Shown: positions 1-64,000 of the stretch, piece by piece
Layout: each line of letters opens with the position of its first letter
How positions within the stretch are numbered: position 1 is the first letter of the stretch
Assembly (NCBI GenBank): GCA_046348645.1
Contig: JAXMDU010000004.1
Location: forward strand, 32,645 to 96,644
DNA: 64,000 nt
Reading direction: 5' to 3'
DNA from: Alphaproteobacteria bacterium
GTDB taxonomy: Bacteria > Pseudomonadota > Alphaproteobacteria > JAXMDU01
The notes under the pieces: model-generated
The model's input: only the letters and a program-made list of their open reading frames with translations
The model's database searches: none
What the model was told of the DNA's origin: nothing
Translations under genes and position numbers: made by a program

Positions 1-693
1 CCGCTGACAAGCGGCTTGCGCAGCATGACCACAGCAGGCCGAGCGCTATGACGGCGCCCTGGATGCGGCGATCAGAGAATTTCGATGCGCAGGGTCGCTC
101 GGTCGCCTTCGCGCAGGCGAACGCCGAACAGCGCCGCACCTTGGCTGAAGCGCCACCCTCAACCAGCGTGAACGGCTGTGGTTCCAGATGACCGAAGGGC
201 TGATAGACGACATCAATGGCTCGCTGGAATCGAGCGATACGCGCCACCTGAACGAATACCTGATGCGCCAGCCGCGGGTCGGTCACCGCATGCCATAGCT
301 GGTGGGATCACGCGTGGCGCGGATTTCGCGCTTGCGGGCTGCCGCCCGTAACCAAGCGGCAGGCGCCTGTCTGGCCGCCCAGCGGAATCCTGAAATAGAA
401 CGGCTTCAAACAGAACCGCCTATCTGAGCTTAAAAGGCTCTAGCATTTGCGTGCCTGGTCAAGATTCACCGGCAGGAATTTGGACAACAGCGGCCAGAGG
501 CGTGCGCTACCACCCGGCGAAGGGGCGCCGTTCGCGGAACCGCAGCTTGTCATGTCGGCGCGTTCCAGGCCTGAAAACACGCTGCTGACAGAAAAGGAGG
601 AAACACCGGCTACGCGCTGCCAAGAAAAAACCGCTTCGCGTCGTGTCAAAAAGCAAGGCGAAACCGAAATCGCTGCGCGTCGTTTCGCGCCGG

Positions 694-1374
694 ATGAGCG
701 CCGAGGAATGGAAGGTTCGATGCGATCTTGCCGCCTGCGCTCGGCTGGCCGATCTGTATGGCATGTCGGACATGGCGGGCACGCATGCCGGCCGGGTGCC
801 CGGACCCGAGGATCATTTCCTGGTCAATCCGTTCGGGTTCCTTTTCGACGAAATCACCGCATCGTCACTGATCAAGGTCGACGCCTGCACGGCAAGGTGG
901 TGGACGGCGATCAGGGCCAGCTCAACCCCGCCGCTGCGTCATTCACAGCGCCATTCCGCATGGCGCGGCTTCGAACAAATCTGCGTGATGCATACCGCGA
1001 ACGCAACAAGCCGATCGCCATGCGAAGGACTGCTGCCCCTGAGCCAAGGAAGGCCCTGCTGATGTGGGACTTCGTGCGCTACCGCGACTATGAAGCGCAG
1101 CTTTGAACCTGGACGAGCGCGAGCGAATCGTGCGCGATGCGGGCGAAGAGGGCGGGCCATCGTCCACCGCAACCATGGCGCGCTTACCCATGGCCGCACC
1201 GTGGGCGAGGCCTTCTGCTGGATGTATCGCCTGGAAGCGGCTCTATCGCTATCAGGTGGGGCGGCCTGGCGGGCGGACGCGAGCTTAGCGGATGTCGGAC
1301 GAGACCTGCAGTACACCGCCGGCCAAGGGCGCAAGCTGCTGGGTCCGGGCGGCGTTGCCGATGCGGCACCTTGA
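694..1374 (+). pseudogene. class II aldolase/adducin-family gene disrupted by several frameshifts
   Basis: Aldolase-II-like segments are split over three + frames (ORF 643-1062: GMSDMAGTHAGRV...NPFGFLFDEITASSLIKVD; ORF 447-1106: GKVVDGDQGQLNP; ORF 1090-1374: IVHRNHGALTHGRTVGEAF). No single intact ORF. Confidence 0.4.
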
Positions 1375-1469
1375 GATGGCCGGGGCTGATCCGCAGAAGC
1401 GGGCCAGGACACAGGCGCAACCTATGCTGATCTGGTTGCTCCGCCGGGATGGGACGATCCTGGCTGTTC

Positions 1470-2617
1470 GCCTGCATCCAGTCCGCCAGGCGACCGAGAA
1501 GAGAGCCGCGCAGGCCTCGACCTGCCCGATCTCGTCGATGTATTCGTTCGGTGACCAGGCCTGGTCGATGCTGCCCGGACCGCGGGCGACGGCAGGAAGT
1601 CCCGCCTCCTGGAACAGCCCAGCCTCGGTGGCGAAAGCGACCGCCCCGCGGCGTTGAGACCAGGTCAGATGGCGGACCAGGGTTTCAGCCGGCATTCGGC
1701 GCCTGGCCACGGGGAGCGGCGGCCTGATCGGCGGTTTCGATCCCGGCATCGGGCGCCACCTGGCGCAGCGCGGGCAGGACCGCCTCGTTCGCGAAACGAT
1801 TGAATCGCGCCAGGATGTCTTCGGCATCGGCGGTCGGCAGGGGCCGAAATTCCCAGTGGAAGCTGCATTGGCGCGGGACGATGTTGACCGCCGTCCCGCC
1901 GCGCACAAGCCCGACATTGACCGTTGTGTGGGGCGGATCAAAGGTCGGATCAAAAGGGCCGCGCTGGCGGAGATCGTCACCAAGCCGGTCCAGGAATGCG
2001 ATCAATTTCGCGGCGGCAAAGACCGCGCTGGCGGCACGACCCGGCGCCGAGGAATGTCCCTCCAGGCCTGTGACCGTGGTCGCAAAGCCGTAAACGCCCT
2101 TGTGGGCATTGGCGATCTTCATCTCGGTCGGCTCGCCGACGATGACCAGCCTGGGTCGCGGCAGTTCGCGCATCAGGCGATGGATCAGGGATGGCACCCC
2201 TGGCAGCCCAGTTCCTCGTCGAACGACAGGGCGAAGTGAAGCGGTGTACCCAGTGGCCGCAGCCAGGAACCGCGGCACCATCGCCAGCGCCGTTCCGATG
2301 AAGCCTTTCATGTCGGCGGTGCCGCATCGCCATGTACCCATGCGCGTTCAGCTTCGCCGAAGGGATCGCCGTCCCAGGGCTGGCCCGCCACCGGCGACAT
2401 CGACCGTATCCCGACGCTGGTACCTTGGCCCATCCAGCGACCAGGCCTGGCGCAGAAGATGGCCTTGTCGCCGGCCGGGTTGCGATCCAGCACCATGCGC
2501 GCGCCGAAGCGCGCCGGTGTTCTGAGCGAATTCCTCGATCAGTGCCGGGTTGGAATTGGCAGACGTCGTATCGAACGCGACCTGATCGCTGATCATCGAT
2601 TGAGGCGTGTCGCTCAC
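1470..2617 (-). pseudogene. M20 peptidase / acetylornithine deacetylase (ArgE)-like gene with multiple frameshifts
   Basis: ArgE/M20-like blocks lie in four different minus frames: 2348-2617 (N-terminus), 2308-2496 (PWDGDPF), 1685-2341 (GTADMKGFIG...NVGLVRGGTAVNIVP), 1285-1983 (GPGSIDQAWSPNEYI). End coordinates approximate. Confidence 0.45.
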
Positions 2618-2705
2618 GCTTTGGCCCTGCCCGCGACTTTGCCCTGCCTACAGCTTTGCCTTGTCTACAACTCTGCCCCGGCCGCGACGACCCGGCTTCC
2701 ACTGA

Positions 2706-3330
2706 TCAGACGTTCTGCAGCGTGCCGCCCGAAAGATTGCCGAGCATCGCCAGCAATTCGCGCCGCGTCGCCTGATCATCGCGGAAGGCGCCCAGCATGC
2801 GGCTGGTCACCATGGTGACGCCCGGCCGATGCACGCCGCGGGTGGTCATGCACTGGTGTGCGGCCTCGATGACGACGCCGACCCCTTTCGGCTGCAGCAC
2901 CTGATCGACCACGTTGGCGATCTGTGCCGTCATCTTTTCCTGGATCTGCAGGCGCTTTGCAAAGATATCGACGACCCGGGCCAGCTTGCTGATGCCGACG
3001 ACACGGCTGCGCGGCAGATAGGCGACATGCGCCTTGCCGATGATCGGGGCGAAGTGATGCTGCAGTGGTCAGCCAGGATGTCACGCAGCAGGACGATCTC
3101 GTCGTAGCCGTCCACTTCCTCGAAGGTTCGCTGCAGGATCTCGATCGGGTCTTCGCGATAGCCGGCAAAATATTCGTCATAGGATCGGGCCTTGATCGGG
3201 CGTTGCGCGCAGGCCCTCGCGGTCCGGATCATCGCCGGCATAGCGGATCGGGGTGCACCGCCTTCAACGCCTCGTCGCGGCTTGGCCGTCCGCCATCGCG
3301 CGGGGCCGAAGCGCCACGCATGATCTTCAT
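2706..3330 (-). pseudogene. folE: GTP cyclohydrolase I (FolE) with at least two frameshifts
   Basis: C-terminal frame 2706-2933 gives [17 protein letters not shown]; hand translation upstream gives [18 protein letters not shown] and [17 protein letters not shown] in that frame, but YDEYFAGYREDPIEILQRTFEEVDGYDEIVLLRDI is in another frame (shift near 3065-3075) and DPDREGL..TP in a third (shift near 3190). 5' end approximate. Confidence 0.5.
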
Positions 3331-3922
3331 GTCCCGCTGGTCGGCGCTCATCGCTCAGATCCTGCCTGCCCAGGTCTGCGCAGCGGCCCCTCAATGCACG
3401 CGCCTTGGCACGTGCGGGCAATCGGAAAACGCCTTGTACGCGGACGGAACTGCTCGCCGCTCGCGCTGTGCATCTCGTGGAATCCCTCCATGATCCCCGA
3501 TGGCGACTTGTGACGGCGTTCCGCTTGAATAGCGGAAGGATTCCCCGGCCGCAGGACCGGCTGCTCGCCCACCACGCCGTCGCCCCGCACTTCCTGGACA
3601 TGCCCCTGGCTGTCGGTGATCCGCCAGTAGCGGCGGCGAAGCTGCTGTCCTCATCGCCTCGTTCCGGATCGCCTTCAATGTGATAGGCCCAGACGAAGTA
3701 GTTTGTCGGCTGGCGCCGACTGGTCGGTCAGGTATTCCGGCTCGACCGATACCCGGATCGCCCGTGTCGTTTCCGAATACGACATGTTCGCGTTCTTGCT
3801 GCCCATCGCCTGCCTCGACTTTCGCTGGGAAAGAAACCAACCTTGGGCGCAAACCGGCACTGCCGCCGCACGTGACCATGATAGTCGGGGAACCGGTGTT
3901 GTCCAGGCTCTCGATCCACGCG

Positions 3923-5116
3923 TCACGGGCCGAGGGCCCCGTCCAGGTCGGCGAGGATGTCGTTCACGTCCTCGAGGCCGATCGACAGCCTGACGGTCCC
4001 ATCCGTGATGCCCATGCCGGCTCGTTCCGCGGGCGTCAGGCGCTGATGGGTCGTGGTGGCGGGATGGGTGGCCAGGCTTTTTGCATCGCCCAGGTTGTTG
4101 GAAATGTCGACCAGCGTCAGGCGATCGAGAAAACGGAACGCCGCGTCCTTGCCGCCCGCGAAGTCAAGCACGACGATGTTCGCGAAGTCCCGCATCTGTG
4201 CCTTGGCAAGCGCGTGTTGGGGGTGGCTGGCAAGACCGGGATAAAGAACCCGCGCCAGCCCCGGTCGCCCATCGAGGAACGTGGCGACGCGGCGCGCATT
4301 CTCGCAATGGCGGGCCATGCGCAATGACAGGGTCTCCAGGCCCTTGAGCAGGACCCAGGCGTTGAACGGGCTCATCGCCGGGCCGGTATGGCGCAGGAAC
4401 GGGGTGAGCTCGTCATCGACATATTTGGCCGTGCCCAGCACCGCGCCGCCCAGCACCCGCCCCTGGCCGTCGATGTGCTTGGTTGCTGAATAGACAACGA
4501 TGTCGGCACCCAGTTCGAGTGGCTTCTGCAGCATGGGCGAGGCGAACACGTTGTCGACCACGACCCGCGCGCCGGCCGCGTGGGCCAGATCGGCAACCGC
4601 CCTGAGATCGATGATCTCGAGAGTCGGATTGGACGGCGTTTCCAGAAACACGGCCTTGGTCGGCCGCGACAGGGCCTGGGCCCAGGCGGAACGGTTGGTG
4701 CCATCGACAAAGACGGTCTCGATCCCCCAGCGCGGAAGGATTTCGCCGATGATGAACTGGCACGACCCGAACAGCGCGCGCGCCGCAACGACCCGGTCGC
4801 CGGCCCGCAGCTGGCAGGCAAGGCTGGTGAATACCGCCGCCATGCCGCTTGCGGTTGCCCGGCAGGCTTCGGCGCCTTCAAGCAGGGCAAGCCGATCCTC
4901 GAACATGCGCACGGTGGGATTGGAGAAGCGCGAATAGACGAAGCCGGGCTCCTGATTCTTGAAACAGGCCTCGGCCTGCTCGGCCGAGTCATAGACGAAC
5001 CCCGACGTCAGGAAGAGCCCTTCGCTGGTCTCGCGGAACTGGCTGCGCACGGTACCGCCGCGAACCAGCTTGGTCTCGGGGTTCCAGGTCTTCGGATCTG
5101 CTGGTGGCTTTGTCAT
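3923..5116 (-). CDS. metZ: O-succinylhomoserine sulfhydrylase (PLP-dependent Cys/Met metabolism family)
   Basis: ORF 3923-5158; strong MetZ-like sequence (NPTVRMFEDRLALLEGAEA...SATKHIDGQGR...SPFNAWVLLKGLETLSLRM). Start chosen at internal ATG (MTKPPADPKTW) preceded by GAGGA. Confidence 0.85.
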   Translation of the reverse strand: MTKPPADPKTWNPETKLVRGGTVRSQFRETSEGLFLTSGFVYDSAEQAEACFKNQEPGFVYSRFSNPTVRMFEDRLALLEGAEACRATASGMAAVFTSLACQLRAGDRVVAARALFGSCQFIIGEILPRWGIETVFVDGTNRSAWAQALSRPTKAVFLETPSNPTLEIIDLRAVADLAHAAGARVVVDNVFASPMLQKPLELGADIVVYSATKHIDGQGRVLGGAVLGTAKYVDDELTPFLRHTGPAMSPFNAWVLLKGLETLSLRMARHCENARRVATFLDGRPGLARVLYPGLASHPQHALAKAQMRDFANIVVLDFAGGKDAAFRFLDRLTLVDISNNLGDAKSLATHPATTTHQRLTPAERAGMGITDGTVRLSIGLEDVNDILADLDGALGP

Positions 5117-5245
5117 CACATCGTCCTCACCGCCGACCGGGCCGCGACGCGCCAACAAAAAACCCGCCCACTCACTGTCGGAGCGGCCGGGCGCTACGAC
5201 CTTTTAGCGGGTTGTTTAACGTGGCCGCAAGCCGGTCGGCTCAAA
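5117..5245 (-). promoter_or_regulatory. metZ leader with candidate SAM riboswitch-like element and hairpin plus U6 attenuator
   Basis: Minus-strand leader contains GCUUGC and CUAAAAGG boxes followed by a bulged GC stem ending in GGGCGGG and UUUUUU, then GAGGA and the start codon. metZ leaders in alphaproteobacteria commonly carry SAM-II; not verified by covariance model. Confidence 0.25.
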
Positions 5246-5301
5246 TCACCACGGTGCCGCTCTCATAGGACGCAGCGCCATGGCCGTCAAGCTGCACCCC
5301 A

Positions 5302-6318
5302 TCACGAACAGCGCCCCCCGCCCAGCACGCAGAACTTCGCGCAATGCGGATGGTTGAGCTTGACCGGTGTCGCCGCTTCGGCAAGCGTCGCTCCCATTTC
5401 GAAGCGCGCGTCATAGGGAAGCAGCGTGCAGGCCACGACGGCGGGCCGCTTGGCGCCGATGCGTTTCACGACCATGCGCGAACTGGCGCACATCATCTCG
5501 TCTGGCGAGCGGTTCAGGATGCCCCAGCAGGCCGTCGTGATCTCGGGGACATCGGCGGTCTGCTCCATCTCGGGAAACAGCACCAGGGACTGCGGATTGG
5601 AGGCCTGGATCGGCCACCCTTCGCGCGCGAACAGGCGGCCAAAACCGGCCCGCAGCGATTCGGCCGGTTCGTTCCAGGGCGGTTCGTTCCAGATGGTCCG
5701 TGCGGCAATGGCGACCCGGAACCCGCTGGCAACAAGCCAGCGTACCCCGTCCAGGGTGCGGGCATAGCTGCCATCGCCGCGTTCATGGTCATGGCGTTCG
5801 GCCTCGTAGTGATCGAGGGACACCCGAATCAGGAGACGGTCCTGGAACCGGTTCTTCAGATCAAGCAGCCTGGCCCGGTGGCGTTCCATCGGCCGCATGG
5901 CATTGGTCAGCACCAAGACGCGAAAGCCGCGGGCCAGGGCAAGATCCAGGATCGGCATGATCTCGGGGTTCATGAAGGGCTCGCCACCGGTCAGGCCGAC
6001 TTCCGCCACCGGCAGCCGGTCGCGCGCAATCTCGTCGAGGTAAGCCTGGACCTCGGCGCACGAAATATAGGTAAGGCGGTCGTTGCGCGGGCTCGATTCG
6101 ATATAGCAGCCGCGACAGGCGATATTGCACAACGTGCCGGTGTTGATCCAAAGCGTTTCCAGGGCGCGAAGCGCAACGCTGGCCCTGGTCTCGCCCGTCA
6201 AGGTCTTGTCAGGGTCCTGGAATTTCAAAGGATTCAAGGTTGGACGAAGATCAACTGAAACGTTCATGAAACCACGCCCGGCAGCCAGCGGCTTGATCCG
6301 ACTCATTTGGTGAAGCAT
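5302..6318 (-). CDS. radical SAM / Cys-rich domain protein (ArsS-like)
   Basis: CNIACRGCYIE (CxxxCxxC) radical SAM motif after LETLWINTGTL; Cys-rich C-terminus (HPHCAKFCVLGGGRC). Start could be the internal ATG at about 6267. Confidence 0.65.
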   Translation of the reverse strand: MLHQMSRIKPLAAGRGFMNVSVDLRPTLNPLKFQDPDKTLTGETRASVALRALETLWINTGTLCNIACRGCYIESSPRNDRLTYISCAEVQAYLDEIARDRLPVAEVGLTGGEPFMNPEIMPILDLALARGFRVLVLTNAMRPMERHRARLLDLKNRFQDRLLIRVSLDHYEAERHDHERGDGSYARTLDGVRWLVASGFRVAIAARTIWNEPPWNEPAESLRAGFGRLFAREGWPIQASNPQSLVLFPEMEQTADVPEITTACWGILNRSPDEMMCASSRMVVKRIGAKRPAVVACTLLPYDARFEMGATLAEAATPVKLNHPHCAKFCVLGGGRCS

Positions 6319-6410
6319 ACCCCCAAGGCAAGCCCCTTCCTAGCGTGGCTTCATCATCATGGCGGCGCTTGAGGGGCGTCGGCACTTGATCTAAGAATCG
6401 GGGCCGGGGC

Positions 6411-6484
6411 GCGGGTGTAGTTCAATGGTAGAACATCAGCTTCCCAAGCTGAGAACGTGGGTTCGATTCCCATCACCCGCTCCA
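6411..6484 (+). tRNA. tRNA-Gly (anticodon CCC)
   Basis: 74 nt cloverleaf GCGGGTGTAGTTCAATGGTAGAACATCAGCTTCCCAAGCTGAGAACGTGGGTTCGATTCCCATCACCCGCTCCA: 7-bp acceptor stem, GTTCGATTC T-loop, anticodon loop UUCCCAA, 3' CCA encoded. Confidence 0.9.
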
Positions 6485-6609
6485 ATCCGGCTGCGGTCGA
6501 ACGACATTCGCCGCCGACCCAGCCTGCCCATGCCATCTTTGGCACCGCCGTCCGGGCCGGCGGCACCGCCGTCCGAGCCGGCGAATGAGCCTTGCACAAG
6601 GGGGATTGC

Positions 6610-7629
6610 ATGCATTATCGCCGGCTTGGCCGCAGCGGAATCAGGGTTTCACCGCTCTGCCTGGGCGCCATGATGTTTGGCGGTCCCACCGACGCGCCGA
6701 CCTCGGCCCGGATCATCGCCAAGGCGCGTGACGCGGGGATCAACTTTCTCGACACGGCCAACGCCTATAGCATGGGGGCGTCCGAGGAGATCGTCGGCCG
6801 CAGCATCGCCACGGACCGCGACGCCTGGGTCCTGGCCACCAAGGTGGCCCAGCCCATGGGCAAGGGCATCCATGATCGCGGCCTGTCGCGGAAGCATATC
6901 TGGCAATCGGTCGATGCCAGCCTGCGACGGCTGGGGACCGACTATATCGATATTCTCTATCTGCACCGCGAAGACATCGGAACGCCGCTCGAAGAAACTG
7001 TCATGGCGCTTGGCGACCTGACGCGGCAGGGCAAGATCCGCTATGTCGGCCTATCCAATTTTCGCGCTTGGCGGATGGCAGAAATCTGCGCCATCAGCGA
7101 CCGCCTTGGCGTCGGCCGGCCAGTGGTGTGTCAGCCCTATTACAACCTGCTCAACCGCCAGCCCGAGGTCGAGGTCCTGCCCTGCTGCCACCATTTCGGC
7201 CTGGGGGTCGCACCCTACAGCCCGTTTGCGCGCGGCGTCCTGAGCGGAAAATACCGGCCCGGAGCCGAGCCGGCCACCGGGTCGCGCGCCGGGCGCAAGG
7301 ACAAGCGCATCCTGGAAACCGAGATGCGGACCGAATCTTTTACGATCGCCGAGACGATCATTGCCCATTGCCGGCAGCGCGGCCTGACGCCGGTCCAGTT
7401 CGCGATCAACTGGGTGCTGAACAACGCGTTGATCACGGCCCCCATCGTCGGGCCCCGCACCGAAGAGCAAATGGACGATTACCTGTTGGTGCTCGACGCC
7501 CCCTTCACGGCCGAAGACGAGGCCCTGGTCGACCGCCTGGTCACGACCGGGCACGCCTCGACGCCTGGCTACAACGACCCGCTTTACCCCATCGAGGGCC
7601 GCGTGCCGCGAACCGGGCCGGGTGCCTGA
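6610..7629 (+). CDS. aldo/keto reductase family oxidoreductase
   Basis: YRRLGRSGIRVSPLCLGAMMFGG...INFLDTANAYSMGASEEIVG...YIDILYLHR; start at ATG 6610 after AGGGGGA. Confidence 0.85.
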   Translation: MHYRRLGRSGIRVSPLCLGAMMFGGPTDAPTSARIIAKARDAGINFLDTANAYSMGASEEIVGRSIATDRDAWVLATKVAQPMGKGIHDRGLSRKHIWQSVDASLRRLGTDYIDILYLHREDIGTPLEETVMALGDLTRQGKIRYVGLSNFRAWRMAEICAISDRLGVGRPVVCQPYYNLLNRQPEVEVLPCCHHFGLGVAPYSPFARGVLSGKYRPGAEPATGSRAGRKDKRILETEMRTESFTIAETIIAHCRQRGLTPVQFAINWVLNNALITAPIVGPRTEEQMDDYLLVLDAPFTAEDEALVDRLVTTGHASTPGYNDPLYPIEGRVPRTGPGA

Positions 7630-7702
7630 CCCGCGGCACGGCCGACCGCAATCCGCCGAAAAAAGGACAAGACAACCACAGCACGGACTCTGGGAGGTCA
7701 GC

Positions 7703-8173
7703 ATGGACTTTGCGCGTATCCTGAAGGACTTCACCGCCGCCGCCGAAGTCGGCGACGGCCGCAGCTTTGCCGCCCTGTTCACCGAGGACGGCATTTATGA
7801 AGATGCCTTCTACGGCACGTTCCAGGGCCGTGACGCCATTGCGTCGATGATCAAGGATTCCTTTCATCGCGATGCCGACAATTATCGCTGGCAGATGATC
7901 GACCCGGTCTGCGACGGCCGCACCGGCTATGTGCGCTGGCTGTTCAGCTATACAAGCAAGATGCCGCACAGCGCCGGCCAGCGCGTGGTGATGGATGGTG
8001 TCGGCTGCTTCCAGCTGCGCGACGGCCTGATCGAACGTTACGAAGACGTCGCGCGGATTGGCGAGGCCCTGGTCCAGCTTGGGCTGCCCGCCGACAAGCT
8101 GCACGGCGTGTTCCGCCGCAAGAGCGACGAGATGCTGGCCCTGCCGCATGTTATCCAGCACCTGAAGGGCTGA
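7703..8173 (+). CDS. NTF2-like (SnoaL-like) small protein
   Basis: about 156 aa, start MDFARILKDF after GGGAGG; fold assignment is from general sequence character only. Confidence 0.45.
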   Translation: MDFARILKDFTAAAEVGDGRSFAALFTEDGIYEDAFYGTFQGRDAIASMIKDSFHRDADNYRWQMIDPVCDGRTGYVRWLFSYTSKMPHSAGQRVVMDGVGCFQLRDGLIERYEDVARIGEALVQLGLPADKLHGVFRRKSDEMLALPHVIQHLKG

Positions 8174-8315
8174 CCCGATCAGGACTTCGGCAGGACCTTT
8201 GCCCGAGCGGCGGCCGACCACCCGCGATACCGTCATCGCGGTTGCCATCATGCCGGGCGTGACCATGATGGTCCCGGGCATGCAACCGATCGTCCGGTGA
8301 GGGGAGAACATCACC

Positions 8316-9614
8316 ATGGCTCTGCCACCACGCATCGACTGGTCGACACCGCTTTGGCTGGCCTGCGGCAAGCGCACCCCCTTCGCGCGGGTCGATGGCC
8401 CGTTGAAGGCCTATGACGCCATTGCCCTGTCCGTGCCGGTCGTGCGCGCAATGACCGCAGGCCTGCGTTCGGGAGAATCACCCGATCTTGCGATCTGGGG
8501 CACGGTCGCACCCAATCTTGCCTACAGCAACATCGCCCGCGAGGTGTGGCTGGATGCCGGCCTTGATCCGCGCGTGCCGGCGTTCTCGACGGTGATGGCC
8601 TGTGCAACCAGCATGGCCGCCGCCTTTGCCGCGGCGGGGATGCTGGCGCAGGGCGCCGGAAGCCTGGCGCTGGTCGGCGGCGTCGAGACCATGAGCCGGG
8701 TCCAGGCGGGACTGGGCCAGAACCTGTCCGATGGGCTGCGCCGCGCCGCCCAGGCGCGCGGCTGGGGCGGGCGCATCAATGCCCTGCGCGCACTGCGGCT
8801 GGCCGATATCCGTCTCCAGGTCCAAAGCGTCAAGAACCGGACCACCGGCCTCAGCATGGGCGAGCATTGCGAGGAGATGGCCAAGACCTGGTCCATTCCG
8901 CGCGACGCGCAGGACGACATCGCGCTGGCCAGCCATCGCCATGCCATCGCAGCCCAGGAGCGCGGCTTCTTCGACGATCTGATCGTCGCGGTCGAGACGG
9001 TCGATCGGGACCCGCTGCCGCGGCGCGACACAAGCCGCGAGCGGCTGGCTGCCCTGAAGCCGGTTTTCGACCGCACCAGCGGCAAGGGCACGATCACGGC
9101 TGGCAACGCCTCGCCGCTCACCGACGGCGCCGCCGGGCTATGGGTCGCGACCGAGAGCGGTCTTGCGCGTCTTCCCGATTCCATTCCCCGGGTCCGGCTG
9201 CTGGATTGGGAGTTTGCCGCCGTCGACCTGAAGAACGAGGGGTTGCTGATGGCGCCGGCCTATGCCATCCCGCGCCTGCTGAATCGCCATGGCCTGGGCC
9301 ATGGCGATATCGCGTTGTGGGAAATCCACGAAGCCTTTGCGGCCCAGGTGCTTTGCAATCTGCGGGCGATCGAAAGCCCCGAATTCCTGCGCGATCGGGC
9401 CGGGGTCCTGGCGACACCCGCCGAGGTCCCGCGCGAGCGGATCAACCCCAATGGCGGCAGTATCGCCCTTGGGCATCCGTTCGGCGCAACGGGGGCGCGC
9501 ATTCTAAGCCAGGCGGTTCAAGCCCTGGCAACGATGCCATCCGGAAGCCGGGCCATCGTCAGCGTCTGCGCGGATGGCGGTCTGGGTGCCGTCGCCCTGC
9601 TGGTGCGACCGTGA
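8316..9614 (+). CDS. thiolase family acetyl-CoA C-acyltransferase
   Basis: RTPFARVDG N-terminus, active-site Cys context MACATSM, C-terminal GHPFGATGARIL; RBS GAGGGGAGA. Confidence 0.8.
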   Translation: MALPPRIDWSTPLWLACGKRTPFARVDGPLKAYDAIALSVPVVRAMTAGLRSGESPDLAIWGTVAPNLAYSNIAREVWLDAGLDPRVPAFSTVMACATSMAAAFAAAGMLAQGAGSLALVGGVETMSRVQAGLGQNLSDGLRRAAQARGWGGRINALRALRLADIRLQVQSVKNRTTGLSMGEHCEEMAKTWSIPRDAQDDIALASHRHAIAAQERGFFDDLIVAVETVDRDPLPRRDTSRERLAALKPVFDRTSGKGTITAGNASPLTDGAAGLWVATESGLARLPDSIPRVRLLDWEFAAVDLKNEGLLMAPAYAIPRLLNRHGLGHGDIALWEIHEAFAAQVLCNLRAIESPEFLRDRAGVLATPAEVPRERINPNGGSIALGHPFGATGARILSQAVQALATMPSGSRAIVSVCADGGLGAVALLVRP

Positions 9615-9626
9615 TCGAAACGCGCG

Positions 9627-11504
9627 TCAGCCGATTCGGAAAATTTCGATCGGGCTGCCGCGCCCGCGCAGCATGAACGTTCCAAGCGAAATCTCGTCGG
9701 TGTCCCGGCCGGCCGCCGTCACCACGCTTCGGGATGCGAGAATGATCCAGTCCTCGCCGTCGCGATGGAAGTTCTTCGCCAGATCTTCGATCCGCTGCGC
9801 CGCATTCACCGTATCGCCAACCACCGTGTAATTGAGCCGCGTTGGCGCGCCGATGTTGCCGACCACGGCCGGCCCCGAATGCAGGCCGATGCGGACGCGA
9901 ATGGGGGCCAGGCCATCACGCCGCCGGCGCCGATTGGCCTCGCCCAGCCTGGCGGTGATCGCAAGCGCCGCGCGCACGGCGCGTTCGCCATGATCGACCA
10001 GGGGTTCAGGCGCCCCCCAGAAGGCCAGCATCGCATCGCCGATGTACTTGTCGACGGTTCCGCCTTCGGCCTCGACGCAGTCCGCCAGCATGGCGAAATG
10101 CTCGTTCAGCAGATCGACCAGATGCCCGGCCGGAAGGTGTTCGGCCATCTTGGTGAAGCCGGTGATGTCGACGAACATGACGGTGATTTCGCGCGTTTCG
10201 GTATGCACGTTCTCGATCGCGCCCCGGCGGACCAGGGTTGCGACCAGGCTGCTTGGCAGATAGCGCATTGCCCCGCGCAGGAAGCCGAGCATGGTGTTGA
10301 AATCGTGGACGGCCGCATCGATTTCGACCACCCCGCTTGCCCGCACCGGCCGGACGCGATCAAGGTCGAGCCGGCGGACCCGGCGGGCGGCCACCGCGAA
10401 GCGCCGAAAGGGCCGCGCCAATCGGCGGCTGATCATCAGCGTCAGCAGCATGGCGAAACCGATCAGGATCCCGCCAACCAGCGCGATCAGGCGAATGCGA
10501 TCGGTCTGGCGTTCGATCTGCGCATAGGGCGCGAAGACCTGGATCGTCCACGCTTCGGGTCCGAAACTCCTGACTTGGCGCTCGCCGATGAAATAGTCCA
10601 TGCCGTCGGCGCGGGTGGAGCGGGAGCGGAACTCCTCACCACCCTCGGCGAAGTCGGGCTGGTCCGCGGCAAGGGCAAGGCTGGTCAGGACCGGATCGTT
10701 GACCTCCCAGGATCGCGCCAGCGGCTTCTGATCGCTTAGCGCTGGCGGCGCAGCAAGAGCCCAGGACTGGGCAACCACTTCGTCGCGGTCACGAACGATG
10801 ACCGCACGCCAGCCAGTCGACGCAAGCTCGCGCTCGAGATACTCGCTCAGGTCGGCGATCGACAGAACCGAGACCAGGGTGCCGAAATTCTGGCCGTTGC
10901 GACCAAGCGGCGTATGGATCGTGAGAAAGGTTCTTTGGACCGATTCGGCAAAGAAGAAATTGCCCCATTGCGGACCGTCACGCCCGGCCACTTCGGCCGC
11001 AATCCGTCGCAGGTTTGAATCCTGTGACCAGTCCGAGCGCCAGATGGCCCCGCTGCTGCGCTGGGCGCGCAGGGCCTTGCCGTTCCAGTCGACGAAGGCA
11101 AGCTGCCGGACCTGCGGTGCGGCTGCCAGCGCCGCGATCAGGGCCGGCCCGAAGACCTGATCCCGGCGCGGATCAAGATCGCCCCGCTTGACCAGGTCGG
11201 CAACATAGGCGGCCTGCACCATGGCGGGATTGAAATGCGAGTGGATCTTGCGCTCGATCTCGTCGACCAGTTGCGAAGCCTCTTCATGGAAGAGTTCGCT
11301 GGTGTTCCGTTCCGCCACCGCAATGCCAAGCGCAAGCGCAAGCGCGCTTGGGGCGACGATCAGGGCGGCGATCCCAAGGACCAGGTGCCGCAACGACAAG
11401 GCCGGCAGCGGCCGCAGGCGCAGGCGGGGCGTATCAAGGTGGGGCGTCGTTACGCCACTGGCGACGGAGACGGATGCCGTCAGCCCGGCCGCATTGTCGA
11501 CCAT
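9627..11504 (-). CDS. membrane-anchored class III adenylate/guanylate cyclase with N-terminal sensor and HAMP-like region
   Basis: Two hydrophobic segments flank a roughly 300-aa extracytoplasmic region; cyclase core VMFVDITGFTKMAE...DKYIGDAMLAFWGAP...RIGLHSGPAVVGNIG. Confidence 0.75.
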   Translation of the reverse strand: MVDNAAGLTASVSVASGVTTPHLDTPRLRLRPLPALSLRHLVLGIAALIVAPSALALALGIAVAERNTSELFHEEASQLVDEIERKIHSHFNPAMVQAAYVADLVKRGDLDPRRDQVFGPALIAALAAAPQVRQLAFVDWNGKALRAQRSSGAIWRSDWSQDSNLRRIAAEVAGRDGPQWGNFFFAESVQRTFLTIHTPLGRNGQNFGTLVSVLSIADLSEYLERELASTGWRAVIVRDRDEVVAQSWALAAPPALSDQKPLARSWEVNDPVLTSLALAADQPDFAEGGEEFRSRSTRADGMDYFIGERQVRSFGPEAWTIQVFAPYAQIERQTDRIRLIALVGGILIGFAMLLTLMISRRLARPFRRFAVAARRVRRLDLDRVRPVRASGVVEIDAAVHDFNTMLGFLRGAMRYLPSSLVATLVRRGAIENVHTETREITVMFVDITGFTKMAEHLPAGHLVDLLNEHFAMLADCVEAEGGTVDKYIGDAMLAFWGAPEPLVDHGERAVRAALAITARLGEANRRRRRDGLAPIRVRIGLHSGPAVVGNIGAPTRLNYTVVGDTVNAAQRIEDLAKNFHRDGEDWIILASRSVVTAAGRDTDEISLGTFMLRGRGSPIEIFRIG

Positions 11505-11645
11505 TGATCGCCTCGAACAACGCCCCGGCCGTCGAGATGGCGGCCAATCGGGTCGGGCAGGCAGACTAGACCAGGAGCCGTGAACCCGAGGTTAACGGAG
11601 GTTAATTGTCACAGCCCCTTCGACCCGGCAAATGATCCAATGGAC

Positions 11646-11709
11646 AGGCCATCTTATAGACAGGCCTATCACAAGATTGGCCCATCACAAGATCGGCCCG
11701 CCATCAGTA
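11646..11709. repeat. 4 tandem 16-bp units (GGCCYATCACAAGATY-like); last unit contains the stop codon of ACAD 11704-12870
   Basis: ggccatcttatagaca / ggcctatcacaagatt / ggcccatcacaagatc / ggcccgccatcagtac read directly. Confidence 0.7.
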
Positions 11710-12870
11710 CGACTTCGGCAGCCCCAGGATCCGCTCGGCGATATAGGACAGCAGAAGCGGCGGCGTCACCGGGCCAATGCGCTGGATCCAGATCTCGCGA
11801 TAATAACGCTCGACGTGGAACTCCTTGGCATAGCCCATACCCCCATAGGCAAAGATCGCCCGCTTGCAGGCCCTGAGACCCGCCTCGGCGCCCAGGAACT
11901 TGGCGGCATTGGCTTCGGCGCCGCAGGGCTTGCCCTGGTCGAACAGGCTGGCGGCCTTGAAGGTCATCAGGTTGGCGGCTTCAAGCTCGCACCAGCTTTC
12001 CGCCAATGGATGCTGGACCGCCTGATTCTTGCCGATCGGCCGGCCGAACACGATCCGCTCGTTCGCATAGGCCGAGATCTTGCGCAGCGCCGCACGGCCG
12101 ATGCCAATCGTCTCGGCCCCGACAATGATGCGTTCCGGGTTGATGCTGTCGAAGATGTAGCGGAGGCCCTTGCCTTCCTCGCCGATCAGGTCCTCTTTCG
12201 GAACCGGCATGCCATCGAAGAAGACCTGATTCGTGTCGACGGCTTCGCGGCCCATTTTCGGGATCACGCGGGCCTCGGCGTAGCGGCGATCGAAGTCCGT
12301 ATAGAACAGGCTGAGACCGTCAGCCGGCCGTTTGCACTTGTCAATTGGCGTGGTGCGGGCCAGCAGAACGATCTTGTTCGCTTCCTGGGCAGTGGTGGTC
12401 CAGATCTTCTGGCCGCTTACCACATAGTTCTTCCCGTTCCATTCCGCCCGGCACTGGGCCCGGGTGGTATCGACGCCGGCATTGGGTTCCGTCACCCCGA
12501 AACAGGCCCGATCCTTGAGGGTAATGAGCCGATTGACCCAGCGTTCGCGCTGGTCTTCGCTGCCATGCAGGATGACGGCCTGCGGGCCGAAAATGTTGAT
12601 GTGAACGGCCGAGCAGCCCGAAAGGCAGGCGCCGGTCTCGGCGATCGTCTGCATCATCAAGGCACCCTCGACGAAGCCAAGGCCCGAGCCGCCGTATCTT
12701 TCCGGCACCACGATGCCAAGCCAGCCCGCATCGGCCAGGGCCTGGCAGAAATCCACCGGAAAACGGGCATCGCGATCGACGGCCAGCCAATAGGCATCGT
12801 CGAAACGCTCGATGGTCTTCAAGACACCGTCGCGGATCGCCAATTGCTCGTCTGTAAACTCGAAATCCAT
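11704..12870 (-). CDS. acyl-CoA dehydrogenase (paralog group ending LGLPKSY)
   Basis: MDFEFTDEQLAIRD start; typical ACAD blocks (GVTEPNAGVDTT, FGRPIGKNQAVQHPLAE, YGGMGYAKEFHVERYYRE). Confidence 0.85.
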   Translation of the reverse strand: MDFEFTDEQLAIRDGVLKTIERFDDAYWLAVDRDARFPVDFCQALADAGWLGIVVPERYGGSGLGFVEGALMMQTIAETGACLSGCSAVHINIFGPQAVILHGSEDQRERWVNRLITLKDRACFGVTEPNAGVDTTRAQCRAEWNGKNYVVSGQKIWTTTAQEANKIVLLARTTPIDKCKRPADGLSLFYTDFDRRYAEARVIPKMGREAVDTNQVFFDGMPVPKEDLIGEEGKGLRYIFDSINPERIIVGAETIGIGRAALRKISAYANERIVFGRPIGKNQAVQHPLAESWCELEAANLMTFKAASLFDQGKPCGAEANAAKFLGAEAGLRACKRAIFAYGGMGYAKEFHVERYYREIWIQRIGPVTPPLLLSYIAERILGLPKSY

Positions 12871-13030
12871 GACCCTTCCCATCCTTTGGCGCGCCGGGCC
12901 TTTGGGCCGGGCAAAGATTGCTCATACGCCGGATACCGCCCAGTGAAAAGGGGGAGGCCGACGTTGTGCGGCCCCCGAAGCCGGCTAGAATGGCAACCCT
13001 TTTTACATTGGAGTCAATCCAGGAGACAGC

Positions 13031-14230
13031 ATGAGCGGGCCCCTTTCCGGTATCCGGGTTATCGATACGTGTTCCGTGTTCTATGGCCCGTTTGCAGCCC
13101 AGATCCTGGGCGATCTGGGCGCCGATGTGATCAAGGTCGAACCCCTGACCGGCGACACCTCGCGCCGGCTGGGGCGCGCCCATCACGACGACATGTCGGC
13201 CCATTTCCTGAATTTCAACCGCAACAAGCGGGCCGTGGCCCTGGACCTGACCCAGGCCGAGGGACGCGCGGTGCTGGCCAGGCTGGTCGAGAAAGCCGAC
13301 GTCTTCATGCTCAATCTCCGGCGCAAGCCGGCCGCGAAGCTTGGCATCGGCTATGCCGATATCGCCCGGGTCAACCCCAGGATCGTTTACTGTGCCTGCA
13401 TCGGCTATGGCCATCGGGGTCGCTACCGGGACCGCCCGGCCTATGACGATCTGATCCAGGGGGTGACCGGCATCGCCGCCCAGCTGGGTCGCCATCTGGG
13501 GACCGACCCGCGCTACGTTCCGACCCCGATTGCCGACAAGACCTCGGCGGTCTATGCGGCGCTTGCGGTTTCCAGCGCGCTGGTGCATCGCGCCAAGACG
13601 GGCGAGGGCCAGGAAATCGAAGTCCCGATGTTCGAGACCCTGACCGCCTATACCATGATCGATTACATCTATGGCCTGACCTTTGTGCCGCCAATCGGCG
13701 GGGCCGGCTACGAGCGCACCATGTCGCCCTACCGGCGGCCCTACAAGACCAAGGATGGCCATATCTGCGCGCTTTGCTACACCGACCGCCACTGGCAGCG
13801 ATTCTTCGTTGGCGTCGAGCGGCCCGATCTGGCCGCCGATTCACGCTTCAAGACGCTCGATCAGCGCACCGCCCATATCGACGAGCTGTATTCGACCTTC
13901 GAAAAAATCCTGGTCGCCCGCACCACCGCTGAATGGTTCGACTTCTTCGAAAAGGCGGACATCCCGGTGGCGCCGCTGCTGCGTGGCGAGGACCTGTTCG
14001 ACGATCCGCATGTCAAGGATGTCGGCCTCTTCAGCCAGGTCGATCACCCGACCGAGGGCCGTGTCTGGCAGATCAACGTGCCGCTCGATTTCGCCAAAAC
14101 CCCGGCCGGCGTCCGGCGGCAGGCGCCGAACTTCGCCGAGCACAGCGTCGAGGTGCTGCGCGAACACGGCTTCGGCGAGGCCGAAATCAACCGCCTGATC
14201 GAGGCGGGCGTGGTGGCGGCAAGGCGCTGA
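13031..14230 (+). CDS. CoA-transferase family III (CaiB/BaiF-type)
   Basis: MSGPLSGIRVIDTCSVFYGPFAAQILGDLGADVIKVE N-terminus; 399 aa. Confidence 0.85.
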   Translation: MSGPLSGIRVIDTCSVFYGPFAAQILGDLGADVIKVEPLTGDTSRRLGRAHHDDMSAHFLNFNRNKRAVALDLTQAEGRAVLARLVEKADVFMLNLRRKPAAKLGIGYADIARVNPRIVYCACIGYGHRGRYRDRPAYDDLIQGVTGIAAQLGRHLGTDPRYVPTPIADKTSAVYAALAVSSALVHRAKTGEGQEIEVPMFETLTAYTMIDYIYGLTFVPPIGGAGYERTMSPYRRPYKTKDGHICALCYTDRHWQRFFVGVERPDLAADSRFKTLDQRTAHIDELYSTFEKILVARTTAEWFDFFEKADIPVAPLLRGEDLFDDPHVKDVGLFSQVDHPTEGRVWQINVPLDFAKTPAGVRRQAPNFAEHSVEVLREHGFGEAEINRLIEAGVVAARR

Positions 14231-14333
14231 CGACCCCGCTGATCAGACGGCTTGATCCCAGAAACGCTTTGATCCCAAAACCGGCAGGGAGCGGCATCAG
14301 GCCGCCCCCTGCCTGTCGGTCCGTTGCGGCCGG

Positions 14334-15122
14334 CTACTTGCGGAAACGGCGGAAATTGGGCTTCCGCTTCTGCATGAAGGCGGACGCGCCTTCGGTCATT
14401 TCTTCACCGCCGGCCAGGCGCAACAGCACCTGCTTGGCGTGCTCCATGGCCGGCGCAAGGCTGTCCCACCAGACATTCGAGCTGATCTTGGAAAGCTCGA
14501 TATAGGCCGGGCTCTTGTCGAGGATTTCCTCAGCCCAGGCTTCGACCTCGTCAAACAGCTTCTTGTGCGGGACCACCTTGTTGATCCAGCCCATGTCGAG
14601 GGCTTCCTGGGCGGTATAGAGCCGGCAGAGATAGACGACCTCGCGCGCCTTTTTCTCGCCCACCGTCAGGGAGAAGAGATTGGTGGCGCCATAGACCGGC
14701 GACGAGCCGATGCGCGGGCCGGTCTGGCCGAACTTCGCGTGCTCGGACGCGATGGCAAGATCGGAGCAGATGACAAGCTCGTTGCCGCCGCCGACTGCGA
14801 AGCCGTTCACCGCCGCGATGATCGGCTGCGGGATGTGACGCATGAGGTTAAGCGTATAGGACGAGCCGCCGAACAGCTTGCGTCCCATGCTGACGTCGAA
14901 ATCGGCGAGATCGGCAAGATAGCCGCCCGCCGAAAAGGCCTTGTCGCCGGCGCCGGTCAGGACCACGACGCCGATCTTGCCATCATTGCCGGCATCGGCA
15001 AGCGCGTCGCCCAGCTCGGTGATCGTTTCGCCGTCGAACGCGTTATGTCGTTCCGGATGATTGATGGTGATCCGGGCGATGTGCCCCTTCTTCTTGTAGA
15101 TGATGTGCTTGAATTTCTGCAT
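14334..15122 (-). CDS. enoyl-CoA hydratase/isomerase (crotonase) family
   Basis: ARITINHPERHNAF...VLTGAGDKAFSAGG...AAVNGFAVGGGNEL; start at internal ATG (MQKFKHII) after AAGGAG. Confidence 0.8.
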   Translation of the reverse strand: MQKFKHIIYKKKGHIARITINHPERHNAFDGETITELGDALADAGNDGKIGVVVLTGAGDKAFSAGGYLADLADFDVSMGRKLFGGSSYTLNLMRHIPQPIIAAVNGFAVGGGNELVICSDLAIASEHAKFGQTGPRIGSSPVYGATNLFSLTVGEKKAREVVYLCRLYTAQEALDMGWINKVVPHKKLFDEVEAWAEEILDKSPAYIELSKISSNVWWDSLAPAMEHAKQVLLRLAGGEEMTEGASAFMQKRKPNFRRFRK

Positions 15123-15176
15123 CACAGACGCTCCTTGTTGTTCTTGCGATCTCGGTCGCCCAGGTTGCCGCACACC

Positions 15177-16313
15177 CTAAAGTGTACGGGAAATGATCTC
15201 TTTCATGATCTCGGATGTACCGCCGGCGATGCGGCCCTGGCGCACATCGACGAAGGCGCGGCCGATCGGATATTCCCACATGAAGCCGGCGCCGCCGTGA
15301 AGCTGCAGGCAATCGTCGATCTTGTCGTTCGCCGTGTCTGCGCTCCAGTACTTGATCATCGCGGCATCGACCGAATCGAGCTTGCCCTGCATCAGCAGCT
15401 CGGTGCAGCGGTCAAGCATGATCCGTGCCAGGATGCAATGCGTCTTGACCTCGGCCAGCTTGAACCGGGTGTTCTGGAACTCGAAGATCGGCCGACCAAA
15501 GGCCGTGCGGCCCTTGGTGAACTCGACCGTCCATTCGAGCGCCGCCTCCATCAGCGCGACGTTGCGGGCCGCCGCGATGATGCGTTCGCGGGTCAACTGT
15601 TCCATCAGATAGGTGAAGCCGCGCCCTTCCTCGCCCAGCAGGTTCGAGACCGGAACACGCACGTCCTGGAAGAACAGCTCCGAGGTGTCCTGGGCCTTGA
15701 AGCCGATCTTCTCGAGATTGCGGCCGCGGACGAACCCCTTGCGGGTCGCTTCGACGACAACCAGGCTGACGCCCTTGCCTTTCGCGGTGGGGTCGGTCTT
15801 GCAGGCGACGATGATGATGTCGGCGCTCTGGCCGTTCGAAATGTAGATCTTCTGCCCGTTGACGACATAGTGGTCGCCATCGCGGATCGCGCGGGTGGTG
15901 ATGTTCTGAAGATCGCTGCCGACCGAAGGCTCGGTCATCGCGATGGCGCCGATATATTCGCCGCTTGCCATCTTTGGCAGCCACGCCTTCTTCTGGGCTT
16001 CGCTTCCATAATGCAGCAGATAGGGCGCGACGATATCTGAATGAAGCGCAAAGCCCGGACCGGTGGCACCGACCCGCGTCAGTTCCTCGATCACGATCAT
16101 GCTGTGGGCGACATCGCCCCCGAGCCCGCCATATTCTTCCGGGATCGAGCAAAGCAGCATGCCGGTCGCGCCGGCCTTGAGCCACACGTCGCGGGGAACA
16201 ACGCCCGACTTTTCCCATTTCGCGTGATGCGGGACCACCTCTTGCTCGACGAAGCGGCGGACGGTCTGGCGAAAGATCTCGTGTTCCTCGCTGAACAACG
16301 TGCGCGGAATCAT
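15177..16313 (-). CDS. acyl-CoA dehydrogenase (second subfamily)
   Basis: AMTEPSVGSDLQNITTRA...GQKIYISNG...FGRPIFEFQNTRFKLAE...GGAGFMWEYPIGRAF. Confidence 0.85.
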   Translation of the reverse strand: MIPRTLFSEEHEIFRQTVRRFVEQEVVPHHAKWEKSGVVPRDVWLKAGATGMLLCSIPEEYGGLGGDVAHSMIVIEELTRVGATGPGFALHSDIVAPYLLHYGSEAQKKAWLPKMASGEYIGAIAMTEPSVGSDLQNITTRAIRDGDHYVVNGQKIYISNGQSADIIIVACKTDPTAKGKGVSLVVVEATRKGFVRGRNLEKIGFKAQDTSELFFQDVRVPVSNLLGEEGRGFTYLMEQLTRERIIAAARNVALMEAALEWTVEFTKGRTAFGRPIFEFQNTRFKLAEVKTHCILARIMLDRCTELLMQGKLDSVDAAMIKYWSADTANDKIDDCLQLHGGAGFMWEYPIGRAFVDVRQGRIAGGTSEIMKEIISRTL

Positions 16314-16410
16314 CCTGTTCTCCTGGCTGGGGCTGACGGGTGGGATCGGAAAGCGATCTTAGATCGCAGCGCCAAGCCTTGTCACCCGGCCTGCCCCGCC
16401 AAGCCGCGGT

Positions 16411-17190
16411 TCAGTCGCCAAGCGCCCCGGCGACAAAGCCGTCGACCAGGCGGGCAAAGGCGGTGGGGGCCTGATAGGGAATGAAATGCGCTGCCTTTTC
16501 CACCACCACGAACGAGGCGTTGGGCAGGGCCTCGAACACCGCCCGGCACGGGCCCGGCCCCCAGCCCCGATCCAAGCGGCCCGCCAGCACCAGGGTCGGG
16601 CAGCCGATGTCTTGCACCAGGGTTGAAATATCGTGATCGATCGACCCCAGCAGAATATTGGCATAGCTCTGGGGATCGTTCTCGGCCACGGCGGCCAGGA
16701 AGGCCCGGTAGCGATCGTCAAGCGGCAGGCCATTGAACGCGACCTCGACCGCCGCCGGCAGAACCGGACCGAGACTCGCCGCCTTGAGGACAAGGCCGGC
16801 CCGCTTGCGGATGACGTCCCCCACCCTGCCATCGGCGACCCGAAGCCCACAGGTGGACAGCACCAGGGCCGGCACGCGGCCCGGATGACGGGCGGCAAAC
16901 GTCGCGGCGACCATGGTCCCCATGGCGCAGCCGACCGGGACGACCTCGGTCACCCCGGCCGCGTCCAGAACCGCTTCGAGATCGGCCAGCTCGCGCTCGA
17001 GCGTCTGCGGCTCGGTCGCCCGGGGCGAACGCCCGGCGCCGCGGCGATCATAGACAACGATGCGGTAGCGTTCGCCCAGCAGCGCCACGGCATCGCGCCA
17101 CATGCGGCCATCGCTGCCAAGACCGTGCAGAAGGACCAGGGTCCGCCCCCGTGCATTGCCGAGAATCTGATAATGAAGATCGGTCGTCAT
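16411..17190 (-). CDS. alpha/beta-fold hydrolase
   Basis: LVLLHGLGSDGRMW, nucleophile elbow GCAMG; start at internal ATG (MTTDLHYQ). Confidence 0.7.
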   Translation of the reverse strand: MTTDLHYQILGNARGRTLVLLHGLGSDGRMWRDAVALLGERYRIVVYDRRGAGRSPRATEPQTLERELADLEAVLDAAGVTEVVPVGCAMGTMVAATFAARHPGRVPALVLSTCGLRVADGRVGDVIRKRAGLVLKAASLGPVLPAAVEVAFNGLPLDDRYRAFLAAVAENDPQSYANILLGSIDHDISTLVQDIGCPTLVLAGRLDRGWGPGPCRAVFEALPNASFVVVEKAAHFIPYQAPTAFARLVDGFVAGALGD

Positions 17191-17256
17191 GGCTCGACCA
17201 GAGTGGACCATGCCAGCAGTGGAACATGAAGGACGGCCATGCTAGGAGATTCTCCC

Positions 17257-18204
17257 ATGCAAGCGAAGCCCAATGTCCTTGTGGTCGTGAAGCCGCCCGA
17301 CAATGTCGTCGCCCGGCTCGAGCGTGATTTCACCCTGCTCAAGCTGTGGGAGCTGGGCAGCGACGAAACCGCCGCGCTGCGCCGCGTGGCCGATCGGGTC
17401 CAGGTGCTGTTCACCTTCAATCGCTATCTCACACCGGACTTTCTTGATCCCTTGCCGAATCTCAAGCTGATCTGCTGCTTCGGGGCCGGCTTCGATCGAG
17501 TGCCGATGGACTATTGCCGTCAGCGCGGCATCCGGGCGACGAATGGTCCCGACACCAACGCCGGCTGCGTTGCCGACGCGGCGATGGGACTTTTGCTTGC
17601 GACCCAGCGGCGGATTGCCGCCGGCGACCGCTTCCTGCGCCGCGGCGGCTGGCTCAAGCAGCGGCTCTATGACACGACCTCGCGCTTCTACGGGCGGCGC
17701 CTGGGCCTTTTGGGTTTCGGTTACATCAATGCCGCGGTGGCCAAGCGGGCCCGGGGCTTCGATCTCGAAATCGCCTACTGTACCCGCAACCGCCGCCCTG
17801 ACGTTGCCTATCGCTGGGAGCCCGATCTTATCGCCCTGGCCAGGTGGGCCGATTACCTGGTCGCTGCCATCCCGCTTGACGCGACGACCCGACACATCAT
17901 CAATCGTCCAGTAATCGAGGCGCTGGGCCCGAAGGGCATGTTCGTCAACGTTTCGCGCGGGCCGATTGTCGATCAGCCGGAATCATCGGCGGCCCTGCAG
18001 GACGGGCGCCGAGCAGCGCGGGGCTCGACGTGTTCGACGGCGAACTCCCATGTGCCGGCCGAGCTGATGGCGCTCGACAACGTGGTGCTGACCCCGCATG
18101 TGGGCGGCATGACCCATGAAAGCTTTGCCGACGGGGCCGAACTGCTGGCCCGCAACATCACGGCTTTCTATGCCGGTCGGCCGCTGATCACGCCGCTGCT
18201 GTGA
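17257..18204 (+). CDS. D-isomer-specific 2-hydroxyacid dehydrogenase family; internal compensating frameshift pair
   Basis: GLLGFGYINAAVAKRA NAD motif and C-terminal VVLTPHVGGMT; between about 18001 and 18056 the ORF reads RRAARGSTCSTANS while the expected AGLDVFDGE is in another frame. Confidence 0.65.
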   Translation: MQAKPNVLVVVKPPDNVVARLERDFTLLKLWELGSDETAALRRVADRVQVLFTFNRYLTPDFLDPLPNLKLICCFGAGFDRVPMDYCRQRGIRATNGPDTNAGCVADAAMGLLLATQRRIAAGDRFLRRGGWLKQRLYDTTSRFYGRRLGLLGFGYINAAVAKRARGFDLEIAYCTRNRRPDVAYRWEPDLIALARWADYLVAAIPLDATTRHIINRPVIEALGPKGMFVNVSRGPIVDQPESSAALQDGRRAARGSTCSTANSHVPAELMALDNVVLTPHVGGMTHESFADGAELLARNITAFYAGRPLITPLL

Positions 18205-19113
18205 TCAGCCGTCCTTGGGGCCAAGCTCGACGCCATTGAGCTTGCCCAACGCCTTGGCCAGCGATGCGGCCAGGTCATTGCCATAGCCCATCGAATCCGC
18301 CAGCGCATAGGCCTGGTGGATCGCCTGCGCCATGAACACCGGCGCCGTGATGCTTTCCGCCATGCGCGTGTAGCACCGAATGTCCTTTTTCGCGAGGGCA
18401 AGCTGGAAGATCTGCTGGCTTGGGCCCTTGCCAGTGATCCACGGCATGATGCGATCGAAGGTTGAACTCTGGGCGCCGCCCTGGGGAATGATCTTGTGGA
18501 CCATATCGAGGTCGATGCCGGCCTTGGCCGCCACCGCCATCGTTTCACAGACCAGCGCGCCGATCCCGAGGGCAAGGAAGTTATTCACCATCTTGAACCG
18601 ATGCGCCGTCCCCACCGCGCCGATATGGAAAATCGTTTCGGTGAAGGTCGAAAGAACAGGCGTGATGCGCTTCAGCATTGCCGCGTCGGTGCCGACAAAG
18701 ATGTTGAGCGTGCCGGCCTCGGCATGGGTCGGGTTGCGCTGCAGGGGGGCATCGACATAGTGGATGCCGCGCGCCTTCAGCGCCTCGATGGTCCGGCCGA
18801 TCTCGTTTGGATCGACGGTGGTCGAATCGATGACGATCAGGCCGGGCTTCGCCCCCTCGACGATGCCGCCCGGGCCCAGGCAATGACGCTCGACCTCGAC
18901 CTGCGACGGCAGGCACAGGAAGACGATGTCGGATTGGCCGGCGATCTCGGCCGCCGATCGGCCCTCGGTCGCCCCCCGGGACACAAGATCGTCGATCGGC
19001 TTCCTGTTGCGGTGTCCCATGACCATCAGGGGATAGCCCTTCATGACGATGTTCTTCGCCATGCCGTGCCCCATCAGCCCGGCCCCCAAGAATCCAATCC
19101 GTTCCTTCGCCAT
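18205..19113 (-). CDS. NAD-binding 3-hydroxyisobutyrate dehydrogenase-like (6-phosphogluconate DH N-terminal domain family)
   Basis: Start MAKERIGFLGAGLMGHGMAKN after AAGGAAG; the longer ORF 18205-19479 N-extension looks spurious. Confidence 0.75.
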   Translation of the reverse strand: MAKERIGFLGAGLMGHGMAKNIVMKGYPLMVMGHRNRKPIDDLVSRGATEGRSAAEIAGQSDIVFLCLPSQVEVERHCLGPGGIVEGAKPGLIVIDSTTVDPNEIGRTIEALKARGIHYVDAPLQRNPTHAEAGTLNIFVGTDAAMLKRITPVLSTFTETIFHIGAVGTAHRFKMVNNFLALGIGALVCETMAVAAKAGIDLDMVHKIIPQGGAQSSTFDRIMPWITGKGPSQQIFQLALAKKDIRCYTRMAESITAPVFMAQAIHQAYALADSMGYGNDLAASLAKALGKLNGVELGPKDG

Positions 19114-19133
19114 GGTCGCTTCCTTTTGTCCTT

Positions 19134-20273
19134 TTATAGGCCTTGAACAATGCGCATGAATTCTTCGGTATCGGCGCCCAGATCGGGCGGGGCCCGGGTG
19201 ATGCCGGGACGCGTGCCGTTGAAGCTGAGCGGATTCAGAATGACCTCGAGATCGGGCCGGCCGGGGACCTTGGCCGAAACCTCGCTCGCCGCCAGTTCCG
19301 GATGGGTGCAGATTTCGCGCACGTCGTGCAGCGGCCCGGCCGGCACACCCGCCGCTTCGATCCTGGCGACCCAGTTGTCGCACGTATCGGTCTTGAACAC
19401 CGCTTCGATCAGCGGCAGCAGCAGGTGCTTGTTCTCGATCCGCAGGCCGGTATTGCAGAAGCGCGGATCGTCGGCCCATTCCAGATGGCCCAGAGCCTCG
19501 GCGAATTTGCGGAACAGCCGGTCGTTCCCGGGCGCCACCACGATCAGACGGTCCTGGGTGGGAAAGGCCTGATAGGGCACGACGATGCCCGTACCCGAGC
19601 CCCAGCGACCCGGCTCCTCGCCCGAGGTGCGGTATTGGCCGATCGGGAAATTCATCAGGTTCATCGCCACCTCGAACAGCGAGGTTTCAATGTGGCAGCC
19701 CTGGCCGGTGCGATCACGCTCGCGCAAGGCCTGCAGGACGCCGATCAGGATCCACTGCGCGGTGGCGAAATCGATCAGGGCAATGCCCACCCGCGAGGGC
19801 GGCCGGTCCGGCTCGCCGGTGATCGCCATGATCCCCGAGAAGCCTTCCATCAGAAAGTCGTAGCCGGGCTTGGTGGCGTTGGCGCCCTTCTTGCTGAAGG
19901 CGCGCACCGAAGCGCAGATCAGGCCGGGCTTCTCGCGCCGCAGATCATCGGGGTCGAGGCCAAGCTTGCCCACCGTCCCCGGCCGCAGGTTCTGGATGAA
20001 CACGTCGGCCTTTTTCAAGAGGAACGTGCGCAGCAGTTTCGATTGGGCCGGGTCCTTGAGATCCAGAACGACCGAGCGCTTGTTGCGATTGACGGCGTGG
20101 AACGGCGCCGCCGATCCATAGGGCCGGGGATTGCCCATGCGGCGTGTGCTGTCGCCACCATCCGGGTTTTCAACCTTGTAGACCGTGGCGCCAAAGTCGC
20201 CGAGCGTCTGCGCCGAAAAGGGGCCGGCAATGGCCTCGCCCATTTCGACGACCGTGATTCCCGATAGCGGCAT
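19134..20273 (-). CDS. CoA-transferase family III (CaiB/BaiF-type)
   Basis: MPLSGITVVEMGEAIAGPFSAQTLGDFGATVYKVENP; start at internal ATG by analogy with paralogs. Confidence 0.85.
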   Translation of the reverse strand: MPLSGITVVEMGEAIAGPFSAQTLGDFGATVYKVENPDGGDSTRRMGNPRPYGSAAPFHAVNRNKRSVVLDLKDPAQSKLLRTFLLKKADVFIQNLRPGTVGKLGLDPDDLRREKPGLICASVRAFSKKGANATKPGYDFLMEGFSGIMAITGEPDRPPSRVGIALIDFATAQWILIGVLQALRERDRTGQGCHIETSLFEVAMNLMNFPIGQYRTSGEEPGRWGSGTGIVVPYQAFPTQDRLIVVAPGNDRLFRKFAEALGHLEWADDPRFCNTGLRIENKHLLLPLIEAVFKTDTCDNWVARIEAAGVPAGPLHDVREICTHPELAASEVSAKVPGRPDLEVILNPLSFNGTRPGITRAPPDLGADTEEFMRIVQGL

Positions 20274-20350
20274 TCCTGCTTGTTCCCCTTTCCTCCGGAT
20301 CGTTGTCACGGGTCCGTCGCGCCGACGCTTCAGCCGTTCTCTCTGGCTCG

Positions 20351-21121
20351 TCAGGTGCGAACGCCGATCTTGCTTCGCCAGCGGCGCATGCCGGCAAGCC
20401 AGCGGTCGTAATCAGCCAGCTTGCGCCGCGCCATGTCGAGCACTTCGGGATGGGGAAGGATCAGGAACTTTTCCGCCTCGATCCCCGCCATCACCGAATC
20501 CGCCACCGCCGCGGGTTCGATTATGGCCTTGTCGGCGCCGCTCAGAAAGCTTTGATTGGCCGCCACCATCGGCGTGCGCACGGTCTGCGAGGCGATCACG
20601 GAAACCCGCACGCCCTGATCGCCATAGGCAATGGCAAGATATTCGGCAAAGGCGATGGCCGCGCGCTTGGTCACCATGTAGGCCGCCGCGTGGACCTGCG
20701 CCAAAAGGCCGGCCGCTGACGTGCTCAGGATGAAATAGCCGTCGCGCCGCGCCGCCATCAGCGGCATCACGGCCCGCGCCGCGTAAACATGCGCCATGAC
20801 ATGAAGGTTCCAGTTGAGCGTCCATTCGGCATCCGGCGCCGCCTCGGTGCCGGGCTGCAGAATGCCGACATTGGACACATAAAGGCCGATCGGTCCCGCC
20901 GCTTCGGCGCGGGCGACCAGGGCCTTCACGTCCTCTTCGCGACTGACGTCGCACGGCACGGCAATGCCCCCGATCCGCGCCGCCACCGCATCAAGATCGC
21001 TTCGGGTGCGCGCCGCCAGGAATACTTCCTTCGCCCCTTCGGCCTTGAACCGCTCGGCCAGTGCAAGCCCGATGCCCGACGTCGCACCGGTCACCACCAC
21101 CACCTTGCCTGCGATCTTCAT
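20351..21121 (-). CDS. short-chain dehydrogenase/reductase (SDR)
   Basis: GKVVVVTGATSGIGLALA Rossmann motif; YMVTK (YxxxK) active site. Confidence 0.8.
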   Translation of the reverse strand: MKIAGKVVVVTGATSGIGLALAERFKAEGAKEVFLAARTRSDLDAVAARIGGIAVPCDVSREEDVKALVARAEAAGPIGLYVSNVGILQPGTEAAPDAEWTLNWNLHVMAHVYAARAVMPLMAARRDGYFILSTSAAGLLAQVHAAAYMVTKRAAIAFAEYLAIAYGDQGVRVSVIASQTVRTPMVAANQSFLSGADKAIIEPAAVADSVMAGIEAEKFLILPHPEVLDMARRKLADYDRWLAGMRRWRSKIGVRT

Positions 21122-21154
21122 GCCACGTCCCTCTGCCTGGCCGCCGCGGCCGGC

Positions 21155-22291
21155 TCAGTCCTTCATCAGGCGGCGAAAATCGGCGGTCCCTTCGCCATAA
21201 TCGGGCGGCACCAGCTTGACCGGGCAAATCTGGCCGTCAAAGTGAAGCGGGTTGCGCATGACCCGGACATCCGGGCGGCCCGGCAGCGGGACCGAGATGC
21301 CGCTGGCCTGGAATTCCCCCGATCCGACCACATCGGCAATGCTGTTCACCGGCCCGGCCGGAACGCCCGCGGCCGTGAAGCGGCGCACCCATTCATCGCA
21401 GACGTCGGACTTCAAGGCGCCGACGATCAGCTCGTAGAGAATCTTGCGATGGTCCCAGCGCGACTGCATCGTGGTGAAGCGCTGATCATCCGCCCATTCG
21501 GCATGGCCCAGCACGGTGCAGAACGCCCGGAACAGGCGCTCGTTCCCGGGCGCCACCGCGACGGGGCGGTCGGCGGTGGGAAACGCCTGATAGGGGAAGA
21601 AATAGGCGATGCCCGATCCCCACCGACCTGGCTCGCGGCCCGAGGTCTGATAATTGCCGACCGGAACGCCCAGCAGGTTCATCATCACCTCGAACAGTGA
21701 CGTCTCGATGTGGCAGCCGCACCCGCTGTGGTCGCGGTCGCGCAGCGCTTTCAACACGCCGATGACCAGCCACTGCGCGGTCGAGTAGTCGGAAATCGCC
21801 ATGCCCACCCGGCAGGGCTCGCCGTCGTTCGGGCCGGTAACCGCCAACATGCCGGCGTAAGCCTGCATCATGAAATCATAGCCGGGTTTGTCGCGATTCT
21901 CGCCCTCCTTGCTGAAGGCCCGCACCGAACAGCAGATCAGGCGCGGGTTCTCGCGCCGAAGCGCGTCCGGATCGAGGCCGTACTTCGCCAGCGTGCCCGG
22001 GCGCATGTTCTGGATGAATACATCGGCCTTTTCGAGAATGAAACGCCGCAGCAACGCTGCGTCCTCGGGCTTGGTAAAATCCAGAACCACCGAGCGCTTG
22101 TTGCGGTTCACGGCATGAAACGTGAAGGCCGATCCATAGGGCTGGCCGCCGCCCAGATGGCGGGTGGAATCGCCGCCACGCGGATTTTCGATCTTGTAGA
22201 CGGTCGCCCCGAAATCGCCAAGGACCATGGCGGAAAACGGTCCGGCGATGTTCTCGCCGATCTCGACGACGGTGATCCCGGCGAGCGGCAT
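21155..22291 (-). CDS. CoA-transferase family III (CaiB/BaiF-type)
   Basis: MPLAGITVVEIGENIAGPFSAMVLGDFGATVYKIENP. Confidence 0.85.
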   Translation of the reverse strand: MPLAGITVVEIGENIAGPFSAMVLGDFGATVYKIENPRGGDSTRHLGGGQPYGSAFTFHAVNRNKRSVVLDFTKPEDAALLRRFILEKADVFIQNMRPGTLAKYGLDPDALRRENPRLICCSVRAFSKEGENRDKPGYDFMMQAYAGMLAVTGPNDGEPCRVGMAISDYSTAQWLVIGVLKALRDRDHSGCGCHIETSLFEVMMNLLGVPVGNYQTSGREPGRWGSGIAYFFPYQAFPTADRPVAVAPGNERLFRAFCTVLGHAEWADDQRFTTMQSRWDHRKILYELIVGALKSDVCDEWVRRFTAAGVPAGPVNSIADVVGSGEFQASGISVPLPGRPDVRVMRNPLHFDGQICPVKLVPPDYGEGTADFRRLMKD

Positions 22292-22305
22292 GCAGGTCTC
22301 CCGAC

Positions 22306-23445
22306 TTATCTGGATGCGATCTTATCGAACTCGGCGTTGAATTCGCCAAGCTCGGGCGCGCCCCGCGTGACGCCAGGGCGTTTGCCGTCGAAGCTGAGCG
22401 GCGACAGGATCAATTCGAGATCCGGGCGCCCCGGTGCGGTGCCGATAATGCCGCTGGCCTTGGTCTCGGGATCGACCGCGACCTCGGCCAGATCATGCAC
22501 AGGGCCGCACGGGATCCCGGCCTTGTCGAGGGCATCGACCCAATGCTTGCACGTCCTGGTGCGCAGAACCCCTTCGATCAAGTCTTGCAGGGCATCGGCG
22601 TTACGGTCGCGGTCGGCCGGTTCGGCGAAGCGCGGATCGCGCGCCCATTCCGGATGGCCCAGCGCATCCGCCAGCTTGGTAAACAGCCGGTTGTTCGCGC
22701 AGGCAATGACAACCAGGCCGTCGCTGGCCGCAAAGGGCTGCAAGGGAACGGTTCCCGGCAGACGCCCGCCGGCCCGCTTGGCAAGCTCGCCAGTCGACCG
22801 ATACTGCCCGTATGGATTGGCAATCATCGACATCGCCACTTCGTAAAGCGACGTATTGATCGTTGCGCCCTGGCCGGTGCGCGTGCGCTCGTAAAGCGCC
22901 GACACGATCCCGATCGCGCTAAACACCCCGGTCATGGTGTCGATCGCGGACACACCAATCCTGGACGGCGGCCGATCCGATTCGCCGGTCAAGCTCAGCA
23001 GGCCGCAATAACCCTGCATCAGGATGTCATAGCCGCCCTTGTGTTCATTCGGCCCGCCCTTGGTGAAGGCGCCAAGCGAGCAATGAACGAGTGACGGCTT
23101 CAAGGCCCGAAGCCCCGCCGCGCCAAGGCCCAGGCGGTCAATCACGCCGGTGCGCAGGTTCTGTACCAGCACATCGGCCCGCTCGACGATAAATGTCTTC
23201 AACCGCGCCACCTGGGCCGGATCCTTGAGATCGATGGCGAGCGAGCGCTTGTTCCGGTTTTGCATGTGGAACATCGAACTGGCGCCGTATTGTCGCGGTC
23301 CGCCGATGCGCCGCGTGCTGTCGCCGCCAGCGGCGGGGTTTTCGATCTTGATCACGGTGGCGCCAAGATCAGCCAGGATCTGGCCGCATTGCGGCCCGGC
23401 GATGTTCTCGGTGATTTCGATGACGGTGATGCCGGTCAATTGCAT
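22306..23445 (-). CDS. CoA-transferase family III (CaiB/BaiF-type)
   Basis: MQLTGITVIEITENIAGPQCGQILADLGATVIKIENP. Confidence 0.85.
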   Translation of the reverse strand: MQLTGITVIEITENIAGPQCGQILADLGATVIKIENPAAGGDSTRRIGGPRQYGASSMFHMQNRNKRSLAIDLKDPAQVARLKTFIVERADVLVQNLRTGVIDRLGLGAAGLRALKPSLVHCSLGAFTKGGPNEHKGGYDILMQGYCGLLSLTGESDRPPSRIGVSAIDTMTGVFSAIGIVSALYERTRTGQGATINTSLYEVAMSMIANPYGQYRSTGELAKRAGGRLPGTVPLQPFAASDGLVVIACANNRLFTKLADALGHPEWARDPRFAEPADRDRNADALQDLIEGVLRTRTCKHWVDALDKAGIPCGPVHDLAEVAVDPETKASGIIGTAPGRPDLELILSPLSFDGKRPGVTRGAPELGEFNAEFDKIASR

Positions 23446-23463
23446 GGGTTCTGCTCGATCCGT

Positions 23464-24612
23464 TCAGGCCTTGGGACGACTGCCAAGCGTGGCGAAAAAT
23501 TCGGCATTGAATTCGCCCAGGTCGGGCGGATTGTGCCGGATTGGCGGACGATCGCCGTTGAAGCTGAGCGGAAAGCCAACCACTTCAATGTCGTCGCGTC
23601 CCGGCAGCTTCTTGAAGATTTGGCTGTACTCGACCTCGGGATTGCTGGTCGCCTGCGCCAGGTCATGGACCGGCCCACAGGGGACGTCGAACGCGTCGAG
23701 CACCGATTGCCAGTGGGCGCGCGTGTTGCTGGACAGAACCTCCTGGATGGCCCCCACCACCAGGTCCTTGTTCTCGAAGCGCGCGTTCAGGGTGGCGAAA
23801 CGCGGATCGGTCTTCCATTCCGGCTTGCCCAGCGCATCGGCCACCCGCCGGAAAAGACCGTCGTTGGCCGTGGCGATGACAAGCTGACCGTCCTTGGTAT
23901 CGAAGGGCTGCAGCGGCACAAAGCCCGGAAGCTGCGCGCCGGCGCGAACCGGGATCTTGCCCGAGAATTTGTACTGGGCCAGCGACGCGCCCATCATGAA
24001 CATCGACGTCTCGAACAGGGAATTGTCGACCGTCGCGCCTTCGCCCGTCACCGATCGCTTGGCCAGCGCCGCCAGGATCCCGATCGCGTTCCACAGCGAC
24101 GCGGTGATATCGATTGACGATATGCCGATCCTGACCGGCGGCCGGTCGGGATAGCCGGTCAGGCTGAGAAGCCCCGAATACGCCTGGAGGATCAGGTCAT
24201 AGCCGCCCTTGTGGGCGTTCGGGCCACCCTTGGTGAAGGCGCCCACGTTGCAGTAGACCAGACTGGGTTTTACCGCCCGCAGGCTGGCGGCATCGAGGCC
24301 GATCTTTTCGACCGTGCCGGGCCGCAGGTTTTGCAGAACGACATCGGCCCGTTCGACAATGAAGCGCTTCAGAAGCGCGACATTGGCCGGATCCTTGAGG
24401 TCGAGGGCCAGCGAGCGCTTGTTGCGATTGTTGGCGTGGAACATGGCGGCCGAGCCATGACGCTTCGGCGCCCCCATGTGCCGCGACGCATCGCCACCGC
24501 TCGGATTCTCGACCTTGATCACGGTCATGCCAAGATCTGCGAGAACCTGGCCAGACAACGGGCCGGCGACGTTCTCGCCGATCTCGACCAGGGTCATCTT
24601 GCTGAGGTCCAC
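23464..24612 (-). CDS. CoA-transferase family III (CaiB/BaiF-type)
   Basis: MDLSKMTLVEIGENVAGPLSGQVLADLGMTVIKVENP. Confidence 0.85.
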   Translation of the reverse strand: MDLSKMTLVEIGENVAGPLSGQVLADLGMTVIKVENPSGGDASRHMGAPKRHGSAAMFHANNRNKRSLALDLKDPANVALLKRFIVERADVVLQNLRPGTVEKIGLDAASLRAVKPSLVYCNVGAFTKGGPNAHKGGYDLILQAYSGLLSLTGYPDRPPVRIGISSIDITASLWNAIGILAALAKRSVTGEGATVDNSLFETSMFMMGASLAQYKFSGKIPVRAGAQLPGFVPLQPFDTKDGQLVIATANDGLFRRVADALGKPEWKTDPRFATLNARFENKDLVVGAIQEVLSSNTRAHWQSVLDAFDVPCGPVHDLAQATSNPEVEYSQIFKKLPGRDDIEVVGFPLSFNGDRPPIRHNPPDLGEFNAEFFATLGSRPKA

Positions 24613-24650
24613 GCCTTTGTCTCCTCGCTTGGTTTTGGCGATGCGCCCGG

Positions 24651-24714
24651 CCTAATCCGATTCTGGCCTAATCCGATTTCGGCCCAACCCGATTCTGGCC
24701 TAATACGATTTCGG
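24651..24714. repeat. 4 tandem 16-bp units (CCTAATCCGATTYYGG-like); last unit contains stop and final codons of ACAD 24700-25872
   Basis: cctaatccgattctgg / cctaatccgatttcgg / cccaacccgattctgg / cctaatacgatttcgg. Confidence 0.75.
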
Positions 24715-25872
24715 CAGCCCGAGAACCCGCTCGGCAATGTAGGAGAGGACCATCGGCCCCGTGATCGGCGCGATGCGATAGATCTGCATCTCGCGAAAAT
24801 AGCGCTCGACGTGGAATTCCTTGGCATAGCCCATGCCACCCATCGAGAAGATCGCGCGTTTGCAGGCCTCGAACCCGGCTTCGGCCGCGTAGAACCGGGC
24901 CGCATTGGCCTCTGGCCCGCATTCCTTGCCCTTGTCGTAGTACGAACAGGCCCGATAGGTCAGCAGATCGGCCGCCTCAAGCTTGCACCAGCTTTCCGCC
25001 AGCGGATGCTGAATCGCCTGGTTCTTGCCGATCGGGCGGTCGAAGACGATCCGCTCCTTGGCGTATTCCGTGGCCCGCTTAAGCGCCATGCGGCCCATCG
25101 AGACGCTCTCGGCCGCCACCAGCAGGCGATCGGGGATGAGGCCGTCGAGCAGGTACTTGAAGCCCTTGCCTTCCTCACCAATCCGGTCTTCCTCGGGAAT
25201 GGGCAGGCCATCGTAGAAGACCTGGTTCGAATCGAGCGCGTGACGGCCCATCTTCTCGATTTCGCGCACCTCGACATAGCGGCGATCGAAATCGGTGAAG
25301 AACAAGGTCAGACCGTCGATCGGACGCTTGGTCTTTTCGATCGGCGTGGTCCGGGTCAGCAGCAGGACCTTGGTCGCGACCTGGGCGGTCGATGTCCAGA
25401 TCTTCTGGCCATGGACGATGTAGGCCTTTCTTTTCGGATCGTATTCGGCCCGGGTCTGGATGCGGGTCGTGTCGAGGCCGGCATTGGGTTCGGTGATGCC
25501 GAAGCACGGCTTCACATCGCCCTTGATGATGGGGGTCAGCATCCGCTGCCGCTGTTCCGGCGTGCCATGCTTGACCACCGGATGCGGCCCGAAGACATTG
25601 ATGTGGATTGCCGTGCACGCCGAAAGGCCGCCACCCGATTCGGCAATCGCCTGCATCATCAGGCAGCCTTCGGTGATGCCAAGCCCCGCGCCGCCCAGGT
25701 CGGGCGGCATCATGATCCCGATCCAGCCCGCATCGGCAATGGCACGATGAAAATCGTGCGGGAAGCCGCCTTCCTGATCCTTTTTCAGCCAATAGGCGTC
25801 GTCGTATGGCGCGCAGACCTTGGCCACGGCCTCGCGGATGGCAAGCTGATCCTCGGTAAATGAATGATCCAT
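24700..25872 (-). CDS. acyl-CoA dehydrogenase (LGLPKSY paralog group)
   Basis: MDHSFTEDQLAIRE...FGITEPNAGLDTT...YAKEFHVERYFRE...LGLPKSY. Confidence 0.85.
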   Translation of the reverse strand: MDHSFTEDQLAIREAVAKVCAPYDDAYWLKKDQEGGFPHDFHRAIADAGWIGIMMPPDLGGAGLGITEGCLMMQAIAESGGGLSACTAIHINVFGPHPVVKHGTPEQRQRMLTPIIKGDVKPCFGITEPNAGLDTTRIQTRAEYDPKRKAYIVHGQKIWTSTAQVATKVLLLTRTTPIEKTKRPIDGLTLFFTDFDRRYVEVREIEKMGRHALDSNQVFYDGLPIPEEDRIGEEGKGFKYLLDGLIPDRLLVAAESVSMGRMALKRATEYAKERIVFDRPIGKNQAIQHPLAESWCKLEAADLLTYRACSYYDKGKECGPEANAARFYAAEAGFEACKRAIFSMGGMGYAKEFHVERYFREMQIYRIAPITGPMVLSYIAERVLGLPKSY

Positions 25873-25899
25873 CGTCTGATCCGGTAGGGGGTGACTGAC

Positions 25900-25925
25900 T
25901 TAGTATGACTTTCTTAGTATGACTT
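25900..25925. repeat. 2 tandem copies of TTAGTATGACTT (14-bp period) plus a degenerate third; second copy starts at the stop codon of ACAD 25914-27086
   Basis: gtgactgac ttagtatgactt tc ttagtatgactt gggcagg. Confidence 0.65.
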
Positions 25926-27086
25926 GGGCAGGCCAAGCGCACGTTCGGCGATGTAGGACAGCACCAGCGGCGGCGGGATCGGCCCGATGCGCAGGACCTG
26001 CACCTCGCGGAAATAGCGCTCGACGTGGAATTCCTTGGCATAGCCCATGCCGCCCATCGAGAAGATCGCCTTTTGGCAGGCATCGAAGCCCGCTTCGGCG
26101 CCCAGCCACTTGGCAGCGTTCGATTCCGGCCCGCAGGGCTTGCCCTGGTCGTAAAGGGTGGCGGCCTTGTAGACCATCAATTCCGCCGCTTCGAGCTTGC
26201 ACCACGCCTCGGCCAGGGGATGCTGCACCGCCTGGTTCTTGCCGATCGGGCGGTCGAACACGATCCGCTCCTTGGCATACTGGGCGGCGCGTTTCAGGGC
26301 GGCGCGCCCCATGCCCACCGATTCGGCCCCCACCATGAACCGTTCCGGATTCATGCTGTCCAGGATGTAATAGAAGCCCCGGCCTTCTTCGCCGATCAGG
26401 TCGTCCTTCGAAACCGGCATCCCGTCATAGAAGACCTGATTGGAATCGACCGCGTGGCGGCCCATTTTCGGGATTTCCCGCACCTCGGCGTAGTCCCGGT
26501 TCAGATCCGTGTAGAACAGGCTGATGCCGTCCTGGGGACGCTTGGTCTTGTCGACCGGCGTGGTGCGGGCCAGCAGCATGACCTTGTTTGCCTGCTGGCC
26601 GGTCGAGGTCCAGATCTTCTGGCCCGAGACGATGTATTTCTGGCGGGCCGGGTCCCATTCCGCCTTGCAGGTCAGCCGGGTGGTATCGATCCCGGCGCCG
26701 GGCTCGGTCACCCCGAAACAGGCCCGGTCCTTGAGGGTAATAAGCCGGTTCACCCACCGCTCGCGCTGCTCTTCCGAGCCGTGCTTCACCATCGCCATCG
26801 GCCCGAACATGTTCATGTGGATGGCTGAACAGGCGGCCAGGCAACCGCCCGACTGGGCGATGGTCTGCATCACCAGGGTGCCCTCGACCCAGCCCAGGCC
26901 GGCGCCGCCGTATTTCTCGGGCATGACCACCCCAAGCCAGCCGGCATCCGCCATGGCGCGCGCGAAATCGTGGGGGAATTCGTGCTTGTTGTCCTTGTCC
27001 AACCAGTAGGCGTCGTCAAACTTCTCGCAGACCTTGTTGATCGCATCCCGGATCGCAAGCTGTTCGTCGCTGAACTCGAAATCCAT
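25914..27086 (-). CDS. acyl-CoA dehydrogenase (LGLPKSY paralog group)
   Basis: Start MDFEFSDEQLAIRD (internal ATG of ORF 25914-27140, RBS GGAGCAGG). Confidence 0.85.
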   Translation of the reverse strand: MDFEFSDEQLAIRDAINKVCEKFDDAYWLDKDNKHEFPHDFARAMADAGWLGVVMPEKYGGAGLGWVEGTLVMQTIAQSGGCLAACSAIHMNMFGPMAMVKHGSEEQRERWVNRLITLKDRACFGVTEPGAGIDTTRLTCKAEWDPARQKYIVSGQKIWTSTGQQANKVMLLARTTPVDKTKRPQDGISLFYTDLNRDYAEVREIPKMGRHAVDSNQVFYDGMPVSKDDLIGEEGRGFYYILDSMNPERFMVGAESVGMGRAALKRAAQYAKERIVFDRPIGKNQAVQHPLAEAWCKLEAAELMVYKAATLYDQGKPCGPESNAAKWLGAEAGFDACQKAIFSMGGMGYAKEFHVERYFREVQVLRIGPIPPPLVLSYIAERALGLPKSY

Positions 27087-27309
27087 CCCCTGCTCCACCG
27101 ATTGGGACCGCTGGACCGAACCTCGGCCTCGGGGTGGCACTGTAGCGTTCGCAGGCGCCGACCGGCAAGCCGCGCCGGCCGGATGGCGAGTGTTTCCAAA
27201 TACCGGAGCAATGTTCTAGGCTTGCCGCAATGCGCCGTGGCGGACCACACCGGGTCCGCCGCTTCCCGACAGTCCTGGATCCCACCGACCCAACCGCATC
27301 GAGGCCCGC

Positions 27310-28530
27310 ATGGTTACGCAGAAGGACAAAACCGGCCTGCTTTCAGGCCTCCGCATCATCGAGCTTGGCCACGCGGTGGCGGTCCCCTTCGGGACCAGCC
27401 TTCTTTCCGATTTCGGGGCCGAAATCATCAAGATCGAGGACCCGACCCAGGGCGACATGTGCCGTGATTTCGGTCCGAAGAAGAATGGGGTCGGCCTGTG
27501 GTGGAAGGTGACCGGCCGCAACAAGAAATGCGTGACGCTCAACCTGAAGGACCCGCGCGGGGTCGATCTTTGCAAGCGCCTGATCGCCACCGCCGATGCC
27601 GTGGTCGAGAATTTCCGCCCCGGAGTTCTGAAACGGCTGGGCCTTGGCAACGACGTGCTCCGGTCGATCAAGCCCGATCTCGTCATCACCAGCGTCTCGG
27701 GCTATGGCCAGACTGGGCCCTTTTCGGATCGGCCGGGGTTCGGCAAGGTGGGCGAAGCCATGGGCGGCGTCATGAACCTGACCGGCGAGGTGAATGGCGC
27801 CCCCCTGGCGCCGGGCTTTTCCTTCGCCGATTGCTGCTCGGGCATGTTCTCGGCCCTCAGCACCATGATGGCCCTCTACCACCGGGACGCCATGAAAGGC
27901 GTGGCGGCCACCCTGGATATCGGCCTGTTCGAGCCGATCCAGCGCATGATCGAGTGGCAGGTGATCGTCGCCGATCAGCTTGGCATCGTTGCCAAGCGTT
28001 CAGGCGCCCGCTTTCCCCTGGAAGGATCGGGCTTTTCGAACTGCTTTCCCTGCCGGGACGGCAAATGGGTCATGATCTCGGCTGCATCGGCCACCGTGGT
28101 GCGCCGGGTCCTGAACGCCATCGACACGGCAGGCGCGCTGGCCAAGGACCCCCGCTTCGCCACTGATGACGCCCTTCTCAAGAACCTGGATGGACTTGAT
28201 TCAGAGGCCAGAACATGGATCGCGGCGCGCGACCGCGACCCGGTCATCACGCGCTTCACCGAGGTGGGCGCCGTCTGCGGGCCGATCTACGATGCCGCCG
28301 ACATCATGGCCGACCCCCAGGTCCTGGCCCGCGAGGATGTGATCGAGATCGACGACCCCGATCTTGGCAAGACCCGCATGGTCGGCGTGGTTCCCAAGGT
28401 CCCGGAAGCGCCCGGCCGTGTCCGCTGGGCCGGCCCCGCCCTGGGGGCCCACAATCACGAGGTTTTCGCCTCGATCCTCGGGCTCAAGGCCGCCGAGATC
28501 GATCAGTTGCGCGCCGCGGGAATCGTCTGA
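27310..28530 (+). CDS. CoA-transferase family III (CaiB/BaiF-type)
   Basis: LLSGLRIIELGHAVAVPFGTSLLSDFGAEIIKIEDP; divergent from the minus-strand operon. Confidence 0.85.
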   Translation: MVTQKDKTGLLSGLRIIELGHAVAVPFGTSLLSDFGAEIIKIEDPTQGDMCRDFGPKKNGVGLWWKVTGRNKKCVTLNLKDPRGVDLCKRLIATADAVVENFRPGVLKRLGLGNDVLRSIKPDLVITSVSGYGQTGPFSDRPGFGKVGEAMGGVMNLTGEVNGAPLAPGFSFADCCSGMFSALSTMMALYHRDAMKGVAATLDIGLFEPIQRMIEWQVIVADQLGIVAKRSGARFPLEGSGFSNCFPCRDGKWVMISAASATVVRRVLNAIDTAGALAKDPRFATDDALLKNLDGLDSEARTWIAARDRDPVITRFTEVGAVCGPIYDAADIMADPQVLAREDVIEIDDPDLGKTRMVGVVPKVPEAPGRVRWAGPALGAHNHEVFASILGLKAAEIDQLRAAGIV

Positions 28531-28585
28531 GCCGAAAATCGGGGGCCAAAAATCGGGGCCAAAAATCGAGGGCCGAAAAACAGGA
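28531..28585. repeat. 4 tandem units of about 14 bp (GCCAAAAATCGGGG-like) immediately after the CoA-transferase stop
   Basis: gccgaaaatcggggg / ccaaaaatcgggg / ccaaaaatcgaggg / ccgaaaaacagga. Confidence 0.65.
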
Positions 28586-28742
28586 GATCAGGCGCGCGGC
28601 CAAGGCGGCATCCGAGGCTGACCATGGTTGCGCCCATCGCGGCCGCCCCCTATCCTTGCCCGCCAAGCTTGCTTGCGCTGCAAAACCAACAACCCGAAGG
28701 CGCCGGCATGGACTGACCCTGGCATGGTGGCAGGAGGACATA

Positions 28743-29789
28743 ATGGCCATTAGCAAGACGGCGTTTGTTTCTGGAGCACTGATCGGCGGCTTGGTTCTGG
28801 GCCTGGCAGGCGGCGCGAATGCCGCGCAGGTCAACGGACCCAAGGTGCAGTGGAATTTTTCCATGTGGGGGACGCCGCGCGCCGCCACCGTGGGGTTCGA
28901 GCATCTTGCCAAGCTCGTATCCGAGGCGACCGACGGCAACTTCACGATCAAGATCCATTACGGTGGCGCCCTTTCGGAGCCGAAGGAAAACCTCGATGGC
29001 GTCGCCATCGGCGCGTTCGAGATGTCGCTGGTGGCAACCGGGTTCGTTCCCGGCAAGCTGCCGGTGGCGGATGGCTGCGCGCTTCCCATGCTACCGACAC
29101 CGACCGTCCATCACACCCGGGTCGTGCGCGAGACGTTCTACAAGCACCCCGACCCAAACCGCGAACTGACCGGCTGGCAATCGGTTCTCATCATGCCGAT
29201 GCCGTTCGGCGCCAACGAATTCGCGGGCAAGGGCGAGCCACCGCTGACGCTGGACGGCTGGAAGGGCAAGCGGGTGCGCGCGCTGAGCGGCGATGCCAAG
29301 GCGATGAAGGCGCTGGGCGCGGTTCCCCAGAACCTGCCAACCCCGGAAGCCTATGGCGCGCTGGAGCGCGGCCTGCTCGATGCCGCATCCAGCGGCTACT
29401 ATTCGATCCAGGCCTTCCGCTGGCACGAGCTGACCGATTGGTACACGACCAACATGGCGCTTTCCTCGGCCATGTCGGTCGTTCCCGCCACCAAGAAGGC
29501 CTATGACGCCCTGCCCCCACAGTACAAGAAACTGCTGATGGACAAGGTTCCAGCCTCGCTCGACGCGTGGGAAAAAGCCTATACCGATGCCGACCTTGCG
29601 GCGCTTGAGGTCTTCAAGAAGAAGGGCATGCGAGGGATCACCTATTCGCCGGCCGACCTTGCCAAGCTGGATGCCGCCGCCCGGCCGATCTGGAACGAGT
29701 GGGTCGCCGACGTGACCAAGAAAGGCTACAAGGGCAAGGAATTGCTTGACCTGATGCTGGCCACGGCCAAGACCGTCAAGACCTCTTAG
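28743..29789 (+). CDS. periplasmic solute-binding protein, TRAP DctP-like family (orphan)
   Basis: Signal peptide MAISKTAFVSGALIGGLVLGLAGGANA; DctP-like blocks (LVSEATDGNFTIKIHYGGAL, DGWKGKRVRALSGDAKAMKALGAVPQN, ALERGLLDAA). The ORF-track N-extension from 28215 looks spurious. Confidence 0.55.
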   Translation: MAISKTAFVSGALIGGLVLGLAGGANAAQVNGPKVQWNFSMWGTPRAATVGFEHLAKLVSEATDGNFTIKIHYGGALSEPKENLDGVAIGAFEMSLVATGFVPGKLPVADGCALPMLPTPTVHHTRVVRETFYKHPDPNRELTGWQSVLIMPMPFGANEFAGKGEPPLTLDGWKGKRVRALSGDAKAMKALGAVPQNLPTPEAYGALERGLLDAASSGYYSIQAFRWHELTDWYTTNMALSSAMSVVPATKKAYDALPPQYKKLLMDKVPASLDAWEKAYTDADLAALEVFKKKGMRGITYSPADLAKLDAAARPIWNEWVADVTKKGYKGKELLDLMLATAKTVKTS

Positions 29790-29890
29790 GGCAAGACATC
29801 ATAGCGCCCGGGCCATTGCAGCAACGGCCGATCCATTGACCGGCACAAACAAGGCGGCGCCAGCGGTGCCGCCTTGTCCCTTTGTCCAGA

Positions 29891-29932
29891 CTGCATTGCT
29901 GGCACTGCATTGCTGGCGCTGCATTGCCGGTC
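29891..29932. repeat. 3 tandem 14-bp units CTGCATTGCTGGCN
   Basis: ctgcattgctggca / ctgcattgctggcg / ctgcattgccggtc, downstream of SBP gene 28743-29789. Confidence 0.7.
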
Positions 29933-30026
29933 GTTGAGAAACTGAGTATCCTGCAGTGTTGTCGGCTTTCGTGGTCGGCAAGCACGCAACATCCTGGAAA
30001 CCCTGGAAACTAAGGATCCCAAGACG

Positions 30027-31091
30027 ATGCCGATGATTCGATCGATCACCCGCCTTGGCGCGGTGGGCGCGTGTGCGCTGGGCCTGACCGCCCTGGCCGC
30101 GGCTGCCGGCGTTCCAGCCTTGGCCGCCACCGTGGATGGGCCGAAAGTGAACTGGAACTTCAACATGTACGGCCCGAAGCGCGCCGTGACGGCCGGGCCC
30201 GAGGAGCTTGCGCGGCTGGTCTCCGAGGCGACGGGCGGCAATTTCAACATCCAGATCCACTATGCCGAAATTCTCGGCCCGCCGCGCGAGGCGCTCGACG
30301 CCATCAGCATCGGCGCCTACGAGATTACGCTTGTTGTCAGCGCTTTCACGCCCGGCAAGCTGCCGGTCGTCGAAGGCCTGGGGCTGCCGATGCTGCCGAC
30401 CCCCACCATCCATCACGGTCGCGCCATGCGGGAAGGGTTCTTCACCCATCCGGTGCCGAATGCGGATGTGGCGCGGTGGAAGGCAAAGCTGATCACGCCG
30501 ATGCCCATTCCGTCGAACGAATTCGTCGGCAAGGGCAAGCCGCCCGCCACCCTGGCAGATTGGAAGGGGCTGCGTTTTCGCGCCCTGGGCGGTGATGCAA
30601 AGACGGTCCAGCTTCTGGGCAGCACGGCGCAGAACTTCCCACCCCCGGAAATCTATGGCGCCATGGAACGTGGCCTGCTGGACGGGACCTCGTCGACCCT
30701 GAACTCGCACGGCGCGTTCAAGATCTATGAAATCGGCAACTGGTACACCACCAACATGGCCATTTCCTCGGCGCCGTCCATCATCATCGCGGGAATGGGC
30801 GCCATCAATGCCTTGCCGCCCCAATACCAGAAGCTGCTCTATAATTCGGTCGAGGCAACGAACGACTACTGGCTCAAGACCCTGCTGGCCGATGACCTGA
30901 AGGCGATCGAGGCGTTCAAGGCGAAAGGCCTGACCCCGGTCACGTTCAGCGATGCCGATCTTGCCCGCATTCGGGAACTGGTCTCGCCGGTCTGGAACGA
31001 ATGGGTCGCCGACATGGACAAGCGCGGCTATCCCGGCAAGGAGCTGCTGCAACTTATGATCGATAGCGCCAAAAAGGCGAAGGTAAGCTGA
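30027..31091 (+). CDS. periplasmic solute-binding protein, TRAP DctP-like family (orphan)
   Basis: Paralog of 28743-29789; signal peptide, conserved VNWNFNMYGPKRA and DWKGLRFRALGGDAK. Confidence 0.55.
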   Translation: MPMIRSITRLGAVGACALGLTALAAAAGVPALAATVDGPKVNWNFNMYGPKRAVTAGPEELARLVSEATGGNFNIQIHYAEILGPPREALDAISIGAYEITLVVSAFTPGKLPVVEGLGLPMLPTPTIHHGRAMREGFFTHPVPNADVARWKAKLITPMPIPSNEFVGKGKPPATLADWKGLRFRALGGDAKTVQLLGSTAQNFPPPEIYGAMERGLLDGTSSTLNSHGAFKIYEIGNWYTTNMAISSAPSIIIAGMGAINALPPQYQKLLYNSVEATNDYWLKTLLADDLKAIEAFKAKGLTPVTFSDADLARIRELVSPVWNEWVADMDKRGYPGKELLQLMIDSAKKAKVS

Positions 31092-31154
31092 GAAAGTAAG
31101 CTGATCGGGGGCCGGGCCGGCTGCGACCGGCTGGCCCTGTTCGAGCCCGATGAC

Positions 31155-31200
31155 GGCGGCCGGATCGATAGCAGATCGATCCGGCCGCCGTTTTTCTTTT
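31155..31200 (+). terminator. rho-independent terminator
   Basis: Perfect 15-bp inverted repeat GGCGGCCGGATCGAT ... ATCGATCCGGCCGCC followed by GTTTTTCTTTT. Confidence 0.75.
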
Positions 31201-31407
31201 GTCCCCCTGGTTTTGTCTCCCCAGAACCCTGGCCAGAACCCTGGGATCTGGCCTTGCCATGCCAGGGCTTGATCGGCAGGGTTTGCGGGAAAAGGGCGCG
31301 GCACGGTAGATTGTTGCCAGCCGCGACCGTGGACCGCCCGCGGGGATCAAGGCGGTATAATAGCGGGCGCAGAAGCCGCCCGCCGATTCAACAGAGGAGG
31401 TTTACGC

Positions 31408-32454
31408 ATGATGACGCCGCTGCGTCTGATGACCATGCCGCTGACCGCAGGCATGCTGGCTGTCGGGCTTGCCATGCCGGCCCCAGCCCAGACCGTTCAG
31501 GGACCGAAGGTCGAGTGGAACTTCGGCATGTACGGCAACAAGCGCGCCGCCACGGCCGGGTTCGAAGAACTGTCGCGCCTGGTCGGCGAAGCGACGAACG
31601 GCAATTTCAACATCAAGATCCATTATGGCGAAGCGCTTGGCCCGTCGAAAGAAGCGCTCGATGCGATCAAGATCGGCGCCTATGAGATGACGCTGGCCGT
31701 CAGCGGCTTCACGCCTGGAAAGCTGCCGGTGGTCGAAGGTCTTGGCCTGCCGTTCCTGCCCACACCAACCATCCACCACGTCCGCGCCATGCGCGAAGGC
31801 TTCATGCAGCACCCGACGCCGAAGGCCGAAGTTTCCGGCTGGGGTGCGGTGACCATCACGCCAATGCCGATCGGCTCGAACGAGTTCCTTGGCAAGGGCA
31901 AGCCGCCGGTCATGCTTGCGGACTGGAAGGGCTTGCGGGTCCGCGCGCTGAGCGGCGACGCCAAGGCCATGCGCCTGATCGGGGCCGTGCCGCAGAACGT
32001 GCCGACGCCGGAAACCTATGGCGCCATCGAGCGCGGCCTGCTCGATGCCGCCTCGACACTTTACTACGCCCACGCCGCTTTCCGCACCCACGAGGTGACG
32101 AACTGGTACACCACCAACATGTCGCTCTCGTCGGCACCGTCGCTGGTTCTGGCCGGGGCCAAGGCATTCGACGCATTGCCGCCCCAATACAAGAAACTGG
32201 TGATGGATTCGGTCAAACCGTCCAACGATTTCTGGGTCAAGGTGCTGATCGAGGACGATGCCAAGGCGCTTGAGCTGTTCAAGCAGAAGGGGCTGGTGGC
32301 GGTGACCATCCCGGAATCCGAATTGGCGAAGCTGCGCGAGCTGGTGAAGCCGATGTACCAGGAATGGATCGACGACATGAACAAGCGCGGCCACAATGGC
32401 CAGGAGCTGTTCGATCTGATGATCAAGAGCGCCCAGGCCTACAAGGGCGCCTGA
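31408..32454 (+). CDS. periplasmic solute-binding protein, TRAP DctP-like family (orphan)
   Basis: Third tandem paralog; RBS GAGGAGG; signal peptide MMTPLRLMTMPLTAGMLAVGLAMPAPA. Confidence 0.55.
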   Translation: MMTPLRLMTMPLTAGMLAVGLAMPAPAQTVQGPKVEWNFGMYGNKRAATAGFEELSRLVGEATNGNFNIKIHYGEALGPSKEALDAIKIGAYEMTLAVSGFTPGKLPVVEGLGLPFLPTPTIHHVRAMREGFMQHPTPKAEVSGWGAVTITPMPIGSNEFLGKGKPPVMLADWKGLRVRALSGDAKAMRLIGAVPQNVPTPETYGAIERGLLDAASTLYYAHAAFRTHEVTNWYTTNMSLSSAPSLVLAGAKAFDALPPQYKKLVMDSVKPSNDFWVKVLIEDDAKALELFKQKGLVAVTIPESELAKLRELVKPMYQEWIDDMNKRGHNGQELFDLMIKSAQAYKGA

Positions 32455-32491
32455 TCACGGGTGCGGCGTTCGCCACACTGATGGTCCGAAT

Positions 32492-32524
32492 GGGGCGGCG
32501 GGGAAACCCGCCGCCCTTTTCCAT
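32492..32524 (+). terminator. rho-independent terminator
   Basis: GGGCGGCGGG GAAA CCCGCCGCCC followed by TTTTCC. Confidence 0.65.
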
Positions 32525-32553
32525 TCCGGACCGGCGTGACGACAGCCCGCCGG

Positions 32554-34515
32554 TCAGAGCGCGAGACGCGCCTTCAATTCGTCGATCGCTTCGGGATTGA
32601 CCAGCGACGACGTGTCGCCCGCCGGTTCGCCCAGGATCACGGACCGCACCATCCGCCGCATGATCTTGAGATTGCGGGTCTTCGGCAGATCGGAAACGAA
32701 GATCACCTGCTTCGGCCGATAGGATGTTCCCATCTTGGCGACGACGGCGTTGGAAAGCTCGGCCCGCAGGCTCTCGCTTTCCGGAACACCCGGCATCGGC
32801 ACGCAGACGCAGCCGACCGCATTGCCCTTGATGTCGTCGGGCAGGCCGATCACCGCCGCCTCGACGATCTTGCCGGTCGCCATCAGCACACCTTCGATCT
32901 CGGCGGGTCCGGTGCGCTTGCCCGAGATCTTGAGCGTATCGTCGGACCGGCCAAGCAGGTACCACAGGCCGTCGTCGTCCCTGATGGCCCAGTCGCCATG
33001 GCGCCAGACGTTCTCGTACATCGACCAGTAGGTTTCGAGGTAGCGATCGTCGTCCTTCCACAGGCTGCGGGTCAGGCCGATGCTGGGCAGCGTCATCACC
33101 AGTTCGCCCACCTGGCCCGGACCGACCGGCTTGCCGTTGTCGTCGAAGATGCGGGCGCCGGTTCCCGGCATGGGACCCGTGAACGAGCATGGCTTCATCG
33201 GGTGGATCACGGTCGAGCCGACAATGCCGCCCCCCACCTCGGTGCCGCCGGTATAGTTGAGGATGGGGACCCGCTTCTGCCCCACTCTCTCGAACAGCCA
33301 CACCCAGGCATCGTGCGTCCAGGGTTCGCCCGAGCCCATGATGATGCGCAGGGCCGAGAAATCATAACGATCGACTTCGTTGCCATAACGCATCAGCGAG
33401 CGCACCGTGGTGGGCGCGATGCCCTGATAGGTGATGCGCTGCTCCTGCATCAGGCGCCAATGGCGGCCGGTATCCGGATAATCGGGCGTGCCTTCGGCGA
33501 CGATCAGGCTGGCACCGTTCACGGTCGTGCCGACCGCGGTCATCGGCCCGACCAGCCAGCCCATGTCAGAGATCCACATCATGCGATCGGATTCGCGCAT
33601 GTCGAAGATCAGGCCGTAATCCATGGCCAGCCGCACGGTGAAGCCGGCATGGGACAGCTTGGTGCCCTTGGGCTTTCCCGTGGTCCCCGACGTAAAGACC
33701 AGAAGCGCCACGTCATCCGAGGCCATCGGCTCGGTCGCGGCCTCGGGCTTCTGCTTGGCGACCGATTCGTGCCACCACAGGTCGCGGCCTTTCTGCATGG
33801 GACAGACAACCTTGTCGCCCAGGTTGTGGACCACAAAGACGCGCCGCACCGTCGGGCAGGATTGCAGGGCCTCGTCCAGGGTCTGCTTCATCGCGATCTC
33901 GCGGCCACGCCGCCAGGTGCCATCGGCGGTGACCACTGCTTTTGCTTCGCCTTCTTTCAGGCGCACGATGATCGGTTCGGTTCCGTAACCCGAAAAGAGC
34001 GGCAGCGCGATGGCCCCGATCTTGATGATCGCGAACAGGGCCACATAGGCTTCGGGCAGCCCAGGCATATAGAGACTGATAACATCGTTCTTGCCCAGGC
34101 CTTCGGCGCGGAACGCATTCGCAAGCCGGCAGACTTCGGCATCGAATTCGGCATAGGTGAAGCTCTTCTGCTTGTCGTCCTCGGTGATGCCGACCATGTA
34201 GGTGCGGTTCCAGAGCGCGGTGTTCCGATGCCGATCGATGCAGTTGAGGACGATGTTGGTCTTGCCGCCCACGCACCAGCGCGTCCAAGGTGCTCCTTTC
34301 GAGGTGTCCATCACCTTGGAGTAGGGTTCAAAGAAGCGGATATCGAGATACCGGATCAGCGCATTCCAATACCATTCGGGGTCGGCTTCGGAGCGGGCAT
34401 TGAGGTCTTCATAGCTCTTGGCGCCGACCGCATCGATGAAGGCCTGGATACGGCTTTGAGCGATGGTCTCTGGGCTGGGGCGCCAGGCGACGTCGCTTTT
34501 CTTGATCATCTCCAT
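32554..34515 (-). CDS. AMP-forming acyl-CoA synthetase (acetyl/propionyl/acetoacetyl-CoA synthetase-like)
   Basis: AMP-binding motifs FTSGTTGKPKG, YTGGTEVGG, GELV, ISGKR; start at internal ATG (MEMIKKSD) after AAGGAGA. Confidence 0.8.
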   Translation of the reverse strand: MEMIKKSDVAWRPSPETIAQSRIQAFIDAVGAKSYEDLNARSEADPEWYWNALIRYLDIRFFEPYSKVMDTSKGAPWTRWCVGGKTNIVLNCIDRHRNTALWNRTYMVGITEDDKQKSFTYAEFDAEVCRLANAFRAEGLGKNDVISLYMPGLPEAYVALFAIIKIGAIALPLFSGYGTEPIIVRLKEGEAKAVVTADGTWRRGREIAMKQTLDEALQSCPTVRRVFVVHNLGDKVVCPMQKGRDLWWHESVAKQKPEAATEPMASDDVALLVFTSGTTGKPKGTKLSHAGFTVRLAMDYGLIFDMRESDRMMWISDMGWLVGPMTAVGTTVNGASLIVAEGTPDYPDTGRHWRLMQEQRITYQGIAPTTVRSLMRYGNEVDRYDFSALRIIMGSGEPWTHDAWVWLFERVGQKRVPILNYTGGTEVGGGIVGSTVIHPMKPCSFTGPMPGTGARIFDDNGKPVGPGQVGELVMTLPSIGLTRSLWKDDDRYLETYWSMYENVWRHGDWAIRDDDGLWYLLGRSDDTLKISGKRTGPAEIEGVLMATGKIVEAAVIGLPDDIKGNAVGCVCVPMPGVPESESLRAELSNAVVAKMGTSYRPKQVIFVSDLPKTRNLKIMRRMVRSVILGEPAGDTSSLVNPEAIDELKARLAL

Positions 34516-34688
34516 CGGTCCGGTCTCCTTTGCTGTCCTGGCGACGCGGCGCTCGCCACCACCCATGATGTCATTATATTCATGGTTGGCTCAACCACCC
34601 GCTATAATGGCCAGCCCGCCGGTCAGTTGTGCCTTGCGCTGGCCGGTGGCAGTGCTGTGTAATCCATCAGCAGAACGGAGGCTAGGCC

Positions 34689-35603
34689 ATGTACGCCATC
34701 CTTCGCATCGTCGGTCGGATCGTCGCCGTGACCGGCCTGCTGGCCGGCTTGGCCGCGGGATATGGATCGGGTGCGCGCGCCGGAACGGCCGTCGATCTTG
34801 CTCTTGTCATGGCGATCGACGTGTCAGGCAGCGTCGATGAGACCGAGGCCCGCCTTCAGCGCCAGGGCTATGTGGCGGCCTTTTCCCATCCCGAGGTCAT
34901 CGCCGCCATCCGGTCCGGCACGCTGGGCCGCATCGCCGTGCTCTACTTCGAATGGTCGGATTACTCGCATCAGTCACTGGTGGTCGATTGGACGGTCATC
35001 GACAGCGACACCGCCGCCCGCGCCTTTTCAACCCTGCTAGCCGAAACACCCATCAGCCGCGGGCGACGCACCTCGATCTCGGGCGCCATCGATTTCGGCG
35101 TCGCCCAGTTCAGTCGCAGCCCGTTCGACGGCACCCGGAAAGTGATCGATATTTCGGGTGATGGTCCGAACAACAGCGGCCCCACCGTCACCAGCCCGCG
35201 CGACGGCGCGCTGGCGCAGGGCATCACCATCAACGGGCTGCCGGTGGTGAATGACCGTATGGACCCCTACGGCGCGCCGCAGATGCCCGATCTGGACCGC
35301 TACTACCTGGCCTGCGTGATCGGCGGCCCCGGATCGTTCATCGTCGTGGCCAAGGATTTCCACGATTTCGCCAATGCGGTACGGCGCAAGCTGGTCCTTG
35401 AGATCGCGGGCGGCGAGCCCGACGCGCGACACGCCAGCAACCAATCCGTTCCCGCCCAACTGCGCATTGCCCAGGCTGCGCCGGCGCCGCTGCCGCAATA
35501 CGGCCGCAGCCCACAGGCCATTTTCCCGCCGGGTTGCGATGCCGGCGAGCGCTACATGCGGCAGCGATTCCTGGATTTCAATTCGGGCGGCGGCTTCCGC
35601 TGA
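34689..35603 (+). CDS. DUF1194 (vWA-like) domain protein, secreted
   Basis: Signal peptide; DLALVMAIDVSGSVDETEARLQRQGY...GRIAVLYFEW pattern as I recall for DUF1194. Confidence 0.6.
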   Translation: MYAILRIVGRIVAVTGLLAGLAAGYGSGARAGTAVDLALVMAIDVSGSVDETEARLQRQGYVAAFSHPEVIAAIRSGTLGRIAVLYFEWSDYSHQSLVVDWTVIDSDTAARAFSTLLAETPISRGRRTSISGAIDFGVAQFSRSPFDGTRKVIDISGDGPNNSGPTVTSPRDGALAQGITINGLPVVNDRMDPYGAPQMPDLDRYYLACVIGGPGSFIVVAKDFHDFANAVRRKLVLEIAGGEPDARHASNQSVPAQLRIAQAAPAPLPQYGRSPQAIFPPGCDAGERYMRQRFLDFNSGGGFR

Positions 35604-35636
35604 CCGGCTTCCGCTGACGCCCGGCAGAACCGGGCG

Positions 35637-37178
35637 TCAGACGATTCGCGTCTTGTGGCCTTCCCAGTAGCGGGCCTTGATCCGATGCTTGGCAAGCTTG
35701 CCGCTGGGAAGGCGGGGCAATTCAACTTCGAAATCGACCGAGCGCGGGCACTTGATGTGGGACAGATGCGCCCGGCAAAAACTGATCAGTTCGGCCGCGG
35801 TTTCGGGTGACGCCGAGGCCGGATCGACAAGCTGCACGACCGCCTTCACCTCTTCGCCAAATTCGGCATTGGGAACACCGATCACCGCCACGTCCGTCAC
35901 CTTGGGGTGGGTGACAAGCAGGTTTTCCGCTTCCTGCGGATAGATGTTCACGCCGCCGGAAATGATCATGTGGGCCTTGCGGTCGGTCAGGTAGAGATAG
36001 CCGTCCCGGTCGAGATACCCCACGTCGAACAGGGTCGACCAGCCCTGGGCATTATGGGCACTGGCCGTTTTTGCGGGATCATTGTGATAGGCAAAGGCCG
36101 GACCGCCCTCGAAATAGATCACGCCTTCTTCGCCGGCGGCGCATTCCTGGCCGTCATCGCCGACGATCCGCACACGGCCGATCACGGCCTGGCCGACCGA
36201 GCCCTTGTGGGCAAGCCAGGTCGGGGAATCGATGCTGGTCAGGCCGTTGCGTTCCGAGCCTGCGTAGTATTCCCACAGGATCGGCCCCCACCAGCCAATC
36301 ATCGTCTCCTTGACCGGAATCGGGCATGGCGCCGCCGCATGCACGGCGCAGCGGTGACTGGAAAGATCAAACCCGCGCCGCACCGCCTGGGGCAGCTTCA
36401 GCATGCGGATGAAATGCGTGGGCACCCATTGGCTGTGCGTGATGTGATGTTTTTCGATCAGTTGAAGCGCAAGGAGGGCGTCAAACTTTTCCATCACCAC
36501 GACGGTCGCGCCAAGCCGCTGGAAGCGCATGGTGAAGTTGAGCGGCGCCGCGTGATAGAGCGGGCCGGGCGATAGATAGACGGCATCGCCGCTGCCGCCG
36601 TAAAGCCCGATGATCAGGGTCTGGACGGTCGAATCCTGGCCCATCGGCCCCGCCGGCGGCTTTCGGTAAACGCCCTTGGGCCGGCCCGTGGTACCCGATG
36701 AATAGAGCAGGGCCGAGCCTTCGCTTTCATCCGGAAGCGGATCGGGCGATTCGCCCGCGATCGCCGCCTCGAAGGACGCGAAGCCCGGCTCGACGCCATC
36801 GATCATCAGCCAATGCGCAACCCCTGGAACCAGGGCGGGAAGCGCCCCCGCCACCGCCGCGCCGGCCTTGCTGCTGACAACCGCCCTGGCACCGGAATCG
36901 GCCACGATATAGGCGGCCTCGTCCGGCGTCAGGTGGGTACTGATCGGCGCGAAGAACAAGCCCGAACGCTGCGCCGCCCATGCGACGACGAAGAGCTGAG
37001 CCTGATTTTCGATCATGAAGGCGATGGCATCGCCCGCCTTGAGACCGAGCCTTCGGAACAGCCGCGCGCAGCGGTTGGACTGCGCGTCAAGCTCGCCATA
37101 GGTAAGCCGCGCCCCGCCCGGCTCGACAATGACCGCAGGCTTGTCGGGCCAAGCCTGCGCATGGACTCCTGGCCACAT
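35637..37178 (-). CDS. AMP-dependent acyl-CoA synthetase/ligase
   Basis: LYSSGTTGRPKG, YYAGSERNG, GYLYLTDRKAHMIISGGVNIYPQE. Confidence 0.8.
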   Translation of the reverse strand: MWPGVHAQAWPDKPAVIVEPGGARLTYGELDAQSNRCARLFRRLGLKAGDAIAFMIENQAQLFVVAWAAQRSGLFFAPISTHLTPDEAAYIVADSGARAVVSSKAGAAVAGALPALVPGVAHWLMIDGVEPGFASFEAAIAGESPDPLPDESEGSALLYSSGTTGRPKGVYRKPPAGPMGQDSTVQTLIIGLYGGSGDAVYLSPGPLYHAAPLNFTMRFQRLGATVVVMEKFDALLALQLIEKHHITHSQWVPTHFIRMLKLPQAVRRGFDLSSHRCAVHAAAPCPIPVKETMIGWWGPILWEYYAGSERNGLTSIDSPTWLAHKGSVGQAVIGRVRIVGDDGQECAAGEEGVIYFEGGPAFAYHNDPAKTASAHNAQGWSTLFDVGYLDRDGYLYLTDRKAHMIISGGVNIYPQEAENLLVTHPKVTDVAVIGVPNAEFGEEVKAVVQLVDPASASPETAAELISFCRAHLSHIKCPRSVDFEVELPRLPSGKLAKHRIKARYWEGHKTRIV

Positions 37179-37211
37179 GGGCGATCCTATCGGGTTGCCG
37201 GGTGCATCGGC

Positions 37212-38909
37212 CTACCGCTTGCGGGCCTCGGATTTGGCGCGGTCGCGCTTGATCTCCTCGGCCAGGCGATAGCCCGCCTTGACGCGATCCCAGGTCTTGT
37301 CGGTAAAGGCGACCGCCCGCAGCTTCGCCTTCTGCACCTTCTCGGTCGGCGTCTTCGGCAGAACGTCATAGAATTCGATATAGCGCGGCACGACGAAATA
37401 GGGCATGCGCTTGTCGCACCAGGCGGTCAATTCCTCGGCCGTCAGCTTGGCGCCTGGTTTCAGAACCACGCAGGCCTTCACCTCGTCCTCGCCCGCCTCC
37501 ATGTCGGCCGGCACCCCGACCACCGCGCAATCATCCACCGCCGGGTGGGCCAGGATCGGCGCCTCGACCTCGTAGGAGGAAATATTCTCGCCGCGGCGAC
37601 GCAGCGCGTCCTTGATCCGGTCAAGGAAGTAGTACCACCCCTTGGCGTCACGCTTCACGGCGTCGCCGGTGTGGAACCAGAGATTGCGATAGGCCTCGAG
37701 GGTTTTCTCGGGCATGCCGAAATAGCCGGCATTGAGGGTCCAGGGTTCCTTGTGGCGGACAATGAATTCGCCCACCTCGCCGATGCCGACCTCTTCGTCG
37801 GTGTCGGGATTGACGACCCGGATGTCAAACCAGTCCGACACCGCAACGCCGCAGGCCCCGGCCGGGCGCTTGTGGCCGGTTGGCGTAAGAATCGGAATCG
37901 CGATCTCGGTCATGCCGTAGCATTCGAGGAATTCCTTGATGCCGAAGCGCTTCTGGAAGTCCGCCATGATCTTGAAGGCGGTCGGCGCCGCGAAGATGCG
38001 GGTCAGCTTGTGGCCCTTGTCGCGCGGCGTCGGCGGTTGCTCGTAAACAAAGGTCATGGCAACGCCCAAGAAGTTGGTGACCGTGCAGCGCGATTCATAC
38101 AGCCGGTCGACGAAGGCGCTGGGGCTGAACCGCTCGTAGCACACGCAGCGCGCGCCGGCGATCAGGCTGGGATAGATCGTCAGAAGCTGGGCGTTGGCAT
38201 GGAAGAACGGAAAGCCGGTCATGTAGGTATCGCGGCTCGTGAGCGAGACCAGGTGCCGGCATTCCTCGCTGAAGAAGTAGTTGTGGGCATGGGGCATCAT
38301 CACGCCCTTCGAGGGCCCCGTGGTGCCCGAGGTGAACATGATTGACGCCAGGTCGCGCGACGTGACCTGGACTTTCGGGTTCGACGTGTCGCGCGTGAGG
38401 ATGTCGTGGAAATCACGCGTCTTGACGCGCGTGAACGCGGGTTCCTGTCCCTTGTCGACGCCGCGTGGCGACCACAGGATGACCTGTTCGAGATGCGGCA
38501 TGTTGGCTTCGCTCTCGACCACCGCGGGCGCCAGCTCGCGATCCAGAATCATCAGCCGCGCCTTGCTCAGATTCGCCTGATGTTCAAGGAAGCTGCCCTT
38601 GTAGGCCGTGTTGATCGGGCACTCGATCGCACCCAGCTTGTTGAGCGCAAACCACGAATAGAGGTAATCGAGGCTGTTGCGCGCGAACAGAACGACCGTA
38701 TCGCCCTTGGTGACGCCAAGGGCGGCCAAGCCGTGCGCCAGGCGGTTGACGGTCCGGTTCACGTCCGAGAAGCTGTGCGGCTTTTCGCTGCCCCACTGCA
38801 GGAAGGGCTTGTCGCCGATCGTCTTCGCCTGATGCTCAAGCACCTTGCCAAGCACCCATTCCTCTTTCTTGAACTTCGGCTTTATCTTTGGATAGGTGAG
38901 AACTGGCAT
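37212..38909 (-). CDS. AMP-dependent acyl-CoA synthetase/ligase
   Basis: MFTSGTTGPSKG, ECYGMTE, GWYYFLDRIKDALRRRGENISSYEVE. Confidence 0.8.
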   Translation of the reverse strand: MPVLTYPKIKPKFKKEEWVLGKVLEHQAKTIGDKPFLQWGSEKPHSFSDVNRTVNRLAHGLAALGVTKGDTVVLFARNSLDYLYSWFALNKLGAIECPINTAYKGSFLEHQANLSKARLMILDRELAPAVVESEANMPHLEQVILWSPRGVDKGQEPAFTRVKTRDFHDILTRDTSNPKVQVTSRDLASIMFTSGTTGPSKGVMMPHAHNYFFSEECRHLVSLTSRDTYMTGFPFFHANAQLLTIYPSLIAGARCVCYERFSPSAFVDRLYESRCTVTNFLGVAMTFVYEQPPTPRDKGHKLTRIFAAPTAFKIMADFQKRFGIKEFLECYGMTEIAIPILTPTGHKRPAGACGVAVSDWFDIRVVNPDTDEEVGIGEVGEFIVRHKEPWTLNAGYFGMPEKTLEAYRNLWFHTGDAVKRDAKGWYYFLDRIKDALRRRGENISSYEVEAPILAHPAVDDCAVVGVPADMEAGEDEVKACVVLKPGAKLTAEELTAWCDKRMPYFVVPRYIEFYDVLPKTPTEKVQKAKLRAVAFTDKTWDRVKAGYRLAEEIKRDRAKSEARKR

Positions 38910-39089
38910 TCCTTCGTCTCCCTGTCAGGTGTTGCGTGCTTGTGGCAATGGACGGCCGGCGGCGGCCGCAACCCGCGTCCCAACGCCGTTCCTGCCCGCC
39001 ATCCGTGGCATTCCCTCTCGATCGCCCTTATAACCCGGGGGCCGGCGGCTGGAAACGGCCGACGCAAAGCAACCGCCTGGAGAGACAAG

Positions 39090-40073
39090 ATGAAAGCCTG
39101 GGTTATCGACCGCCACGGGGATCCGACCGTTTTCGCCGAGACCGAGGTCGCACCCCCCGAGGTCAAGGCCGGCCACGTCCTGATCGAGGTGGCGGCCACC
39201 AGCGTCAACCCCATCGATACCAAGCTGCGCCAGAACCCGGCGCCCTTTGCGCCGGCCTTGCCGGCCATCCTGCACGGCGACGTGGCGGGCACCGTGGCGG
39301 CCGTGGGCAGCGGCGTCGCCGGCTTCAAGCCCGGCGACGCGGTCTATGGCTGCGCAGGCGGCGTCCGCGGGCAAGGCGGCGCACTGGCGGATTTCATGCT
39401 GGCCGACGCCCGGCTGCTTGCGCCCAAGCCGCAAAGCCTGTCCATGGCCGAGGCGGCCGCGCTGCCGCTGGTCGCCCTGACCGCCTGGGAAGGGCTGATG
39501 GACATGGCCAGGCTGCGGGCCGGGCAGAGCGTTCTCATTCACGGCGCCGGGGGCGGCGTCGGCCATGTAGCGGCCCAGATCGCCAAGGCGGCGGGCGCCG
39601 CCGTTGTCGGCACCGGCTCGCGCCCCGAGACGCTGGCCCTGATCCGCAGCCTTGGGGTCACCGCCGCCGACTACAAGTCACAGGGCGGCGCCGATCTGGT
39701 GAAGACGTATACCGGCGGGCGGGGGTTCGACGTGGTGTTCGACATGACCGGGGCCGATGCGCTGGCCGCAACTGCGGAAACGGTGCGAACCCGGGGCCAG
39801 GTTGTGTCCATCGCCGGTTTCGGGCGGGTGAACATGACCAGCCTCTTCATGAAAGGCGTCTCGATCCACTTCGTGTTCATGATCATCCCCATGCTGACCG
39901 GCGAGGGGCGCGAACGCCATGGCGAGATCCTGCGGTCGGTCGCGCGACTGGCCGACCAGGGACGTTTGAAGCCCCATCTCGATTCGGAGCATTTCACATT
40001 TGCCCAGGTGGCCGATGCCCACCGCCGGCTTGAATCCGGCAAGGCAGTCGGGAAGGTCGTCCTGACCCGCTAA
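39090..40073 (+). CDS. MDR-family zinc-binding dehydrogenase / quinone oxidoreductase
   Basis: MKAWVIDRHGDP...VLIEVAATSVNPIDTK...GQSVLIHGAGGGVGHVAAQIAKAAGA; start at internal ATG of ORF 38406-40073. Confidence 0.8.
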   Translation: MKAWVIDRHGDPTVFAETEVAPPEVKAGHVLIEVAATSVNPIDTKLRQNPAPFAPALPAILHGDVAGTVAAVGSGVAGFKPGDAVYGCAGGVRGQGGALADFMLADARLLAPKPQSLSMAEAAALPLVALTAWEGLMDMARLRAGQSVLIHGAGGGVGHVAAQIAKAAGAAVVGTGSRPETLALIRSLGVTAADYKSQGGADLVKTYTGGRGFDVVFDMTGADALAATAETVRTRGQVVSIAGFGRVNMTSLFMKGVSIHFVFMIIPMLTGEGRERHGEILRSVARLADQGRLKPHLDSEHFTFAQVADAHRRLESGKAVGKVVLTR

Positions 40074-40320
40074 CAGGCTGGCCCGTTGGCAGGCGACCTG
40101 AGCGCAAGCATCGCTGTCGGCGGATTTTGCATCGGCCGGGATCGCCGCCCGGCCTCGCTCGCCCCGACAAATATCATTTTATTTCAACAGCTTGATTGAC
40201 AACCGGCGGGTGGCACGACGGGCCGGCAAGGTTCGGTGCGGCATTTTTCCCTGTCGAGAATCTTTACACTTGCCGGCGCCGGACCTCGCCCTATCCCAGC
40301 AAGCCGCTGGAAAACAACAA

Positions 40321-40354
40321 TTAACCATGTTTGGCACGGCTCTTGCATGGTTAA
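40321..40354 (+). promoter_or_regulatory. sigma-54 (-24/-12) promoter TGGCACG-N4-TTGCA embedded in a perfect 9-bp inverted repeat
   Basis: ttaaccatg TT TGGCACG gctc TTGCA tggttaa; consensus spacing exact; about 85 bp upstream of the PEP-CTERM gene start. Confidence 0.6.
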
Positions 40355-40431
40355 CGGCAGGTCGTGAACCGCGCCGGGTGCCAGACCGGCGCATGGGGCC
40401 GAAAACCAGAGCCACTATCCAGGAGGACACA

Positions 40432-41106
40432 ATGAAGAACCTAGCGATCGGACTGAGCGCTGCGCTCGCCCTTGCCATCGGCGGCACATGGCTTGGCGAC
40501 GCAAAGGCTGCGACCATTTCGGTTGAGAGCGGTGGCATCACCCTCAACTCGTTCGACACCACGAAAGCGGGCACCCTGGCAGATCCCTGGCTGATCGACG
40601 AGACGATGACCGCGCATGGCCATCTCAAGTTCTCGGGCGATGACGAACCGGGCGGCTCGAGCCCCCTTGGCGGTGCCAATCCGACGGGTAGCGGTCACGA
40701 CGAGGGTCGCTGGATCTCGAAGACGGTGCTGAACGATACCGGCATCACCTGGACGTCGTTCGAGCTTGAACTGCAGGTCCTTCTTGGCACGCCATCGGGT
40801 CAAGGCGACGGTCTCAGCTTCGCGGATGGCAGCAGCCTGACGACGCTCTTCACGTCGGACAAGTTCTCGTCCTACACGCGGTTCGACGTCGATCGCGACT
40901 ACCTGAACTTCAGCGGCGGCGAGGTCCTGGATGGCCAGTCGGTCACCTTCCTGTTCGTGATCACCGACAACCTGGCGAACGACCCGTTCTTCCTGCTGCA
41001 GACGCCGAACATCCGTGACGTGCCAGTGCCGGAACCGGCGACGCTGGGGCTGGTGGGCCTGGGCCTGGCCGGACTTGCGGCTTTGCGCCGGCGCAAGGCA
41101 TCCTGA
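40432..41106 (+). CDS. PEP-CTERM sorting-domain protein (exosortase substrate)
   Basis: Signal peptide MKNLAIGLSAALALAIGGTWLGDAKA; C-terminal VPVPEPATLGLVGLGLAGLAALRRRKAS (PEP motif, TM helix, basic tail). Confidence 0.85.
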   Translation: MKNLAIGLSAALALAIGGTWLGDAKAATISVESGGITLNSFDTTKAGTLADPWLIDETMTAHGHLKFSGDDEPGGSSPLGGANPTGSGHDEGRWISKTVLNDTGITWTSFELELQVLLGTPSGQGDGLSFADGSSLTTLFTSDKFSSYTRFDVDRDYLNFSGGEVLDGQSVTFLFVITDNLANDPFFLLQTPNIRDVPVPEPATLGLVGLGLAGLAALRRRKAS

Positions 41107-41130
41107 TCGCGCAGGATCGATCTGCGGAAA

Positions 41131-41160
41131 CGGCGGCCCCTGGGGCCGCCGTTTTCTTTT
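41131..41160 (+). terminator. rho-independent terminator
   Basis: CGGCGGCC cctgg GGCCGCCG followed by TTTTCTTTT. Confidence 0.7.
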
Positions 41161-41447
41161 CAGCCGGCCTTCTCTGACCCCGGCCTTCTCTGACCAGCGC
41201 AATCGGGCCAGGCTAGGGCAGGACCGGGCGATAATGCCGCGCGCGATCTCCTCGCCATCGGCCACAACCACATCCGCGCCGAAAGATTTGAGATAGGCTT
41301 GCTGCTCGCCCTTCGGGGCGTGCCCCGCGATGCGGATCCCGGTGTTTGCGGCCCGCCGGCCGCGGGGCCATTCAAGACCTGGCCCTGGTCATGCAGCCAG
41401 ACTGATTTGAATTATAATAAATCAATACCGTCGCTGTTGACCACCGC

Positions 41448-41461
41448 GTTGACTTCAGTCA
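41448..41461. promoter_or_regulatory. FNR/FixK-type box TTGAC-N4-GTCAA upstream of ubiT
   Basis: Perfect palindrome ttgacttcagtcaa centred about 34 bp upstream of the predicted ubiT start, next to an AT-rich stretch. Confidence 0.5.
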
Positions 41462-41487
41462 AAGACGACCCCAGCAATTCACCGAGA

Positions 41488-42066
41488 ATGGCCGCGATGT
41501 CGAGTTTCGCCCCCGCCCCGGAAGGGGCACCCTGCCTGCCGCCCCTGGCCGGCCGTCTGCTGGCGCCGTTGCCGCTGGGGCCGATCGCCCTGGTTGCCGG
41601 GCGCCTGTTGGGGCGGATCGCGCGCCACCATCCCGAGATGTTCGACCGCCTGGGCGAAAGCGCGACGAAAACCTTTCTGATCGACGCGACCGACCTGCCA
41701 TTCGTTTTTGTGCTGCGGCCCGATCCACTGCGCCCACGGATCGCCGTCACAAGACGGGGCCGTATCCCCGCATTCGATGCGCGAATCGCGGGCCCGCTGG
41801 CGGCTTTGCTGGGCCTTGTCCAGGGAACCTATGACGGCGATGCCCTGTTCTTTTCGCGCGACCTGATGATCGAAGGCGACGTGGAAGCGGTGCTGGCGCT
41901 GCGCAACGCCATCGACGATGCCGAGCTTGACCTGCTGAGCGAAGCCACCGGCCTGTTAGGGCCGCTTCGCCGGCCGGCCGAAGCCCTGTCGCGCGACGTG
42001 TTGCCGGTCATTCATTGGCTGGCGCGGGCATTGCCGCCCCAGCCCCTGGGTCGCCGCGCCCCATGA
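41488..42066 (+). CDS. ubiT: SCP2-domain ubiquinone biosynthesis accessory factor UbiT
   Basis: LFFSRDLMIEGDVEAVLALRNAIDDAEL resembles E. coli UbiT (YhbT); stop overlaps ubiU start (ATGA); start uncertain (41488 or 41497). Confidence 0.65.
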   Translation: MAAMSSFAPAPEGAPCLPPLAGRLLAPLPLGPIALVAGRLLGRIARHHPEMFDRLGESATKTFLIDATDLPFVFVLRPDPLRPRIAVTRRGRIPAFDARIAGPLAALLGLVQGTYDGDALFFSRDLMIEGDVEAVLALRNAIDDAELDLLSEATGLLGPLRRPAEALSRDVLPVIHWLARALPPQPLGRRAP

Positions 42067-43055
42067 CCCCCCGGCACCTGGAACTGGTCTGCCCGGCTGG
42101 AACGCCGGCAGCCCTGCGCACCGCGGTCGATGCCGGGGCGCACGCCATTTATTGCGGCTTCAATGACGAAACCAACGCCCGCAATTTCCCCGGCCTGAAT
42201 TTTTCGCGCCAGGACATGGCCAGGGGCATTGCCTATGCCCACGGCAAGGGTGCCAAGGTGCTGGTCGCCATCAACACCTTTCCACGCGCCGGCGCCGAGA
42301 CGCTTTGGCACCGGGCCGTCGCCGACGCCGATGCAGCGGGGGCAGACGCGATCATCCTGGCCGATATCGGCCTCTTGGCCTTTGCGCGCGACCACCACCC
42401 GCGGCCACGCCGCCATGTGTCGGTGCAGGCGGCGGCCGCCAATCCCCAGGCCATCGCGTTCTACACCGGCGAATTCGGCGTCAAGCGTGTGGTGTTGCCG
42501 CGTGTCCTGTCGGTTGCCGAGATTGCCGCCATCAACCGCCAGATCGACTGCGAGACCGAGGTCTTCGTCTTCGGCGGTCTGTGCGTCATGGCAGAGGGGC
42601 GTTGTTCCCTGTCGTCCTATGTCACGGGAAAGTCGCCCAACATGAATGGCGTCTGCTCGCCCGCCAGCGACGTCAGCTACCAGACGATCGGAACATCGGT
42701 CGTCTCCCGCCTCGGCGGATTCACCATCGACCAGGCCTCGCGCGACGAGCCGACCCCTTATCCGACCCTGTGCAAGGGATGCTTCAAGTCCGGTGCCTAT
42801 ACCGGCCATGTCTTTGCGGAACCGGCAAGCCTTGACGCGGCCGAACTGATCCCCGCCCTGGCCGAGGCCGGCGTTTCGGCGCTCAAGCTTGAAGGCCGGC
42901 AGCGGAGCCGCGCCTATGTCGGCAATGTCGTAAGCACGTTTCGCCGCGCGGTCGATGCCTATGCGGCGGGAAAGCCCATTCCAGCCGGGCAGTTGCAGGC
43001 GATGAGCGAAGGGCAAAGCACGACGGCCGGGGCCTATGTCAAGACCTGGCGATAG
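42063..43055 (+). CDS. ubiU: U32-family O2-independent ubiquinone hydroxylase subunit UbiU
   Basis: Peptidase U32 features (LELVCPAGTPAALRTAVDAGAHAIYCG, conserved Cys cluster) plus ubiT-ubiU-ubiV order. Confidence 0.7.
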   Translation: MTPRHLELVCPAGTPAALRTAVDAGAHAIYCGFNDETNARNFPGLNFSRQDMARGIAYAHGKGAKVLVAINTFPRAGAETLWHRAVADADAAGADAIILADIGLLAFARDHHPRPRRHVSVQAAAANPQAIAFYTGEFGVKRVVLPRVLSVAEIAAINRQIDCETEVFVFGGLCVMAEGRCSLSSYVTGKSPNMNGVCSPASDVSYQTIGTSVVSRLGGFTIDQASRDEPTPYPTLCKGCFKSGAYTGHVFAEPASLDAAELIPALAEAGVSALKLEGRQRSRAYVGNVVSTFRRAVDAYAAGKPIPAGQLQAMSEGQSTTAGAYVKTWR

Positions 43056-43064
43056 GACGGCGCC

Positions 43065-43997
43065 ATGACCGCCATGCCACCCGGGCGAATGGGTCTCACG
43101 CTGGGGCCGGTGCTGTTCCATTGGAATGGCACGCAGCTTTCCGATTTCTATGTCCGGATCGCGGACGAAGCGCCGGTCGAGCGGGTCTGCATCGGCGAGG
43201 TAGTCTGTTCGAAGCGCTTGCCAAGCGTCATCGACAGCCTGGCCCGGGCCATCGAACGCCTGGAACGGGGCGGCAAGGAGGTCATTCTTTCGACCCTTTC
43301 CCTCGTCACCCTGGAGAACGAAAGAAACCGGGTCACGGATCTGGTTCGCGACGCCGCCATGCCCGTCGAAGTGAACGATATTTCGTCCGTTCCGGCGGTT
43401 CAGGGACGCGCCTTCACGGTCGGCCCGTTCGTCAACATCTACAATGAAAGCACGCTCGGCTATTTTGCGCGCCATGGCGCGACGCGCATCTGCCTGCCGC
43501 CCGAACTGCCGCTGTCGTCCATCGCGGTCCTGGCCCGGACCGGCGCGCCGCTTGGCGTTGCCTGCGAGGTTTTCGGCTTCGGGCGTGTGCCGCTTGCCAT
43601 GTCAGGCCGCTGCTATCACGCCCGCCTGCACGGGACGCGCAAGGATGCCTGCCAGTTCGTGTGCGAAAAGGACGCCGACGGGCGGCCCGTCGATACGCTG
43701 GACGGGCAGCCGTTCCTGGCGGTGAACGGCGTCATGACCATGTCGCAGAGCTGCGTCAACCTGATCGAGGATGTCCGCGACATCGCGGGCGCCGGGATCG
43801 ATTCGATCCGCCTGTCGCCCCAGACCTGCGACATGGTCCGGGTCGCGAAGATTTTCCGCGCCGCCATCGATGGCGAGCGGGACCCGGCCGCCGCGCGCCA
43901 GGACCTGGCCGCGCTCATTCCCTTCGCGCCCTTTTCGAACGGGTTCCTGCACGGGACGCGCGGCGTCGCCTATGTCGGTCCCGCAGAGGCCGGCTGA
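43065..43997 (+). CDS. ubiV: U32-family O2-independent ubiquinone hydroxylase subunit UbiV
   Basis: U32 family (YhbV-like), cysteines CEVFGFGRVPLAMSGRCYHARLHGTRKDACQFVC; last 20 codons lie in the left direct repeat. Confidence 0.7.
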   Translation: MTAMPPGRMGLTLGPVLFHWNGTQLSDFYVRIADEAPVERVCIGEVVCSKRLPSVIDSLARAIERLERGGKEVILSTLSLVTLENERNRVTDLVRDAAMPVEVNDISSVPAVQGRAFTVGPFVNIYNESTLGYFARHGATRICLPPELPLSSIAVLARTGAPLGVACEVFGFGRVPLAMSGRCYHARLHGTRKDACQFVCEKDADGRPVDTLDGQPFLAVNGVMTMSQSCVNLIEDVRDIAGAGIDSIRLSPQTCDMVRVAKIFRAAIDGERDPAAARQDLAALIPFAPFSNGFLHGTRGVAYVGPAEAG

Positions 43998-44217
43998 AAC
44001 GCCCTATTCCGCCGCCTTCTGGCGGAACTTCGAGAGCGAGCCCGAATGCATGATCTTGCCGTTGAGATTACGGCCGATCATGCCTTCCACCATCTGCGCG
44101 CAACCGATCAGCTTGTCGAGATCGATGCCGGTCTCGATGCCAAGCTCGGCGCACAGGAACACCATGTCCTCGGTGCAGATGTTGCCGGCCGCGCCCTTGT
44201 GGCCGGCGAAGGGACAG
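43937..44217. repeat. left copy of about 281-bp direct repeat (ubiV 3' end, spacer, 3' end of HMG-CoA lyase-like gene)
   Basis: Near-identical to 48104-48386 with a few 1-2 nt indels/substitutions; flanks the low-GC insertion. Confidence 0.85.
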
Positions 44218-47200
44218 CCGCCGAGCTCACCCTCAGCATCCCATCAACCCAGGAGCACAATAACCCCAGACTCTACTTGTGAATACGATCAAAGCCAGGA
44301 GCACTTCAGCGTCACAGAATGAGAATTCTGTGGAAGCACACTTTTTACGCTTCTTCGCTCCGTTTTTTCGTTGTTGCAACCCACCGCCGTGACGCGCCTC
44401 CTGCCTTGCCTCGCTTTTTCTTCCCTCCCAGATTCACAGCCCCCTTACACTTCGGGTAGTCAGCGCATCCATAGAATGGGCCGAAACGTCCGTTGCGAAG
44501 CTTAGTAGGCCCACCGCATTCAGGGCATGGAGGCCCATCCTTCTGCAGTGACGGATCGGACGGGGAGCTTTTTCGTCCAGACGTGCCCCGCGCACTGTCG
44601 TGCCAGCCGCAGCCTTCCTCATCCTCGCATGTAAAGTACGGGCCGTAGCGGCCCTCCGCATAATATGTTCGCGAGTTGCAGTTCGGGCATCGCGGATTTT
44701 CTGCCTCGGCTACCGTCGAAGCTGCCTCCGCTCGCGCGATCCCAATCCTCTTCGAGACGAATGCAGCAACCTGTTCTGCGAACCCTTCGCTTTCGGCCCT
44801 GGTCATGAACTCATCTGTTCGAGACGTATGTGACAAGGGATTGAGAGAGCCCGACCAGATGACGCGATTATCAATCAAGACGATCTTCTCATGAATGTCG
44901 CGCCGGCAATCGACGACCACCCCAATTCCTTCCAAAGCATCCAAGGCTTGTTTCCCAAGCTCCTCGGGAATTGAGCCGTTGAACCGGGGTGGCCTCGTTA
45001 CACACCGAATTGCGACTCCGTCGCCGATTTTTGTTCTGAACAGGTCTCCATAGGACGCTACACGCTCCGGCGTTATGAAGCCGGAATACATGACAATCGA
45101 CCGCTCCGCCCGGTTCATATCCACCAGACAAGCGTCGGCGAATGTTTTGGAGTGAAACAGCCCGAGCTTCTCTGCATCCAGATCAAGCTCAACAATGCCC
45201 ATGAGGTCTTTCAGATCGCGTTCAATCGGACGCAACGCCATCACTTCGGAAGCGTCGATCACACGACCATGTTCCTGCGCAGTGTGCAGGATACCTCTAA
45301 GCAACGCGGTGCTGGGCAGATGCATATCGAGATAGGTCAGATTGGCCAGCACCAAGAGGTGCTCTTGAGCCCGGCTGACGGCGACGTTCATGAGTCGGGC
45401 ACCGACGTGCTTAGGAGGGATACCCTGCACAAACAACCCAATCCTCCGACTTGGCCCAATGCTTTCAGGGATATCGAGGATCATCATGCGCTTTTCGTCG
45501 CCTTGATAACGATGGACTGTACCGGTCGCGGCGAGTTGGGCCACTGGCTCCATATCCCCAATAAGCTTCTGCAACAGTTTGGCTTGTGCTGCATAGGGCG
45601 TGCATACACCGAGCGCGCTTGAGCTATCCAGAAATCCGTTTGATGCTAAATAGCCGACAAGATTTCGGATGAGAAGCGCATTCAGAAGGTTGAATCGGGA
45701 TTTAAAGATGTTTCGGCTTTCGAACGGCCATAGTCTGGACGTATCGATGATGGTAAGCGCCCCGTCATATGGCGCAGGCGGTCGTGGGCCGTTGGGCCGA
45801 TGGCGTTCTTTGGCCGTTGTAAGCCTTCCTTGATACATGTCTGTCGCGATGAGGCCGCATATCTCGTCCGTCATGCGATACTGAGTATCGAGCAGCGCAT
45901 ATCTGGGATCTTCGCTCTTTCCGTCGATGCCCGCCGACTCAAAGACATCCTGCCCAATGAGATCGTGGATTGCCTGTTGGCGGCTCGGCAAGATCGGCGG
46001 GAGCTGTCGGAAATCACCAGAAACGATCACCCGTTCCGTTGACAGGCCCGCAGCGAAATAAAGCGCGGGCAGAAGCACCATCGACGCTTCGTCAATCACG
46101 ACAACATCAAACCGGCCTATGTCACGTGCCTGGAGGTACGACTTTGCAACAGTTGTCCCGATCACGCGCGCCTCACGCATGATCGACGCTTCCATTTCCG
46201 CTAACCGCCGCGCAATTTCCTGAAGTTCGGCCACAAGCGGCTGACGTTCACCATCAATCGCCTGTCTGTCCCTTTCAAGCTGTTGCCGGTCTTGTACAGA
46301 GAGCTGGGATGCCAAGGATTCAGCCGAAGATCGCACTTCGTTACGTTTGTTCTCTAATGTCTTGGCTTCGGCCGTCCCGTTTCGAACAATTGCTTCCTGA
46401 CGCGCTATTTCCGATTCGGCACGTCGATAGTCGCTTATGATTATCTCATCGGAACGAAGAAAAACGCGACGCAACACGCCTGCGCTTTTCCGCTGTTGCA
46501 GCTCAGCTTTGCAGTCCTGAATTTGTTGCTGCGCCTTTTCATAGGATGCGGCAGCAGTCTTTATGGCGTTAAGGCATGTGTTCAGTTGCTGATTGAGGGA
46601 TGTCAGCTTGCTTTCGGTCCTATCAAGCCGCGCAAAGAGCTGAAGCTTTTCGTTTATAGATGTCGCTTTGGCGTCGAACAGCGCCACTTGTTCTTCCAGC
46701 TCGTGTTGTCGCTCCCTGAGTCCCTTCGACAACCGTTCGATAATACCGTCTGTCGTCACATAGGATGCGTACTCGTTCTTAAGCTCCGGAAGGACAATGT
46801 TGCCGATGCGAACAACTTTGCCTTCTTCAAACGCGGCATGTTTGAGATGCTCCAGATGACGGCAAAGCTTATAGATAAGCTGATCAACAGCCTGGTTCGT
46901 GTTGGAGCAGACGAGGATACGCTTTCCAGCGTCAAATGCGGCTTGAATGCCGACGGACAGTGTTTGCGTTTTTCCCGTCCCCGGAGGTCCCCACAGGTAT
47001 GAAATGCTGTGCTCCAGCATCAAGTGCAGTGCAGCGTTCTGGCTATCATTCAGATCGTGAGGCGGCACGCCGATTGGCGACACTTCGGAGTTGTGGATTT
47101 CCTTGGATACGACGCTATCCGCCACTGATGCAGATAGATTCAGTTCGCCCTTGCCCACCTGATCAAGGCGGTCTTTCAGTGCTTCGATCAGAGCCGTGTT

Positions 47201-48103
47201 GTCGATGAGAAGTATGCAACGTCGGATTGATGGTCCCAGGTTGCCATCCAGCGAAATAAGTATGGTCCCTTCCGATATTGATACGATTTGCCCTCTGCTA
47301 CGTCGGCCATCGACTTCAATTTCTATTCGCGCTTCCTCGAAAATCTCCGCTTCTTCAGAGAACGGGAATACATAGATAGGTTGGCCCGCCTGCGTGTCTA
47401 CGACTTTGCCGCGCTCCAGTTCATAACGGCGACTGCCGCTACCTTCTCTTCGCATTTCGCTTATCAGGGCGTCGAGCGCGAGAACATAGCGCTGTATGTT
47501 TGTGGAATCCTGCGGCAGATCGATAACCAGATCGGTGTCCAGAGCCGGTTGGTAGGCATCAGGCTTTCCCCTAACCCCTGGAGCAGCGATCCCGGTGAAA
47601 TGTTGCGGTATCCTCCTGTCATCAGGTTGCTCGTCCGGGATAGACGGAGTTGATACTTCAGCAGGCCTTTGGCTCGCCGAAGCGAATGATGCCGCTGGGT
47701 CTGAAGATGTACGGGAAGGTACGGGCCGGTTCTCCGGGCGCACGCCAACAGGCTGCCCCTCAAACAAGTGGCCGGTTGGCGCAGGGCCTTCCCTTGATTG
47801 GTTCTCTATTGCTGTGAGGCGTTCTTCAACTCGGCTACGAAGCCTCTTTGCCCGGTCGGTCTTCCGGTGTTCAAGCTCATCGAGAAGGCTCCGCATCGTG
47901 GCCCGCTCTTCGCCTTTTTCGGCGAAAAGCTTCTCAAGCTGGACTATTCCATGCTGGATGAAGGTCCGCTTCATTCTTGGTCGCCTGCCTCAAGCGCCGT
48001 TCCTTTGCTCCCAGGAAAACGTATGCCACTTCGGATGGTAAGAATTTCTCAAGACCATAGTGTTGCCCCCTAGAATAGTGCCGACGGCGAGGTAACGCTT
48101 CTT
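44218..48103. mobile_element. putative horizontally acquired insertion (about 3.9 kb, lower GC), no integrase/transposase, single cargo gene
   Basis: GC about 47-52% in sampled lines versus about 60-75% in flanks; bounded by the 281/283-bp direct repeats; interrupts the 3' region of the HMG-CoA lyase-like gene. Confidence 0.55.
44345..47974 (-). CDS. 1209-aa fusion: Upf1-like SF1 helicase + PLD (HKD) nuclease domain + two topoisomerase-type C4 zinc ribbons
   Basis: Helicase motifs WGPPGTGKTQT, VCSNTNQAVDQL, VVVIDEASM, SGDFRQLPP, QYRM, VHRYQGDEKRMMILD, NVAVSRAQEHL, with about 250-aa coiled-coil insert between Walker A and B; HKD motif HEKIVLIDNRVIWSGSLN; ribbons CPNC...C..C and CPEC...C..C; K/R-rich tail. 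Confidence 0.75.
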   Translation of the reverse strand: MKRTFIQHGIVQLEKLFAEKGEERATMRSLLDELEHRKTDRAKRLRSRVEERLTAIENQSREGPAPTGHLFEGQPVGVRPENRPVPSRTSSDPAASFASASQRPAEVSTPSIPDEQPDDRRIPQHFTGIAAPGVRGKPDAYQPALDTDLVIDLPQDSTNIQRYVLALDALISEMRREGSGSRRYELERGKVVDTQAGQPIYVFPFSEEAEIFEEARIEIEVDGRRSRGQIVSISEGTILISLDGNLGPSIRRCILLIDNTALIEALKDRLDQVGKGELNLSASVADSVVSKEIHNSEVSPIGVPPHDLNDSQNAALHLMLEHSISYLWGPPGTGKTQTLSVGIQAAFDAGKRILVCSNTNQAVDQLIYKLCRHLEHLKHAAFEEGKVVRIGNIVLPELKNEYASYVTTDGIIERLSKGLRERQHELEEQVALFDAKATSINEKLQLFARLDRTESKLTSLNQQLNTCLNAIKTAAASYEKAQQQIQDCKAELQQRKSAGVLRRVFLRSDEIIISDYRRAESEIARQEAIVRNGTAEAKTLENKRNEVRSSAESLASQLSVQDRQQLERDRQAIDGERQPLVAELQEIARRLAEMEASIMREARVIGTTVAKSYLQARDIGRFDVVVIDEASMVLLPALYFAAGLSTERVIVSGDFRQLPPILPSRQQAIHDLIGQDVFESAGIDGKSEDPRYALLDTQYRMTDEICGLIATDMYQGRLTTAKERHRPNGPRPPAPYDGALTIIDTSRLWPFESRNIFKSRFNLLNALLIRNLVGYLASNGFLDSSSALGVCTPYAAQAKLLQKLIGDMEPVAQLAATGTVHRYQGDEKRMMILDIPESIGPSRRIGLFVQGIPPKHVGARLMNVAVSRAQEHLLVLANLTYLDMHLPSTALLRGILHTAQEHGRVIDASEVMALRPIERDLKDLMGIVELDLDAEKLGLFHSKTFADACLVDMNRAERSIVMYSGFITPERVASYGDLFRTKIGDGVAIRCVTRPPRFNGSIPEELGKQALDALEGIGVVVDCRRDIHEKIVLIDNRVIWSGSLNPLSHTSRTDEFMTRAESEGFAEQVAAFVSKRIGIARAEAASTVAEAENPRCPNCNSRTYYAEGRYGPYFTCEDEEGCGWHDSARGTSGRKSSPSDPSLQKDGPPCPECGGPTKLRNGRFGPFYGCADYPKCKGAVNLGGKKKRGKAGGASRRWVATTKKRSEEA

Positions 48104-48386
48104 GAACGGGTTCCTGCACGGACGCATGGCGTCGCCTATGTCGGTCCCGCAGAGGCCGGCTGAAATCGCCCTATTCCGCCGCCTTCTGGCGGAACTTCGA
48201 GAGCGAGCTCCGAATGCATGATCTTGCCGTTGAGATTACGGCCGATCATGCCTTCCACCATCTGCGCGCAACCGATCAGCTTGTCGAGATCGATGCCGGT
48301 CTCGATGCCAAGCTCGGCGCACAGGAACACCATGTCCTCGGTGCAGATGTTGCCGGCCGCGCCCTTGTGGCCGGCGAAGGGACAGC
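48104..48386. repeat. right copy of about 283-bp direct repeat
   Basis: Duplicate of 43937-44217; contains a degenerate copy of the ubiV 3' end and the 3' end of the HMG-CoA lyase-like gene. Confidence 0.85.
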
Positions 48387-49129
48387 GCGAGCGCGGCGAG
48401 CGAACTGTCGAACAGATCGACGCCCATTTCGAGCGCCGCGTAGAAATTCGCCGGGCCAAGGCCGCGAGTATCGTGCAGATGGAGGCCGATCCGCACCTCG
48501 GGCCAGATCTCGCGCACGATGCCGATGCGGCGCTTGATCGCTTCCGGATTGGCCCAGCCGACCGTGTCGGCAAGATAGAGGGCCGGGATCTTGTAATCAT
48601 GCTCGGCGGTCACCGCTTTGATCAGCCGCACGTTTGTGGCGATCTGGGTCTCGGGGATCTCGCCTTCCATGTTGCAGCCGAAGGCGGTCGCGATATAGGC
48701 GGCCGAGGGCGCGACACGATGCTGCTTGTAGAGCTCGATCCATTCGTGCTGATCCTTGCGGTACTGCTCGATGCTGCGGTTGTTGTTCTGGGTGCAGAAG
48801 GCCTCGCTGGTGGAATAATAGATGACGCCTTCAAGGGTTACGTTCCTGAGATCGAGGGCCCGCAGGAAGCCCTGCTTGTTGAGCCAGGTCGCCGTATATT
48901 TCACGCCCGGCCGCGGATGGATGGCGGCGAAGAATTCGGGCGTGTCGGCCATCGGCGGCACCCGTTTCGGGTTGACGAGCGAGGCGACGTTGATGTGCTT
49001 CAGACCGGTATCGCTCAGGGCATCGATCAGGGCCACCCGCTGTTCCAAGGGATAGATGGTTTTTTCGATCTGGAAGCCCTCGCGCGGGCCTTCCTCGCGG
49101 AATTCGACGAAACGGGGCAGCGTCGCCAT
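48136..49129 (-). pseudogene. HMG-CoA lyase-like (DRE-TIM metallolyase) gene, frameshifted at the repeat/insertion junction
   Basis: N-terminal body (FREEGPREGFQIEKTIYP...RIGLHLHDTRGLGPANFYAALEMGVDLFDSS) in ORF 48236-50107; C-terminus (CPFAGHKGAAGNICTEDMVFL...) in ORF 48136-48600; frame changes at about 48387-48395. Confidence 0.6.
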
Positions 49130-49327
49130 GGCCGATTCTCCTGTTGCCGGTCGCTCCTGGTGCGGAAATGCGAAGGCCTGAAAAAGTAAGGACTTCGTCT
49201 GAGGATCGATGTTAGCGCAATCGGCGGGGCGCGCAATCATGACCGCCGGCCTTGCCGGCCAGCCGGTTTCAGCCCAAGATCGTGCCCCGTTCGTACCAGA
49301 CAGCAACAGTGACAGTCGGAGGAGCAT

Positions 49328-50488
49328 GTGAGCGAGCGACCAGCGATTGTCAGCGCCTTTGAGCACCCGTTGCGAAAAGGCCCCGACTACAGCGCCCTGC
49401 GATTCATCGGCGAAAGTGCGGCAGGCGCGCTGGCCGATGCCGGGCTGAAGCCCGGCGATATCGACGGGCTGGCAACCGCCGGCGAAACGATGGCGGTCAA
49501 CTATATTGCGGAATACCTGAACCTGAAGCCGCGCTGGTTCGATTCGACGTCGATCGGCGGATCGTCGTTCCTGTCGCACATCATGCACGCGTCGGATGCG
49601 ATCCGTCAGGGCAAGGCGCGCGCGGTGCTGCTGTGCTATGGTAGCACGGCGCGATCGTCGGCGGCGGCGCTGGGCGGCAGCGCCCGCACCCTGGTCATCG
49701 ACGCCCAGGGCGTCGGCGATTCCGACTATTACTACACACCCTATGGCGTCAACCTGGTATCGCAATACGCGCTGGTGGCCAGGCGCCACATGCACGAATA
49801 CGGCACCACCCGCGAGCAGCTGGCCGAGATTGCCGTCACCTGCCGCACCCATGCGGCGCTCAACCCGCTGGCCCGCTTTCGCGACCCGATCACGGTCGCC
49901 GATGTCGTGAAGTCGCGCCCGGTCGCCGAACCTCTGCACCTGCTGGATTGCTGCGTGATCACCGATGGCGGCGGCGCGGTCATCGTCGCCGCGCCCGAGG
50001 TCGCCCGCAACTGCAAGAAGAAGCCGATCCGGGTGCTGGGCGGATCGGAAGCCGCCGCCCACCGCGAGGGCGGGCACCATCGCCTGCTTGACGTGGCGGC
50101 CAGGCAATCGGGCCCGGCCGCCTTTGCCGCGACCGGATTGAAGCCATCGGATGTCGATTTCTGCATGATCTATGACAGCTTCACCATCACGGTGATGACG
50201 ACGCTCGAGGGGCTTGGCTTCTGCAAGCCGGGCGAAGGCGGCGCCTTTGTGCAGGGCGGGCGCATCAGGCTAGGTGGCGCGCTTCCCATCAATCCCGATG
50301 GCGGTGCGCTTTCCAATCACCACCCGGGACGGCGCGGCATCTTCCTGGCCATCGAGGCAGTGCGCCAGTTGCGTGGCGAAGGCGGGCCCCGGCAGGTCAA
50401 GGATGCCAGGATCGCCCTCTGTCACGGAACCGGCGGCTACCTTTCTGACCGCCACAGCGGTGTCACTTTGCTGTTGGGAGCTGACTGA
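49328..50488 (+). CDS. thiolase-like protein (SCP-x/non-condensing thiolase type)
   Basis: GTG start after GGAGGA; thiolase-like blocks; translationally coupled to the downstream DUF35 gene (TGATG overlap). Confidence 0.7.
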   Translation: MSERPAIVSAFEHPLRKGPDYSALRFIGESAAGALADAGLKPGDIDGLATAGETMAVNYIAEYLNLKPRWFDSTSIGGSSFLSHIMHASDAIRQGKARAVLLCYGSTARSSAAALGGSARTLVIDAQGVGDSDYYYTPYGVNLVSQYALVARRHMHEYGTTREQLAEIAVTCRTHAALNPLARFRDPITVADVVKSRPVAEPLHLLDCCVITDGGGAVIVAAPEVARNCKKKPIRVLGGSEAAAHREGGHHRLLDVAARQSGPAAFAATGLKPSDVDFCMIYDSFTITVMTTLEGLGFCKPGEGGAFVQGGRIRLGGALPINPDGGALSNHHPGRRGIFLAIEAVRQLRGEGGPRQVKDARIALCHGTGGYLSDRHSGVTLLLGAD

Positions 50489-50898
50489 TGGACAAGGCAA
50501 CGAAACATCCCGCCCCGCCGATGACCCCGGAGTCGGCGCCCTATTGGAAGGCGGCGAGCAAGGGCGAGCTGCTGATCGGCTGGTGCGAGGACTGCAAGAA
50601 GCCGCACCACGCGCCCCAGGGGGTGTGCCCGTTCTGCTGGTCGTCGAAGACCCGCGCCAAGCCGGCCAGTGGACGCGGCAAGGTGAATTCCTTCACGGTG
50701 ATCCACCAGACCGCAATGCCCGATTTTGTCGGCCTGGTGCCCTTTGTGGTTGCCTATGTCGAGCTTGAAGAGGGCGTGTCGCTGGTCAGCAACATCGTCG
50801 AGTGCGAATGGAGCAAGGTCAGGATCGACATGCCGGTAGTCGCAACCTTCGAGACGGTAGCCGAGAACGTCGGCATCCCGCTGTTCAAGCCGGCCTGA
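50488..50898 (+). CDS. DUF35 Zn-ribbon/OB-fold protein (thiolase partner)
   Basis: CEDCKKPHHAPQGVCPFC zinc ribbon followed by OB-fold-like C-terminus; usual pairing with SCP-x-type thiolases. Confidence 0.65.
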   Translation: MDKATKHPAPPMTPESAPYWKAASKGELLIGWCEDCKKPHHAPQGVCPFCWSSKTRAKPASGRGKVNSFTVIHQTAMPDFVGLVPFVVAYVELEEGVSLVSNIVECEWSKVRIDMPVVATFETVAENVGIPLFKPA

Positions 50899-50933
50899 GC
50901 GCGACGAAGCGACGAAACCGGGATGGACGAAAA

Positions 50934-50968
50934 TGGGGCGGCCGCCTGGGGCCGCCCCGCCCTTTTCG
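50934..50968. terminator. bidirectional rho-independent terminator between convergent genes
   Basis: GGGGCGGCC gcctg GGCCGCCCC followed by gcccTTTTCG on + and aTTTTCG on -. Confidence 0.6.
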
Positions 50969-52021
50969 TCAGCTTGCGCCTTTCTTGGCCTCGCTCAGAA
51001 CGAAGTCGAGCATCTGCTGGGCGGGATAGCCCTTCGGCGTCATCTCCTTCACCCATTCGTCCCAGACGGGTTGCCCCCCGACACGGGCGAATTCCTCGCG
51101 CATGGCGGGCGGGATCACCACCGTCCTAACACCCCGTTTCTTGAAGGCATCCTCGGCCTTGTCTTCTTCGGCCTGCAGGGCGTCGCTCTGGGCTTTGTGG
51201 GCCGCGGGGGTGACATCGAGAATCACCTTCTTGTACTGGGGCGGCAGCTTGTTGAAGGCATCGCGATTGAAATCGACATTCGAGATCGACACGCCGAGCG
51301 CCAGGCCCTTCGTGTACCACTTGCTGATCTCGTGAAGCTTGTAGACCTCGAAGGCGTAATAGGCGAAACCGGCGGCGTCGATCACGCCGCGCTCCAGGCT
51401 GCCATAGACCTCGGGGCTGGTGACCGAGGTGGCCACGGCGCCAAGCTTGGCCATCGCCGCGCCCTGACCGCCGATCGCGCGCACCCGCAGGCCTTTCCAG
51501 TCGGAAAGCTTTTCCGGCGCCTTGCCGGTGCCCATGAACTCGTAGGACGGAATGACATTCGACAGGCCGTAATTGACGTTCCAGACATCGAAATCCCGCT
51601 TCACGAACGCATGCCGATGGAAGATATCCGAGACGCGTGTCTGGGTTCTCAGGTCATCGAGCGGAAGGAAGGGCAGGCTCAGCACCGCAAGGCCGGGCTG
51701 CTTGCCCGGCGCGAAGGCGGGCACCACCCATCCCGCTTCATAGGCCCCGAGCTTGAGGCCGTCCAGGACTTCCTTTTCAGGGGACAGGGTCGCGCCATAG
51801 ACGACCTCGATCCTGAAATTGCCGTTCGTCTCGGCGGCGACAAGTTCCGAGAACTTGTCCATCGAGATCGAAACGGCGCGTGGCTTGCCATAGGCGGCCA
51901 GCCGCCAGTGGACCTTGGGCCCGTCGACGGCGGCCTGGGCCGCCGCCGCAGAGCCGAAAACAAGCGCCGCCCCAAGCGTGATCGCCGCGACGGTCATACC
52001 AAAACGATAATGCAAGAACAT
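50969..52021 (-). CDS. periplasmic solute-binding protein, TRAP DctP-like family (orphan)
   Basis: Start MFLHYRFGMTVAAITLGAALVFGSAAAAQA after GGAGGA; fourth SBP paralog. Confidence 0.55.
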   Translation of the reverse strand: MFLHYRFGMTVAAITLGAALVFGSAAAAQAAVDGPKVHWRLAAYGKPRAVSISMDKFSELVAAETNGNFRIEVVYGATLSPEKEVLDGLKLGAYEAGWVVPAFAPGKQPGLAVLSLPFLPLDDLRTQTRVSDIFHRHAFVKRDFDVWNVNYGLSNVIPSYEFMGTGKAPEKLSDWKGLRVRAIGGQGAAMAKLGAVATSVTSPEVYGSLERGVIDAAGFAYYAFEVYKLHEISKWYTKGLALGVSISNVDFNRDAFNKLPPQYKKVILDVTPAAHKAQSDALQAEEDKAEDAFKKRGVRTVVIPPAMREEFARVGGQPVWDEWVKEMTPKGYPAQQMLDFVLSEAKKGAS

Positions 52022-52208
52022 GGCAGATTTTCCTCCGTGCGCCTTTGATCTGATTGTTGTGATTTGCAGAGCACGTTGCCGGTTGTCCGGCAGAGCCGAT
52101 CCCGACATTGCATCCATGATTGCCCAAATGCTGGAAAAGTCGAGGGGAAATGCGCGGCCCTCAATTCATGCAATTCGGTCGCACATGCAAGATGGCGACT
52201 GGAAATGG

Positions 52209-52237
52209 AAAAAGCCCGCCACGGGTCAGCGCGGCGG
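52209..52237. repeat. 29-bp direct repeat copy 1 (AAAAAGCCCGCCACGGGTCAGCGCGGCGG), degenerate terminator
   Basis: Identical 29-mer recurs at 52989-53017; together they bracket a roughly 750-bp lower-GC segment. Confidence 0.8.
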
Positions 52238-52401
52238 CATGAACGGCCGAACATTCGCCGTCGCCTTCATCGAAGGACTGCCAAAACCGCAACCAGAAAA
52301 GGAGGAGAAGCAATCCGAAATACGAGACACCAACAAAGTCGCCTGACGCCCCCGCTCACCGCGGCACTGTCAGCCGATTACCCTCTCCGTACATGTTTTG
52401 C

Positions 52402-52869
52402 CTACCGCGCCCCTGAAAGCTGCAAGAGTCCGGACCAAGCGTTCACGATAACGACAAACATTCCGCAAAGTATGACAATAAACAAACCGGTCGTTACGGG
52501 CCAATCATACCAAAAACTGACGCGATCACGGTTTACTTCGCCGTAGACCTCTCGCGCATCTTTCTCAAATCTACCGTATAGGCGATTCAACCTCTCTCTT
52601 TTCTCTTTCATTGAATCCGTCGCGTAGACGATCACCATCAACCACATCTCCGCCACACCGATAGCGGCAATCGTAAGAATGGTCTTCCCCCAGCACGTCA
52701 GAGCGAACGGTGTCCGTGTCAAAAAGTACAGAGCGGCAAAGAGCAGCAGGGCATAATTCGTGATCTTCCAAGTCCTATCCTTCATGGCCGCGATATGTGC
52801 GATGGCGTCGCGGTGAATCATGTCGTACGCCCGCTGCGTTTCGACCTGTTCGGGTTGCTTTTCCTCCAT
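52402..52869 (-). CDS. small membrane protein of unknown function, 155 aa, three predicted TM helices, low GC
   Basis: Start MEEKQPEQ after AAGGAG; hydrophobic stretches ITNYALLLFAALYFL, ILTIAAIGVAEMWLMVIVYA, TTGLFIVILCGMFVVIVNAW; GC about 48%. Confidence 0.55.
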   Translation of the reverse strand: MEEKQPEQVETQRAYDMIHRDAIAHIAAMKDRTWKITNYALLLFAALYFLTRTPFALTCWGKTILTIAAIGVAEMWLMVIVYATDSMKEKRERLNRLYGRFEKDAREVYGEVNRDRVSFWYDWPVTTGLFIVILCGMFVVIVNAWSGLLQLSGAR

Positions 52870-52985
52870 GGCCGACTCCTTCAAATGTATCACCTTGAAT
52901 AGGCTACCGAGGATTAAGCCGTGTTTGGAAAAATTCCAGCGCGCCAATGTTGCAAAGGCGAGAGGCCCACATGCCCGAGAGCGCC

Positions 52986-53030
52986 AATAAAAAAGCCCGC
53001 CACGGGTCAGCGCGGCGGGCTTTTGTCTTT
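52986..53030 (-). terminator. rho-independent terminator for the MaoC-like gene; includes 29-bp repeat copy 2
   Basis: GCCCGCC...GGCGGGC stem; minus-strand RNA ends in UUUUUUAUU, plus strand has TTTTGTCTTTC. Confidence 0.75.
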
Positions 53031-53044
53031 CGTCTGTCAGCCGA

Positions 53045-53500
53045 TCAACGGGGCCGCTTCAGCATCATGCCGGCGCGCTTCGTGCTCATCACGCACTGGT
53101 TGTGCTGGTTGAAGCCCTCGTGCAGGCATTCGACCACGCCGCGATCGGGTCGCGTCTTGCTTTCCCGCTTGCCGATGATCGTGGTCTGGCCACGCAGCGT
53201 GTCGCCCGGGAAGACCGGGTTCGGGAACTTTGTGTCCGCAAAGTACAGATTGCCAAGCGTCGTGCCGAGGGTCAGCTCGGTCACCTGCAGGGCGGTGACG
53301 AACGACATCACATAGAGCGGGTTGATCTCGACCCGCTTGAACCGCGCATGCTGGGCCGCCCACTCTTCGTCCATGTAAGTGGGTTCGGTTTCCATGCACA
53401 TGCATGTGTACCAGATGCTGTCCGGCAGGGTCATCGTCCGCGTCACCTCGTGGCGATAGACCTTGCCGACCTCAAACTCCTCGAAATAGAGACCTGCCAT
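53045..53500 (-). CDS. MaoC-like (R)-specific enoyl-CoA hydratase / hotdog-fold dehydratase
   Basis: Start MAGLYFEEFEVGKVYRHEVTRT; 152 aa. Confidence 0.7.
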   Translation of the reverse strand: MAGLYFEEFEVGKVYRHEVTRTMTLPDSIWYTCMCMETEPTYMDEEWAAQHARFKRVEINPLYVMSFVTALQVTELTLGTTLGNLYFADTKFPNPVFPGDTLRGQTTIIGKRESKTRPDRGVVECLHEGFNQHNQCVMSTKRAGMMLKRPR

Positions 53501-53532
53501 GTGATGTCCTTCCCGTTCCCTTCCTATTTCCA

Positions 53533-53568
53533 AGCCCGTTGCCTGGCCCGTTCCTCGGCGTGTTCCCT
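53533..53568. repeat. 3 degenerate tandem 12-bp units (GCCCGTTCCTNG-like) downstream of ACAD 53584-54756
   Basis: gcccgttgcctg / gcccgttcctcg / gcgtgttccctg. Confidence 0.5.
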
Positions 53569-53583
53569 GGCGCGGGCCGGCCT

Positions 53584-54756
53584 TCAATATGATTTTGGCA
53601 GCCCGAGCACCCGTTCGGCAATATACGACAGAATGAGCGGCGGTGGAATTGGTCCGATGCGGAGCACCTGGACCTCGCGCAGATAGCGCTCGACATGGAA
53701 CTCCTTGGCATAGCCCATGCCGCCATGGGTCATGATCGCCTGCTCGCAGGCCTCGAACCCGGCCTCGGCCGCCAACCACTTGGCGGCATTGGATTCAGGG
53801 CCGCAGGGCTCGCCCTGGTCGTAGAGCGTGGCGGCCTTGAAGGCCATCAGGTTGGCGGCCTCGAGCTTGCACCAGGCCTCGGCCAGCGGGTGCTGGATGG
53901 CCTGGTTCTGGCCGATGGGGCGGCCAAAGACGACGCGATCACGCGCATACTGGGTGGCCCGCCGCAGGCCGGCCCGGCCCATGCCCACACATTCCACCGC
54001 CACCAGGATGCGTTCCGGGTTCAGGCTGTCCAGGAGGTAGTAAAAGCCTTTGCCCTCCTCGCCGATCAGGTCTTCCTTGGGGACCGGCATGCCGTCATAG
54101 AACACCTGGTTCGAATCGACCGCGTGGCGGCCCATCTTCTGGATTTCCCGCACCTCGGCGTATTTCTTGTTGAGGTCGGTATAGAAAAGGCTCAGGCCAT
54201 CGATCGGGCGCTTGGTCTTCTCGATCGGCGTGGTGCGCGCGATCAGCATCACCTTGTTGGCAACCTGGGCGGTCGAGGTCCAGATCTTCTGGCCCGAGAT
54301 GATGTAGCGCTGGCTCTTGGCATCCCACTCGGCCTTGGTGGTGAGATGGGTGGTGTCGATGCCGGCCCCGGGCTCGGTAACGCCGAAGGCCGAGCGGTCC
54401 TTCAGGGTGATGAGCCGATTGACCCAGCGGCGCTTCTGTTCGTCGGTGCCGTATTTCACGATGGCACCGGGCCCGAAGATGTTGACGTGCACCGCCGAAC
54501 AGGCGGCAAGACAGCCGCCTGATTCGGCGATCGTCTGCATCATCAGCGCCGCTTCGGTATAGCCCAGGCCCGAGCCGCCGTATTCCTCGGGCATGATGAT
54601 GCCAAGATAGCCGGCCTCCGCCATGGCCTTGGCAAAATCGTGCGGGAATTCGTGCTTGGTGTCGCGCTCGAGCCAGTAGGAATCGCTGAAGCCTTCGCAA
54701 ATCTTGGCAACGCCGTCCCGGATTGACAGTTGTTCCGGGGTAAACTTGAAATCCAT
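53584..54756 (-). CDS. acyl-CoA dehydrogenase (LGLPKSY paralog group)
   Basis: MDFKFTPEQLSIRD...FGVTEPGAGIDTT...GGMGYAKEFHVERYLRE...LGLPKSY. Confidence 0.85.
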   Translation of the reverse strand: MDFKFTPEQLSIRDGVAKICEGFSDSYWLERDTKHEFPHDFAKAMAEAGYLGIIMPEEYGGSGLGYTEAALMMQTIAESGGCLAACSAVHVNIFGPGAIVKYGTDEQKRRWVNRLITLKDRSAFGVTEPGAGIDTTHLTTKAEWDAKSQRYIISGQKIWTSTAQVANKVMLIARTTPIEKTKRPIDGLSLFYTDLNKKYAEVREIQKMGRHAVDSNQVFYDGMPVPKEDLIGEEGKGFYYLLDSLNPERILVAVECVGMGRAGLRRATQYARDRVVFGRPIGQNQAIQHPLAEAWCKLEAANLMAFKAATLYDQGEPCGPESNAAKWLAAEAGFEACEQAIMTHGGMGYAKEFHVERYLREVQVLRIGPIPPPLILSYIAERVLGLPKSY

Positions 54757-54927
54757 CGTTCTGCCTCCTCAAAGACCAGGTCGGGCAGCGCTGATCCCCG
54801 ATCGCGCTCTTGTGCCTTGTGCTGACCCAGTCTAGCGCCCCACAATGCCCGTGCAACAACTCCCGCTTGGCCGAGTTCGCCACTGGGTGAAGCAGGCGGC
54901 GGAACGGTCCGTGTTGGGAGGGATTCC

Positions 54928-56142
54928 ATGAGCGGCCCCTTGAGCGGCTATCGCATCCTGGATGCGAGCACGGTCTTTCTTGGCCCCTATGCCACGTCGC
55001 TGCTGGGCGACATGGGGGCCGACGTGGTCAGGATCGAGGCGCCGGGCGGCGACAACATGCGCCATGTCGGCCCGGCCCGCCACCCCGGCATGGCCGCCAT
55101 GTTCCTCAACATCAACCGGAACAAGCGCTCGGCCGTGCTGGACCTGGCCAGACCCGAAGGCCTGGCCGCCCTGAAACGCCTGGCCGAAACCGCCGATGTG
55201 CTGCTGCACAACCTGCGCCCGAAGCCGGCGGCGAAGCTTGGCCTCACCTATGCGGCCTTTGCCGCCGTCAATCCGCGCCTAGTCTTCTGCAACGCGGTGG
55301 GCTTCGGGCGGAACGGCCCCTATTGCGACCGGCCGGCCTATGACGACATCATCCAATCGATGTCGGGGGTCGCATCGCTGATGGCGAGGTCGCTTCAGGG
55401 CGCGCCGCGCTATGTGCCGATGGCGATGGCCGACAAGACCTCGGGCCTGATGGCGCTGTCCGCCATCCTTGCCGCGCTGATCCACCGCGACCGCACCGGC
55501 GAGGGGCAGGAAGTGGAACTGCCGATGTTCGAGACGGTGGCGTCCTTCGCGCTGATGGACCACATGAGCGGCACCGCGTTCGAGCCGCCGCTGGGACCGA
55601 CCGGCTATGGCCGCCAGCTGTCGCCCTATCGCCGCCCGTTCAAGACCCGGGACGGCCATATCTGCGTGCTGCCCTACACCGACAAGAACTGGCGCGATTT
55701 CTTCCGGGTCGCCGGCCGGCCGGATCTGGCCGCCGACCCGCGCTTCGCGACGCTGTCCTCGCGCACCGAGCACACCGAAGAGCTTTACCGGCTGCTGGAC
55801 GAGATCATGACGACCCGCGGCTCGGCCGAATGGATGCAGGCGCTGCTTGGGGCCGACATCCCGGCCGCGCCGGTGAACAGCCAGGACGACCTGCTTGACG
55901 ATCCGCATCTGAAGCAGGTCGGATTTTTCGAGATCTTCGATCATCCGAGCGAGGGCAAGCTGCGCTATGCCCGCGCGCCGATGACGTTCTCGCGCACGCC
56001 GACGGCAATCCGGCGCGGCTCGCCCCGCCTGGGCGAGCACACCGAAGAAATCCTGGCCGAAGCGGGCTATGACCGGGGCGAGATCGAGGCCCTGCTTGCG
56101 TCCGGCGCGGCCGGGCTTCCCCCTGGAACGGAGACCCCATGA
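54928..56142 (+). CDS. CoA-transferase family III (CaiB/BaiF-type)
   Basis: MSGPLSGYRILDASTVFLGPYATSLLGDMGADVVRIE; close paralog of 13031-14230. Confidence 0.85.
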   Translation: MSGPLSGYRILDASTVFLGPYATSLLGDMGADVVRIEAPGGDNMRHVGPARHPGMAAMFLNINRNKRSAVLDLARPEGLAALKRLAETADVLLHNLRPKPAAKLGLTYAAFAAVNPRLVFCNAVGFGRNGPYCDRPAYDDIIQSMSGVASLMARSLQGAPRYVPMAMADKTSGLMALSAILAALIHRDRTGEGQEVELPMFETVASFALMDHMSGTAFEPPLGPTGYGRQLSPYRRPFKTRDGHICVLPYTDKNWRDFFRVAGRPDLAADPRFATLSSRTEHTEELYRLLDEIMTTRGSAEWMQALLGADIPAAPVNSQDDLLDDPHLKQVGFFEIFDHPSEGKLRYARAPMTFSRTPTAIRRGSPRLGEHTEEILAEAGYDRGEIEALLASGAAGLPPGTETP

Positions 56143-57302
56143 CCAATCACGCCCCTCGCGGCGCCCTTTCGGGCCTGCGCGTTCTCGATTTCAGCCGCGT
56201 CATCGCCGGCCCCTTCTGCACCATGCAGCTGGCCGACATGGGCGCCGAGATCATCAAGGTCGAGCACCCGCAGACCGGCGACGACACCCGCGCCTGGAAG
56301 CCGCCCGAGGCCGGCGGCGAAAGCTATTTCTATCTGGCCCTGAACCGCACCAAGCGCGGCATCGCGCTTGACATCGCATCGGACGAAGGCCGCGCCATCG
56401 CCCGCGACATGGCGATGAAAAGCGACGTGGTGATCGAGAATTTTCGCCCCGGCGTGATGGGGCGCCTGGGCCTTGATTATGACCAGCTCAAGGCGCTGAA
56501 CCCGCGCCTGATCTATTGTTCGGTCTCGGCCTATGGGCAGGCGGGGCCGATGGCCGACCGGCCGGGTTTCGACCCGGTGCTACAGGCCGAACTCGGCTGG
56601 ATGGCGATGAACGGCGAACCCGGGGCCGAAGCGCTGCGCCTGCCGGTCGCGGTGATCGACACCTTCACGGCCCTTTATGCAGCGTCATCGATCCTGGCCG
56701 CCGTGATCGCGCGGGGGGCGACCGGCCATGGCCAGCGGATCGAGCTGTCGCTGATGGGGGTGGGGCTTGCGACCCTTGCCGCCCAGGCCCAGTACGCGCT
56801 GATTGCCGGCCAGACCATGCCGCGCACCGGCAACAATCACCCGATCGCGGTGCCGGTCGGGCTGTTCCCGACCCGGGGCGGCCCGATCTATGCCGCGCCC
56901 GCCAACGACAAGCTGTTCGAGGCGTTCTGCCGCGAGGTGCTGCGCGAGCCCGAGCTGGTCGCCGACCCGCGCTTCCGCGACAACGCGGCGCGGATGCAGA
57001 ACGCCAAGGCGATCTACGATCATGTCACAGGCTCGCTGGCGCGGCTCGATCGTGACGAGGTGCTGGCCCGCGCCCGCAAGGCCGGCCTGCCGGTGGGCGC
57101 GGTGCGCGACCTGACCGAAGCGCTGGAAGCGCCGGAAATCAAGGCGGCCGGGCTGGTGGCGACCGTCGATCACCCGACCGCCGGCGCCTTGCGCATGGTG
57201 GGATCGCCGATCGGAATGTCCGAAACGCCGGTCAGGCAACCGACCCCCCCGCCCCGCCTGGGCGAGCATACGGATCAGGTTCTGACCGACCTGCTGATCT
57301 GA
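56139..57302 (+). CDS. CoA-transferase family III (CaiB/BaiF-type)
   Basis: LSGLRVLDFSRVIAGPFCTMQLADMGAEIIKVEHP; start overlaps upstream stop (ATGA). Confidence 0.85.
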   Translation: MTNHAPRGALSGLRVLDFSRVIAGPFCTMQLADMGAEIIKVEHPQTGDDTRAWKPPEAGGESYFYLALNRTKRGIALDIASDEGRAIARDMAMKSDVVIENFRPGVMGRLGLDYDQLKALNPRLIYCSVSAYGQAGPMADRPGFDPVLQAELGWMAMNGEPGAEALRLPVAVIDTFTALYAASSILAAVIARGATGHGQRIELSLMGVGLATLAAQAQYALIAGQTMPRTGNNHPIAVPVGLFPTRGGPIYAAPANDKLFEAFCREVLREPELVADPRFRDNAARMQNAKAIYDHVTGSLARLDRDEVLARARKAGLPVGAVRDLTEALEAPEIKAAGLVATVDHPTAGALRMVGSPIGMSETPVRQPTPPPRLGEHTDQVLTDLLI

Positions 57303-57377
57303 TCGGGCGCGCCTTGACGCGTTGCGCAAGGGCGGCGTGATCCGCTGATCCCGCCGCCGCGTCGAGTGCGGTTTGGC

Positions 57378-58163
57378 CTAGCGTCCCTTCCACACCGGCT
57401 TGCGCTTTTCGGCGAAGGCGCGTGGTCCTTCGATCGCGTCCTCGCTCTGATAGGCCTTTTCGTGGATCTGGGTCGCTTCCTTGATGGCGTGCCCGGTGAC
57501 GATGTCCATCGCCGCGCGGGCCGAAAGCTTCGCGGCCTCGACCGAGAGCGGCGCGCCCTCGGCGATCCGCGACGCCAGGGCGCGGGCCCGTTCCAGCACC
57601 TTGGCGGCGGTGGGCTCGATGTAGTTGACGAAGCCCACCTGGTGGAAGCGCTCGACCGGCATGAAATCGCCGACCAGGGTCAGTTCCAGCAGCAGCGGCG
57701 CCGGCATCGCCCACATCGCCGGCATCGCCCAGGCCGAGCCACGGCCGCGATGCACCTCGGTGATGCCGAGCGTCGAGCCGGCAAGCCCGATCCGCAGATC
57801 GCAATTGATCGTCAGCATCATGCCGCCTGCCGGCGCATGGCCGTTCATGGCGGCGATGATCGGCTTCTTCACATCGCGCATGATGGGGCAGGACGGATCG
57901 CCGATCAGCTCAAGGATGTCGATGCCCTGCTTGGCGCGGATCTCGGCCGTTTCCTTGAGATCCATGCCGGCGCAGAACGTGCCGCAGTCGCTGCCGGTCA
58001 GAATGGCGACGCGCACTTTCGGATTCTTGTTGATGTCCTTCCAGATCTCTTCCAGCCGCTTGAATGCCGCGACGTTGAGAGCATTGCGGCGATCCGGACG
58101 GTTGAGCGTCACCGTCGCCACGTAGTTGGAGATTTCGTAGAGAACAACATCCTTATCGCTCAT
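57378..58163 (-). CDS. enoyl-CoA hydratase/isomerase family; carries an in-frame 18-bp tandem duplication
   Basis: VATVTLNRPDRRNAL...ILTGSDCGTFCAGMDL...AAMNGHAPAGGMML; SAWAMP-AMWAMP duplication at 57703-57738. Line-based coordinates here may be off by 1. Confidence 0.75.
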   Translation of the reverse strand: MSDKDVVLYEISNYVATVTLNRPDRRNALNVAAFKRLEEIWKDINKNPKVRVAILTGSDCGTFCAGMDLKETAEIRAKQGIDILELIGDPSCPIMRDVKKPIIAAMNGHAPAGGMMLTINCDLRIGLAGSTLGITEVHRGRGSAWAMPAMWAMPAPLLLELTLVGDFMPVERFHQVGFVNYIEPTAAKVLERARALASRIAEGAPLSVEAAKLSARAAMDIVTGHAIKEATQIHEKAYQSEDAIEGPRAFAEKRKPVWKGR

Positions 58164-58351
58164 AGGGCTCCCTTCCCACGCATTTGCATTCCAGAGCGGC
58201 TTCGGGCGCGCCTCACGCGGGCTTTGCCAGCCGGTCCTGTGGCTTGATAGCATGGGCCGGCCATTTCTAACAGTTGTCAGGCTTGGCCGCTGTTCGCGCG
58301 CTGCCGCCCGATTTCAGCCGACAGGCCCAATTTCAGCAGAAAGGATCATCC

Positions 58352-59008
58352 ATGTTCCAGCTCGACCGCCAGGGGGCCGTTTTCGTTCTCACCATGGATC
58401 GGGGCGAGAACCGCTTCGATCTTGACGTCTATGCCGCCCTCGATCGCCATCTCGACACGGTCGAGCGCACCACCGGCGCCCGGGCGCTGGTGACGACGGG
58501 CATGGACAAGTTCTATTCGAACGGCCTCAACATCGACGTCATCCTGGCCCGCGGCGGGCGCAAGGCGCTGGACGAGGTGGTGACCGTCACGACCCGCTTC
58601 TGCCAGCGCCTTTCCACCTTCCCGCACCCGACCGTGGCGGCCATCAATGGCCACGCCTATGCCGCCGGGGCGGTGGTGGCGCTGGCCCATGATTACCGCA
58701 TCATGCGCGAGGATCGCGGTTACTTCTGCCTGCCCGAGATCGATCTCAAGGTGGCGCTGCCGTCCGGCCTGCTCGAGATGTTCCGCGACCGCATGACGCC
58801 CCAGGCGCTGCGCGATTGCGTGCTGTTCGGCCGCCGCTATACCAGCACCGAGGCCCTGGCCGCCGCGCTGGTCGACCGGCTTGTTCCGGCCGCCGATGTT
58901 CTGGCGCAGTCGATGGCGCTTGCCACATCCCTGGCCGACAAGGACCCGCCCACTCTGGCCGAGATGAAACGCGGCCTTTACGGCCGGGGCGGCGCGGCCA
59001 TGCCGTAA
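58352..59008 (+). CDS. enoyl-CoA hydratase/isomerase family protein
   Basis: Start MFQLDRQGAVFVLTMDRGENRF after AAAGGA; AAINGHAYAAGAVVALAHDYRIM. Confidence 0.7.
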   Translation: MFQLDRQGAVFVLTMDRGENRFDLDVYAALDRHLDTVERTTGARALVTTGMDKFYSNGLNIDVILARGGRKALDEVVTVTTRFCQRLSTFPHPTVAAINGHAYAAGAVVALAHDYRIMREDRGYFCLPEIDLKVALPSGLLEMFRDRMTPQALRDCVLFGRRYTSTEALAAALVDRLVPAADVLAQSMALATSLADKDPPTLAEMKRGLYGRGGAAMP

Positions 59009-59126
59009 GCGGAGGGCGGATCACTTTCCGCCTTGACCGCCGCGGGCGATTCGAACAATTGTTAGACAGGCGCTGCGGCATCCCGCCCGCCCCTGCAAGC
59101 CAGCCCCGAAAGCGAGACCCAATCCC

Positions 59127-59963
59127 ATGTTCCAGAAAGACCTGCTCCAGGACAAACGGATCCTGATTACCGGCGGCGGCTCGGGCCTGGGGCGTGCCAT
59201 GGCCAAGCGCTTCGCCGAGCTTGGCGCCCATGTGATCGTCGCGGCGCGGCGCGAAGAGCTGCTCCGGGAAACGGTGGCCGAGATCCAGGCGGCCGGCGGC
59301 CGGGCCAGCTGGCATCCGCTCGATATCCGGGTTGCATCGCTGTGCGAAGAGGTGGTCGAGCGCATCTGGTCCGAGGGTCCGCTTGATGTGCTGGTCAACA
59401 ATTCGGCCGGCAATTTTGCCGCCCGGACCGAAACCCTGTCGGCCCGGGCACTCGATTCGGTCCTCAACCCGACCCTGCACGGAACGCTTTACATGACTGT
59501 CGAATGCGGCAAGCGCTGGATCCGCGACCGCCGCAAGGGCAACGTCATCAGCATGGTGTTTTCCGGCGCTTCGGTCGGCTCGGCGTTCACGGTGCCGTCG
59601 GCGATGTCAAAGGCGGGCATGGTGGCGATGACCCGCAGCCTGGCGGTTGAATGGGGCCCGAAGGGCATCCGCCTGAACGCCATTTCGCCCGGCGCCTTTC
59701 CGACCAAGGGCGCCTGGGACCGGCTGCTGCCGCGCCCCGAACTGGCGCACGAGTTCGAGACCAACAACCCGCTCGGCCGTCCCGGCCGCTACGACGAAGT
59801 TGTCCATCTTGCCGCGTTCCTGGCCGCCGACGGGTCCGAATACATCAATGGCGATGTCATCACCATCGACGGCGGCCAATGGCTGCAAGGGGCCGGGACC
59901 TTCAACTTCCTGCGCAAGCTGACCGACGCCGAGTGGGACAGCATGAAGCCGCCCAAGCGCTGA
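59127..59963 (+). CDS. SDR-family oxidoreductase (2,4-dienoyl-CoA reductase-like)
   Basis: RILITGGGSGLGRAMA Rossmann motif; SAMSKAGM (YxxxK-type context). Confidence 0.75.
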   Translation: MFQKDLLQDKRILITGGGSGLGRAMAKRFAELGAHVIVAARREELLRETVAEIQAAGGRASWHPLDIRVASLCEEVVERIWSEGPLDVLVNNSAGNFAARTETLSARALDSVLNPTLHGTLYMTVECGKRWIRDRRKGNVISMVFSGASVGSAFTVPSAMSKAGMVAMTRSLAVEWGPKGIRLNAISPGAFPTKGAWDRLLPRPELAHEFETNNPLGRPGRYDEVVHLAAFLAADGSEYINGDVITIDGGQWLQGAGTFNFLRKLTDAEWDSMKPPKR

Positions 59964-60025
59964 GAGCCGCGTGCAGGACGGTCGGGCGCGGGAAAGCCGG
60001 AGGTCCCGGAATGCCGAGGCGCGTT

Positions 60026-60499
60026 TCAGCCGCCCGCCGGCGGCCGCTTGCGAAGCAGGAAGCGCAGGGTCGCCTCGAGGCACGGCTCGCCCCTTTGATT
60101 GACGAGCGATGCCGCAAGCACCACGACACCGGTGGTGCGCCCCGGATCAAGCGCCGCAACCTTGAGCATCGGCTGCACGGTATCGTTCCGGAAGACGGGC
60201 TTCAGGAACTTGACCGTCATGTCGAGCAGGAACATCAGCGATTGATCGAGACCGAGCGCAAAGCTTCCCGACCCCGGCGACAGCAGGTTCACAAGCTGGA
60301 AGCCGCTGGCCAGCTGATCGGGGAAGCCGCGGGCCCGGCAGTATTCCCGGTCGTAATGGGTCTTGTTCCCGTCGCCGCTGACGACAAGCTGGGCCGCGAA
60401 ATGGCCATCATCGACGGTGCGCGACGGCATATAAAAGGTATCACCAACGGTGAAATCCTCGAAAAAGCGTGCCGGGGGTGTGGCGGGAATGGTGCTCAT
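60026..60499 (-). CDS. MaoC-like / hotdog-fold acyl dehydratase
   Basis: 157 aa; FFEDFTVGDTF N-terminus typical of MaoC-dehydratase-like proteins. Confidence 0.6.
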   Translation of the reverse strand: MSTIPATPPARFFEDFTVGDTFYMPSRTVDDGHFAAQLVVSGDGNKTHYDREYCRARGFPDQLASGFQLVNLLSPGSGSFALGLDQSLMFLLDMTVKFLKPVFRNDTVQPMLKVAALDPGRTTGVVVLAASLVNQRGEPCLEATLRFLLRKRPPAGG

Positions 60500-60636
60500 C
60501 GGGTCCTCGTCCAGTCAAACGATGCGGCTCGACCTTCGAATGTCGCATGGCGCCTGTCAAGGCACGATTGCCGAACCGCTTGCTGGCCCCATCGACTGAG
60601 CCCTAAAGTCGCGCGTGCATTCCGGATCGAGGCCCC

Positions 60637-62247
60637 ATGAGCATCATCAAGTCCACCGTTCATACCGCCAGCGAGGAATTCCGGCTGAATGCCGAGGCCT
60701 ATCGCGCCGAAATCGCGCGCCTGCACGCGCTCAGGCGCGAGGCGCGCCGCGGCGGTCCTGACGAGGCGCGCAGGCGCCATACCGAAGAGCGCGGCCAGAT
60801 CCTGCCACGCGACCGGGTGCGCGCGCTGATCGATCCGGGCTCGCCGTTTCTCGAGTTCGGCGAGCTGGCCGGTCTCAACCTGTACGAGGGCGTGCCACCC
60901 GGTGGCAGCATCATCACCGGCGTCGGCCGCATCGAGGGCCGGCACTGCATGATCATCGCCAATGACGCGACCGTGAAGGGCGGCACCTGGTATCCGATCA
61001 CCTGCCGCAAGCATGTGCGCGCCCAGGAATACGCCCACACCCATCGCCTGCCCTGCATCACCCTGGTGCAGAGCGGCGGCGCCAACCTGCCGACCCATGC
61101 CGGCATCTTTCCCGACAAGGGTATGTGCGGCTCGATCTTCCAGAACCAGATCCGCATGTCCGGCGACAAGATTCCGCAGATTGCCGTGGTGTTCGGCCCG
61201 TCAACCGCCGGCGGTGCCTATGTTCCCGCGCTGTGCGACGAATCGGTGATCGTGCGCAACAAGGGATTCATGTATCTGGGCGGCCCCGAACTGACCCGCG
61301 CCGCGACCGGCGAAGTGGTGGACCAGGAAAGCCTGGGCGGCGCCGAGATGCACAGCCGCATTTCGGGTGTGACCGACCACATCGCCGAGGATGACCGCCA
61401 CGCGCTGGCCATCACCCGCAAGATCGTCGCCAACATGGGCAATCTGCCGAAGCAGCGCTGGGACGTGGCGCCGCCCCGCCCGCCCCGCTACGACCCGACC
61501 GAGATCTACGGCATCATCAGCCGCGACCCCAAGCTGCCGCACGAAACCCGCGAGATCGTCGCCCGCCTGGTGGATGACAGCGAATTGCAGGAATTCAAGG
61601 CGCTGTTTGGCGATACGCTGATCTGCGGTTTTGCCCGCATCAAGGGCTTCGAGGTCGGCATCCTGTGCAATCGCGGCGTGCTGTTCGCCGAAAGCGCGGT
61701 CAAGGGCGCGCATTTCATCGAGCTTTGCACGCGGCGCGATATCCCGCTTCTGTTCCTGCCCGACGTGTCGGGCTTCATGGTGGGCAAGGTCGCCGAGCAG
61801 GGCGGCATCGCCAAGGCGGGCGCACGGCTGATGACGGCGATGGCATCTGCCAACGTGCCGAAATACACGGTCTACATCGGCGCGGCCTATGGCGCCGGTT
61901 ATATGGCGATGGCGGCCCGCCCCTTCGAGCCGACCGCGACCTTCTTCTGGCCCAATGGCCGCGCCGACCTGATGGGCCCCGATCAGGCCGCCAACACCCT
62001 GTGGGATGTCCGCGTCGCCGGATTGCGCCGCCAGAACAAGACCTGGACGCCCGCGGACGAACGAAGCTTCAAGGAACCGATGCTGGCCGATTTCAACGCC
62101 TTCTCGAATGCCTACAACTTTGCCGCCAATCTGTGGACAGATGGCGTGATCGACCCGGTCGAGACCCGCGACGTGCTGGCCCTGATGCTTGATGTTGCCG
62201 GCCGCACGCCACCGGTCGAGACCCGATACGGCATTTTCCGGCATTAA
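60637..62247 (+). CDS. biotin-dependent acyl-CoA carboxylase, carboxyltransferase (beta) subunit (methylcrotonyl/geranyl-CoA carboxylase-like)
   Basis: MCCase-beta/PCC-beta-like sequence (GGSIITGVGRIEGRHCMIIANDATVKGGTWYP...FGPSTAGGAYVPAL...FLPDVSGFMVGK). Confidence 0.85.
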   Translation: MSIIKSTVHTASEEFRLNAEAYRAEIARLHALRREARRGGPDEARRRHTEERGQILPRDRVRALIDPGSPFLEFGELAGLNLYEGVPPGGSIITGVGRIEGRHCMIIANDATVKGGTWYPITCRKHVRAQEYAHTHRLPCITLVQSGGANLPTHAGIFPDKGMCGSIFQNQIRMSGDKIPQIAVVFGPSTAGGAYVPALCDESVIVRNKGFMYLGGPELTRAATGEVVDQESLGGAEMHSRISGVTDHIAEDDRHALAITRKIVANMGNLPKQRWDVAPPRPPRYDPTEIYGIISRDPKLPHETREIVARLVDDSELQEFKALFGDTLICGFARIKGFEVGILCNRGVLFAESAVKGAHFIELCTRRDIPLLFLPDVSGFMVGKVAEQGGIAKAGARLMTAMASANVPKYTVYIGAAYGAGYMAMAARPFEPTATFFWPNGRADLMGPDQAANTLWDVRVAGLRRQNKTWTPADERSFKEPMLADFNAFSNAYNFAANLWTDGVIDPVETRDVLALMLDVAGRTPPVETRYGIFRH

Positions 62248-62265
62248 CCCGCGCGCAAGGCCACC

Positions 62266-64000
62266 ATGCCCCTGTTCCGCAAAATTCTGATCGCCAACCG
62301 CGGCGAGATCGCCTGCCGGATTGCCCGAACCTGCCATCGCCTGGGCATTCCCGTGGTTGGCATCCATTCCATTCCCGATCGCGATTCGCTGGCGGTGCGC
62401 ATGATCGGCGAATCGATCGAGATCGGCGGCGCCACCCCGACCGAAAGCTATCTCAACATCGAGGCCGTGCTTGGCGCGGCAAAGCGCGCCGGCGCGGATG
62501 CGATCCATCCTGGTTTCGGATTCCTGTCCGAGAATGCGGCCTTCGCCCGGGCCGTCGAAGCGGCCGGCATCACCTTTATCGGACCGAGCGCGCGCATCCT
62601 TGAACGATTCGGCGACAAGGCCGCGGCCAAGCAGGAAGCCCGCGCCGCCGGTGTGCCGGTCGTTCCAGGCAGCGTCGATCCAAGCCGCGACCCGAACGAG
62701 ATCCAGCGCCTGGCGCAGGAAATCGGGCTACCCGTCATGTTGAAGGCGGCGGCCGGCGGCGGCGGGCGCGGCATGCGCATCGTCAACGACGCGGCGCACC
62801 TCGGGCACGAGGTCGAGGCTGCCATGCGCGAGGCCAAGGGCGCCTTCGGCGATGACCGCCTGATCGTCGAGAAGCTGGTGACCTATGGCCGCCACATCGA
62901 GGTCCAGATCGCCGGCGACGGCAATGGCAACGTGATCCATCTCTACGAACGGGAATGCACACTGCAACGGCGCCACCAGAAGGTGATCGAGGAAGCGCCG
63001 GCGCCCAACCTGCCGGTCGCCTTGCGGGCCCGGATTCTGGACGATGCCTGCCGCCTGGCGGCGCGCGACCGGTTCCGGGGCCTGGGCACGGTCGAGTTCA
63101 TTCTGACCGGCGATCAATACTACTTCCTCGAGGTGAACCCGCGCCTGCAGGTCGAACATCCGGTAACCGAATCGGTGACCGGCCTTGATCTGATCGAGAT
63201 CCAGCTGCGCGCGGTGGCGGGCCACGGTCTTGCCGTCGCGCAAGAATCGGTCCGGATCGACGGCCATGCCGTCGAGGCGCGCGTCTATGCCGAGGATCCC
63301 GCCCAGGGCTTCATGCCATCCACGGGCCGCCTGGCGGGCGTGCATTTCCCGCCCGACATCCGGGTCGAGACCGGCGTCGACAGCGGCAGCGAGATCACCC
63401 CCTATTACGATGCCATGATCGCCAAGCTGATCACCCATGCGCCAAGCCGTGACGAGGCGCTGGATCGCATGGACCACGCCCTGGCCGAGACCGCCATCTT
63501 CGGCATCACCACCAATATCGGCTTTCTGCGCACCTTGGTTGCCCTGCCGGAAACCCGCTCGGCGCGCTTCCACACGACCCTGATCGATGAAGGTTTGAGC
63601 CGCTGGGCGACGACATCGGCCGACAGCGCCGAGACCCGGGCCATCGCCGCCTATCTCTGGCTGCGCAGCCAGCGCGCCAGCACCGAAACCGACCCCTGGG
63701 GCGCGTGGAACGGGATGACAGGCTGGCAGGTCGGAATCGGCGAACAGGTGGTCGATGGCGTGCCAACCCTGATCCTGCGCGGCGAATCCGAAACGGCCGA
63801 GATTCGATTGTCGCAGATCGGCGCCGATGGCGCGCTCCGCATCGGGCTTGGGCCAGCGATCGTCACGGTCCGGGCCAGACCGCTGGCGGATGGCCGCGAT
63901 CTTGTCACGGTCGATGCGCGCCAGCTTGCCATACGCGCCGCGATCGGTGCGGGCCGCATTCACCTGCATGGCGAATTCGGCACGGTAAGCTATGGCGTCG
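62266..64000 (+). CDS. biotin carboxylase / biotin-carboxyl-carrier alpha subunit of acyl-CoA carboxylase (3' partial, runs off window)
   Basis: MPLFRKILIANRGEIACRIARTC...MLKAAAGGGGRGMRIV...EVNPRLQVEHPVTE; not in ORF track because no stop within the window. Confidence 0.85.
   Translation, partial: MPLFRKILIANRGEIACRIARTCHRLGIPVVGIHSIPDRDSLAVRMIGESIEIGGATPTESYLNIEAVLGAAKRAGADAIHPGFGFLSENAAFARAVEAAGITFIGPSARILERFGDKAAAKQEARAAGVPVVPGSVDPSRDPNEIQRLAQEIGLPVMLKAAAGGGGRGMRIVNDAAHLGHEVEAAMREAKGAFGDDRLIVEKLVTYGRHIEVQIAGDGNGNVIHLYERECTLQRRHQKVIEEAPAPNLPVALRARILDDACRLAARDRFRGLGTVEFILTGDQYYFLEVNPRLQVEHPVTESVTGLDLIEIQLRAVAGHGLAVAQESVRIDGHAVEARVYAEDPAQGFMPSTGRLAGVHFPPDIRVETGVDSGSEITPYYDAMIAKLITHAPSRDEALDRMDHALAETAIFGITTNIGFLRTLVALPETRSARFHTTLIDEGLSRWATTSADSAETRAIAAYLWLRSQRASTETDPWGAWNGMTGWQVGIGEQVVDGVPTLILRGESETAEIRLSQIGADGALRIGLGPAIVTVRARPLADGRDLVTVDARQLAIRAAIGAGRIHLHGEFGTVSYGV

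What the first reader, a model, noticed from the sequence alone, without database searches (positions are those of the whole stretch)
52209..53017. Second low-GC insert: small three-helix membrane protein flanked by a duplicated 29-bp terminator sequence
Seen: AAAAAGCCCGCCACGGGTCAGCGCGGCGG occurs at 52209-52237 and 52989-53017; the second copy is an intact terminator just after the MaoC-like gene, the first is a slightly degenerate copy. Between them lies about 750 bp of lower-GC DNA encoding a 155-aa protein with three hydrophobic helices and a good RBS. A second motif CTGTCAGCCGAT also recurs at both ends. Same architecture as the helicase insert only 4 kb away. Inference: an independently acquired cargo gene, possibly a membrane effector, toxin or immunity protein.
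Basis: partly seen in the sequence, partly recalled or inferred. Interest (0 to 1): 0.6.

Follow-up and report, generated by a model that had tools for sequence, protein, structure and literature searches.

The report
Terminator-flanked accessory small membrane-protein gene
A single extra gene for a small three-helix membrane protein of unknown function sits between two metabolic genes, bracketed by an exact duplicate of the upstream gene's transcription terminator; close relatives lack it or carry it elsewhere, so it is a real strain-variable insert of modest interest.

Summary
These are the only two copies in 64 kb, with none expected by chance. Between them lies a minus-strand unit with its own AAGGAG ribosome-binding site, a 155-aa three-TM protein gene (52402-52869) and a terminator.

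It is compositionally foreign: GC3 is 0.64 against 0.81-0.85 in the neighbours. It is under purifying selection (dN/dS 0.24).

Three contigs of a close relative (MaoC 97% identical) show an empty site, MaoC-267 nt-DctP. Another lineage carries the same hairpin-plus-gene block after DctP instead. There is no transposase, no terminal inverted repeats, no integron sites and no phage or plasmid match. I infer recombination at the terminator, not transposition.

The protein belongs to a sparse, unnamed, metagenome-only family of about 100 clusters. These genes stand alone in unrelated contexts. The family consensus matches Pfam 8xMP end to end but below threshold (26.7 of 30 bits). A toxin, immunity or defence role is untested: PADLOC, PHROGs and fold searches were uninformative.

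The helicase-PLD insert 4 kb away has the same architecture, with about 290-nt flanking repeats.

Verdict: a real accessory islet, ordinary in kind, function unknown.

The parts
53045..53500 (-). MaoC-like (mesaconyl-CoA hydratase-type) dehydratase gene. It is the upstream neighbour whose terminator is duplicated.
   Evidence: Pfam MaoC_dehydratas 7e-14 and MC_hydratase 9.5e-13. Homology to the empty-site relative L018 ends exactly at its stop codon, 53045.
53034..53045 (.). 12-mer CTGTCAGCCGAT, copy 2, in the MaoC 3' UTR and overlapping the stop codon by 1 nt.
   Evidence: Marginal significance.
52990..53018 (-). 29-nt repeat, copy 2 (T2). This is the core of the intact, bidirectional-looking intrinsic terminator of MaoC (stem 52995-53020, with A-run and T-run flanks).
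   Evidence: RNA fold -25.6 kcal/mol, z = -6. It is positionally orthologous to the hairpins after MaoC in L001 and L018.
52870..52989 (-). 5' region of the small gene (presumed own promoter) with the RBS AAGGAG at 52876-52881.
   Evidence: Read from the sequence. Conserved with L001 and L003 from the hairpin onward. No sigma-70 consensus hit, so the promoter is inferred.
52402..52869 (-). CDS of the 155-aa three-TM membrane protein (NCBI MAG locus U1E97_01740, 'hypothetical protein').
   Evidence: dN/dS 0.24 against the L001 orthologue. About 103 remote homologues.
52238..52401 (-). 3' spacer unique to the window (56% GC). It contains 12-mer copy 1 at 52367-52378. Homology to L001/L003 stops at 52394, 8 nt past the stop codon.
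   Evidence: (no counterpart in L001).
52209..52237 (-). 29-nt repeat, copy 1 (T1). A shortened terminator hairpin (8-bp stem + U5) that ends the small-gene transcript 16 nt before the conserved DctP upstream region.
   Evidence: Homology of the DctP upstream region to L001/L004 begins at 52193/52190.
50969..52208 (-). DctP-family TRAP solute-binding protein gene (CDS 50969-52021) with its upstream region. It is the downstream neighbour.
   Evidence: Pfam DctP 6e-34. Orthologues in L001, L004 and L018.

Best explanation
This is a strain-variable, self-contained single-gene islet in the MaoC-DctP intergenic spacer of an alphaproteobacterial MAG.

The unit on the minus strand is: MaoC terminator T2, about 120 nt of 5' region with a strong RBS, a 155-aa inner-membrane protein gene, a 164-nt spacer, and T1. 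T1 is an exact 29-nt copy of the core of T2.

Shown:
- The unit is absent from the closest relatives.
- It sits elsewhere in another lineage.
- It is compositionally foreign.
- It encodes a protein under purifying selection.

Inferred mechanism of arrival: recombination at or next to the terminator hairpin. Candidates are a Campbell-type single crossover of a circular fragment carrying a copy of the hairpin, or template switching at the hairpin. Either duplicates the target. Classical transposition or phage-type integration is not indicated.

Inferred consequence: MaoC keeps its terminator. The new gene gets a terminator of its own, and the DctP promoter stays insulated from read-through.

The protein is predicted N-in/C-out with three TM helices and long helical extensions. 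All invariant residues (K30, W34, Y39, R91, plus T37, N38 and R93) lie on the cytoplasmic juxtamembrane faces of helices 1 and 2. The family is a distant, sub-threshold relative of Pfam 8xMP.

My best guess, at low confidence, is that it forms a homo-oligomeric membrane assembly with a role in conflict, such as immunity, exclusion or a defence effector. The grounds are its patchy solitary distribution, its foreign composition and a mosaic allele.
For: Repeat and terminators.

Empty site: L018, L019 and L020 (MaoC 97% aa identical) have ACAD-MaoC-267 nt-DctP-HMGL with one hairpin and no small gene.

Alternative position: in L001 the block homologous to window 53025-52394 (87% identity) lies after DctP. 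It is preceded by a second copy of the MaoC terminator with about 24 nt of MaoC 3'UTR-like flank: a 64-nt repeat at 83% identity.

Foreign composition: GC3 0.64 against 0.81-0.85. Homologues in five other contigs are also lower in GC than their hosts.

Separate history: dS is 0.25 for the small gene, 0.60 for DctP and 0.51 for ChsH2 in the same genome pair, Fisher p = 7e-4.

Real gene: dN/dS 0.24. There are 103 homologues at E<1e-3 with conserved motifs.

Independent assembly: Logan contig L017 spans MaoC-T2-gene-spacer at 99.7% identity.

No mobility machinery: only the one credible ORF, no terminal inverted repeats or integron core sites, no hit in phages, plasmids or viral contigs.

Parallel case: the helicase insert is flanked by a 290-nt duplication of the target and is also absent from L018.

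Family link: the family consensus matches 8xMP at E = 5.6e-6, covering profile positions 3-135 of 136.

Mosaic allele: L001 and L003 are 96-100% identical in the flanks but 64-82% identical across codons of about 61-146.
Against: - The recombination mechanism is inferred only. No circular form, recombinase or donor was seen.
- Outside the 29-mer the flanks of T1 and T2 are not significantly similar. The duplication could therefore also be a local copy or gene conversion of a hairpin.
- The L001 copy is not followed by a second hairpin.
- The T1 junction is not confirmed by an independent assembly: L017 stops at 52274, and exact look-ups of DctP found nothing.
- Insertion cannot be distinguished from ancestral presence with loss in the L018 lineage.
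- For function there is no support from PADLOC, PHROGs or NCBIfam. There is no conserved neighbour. Fold matches are generic only.
- The 8xMP match is below Pfam's cut-off.
Confidence: 0.55

Rival explanations
1. The gene is ancestral to this group. The L018-type relatives lost it by recombination between the two direct terminator copies, a loop-out deletion that leaves one hairpin. No recent insertion occurred in the window lineage.
For: Direct 29-nt repeats are the substrate for such a deletion, and the L018 empty site retains exactly one hairpin at this position. The gene is present in two of the three sampled lineages. In L001 the hairpin copy before the gene carries MaoC-3'UTR-like flank. 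That points to an older MaoC-T-gene arrangement like the window's.
Against: GC3 of 0.64 against 0.81-0.85 means the gene was foreign at some point. Its dS is about half that of the flanking core genes between the same two genomes, which does not fit pure vertical co-inheritance. It also occupies different positions in the two carrier lineages.
Confidence: 0.25
2. It is the passenger of a conventional mobile element. Candidates are a MITE or IS derivative, an IS200/IS605-like palindrome-associated element whose end hairpins are in direct orientation, or an integron-type cassette mobilised in trans.
For: A hairpin-cargo-hairpin layout with both hairpins in direct orientation resembles IS200/IS605-type ends (own knowledge). 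One remote homologue, in L025, lies next to a Y1_Tnp gene.
Against: T2 is the native MaoC terminator, present at the same place in relatives that lack the gene there. There are no terminal inverted repeats and no GTTRRRY/RYYYAAC sites at the boundaries. There is no transposase or integrase ORF in the unit, and no other copy of the hairpin in 64 kb. The gene has no match in phage, plasmid or viral collections.
Confidence: 0.07
3. It is an assembly artefact. A metagenome assembler threaded a foreign or strain-variant fragment into the contig through a shared 29-nt k-mer.
For: The window is from a MAG. The repeat length of 29 equals a common assembler k-mer size (own knowledge). The T1 junction has no independent confirmation.
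Against: An independent Logan assembly (L017) reproduces MaoC-T2-gene-spacer and differs at 3 positions inside MaoC. The same hairpin-to-gene junction exists in L001 and L003 from other samples. The gene shows purifying selection, with lineage-level divergence from the L001 copy.
Confidence: 0.03
4. The protein is a functional accessory of the neighbouring TRAP solute-binding protein, a DctQ-like small membrane subunit or anchor, and not conflict-related cargo.
For: It stays next to the DctP gene in both carrier lineages: upstream in the window, downstream in L001. This DctP gene has no adjacent DctQ/M genes.
Against: There is no DctQ or other transporter Pfam hit. It is transcriptionally separated from DctP by a terminator. 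DctP orthologues in L018 and L004 function without it. None of the remote homologues examined is beside a DctP gene.
Confidence: 0.05

Closest known systems
Pfam PF24838, 8xMP (octameric membrane protein family)
   Same: Same size class (profile 136 positions, proteins of about 140-160 aa). The family consensus aligns end to end (residues 19-145 to profile 3-135/136) at E = 5.6e-6. The window protein aligns over 30-119 to profile 14-111, and 6 of 41 family members hit it at E<0.01.
   Different: All scores are below Pfam's 30-bit gathering cut-off: 13.5 bits for the window protein and 26.7 for the consensus. Compositional TM hits to unrelated families score only a little lower. I found no literature on 8xMP, so neither its function nor the octameric state can be transferred.
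Strain-specific genomic islets flanked by direct repeats of the target (Campbell-type or att-like duplications)
   Same: The cargo is bracketed by direct repeats that duplicate the 3' end of the upstream gene. There is an empty site in relatives, the base composition is foreign, and neighbouring genes are left intact. The same pattern occurs at the helicase insert 4 kb away.
   Different: No integrase or recombinase and no tRNA target. The repeat is just a 29-nt terminator core, and the cargo is a single 468-nt gene. The same block is also found translocated within the locus in another lineage.
Small multi-TM conflict proteins: CBASS 2TM/SLATT-type effectors, three-TM pore-forming-colicin immunity proteins (E1 type), prophage exclusion proteins
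   Same: A small, solitary, patchily distributed inner-membrane protein. It has three TM helices with N-in/C-out topology, as recalled for E1-type immunity proteins (own knowledge). The allele is mosaic between near-identical strains. The consensus gives a faint hit to a PADLOC '2TM effector' model, E = 0.039.
   Different: No significant match to any SLATT, holin, immunity or defence model. There is no cognate cyclase, toxin or prophage nearby. The conserved residues are cytoplasmic juxtamembrane, not intramembrane.

Membership tests
Rho-independent (intrinsic) terminator | G+C-rich stem-loop immediately followed by a U-run on the transcribed strand, placed after a stop codon | tested here: met
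   T2 has a 14-bp stem, -25.6 kcal/mol and U6, 26 nt after the MaoC stop. T1 has an 8-bp stem, -15.4 kcal/mol and U5, 164 nt after the small-gene stop. Termination itself was not measured.
Pfam 8xMP (PF24838) | Whole-protein score at or above the curated gathering cut-off (30 bits) | tested here: not met
   Window protein 13.5 bits, E = 0.064. Best member 1.7e-4. Family consensus 26.7 bits.
Pfam 8xMP (PF24838) | Colinear match over the whole profile, that is the same domain architecture | tested here: met
   Consensus residues 19-145 match profile positions 3-135 of 136. P0016 and P0033 match similarly.
Pfam 8xMP (PF24838) | Homo-octameric assembly in the membrane | not testable with these tools
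   Only a monomer model could be made. No multimer prediction or experiment was possible.
Insertion sequence / MITE | Terminal inverted repeats, a short target-site duplication, and a transposase (or multiple genomic copies) | tested here: not met
   No terminal inverted repeats at either candidate pair of ends. No transposase ORF. Only one copy in 64 kb.
Integron gene cassette | attC site with R''/R' core sites (RYYYAAC / GTTRRRY) at the cassette boundary, and an integrase or cassette array nearby | tested here: not met
   The only GTTRRRY/RYYYAAC match in 52150-53100 is inside the CDS at about 52585-52591. The hairpins are canonical terminators.
Integrase-mediated genomic island / prophage | Tyrosine or serine recombinase gene within the element, and att repeats at a tRNA gene or gene 3' end | tested here: not met
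   The 752-nt interval holds only the 155-aa gene. There is no phage or plasmid similarity. Direct repeats are present but no recombinase.
Known anti-phage defence proteins (PADLOC models, including CBASS 2TM/SLATT-type effectors) | Significant match to a defence-system model, and/or linkage to the system's other genes | tested here: not met
   No PADLOC hit for the protein. The consensus gives only E = 0.033-0.039. Neighbours of homologues have no PADLOC hits. No SLATT Pfam hit.
TRAP transporter small membrane subunit (DctQ) | Match to the DctQ family, four TM helices, and co-transcription with DctM/DctP | tested here: not met
   No DctQ Pfam hit. Three hydrophobic segments. A terminator lies between it and DctP.

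The most novel reading that the evidence does not exclude
The small gene and the helicase-PLD gene 4 kb away may be two examples of a recombinase-free way of adding single-gene cargo. In this reading, circularised fragments carrying a copy of a gene's 3' end or terminator integrate by a single crossover. That duplicates the target, so neighbouring genes and their terminators stay intact. The cargo would be conflict genes. The three-TM protein would then be a new standalone oligomeric membrane defence or immunity factor, sister to 8xMP, that diversifies by allelic mosaicism.
Probability: 0.15. Interest if true: 0.55.

Novelty: new member of a known kind. Interest (0 to 1): 0.3.

Why it matters
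If the reading is right, the locus shows how a bacterium can take up a single foreign gene into a tight metabolic gene cluster without disturbing it. The upstream terminator is duplicated. The newcomer is therefore transcriptionally insulated on both sides, and the direct repeats in principle allow clean excision.

It also flags an unnamed family of about 100 clusters of small three-TM proteins. The family has a strictly conserved cytoplasmic K-x3-W-x2-TNY...R-x-RL signature. Its only database relative is the equally obscure Pfam 8xMP.

None of this overturns current understanding. The value is as a well-documented case, with occupied, empty and translocated states, and as a candidate family for functional screening.

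Tried and rejected
- The afdb50 library was unavailable.
- A profile search of solved structures found nothing meaningful.
- Literature searches for 8xMP, PF24838 and 'octameric membrane protein' found nothing relevant.
- The genome-contig scan with alignment A1 failed because there was no conserved stretch. The scan was then spent on DctP and returned only relatives at 44% identity or less. The metagenome scan with DctP gave one short close contig, L004, where DctP is followed directly by an ACAD gene.
- The viral-contig scan was negative. tblastn against phages and plasmids was negative.
- Exact look-ups of the window's MaoC and DctP proteins found nothing, so the T1 junction is unverified.
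- I tested whether the duplication extends beyond the 29-mer and 12-mer, including a possible degenerate third hairpin in the spacer. Flank alignments are not better than shuffles, so I rejected this.
- Rfam hits in the region are terminator-driven noise below threshold.
- The flanking imperfect repeat around homologue P0004 in L024 is too weak to count.
- PADLOC on neighbours of homologues was negative.

Full report
**1. The observation**

The 29-mer AAAAAGCCCGCCACGGGTCAGCGCGGCGG occurs exactly at 52209-52237 and 52990-53018. Allowing three mismatches there are still only these two copies in 64 kb, and none in 100 shuffles. The generic hairpin GCCCGCC-N-GGCGGGC occurs only once, at T2. It is therefore a local duplication, not a genome-wide repeat family.

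Every gene in this stretch is on the minus strand, so that is the relevant strand:
- T2 (52990-53018 plus flanks) folds into a 14-bp stem followed by U6, at -25.6 kcal/mol and z = -6.
- T1 has lost the outer two pairs and folds as an 8-bp stem plus U5, at -15.4 kcal/mol.

The 12-mer CTGTCAGCCGAT is exact at 52367-52378 and 53034-53045. The 208-nt spacer has three other chance matches of 12 nt or more elsewhere in the window. The flank-to-flank comparison gives only p of about 0.05. The 12-mer lies 15 nt from T2 but 129 nt from T1. I treat it as a possible trace, not as evidence.

**2. What lies between the repeats**

On the minus strand the order is:
- MaoC stop at 53045-53047;
- T2;
- about 120 nt of 5' region;
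- AAGGAG at 52876-52881, 6 nt before the ATG;
- the CDS, 52869 to 52402, 155 aa;
- a 164-nt spacer;
- T1;
- 16 nt later, the conserved upstream region of the DctP gene.

The CDS has 51.7% GC and GC3 of 0.64. MaoC, ACAD, DctP, ChsH2 and the thiolase-like gene have 61-66% GC and GC3 of 0.81-0.85. No sigma-70 consensus promoter was found, so the promoter is inferred from the arrangement and from conservation with L001 and L003.

**3. Comparative evidence**

The protein is identical to NCBI MAG protein U1E97_01740, 'hypothetical protein', from an Alphaproteobacteria bacterium. An Alpha-proteobacteria SAM riboswitch in the window agrees with that taxon. Three states of the locus were recovered.

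(a) Empty site. L018 (14 kb, JGI), L019 and L020 come from a relative whose MaoC is 97% identical in protein. They read ACAD-MaoC-267 nt-DctP-HMGL. A single hairpin follows MaoC and there is no small gene.

(b) Window state: MaoC-T2-gene-T1-DctP.

(c) Translocated state. L001, L002 and L003 carry a block homologous to window 53025-52394, covering the hairpin, 5' region, gene and 8 nt, at 87% identity. It lies after DctP and is followed by a PIN-Phd toxin-antitoxin pair, a SnoaL-like gene and ChsH2. MaoC keeps its own terminator copy. In L001 the two terminator copies form a 64-nt repeat at 83% identity. The repeat includes about 24 nt of MaoC-3'UTR-like flank. That suggests the block once lay directly after MaoC, as in the window.

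An independent Logan assembly (L017, 952 nt) reproduces window 53225-52274 with three clustered differences inside MaoC. The MaoC-T2-gene-spacer join is therefore not an artefact of the MAG assembly. The T1 junction could not be independently confirmed.

**4. Evolutionary signals**

Between the window and L001 the small gene has dN/dS of 0.24, so it is a real, constrained gene. Its dS is 0.25. The flanking DctP and ChsH2 genes have dS of 0.60 and 0.51 in the same genome pair, Fisher p = 7e-4. The gene therefore shares a more recent ancestor than its surroundings do. That fits lateral exchange between lineages and insertion at different points.

L001 and L003 are 96-100% identical through the 5' region, the first 60 or so codons and the downstream DNA. 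Across codons of about 61-146, from TM2 to the C-terminus, they are only 64-82% identical. This is a recombinant, mosaic allele.

**5. How it got there (inference)**

Nothing in the unit can move it:
- There is one credible ORF.
- There are no terminal inverted repeats at either candidate pair of ends, and no integron core sites at the boundaries.
- There is no match in phage genomes, plasmids or viral contigs.

T2 is the native MaoC terminator, because relatives have a hairpin at the same place without the gene.

The helicase-PLD gene 4 kb away is MkoA/MkoC-like by PADLOC and has GC3 of 0.58. It has the same layout on a larger scale. A direct repeat of about 290 nt (43931-44218 and 48098-48386, 92-100% identical) duplicates the last 217 nt or so of the HMGL-like gene plus the 3' end of the convergent peptidase-U32 gene. 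Both neighbouring genes therefore stay intact, and L018 lacks the insert.

Target duplication without a recombinase is what a single-crossover (Campbell-type) integration of a circular fragment carrying a copy of the target would give. Template switching during repair would give the same result. The same repeats would allow clean loop-out, which would produce the L018-type empty site.

I cannot tell gain in the window lineage from loss in the L018 lineage. Composition and dS argue that the gene was foreign and has moved.

**6. The protein**

An exhaustive HMMER search of 1.84 billion representatives found 103 homologues at E<1e-3, nearly all 125-180 aa. A word-indexed search of 5.8 billion clusters found only singleton, unnamed metagenomic proteins.

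Alignment A1 shows invariant K30, Y39 and R91. W34 and T37 are near-invariant, and N38, R93 and L94 are frequent. Together they form a K-x-QQW-x2-TNY motif just before TM1 and an S-x4-R-x-RL motif just after TM2.

Hydropathy gives TM segments at about 39-59, 62-84 and 124-149. Counting K and R in the translated sequence gives 6 in the N-terminal region, 2 in the TM1-TM2 loop and 10 in the TM2-TM3 loop. That predicts an N-in/C-out topology, with all conserved residues at the cytoplasmic membrane face.

The AF2 model (mean pLDDT 72.9) consists of three long helices: 8-50, 59-100 and 123-153. Fold searches returned only generic helical bundles.

The only Pfam lead is 8xMP (PF24838):
- the window protein gives E = 0.064;
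- 6 of 41 members hit at E<0.01;
- the family consensus gives E = 5.6e-6 and 26.7 bits, against a 30-bit cut-off, covering profile positions 3-135 of 136.

I read this as a probable distant sister family and not as membership. I found no literature on 8xMP.

PADLOC, PHROGs and NCBIfam gave nothing significant.

Seven other genomic contexts of homologues are all different, and the gene is always solitary:
- next to a PIN-Phd pair;
- porin and unknown genes;
- ArsR and LigA;
- HTH_8 and Peptidase_S74;
- NYN and Y1_Tnp;
- PmbA.

The gene is lower in GC than its host contig in every case examined.

**7. Verdict**

'Acquired cargo gene' is supported by the occupied, empty and translocated states, by composition and by dS.

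The functional label of effector, toxin or immunity protein is not supported by any test. It remains a reasonable guess based on the patchy solitary distribution, the foreign composition and the mosaic allele.

In kind this is an ordinary strain-variable islet carrying a hypothetical membrane protein. Three features give it modest interest:
- the exact duplication of a terminator as the flanking repeat;
- the parallel with the neighbouring helicase insert;
- the unnamed conserved protein family.

Noticed in passing
window 43931-48386: The 1209-aa helicase-PLD-zinc-ribbon gene (44345-47974, minus strand; PADLOC MkoA 6e-54 and MkoC 3e-41; GC3 0.58) is a single-gene insert. It is flanked by direct repeats of about 290 nt (43931-44218 and 48098-48386, 92-100% identical). 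The repeats duplicate the last 217 nt or so of the HMGL-like gene plus the 3' end of the convergent peptidase-U32 gene. Relative L018 has HMGL directly followed by U32, with no insert and no integrase.
   Followed up: partly
window 49142-50968: The plus-strand pair of a thiolase-like gene (49328-50488) and a ChsH2-like zf/OB gene (50488-50898) lies between DctP and HMGL. It is absent from L018, which has a 248-nt spacer there, but present in L001. Its GC is native-like and no flanking repeats were found. It is a third indel difference within 10 kb.
   Followed up: partly
L001:2350-3480 vs L003:1-1133: The two contigs are near-identical (96-100%), except for about 250 nt inside the small gene (codons of about 61-146) at 64-82% identity. 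This is a mosaic or recombinant allele of the membrane protein.
   Followed up: partly
L001:98-1070: In the lineage with the translocated gene, the MaoC terminator is followed by about 970 nt of unrelated DNA before the DctP upstream region. It contains a 15-nt tandem repeat, CCGTCAYTGTAATTC x2, at 123-152. It also has two small ORFs (68 and 53 aa) with no Pfam hit.
   Followed up: no
L001:3138-3832; L002:744-1438; L003:789-1133: A PIN-PhdYeFM toxin-antitoxin pair lies convergent and immediately downstream of the small gene in L001 and L002. L003 shows only the start of the PIN-like gene before the contig ends. A SnoaL_4 gene follows the pair in L001 and L002. None of these is present in the window.
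   Followed up: no
L025:2923-4169: Remote homologue P0014 of the small protein lies next to a 224-aa Y1_Tnp (IS200/RAYT-type HUH transposase) gene. This is a single case of linkage to hairpin-acting mobility machinery.
   Followed up: no
L024:7779-7851 and 8867-8939: Imperfect direct repeats (74-84% over about 73 nt, spacing 1088) bracket homologue P0004 and the 3' end of a Peptidase_S74 gene. The similarity is too weak (blastn E of about 0.005) to count as a second example of target duplication.
   Followed up: partly
window 52239-52346 (+): A 35-codon plus-strand ORF (MNGRTFAVAFIEGLPKPQPEKEEKQSEIRDTNKVA) fills most of the window-specific spacer between the small gene and T1. It has no evident RBS. 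It could be a relic of an earlier neighbour or a chance ORF.
   Followed up: no
L004:1233-1703: In another relative (DctP 80% identical) the DctP gene is followed after 27 nt by an acyl-CoA dehydrogenase gene on the same strand. This is a fourth arrangement of this neighbourhood.
   Followed up: no
window 5184-5262 (-) and 6411-6484 (+): An Alpha-proteobacteria SAM riboswitch aptamer (73 bits) and tRNA-Gly(CCC). Both are consistent with the alphaproteobacterial origin and are unrelated to the finding.
   Followed up: no
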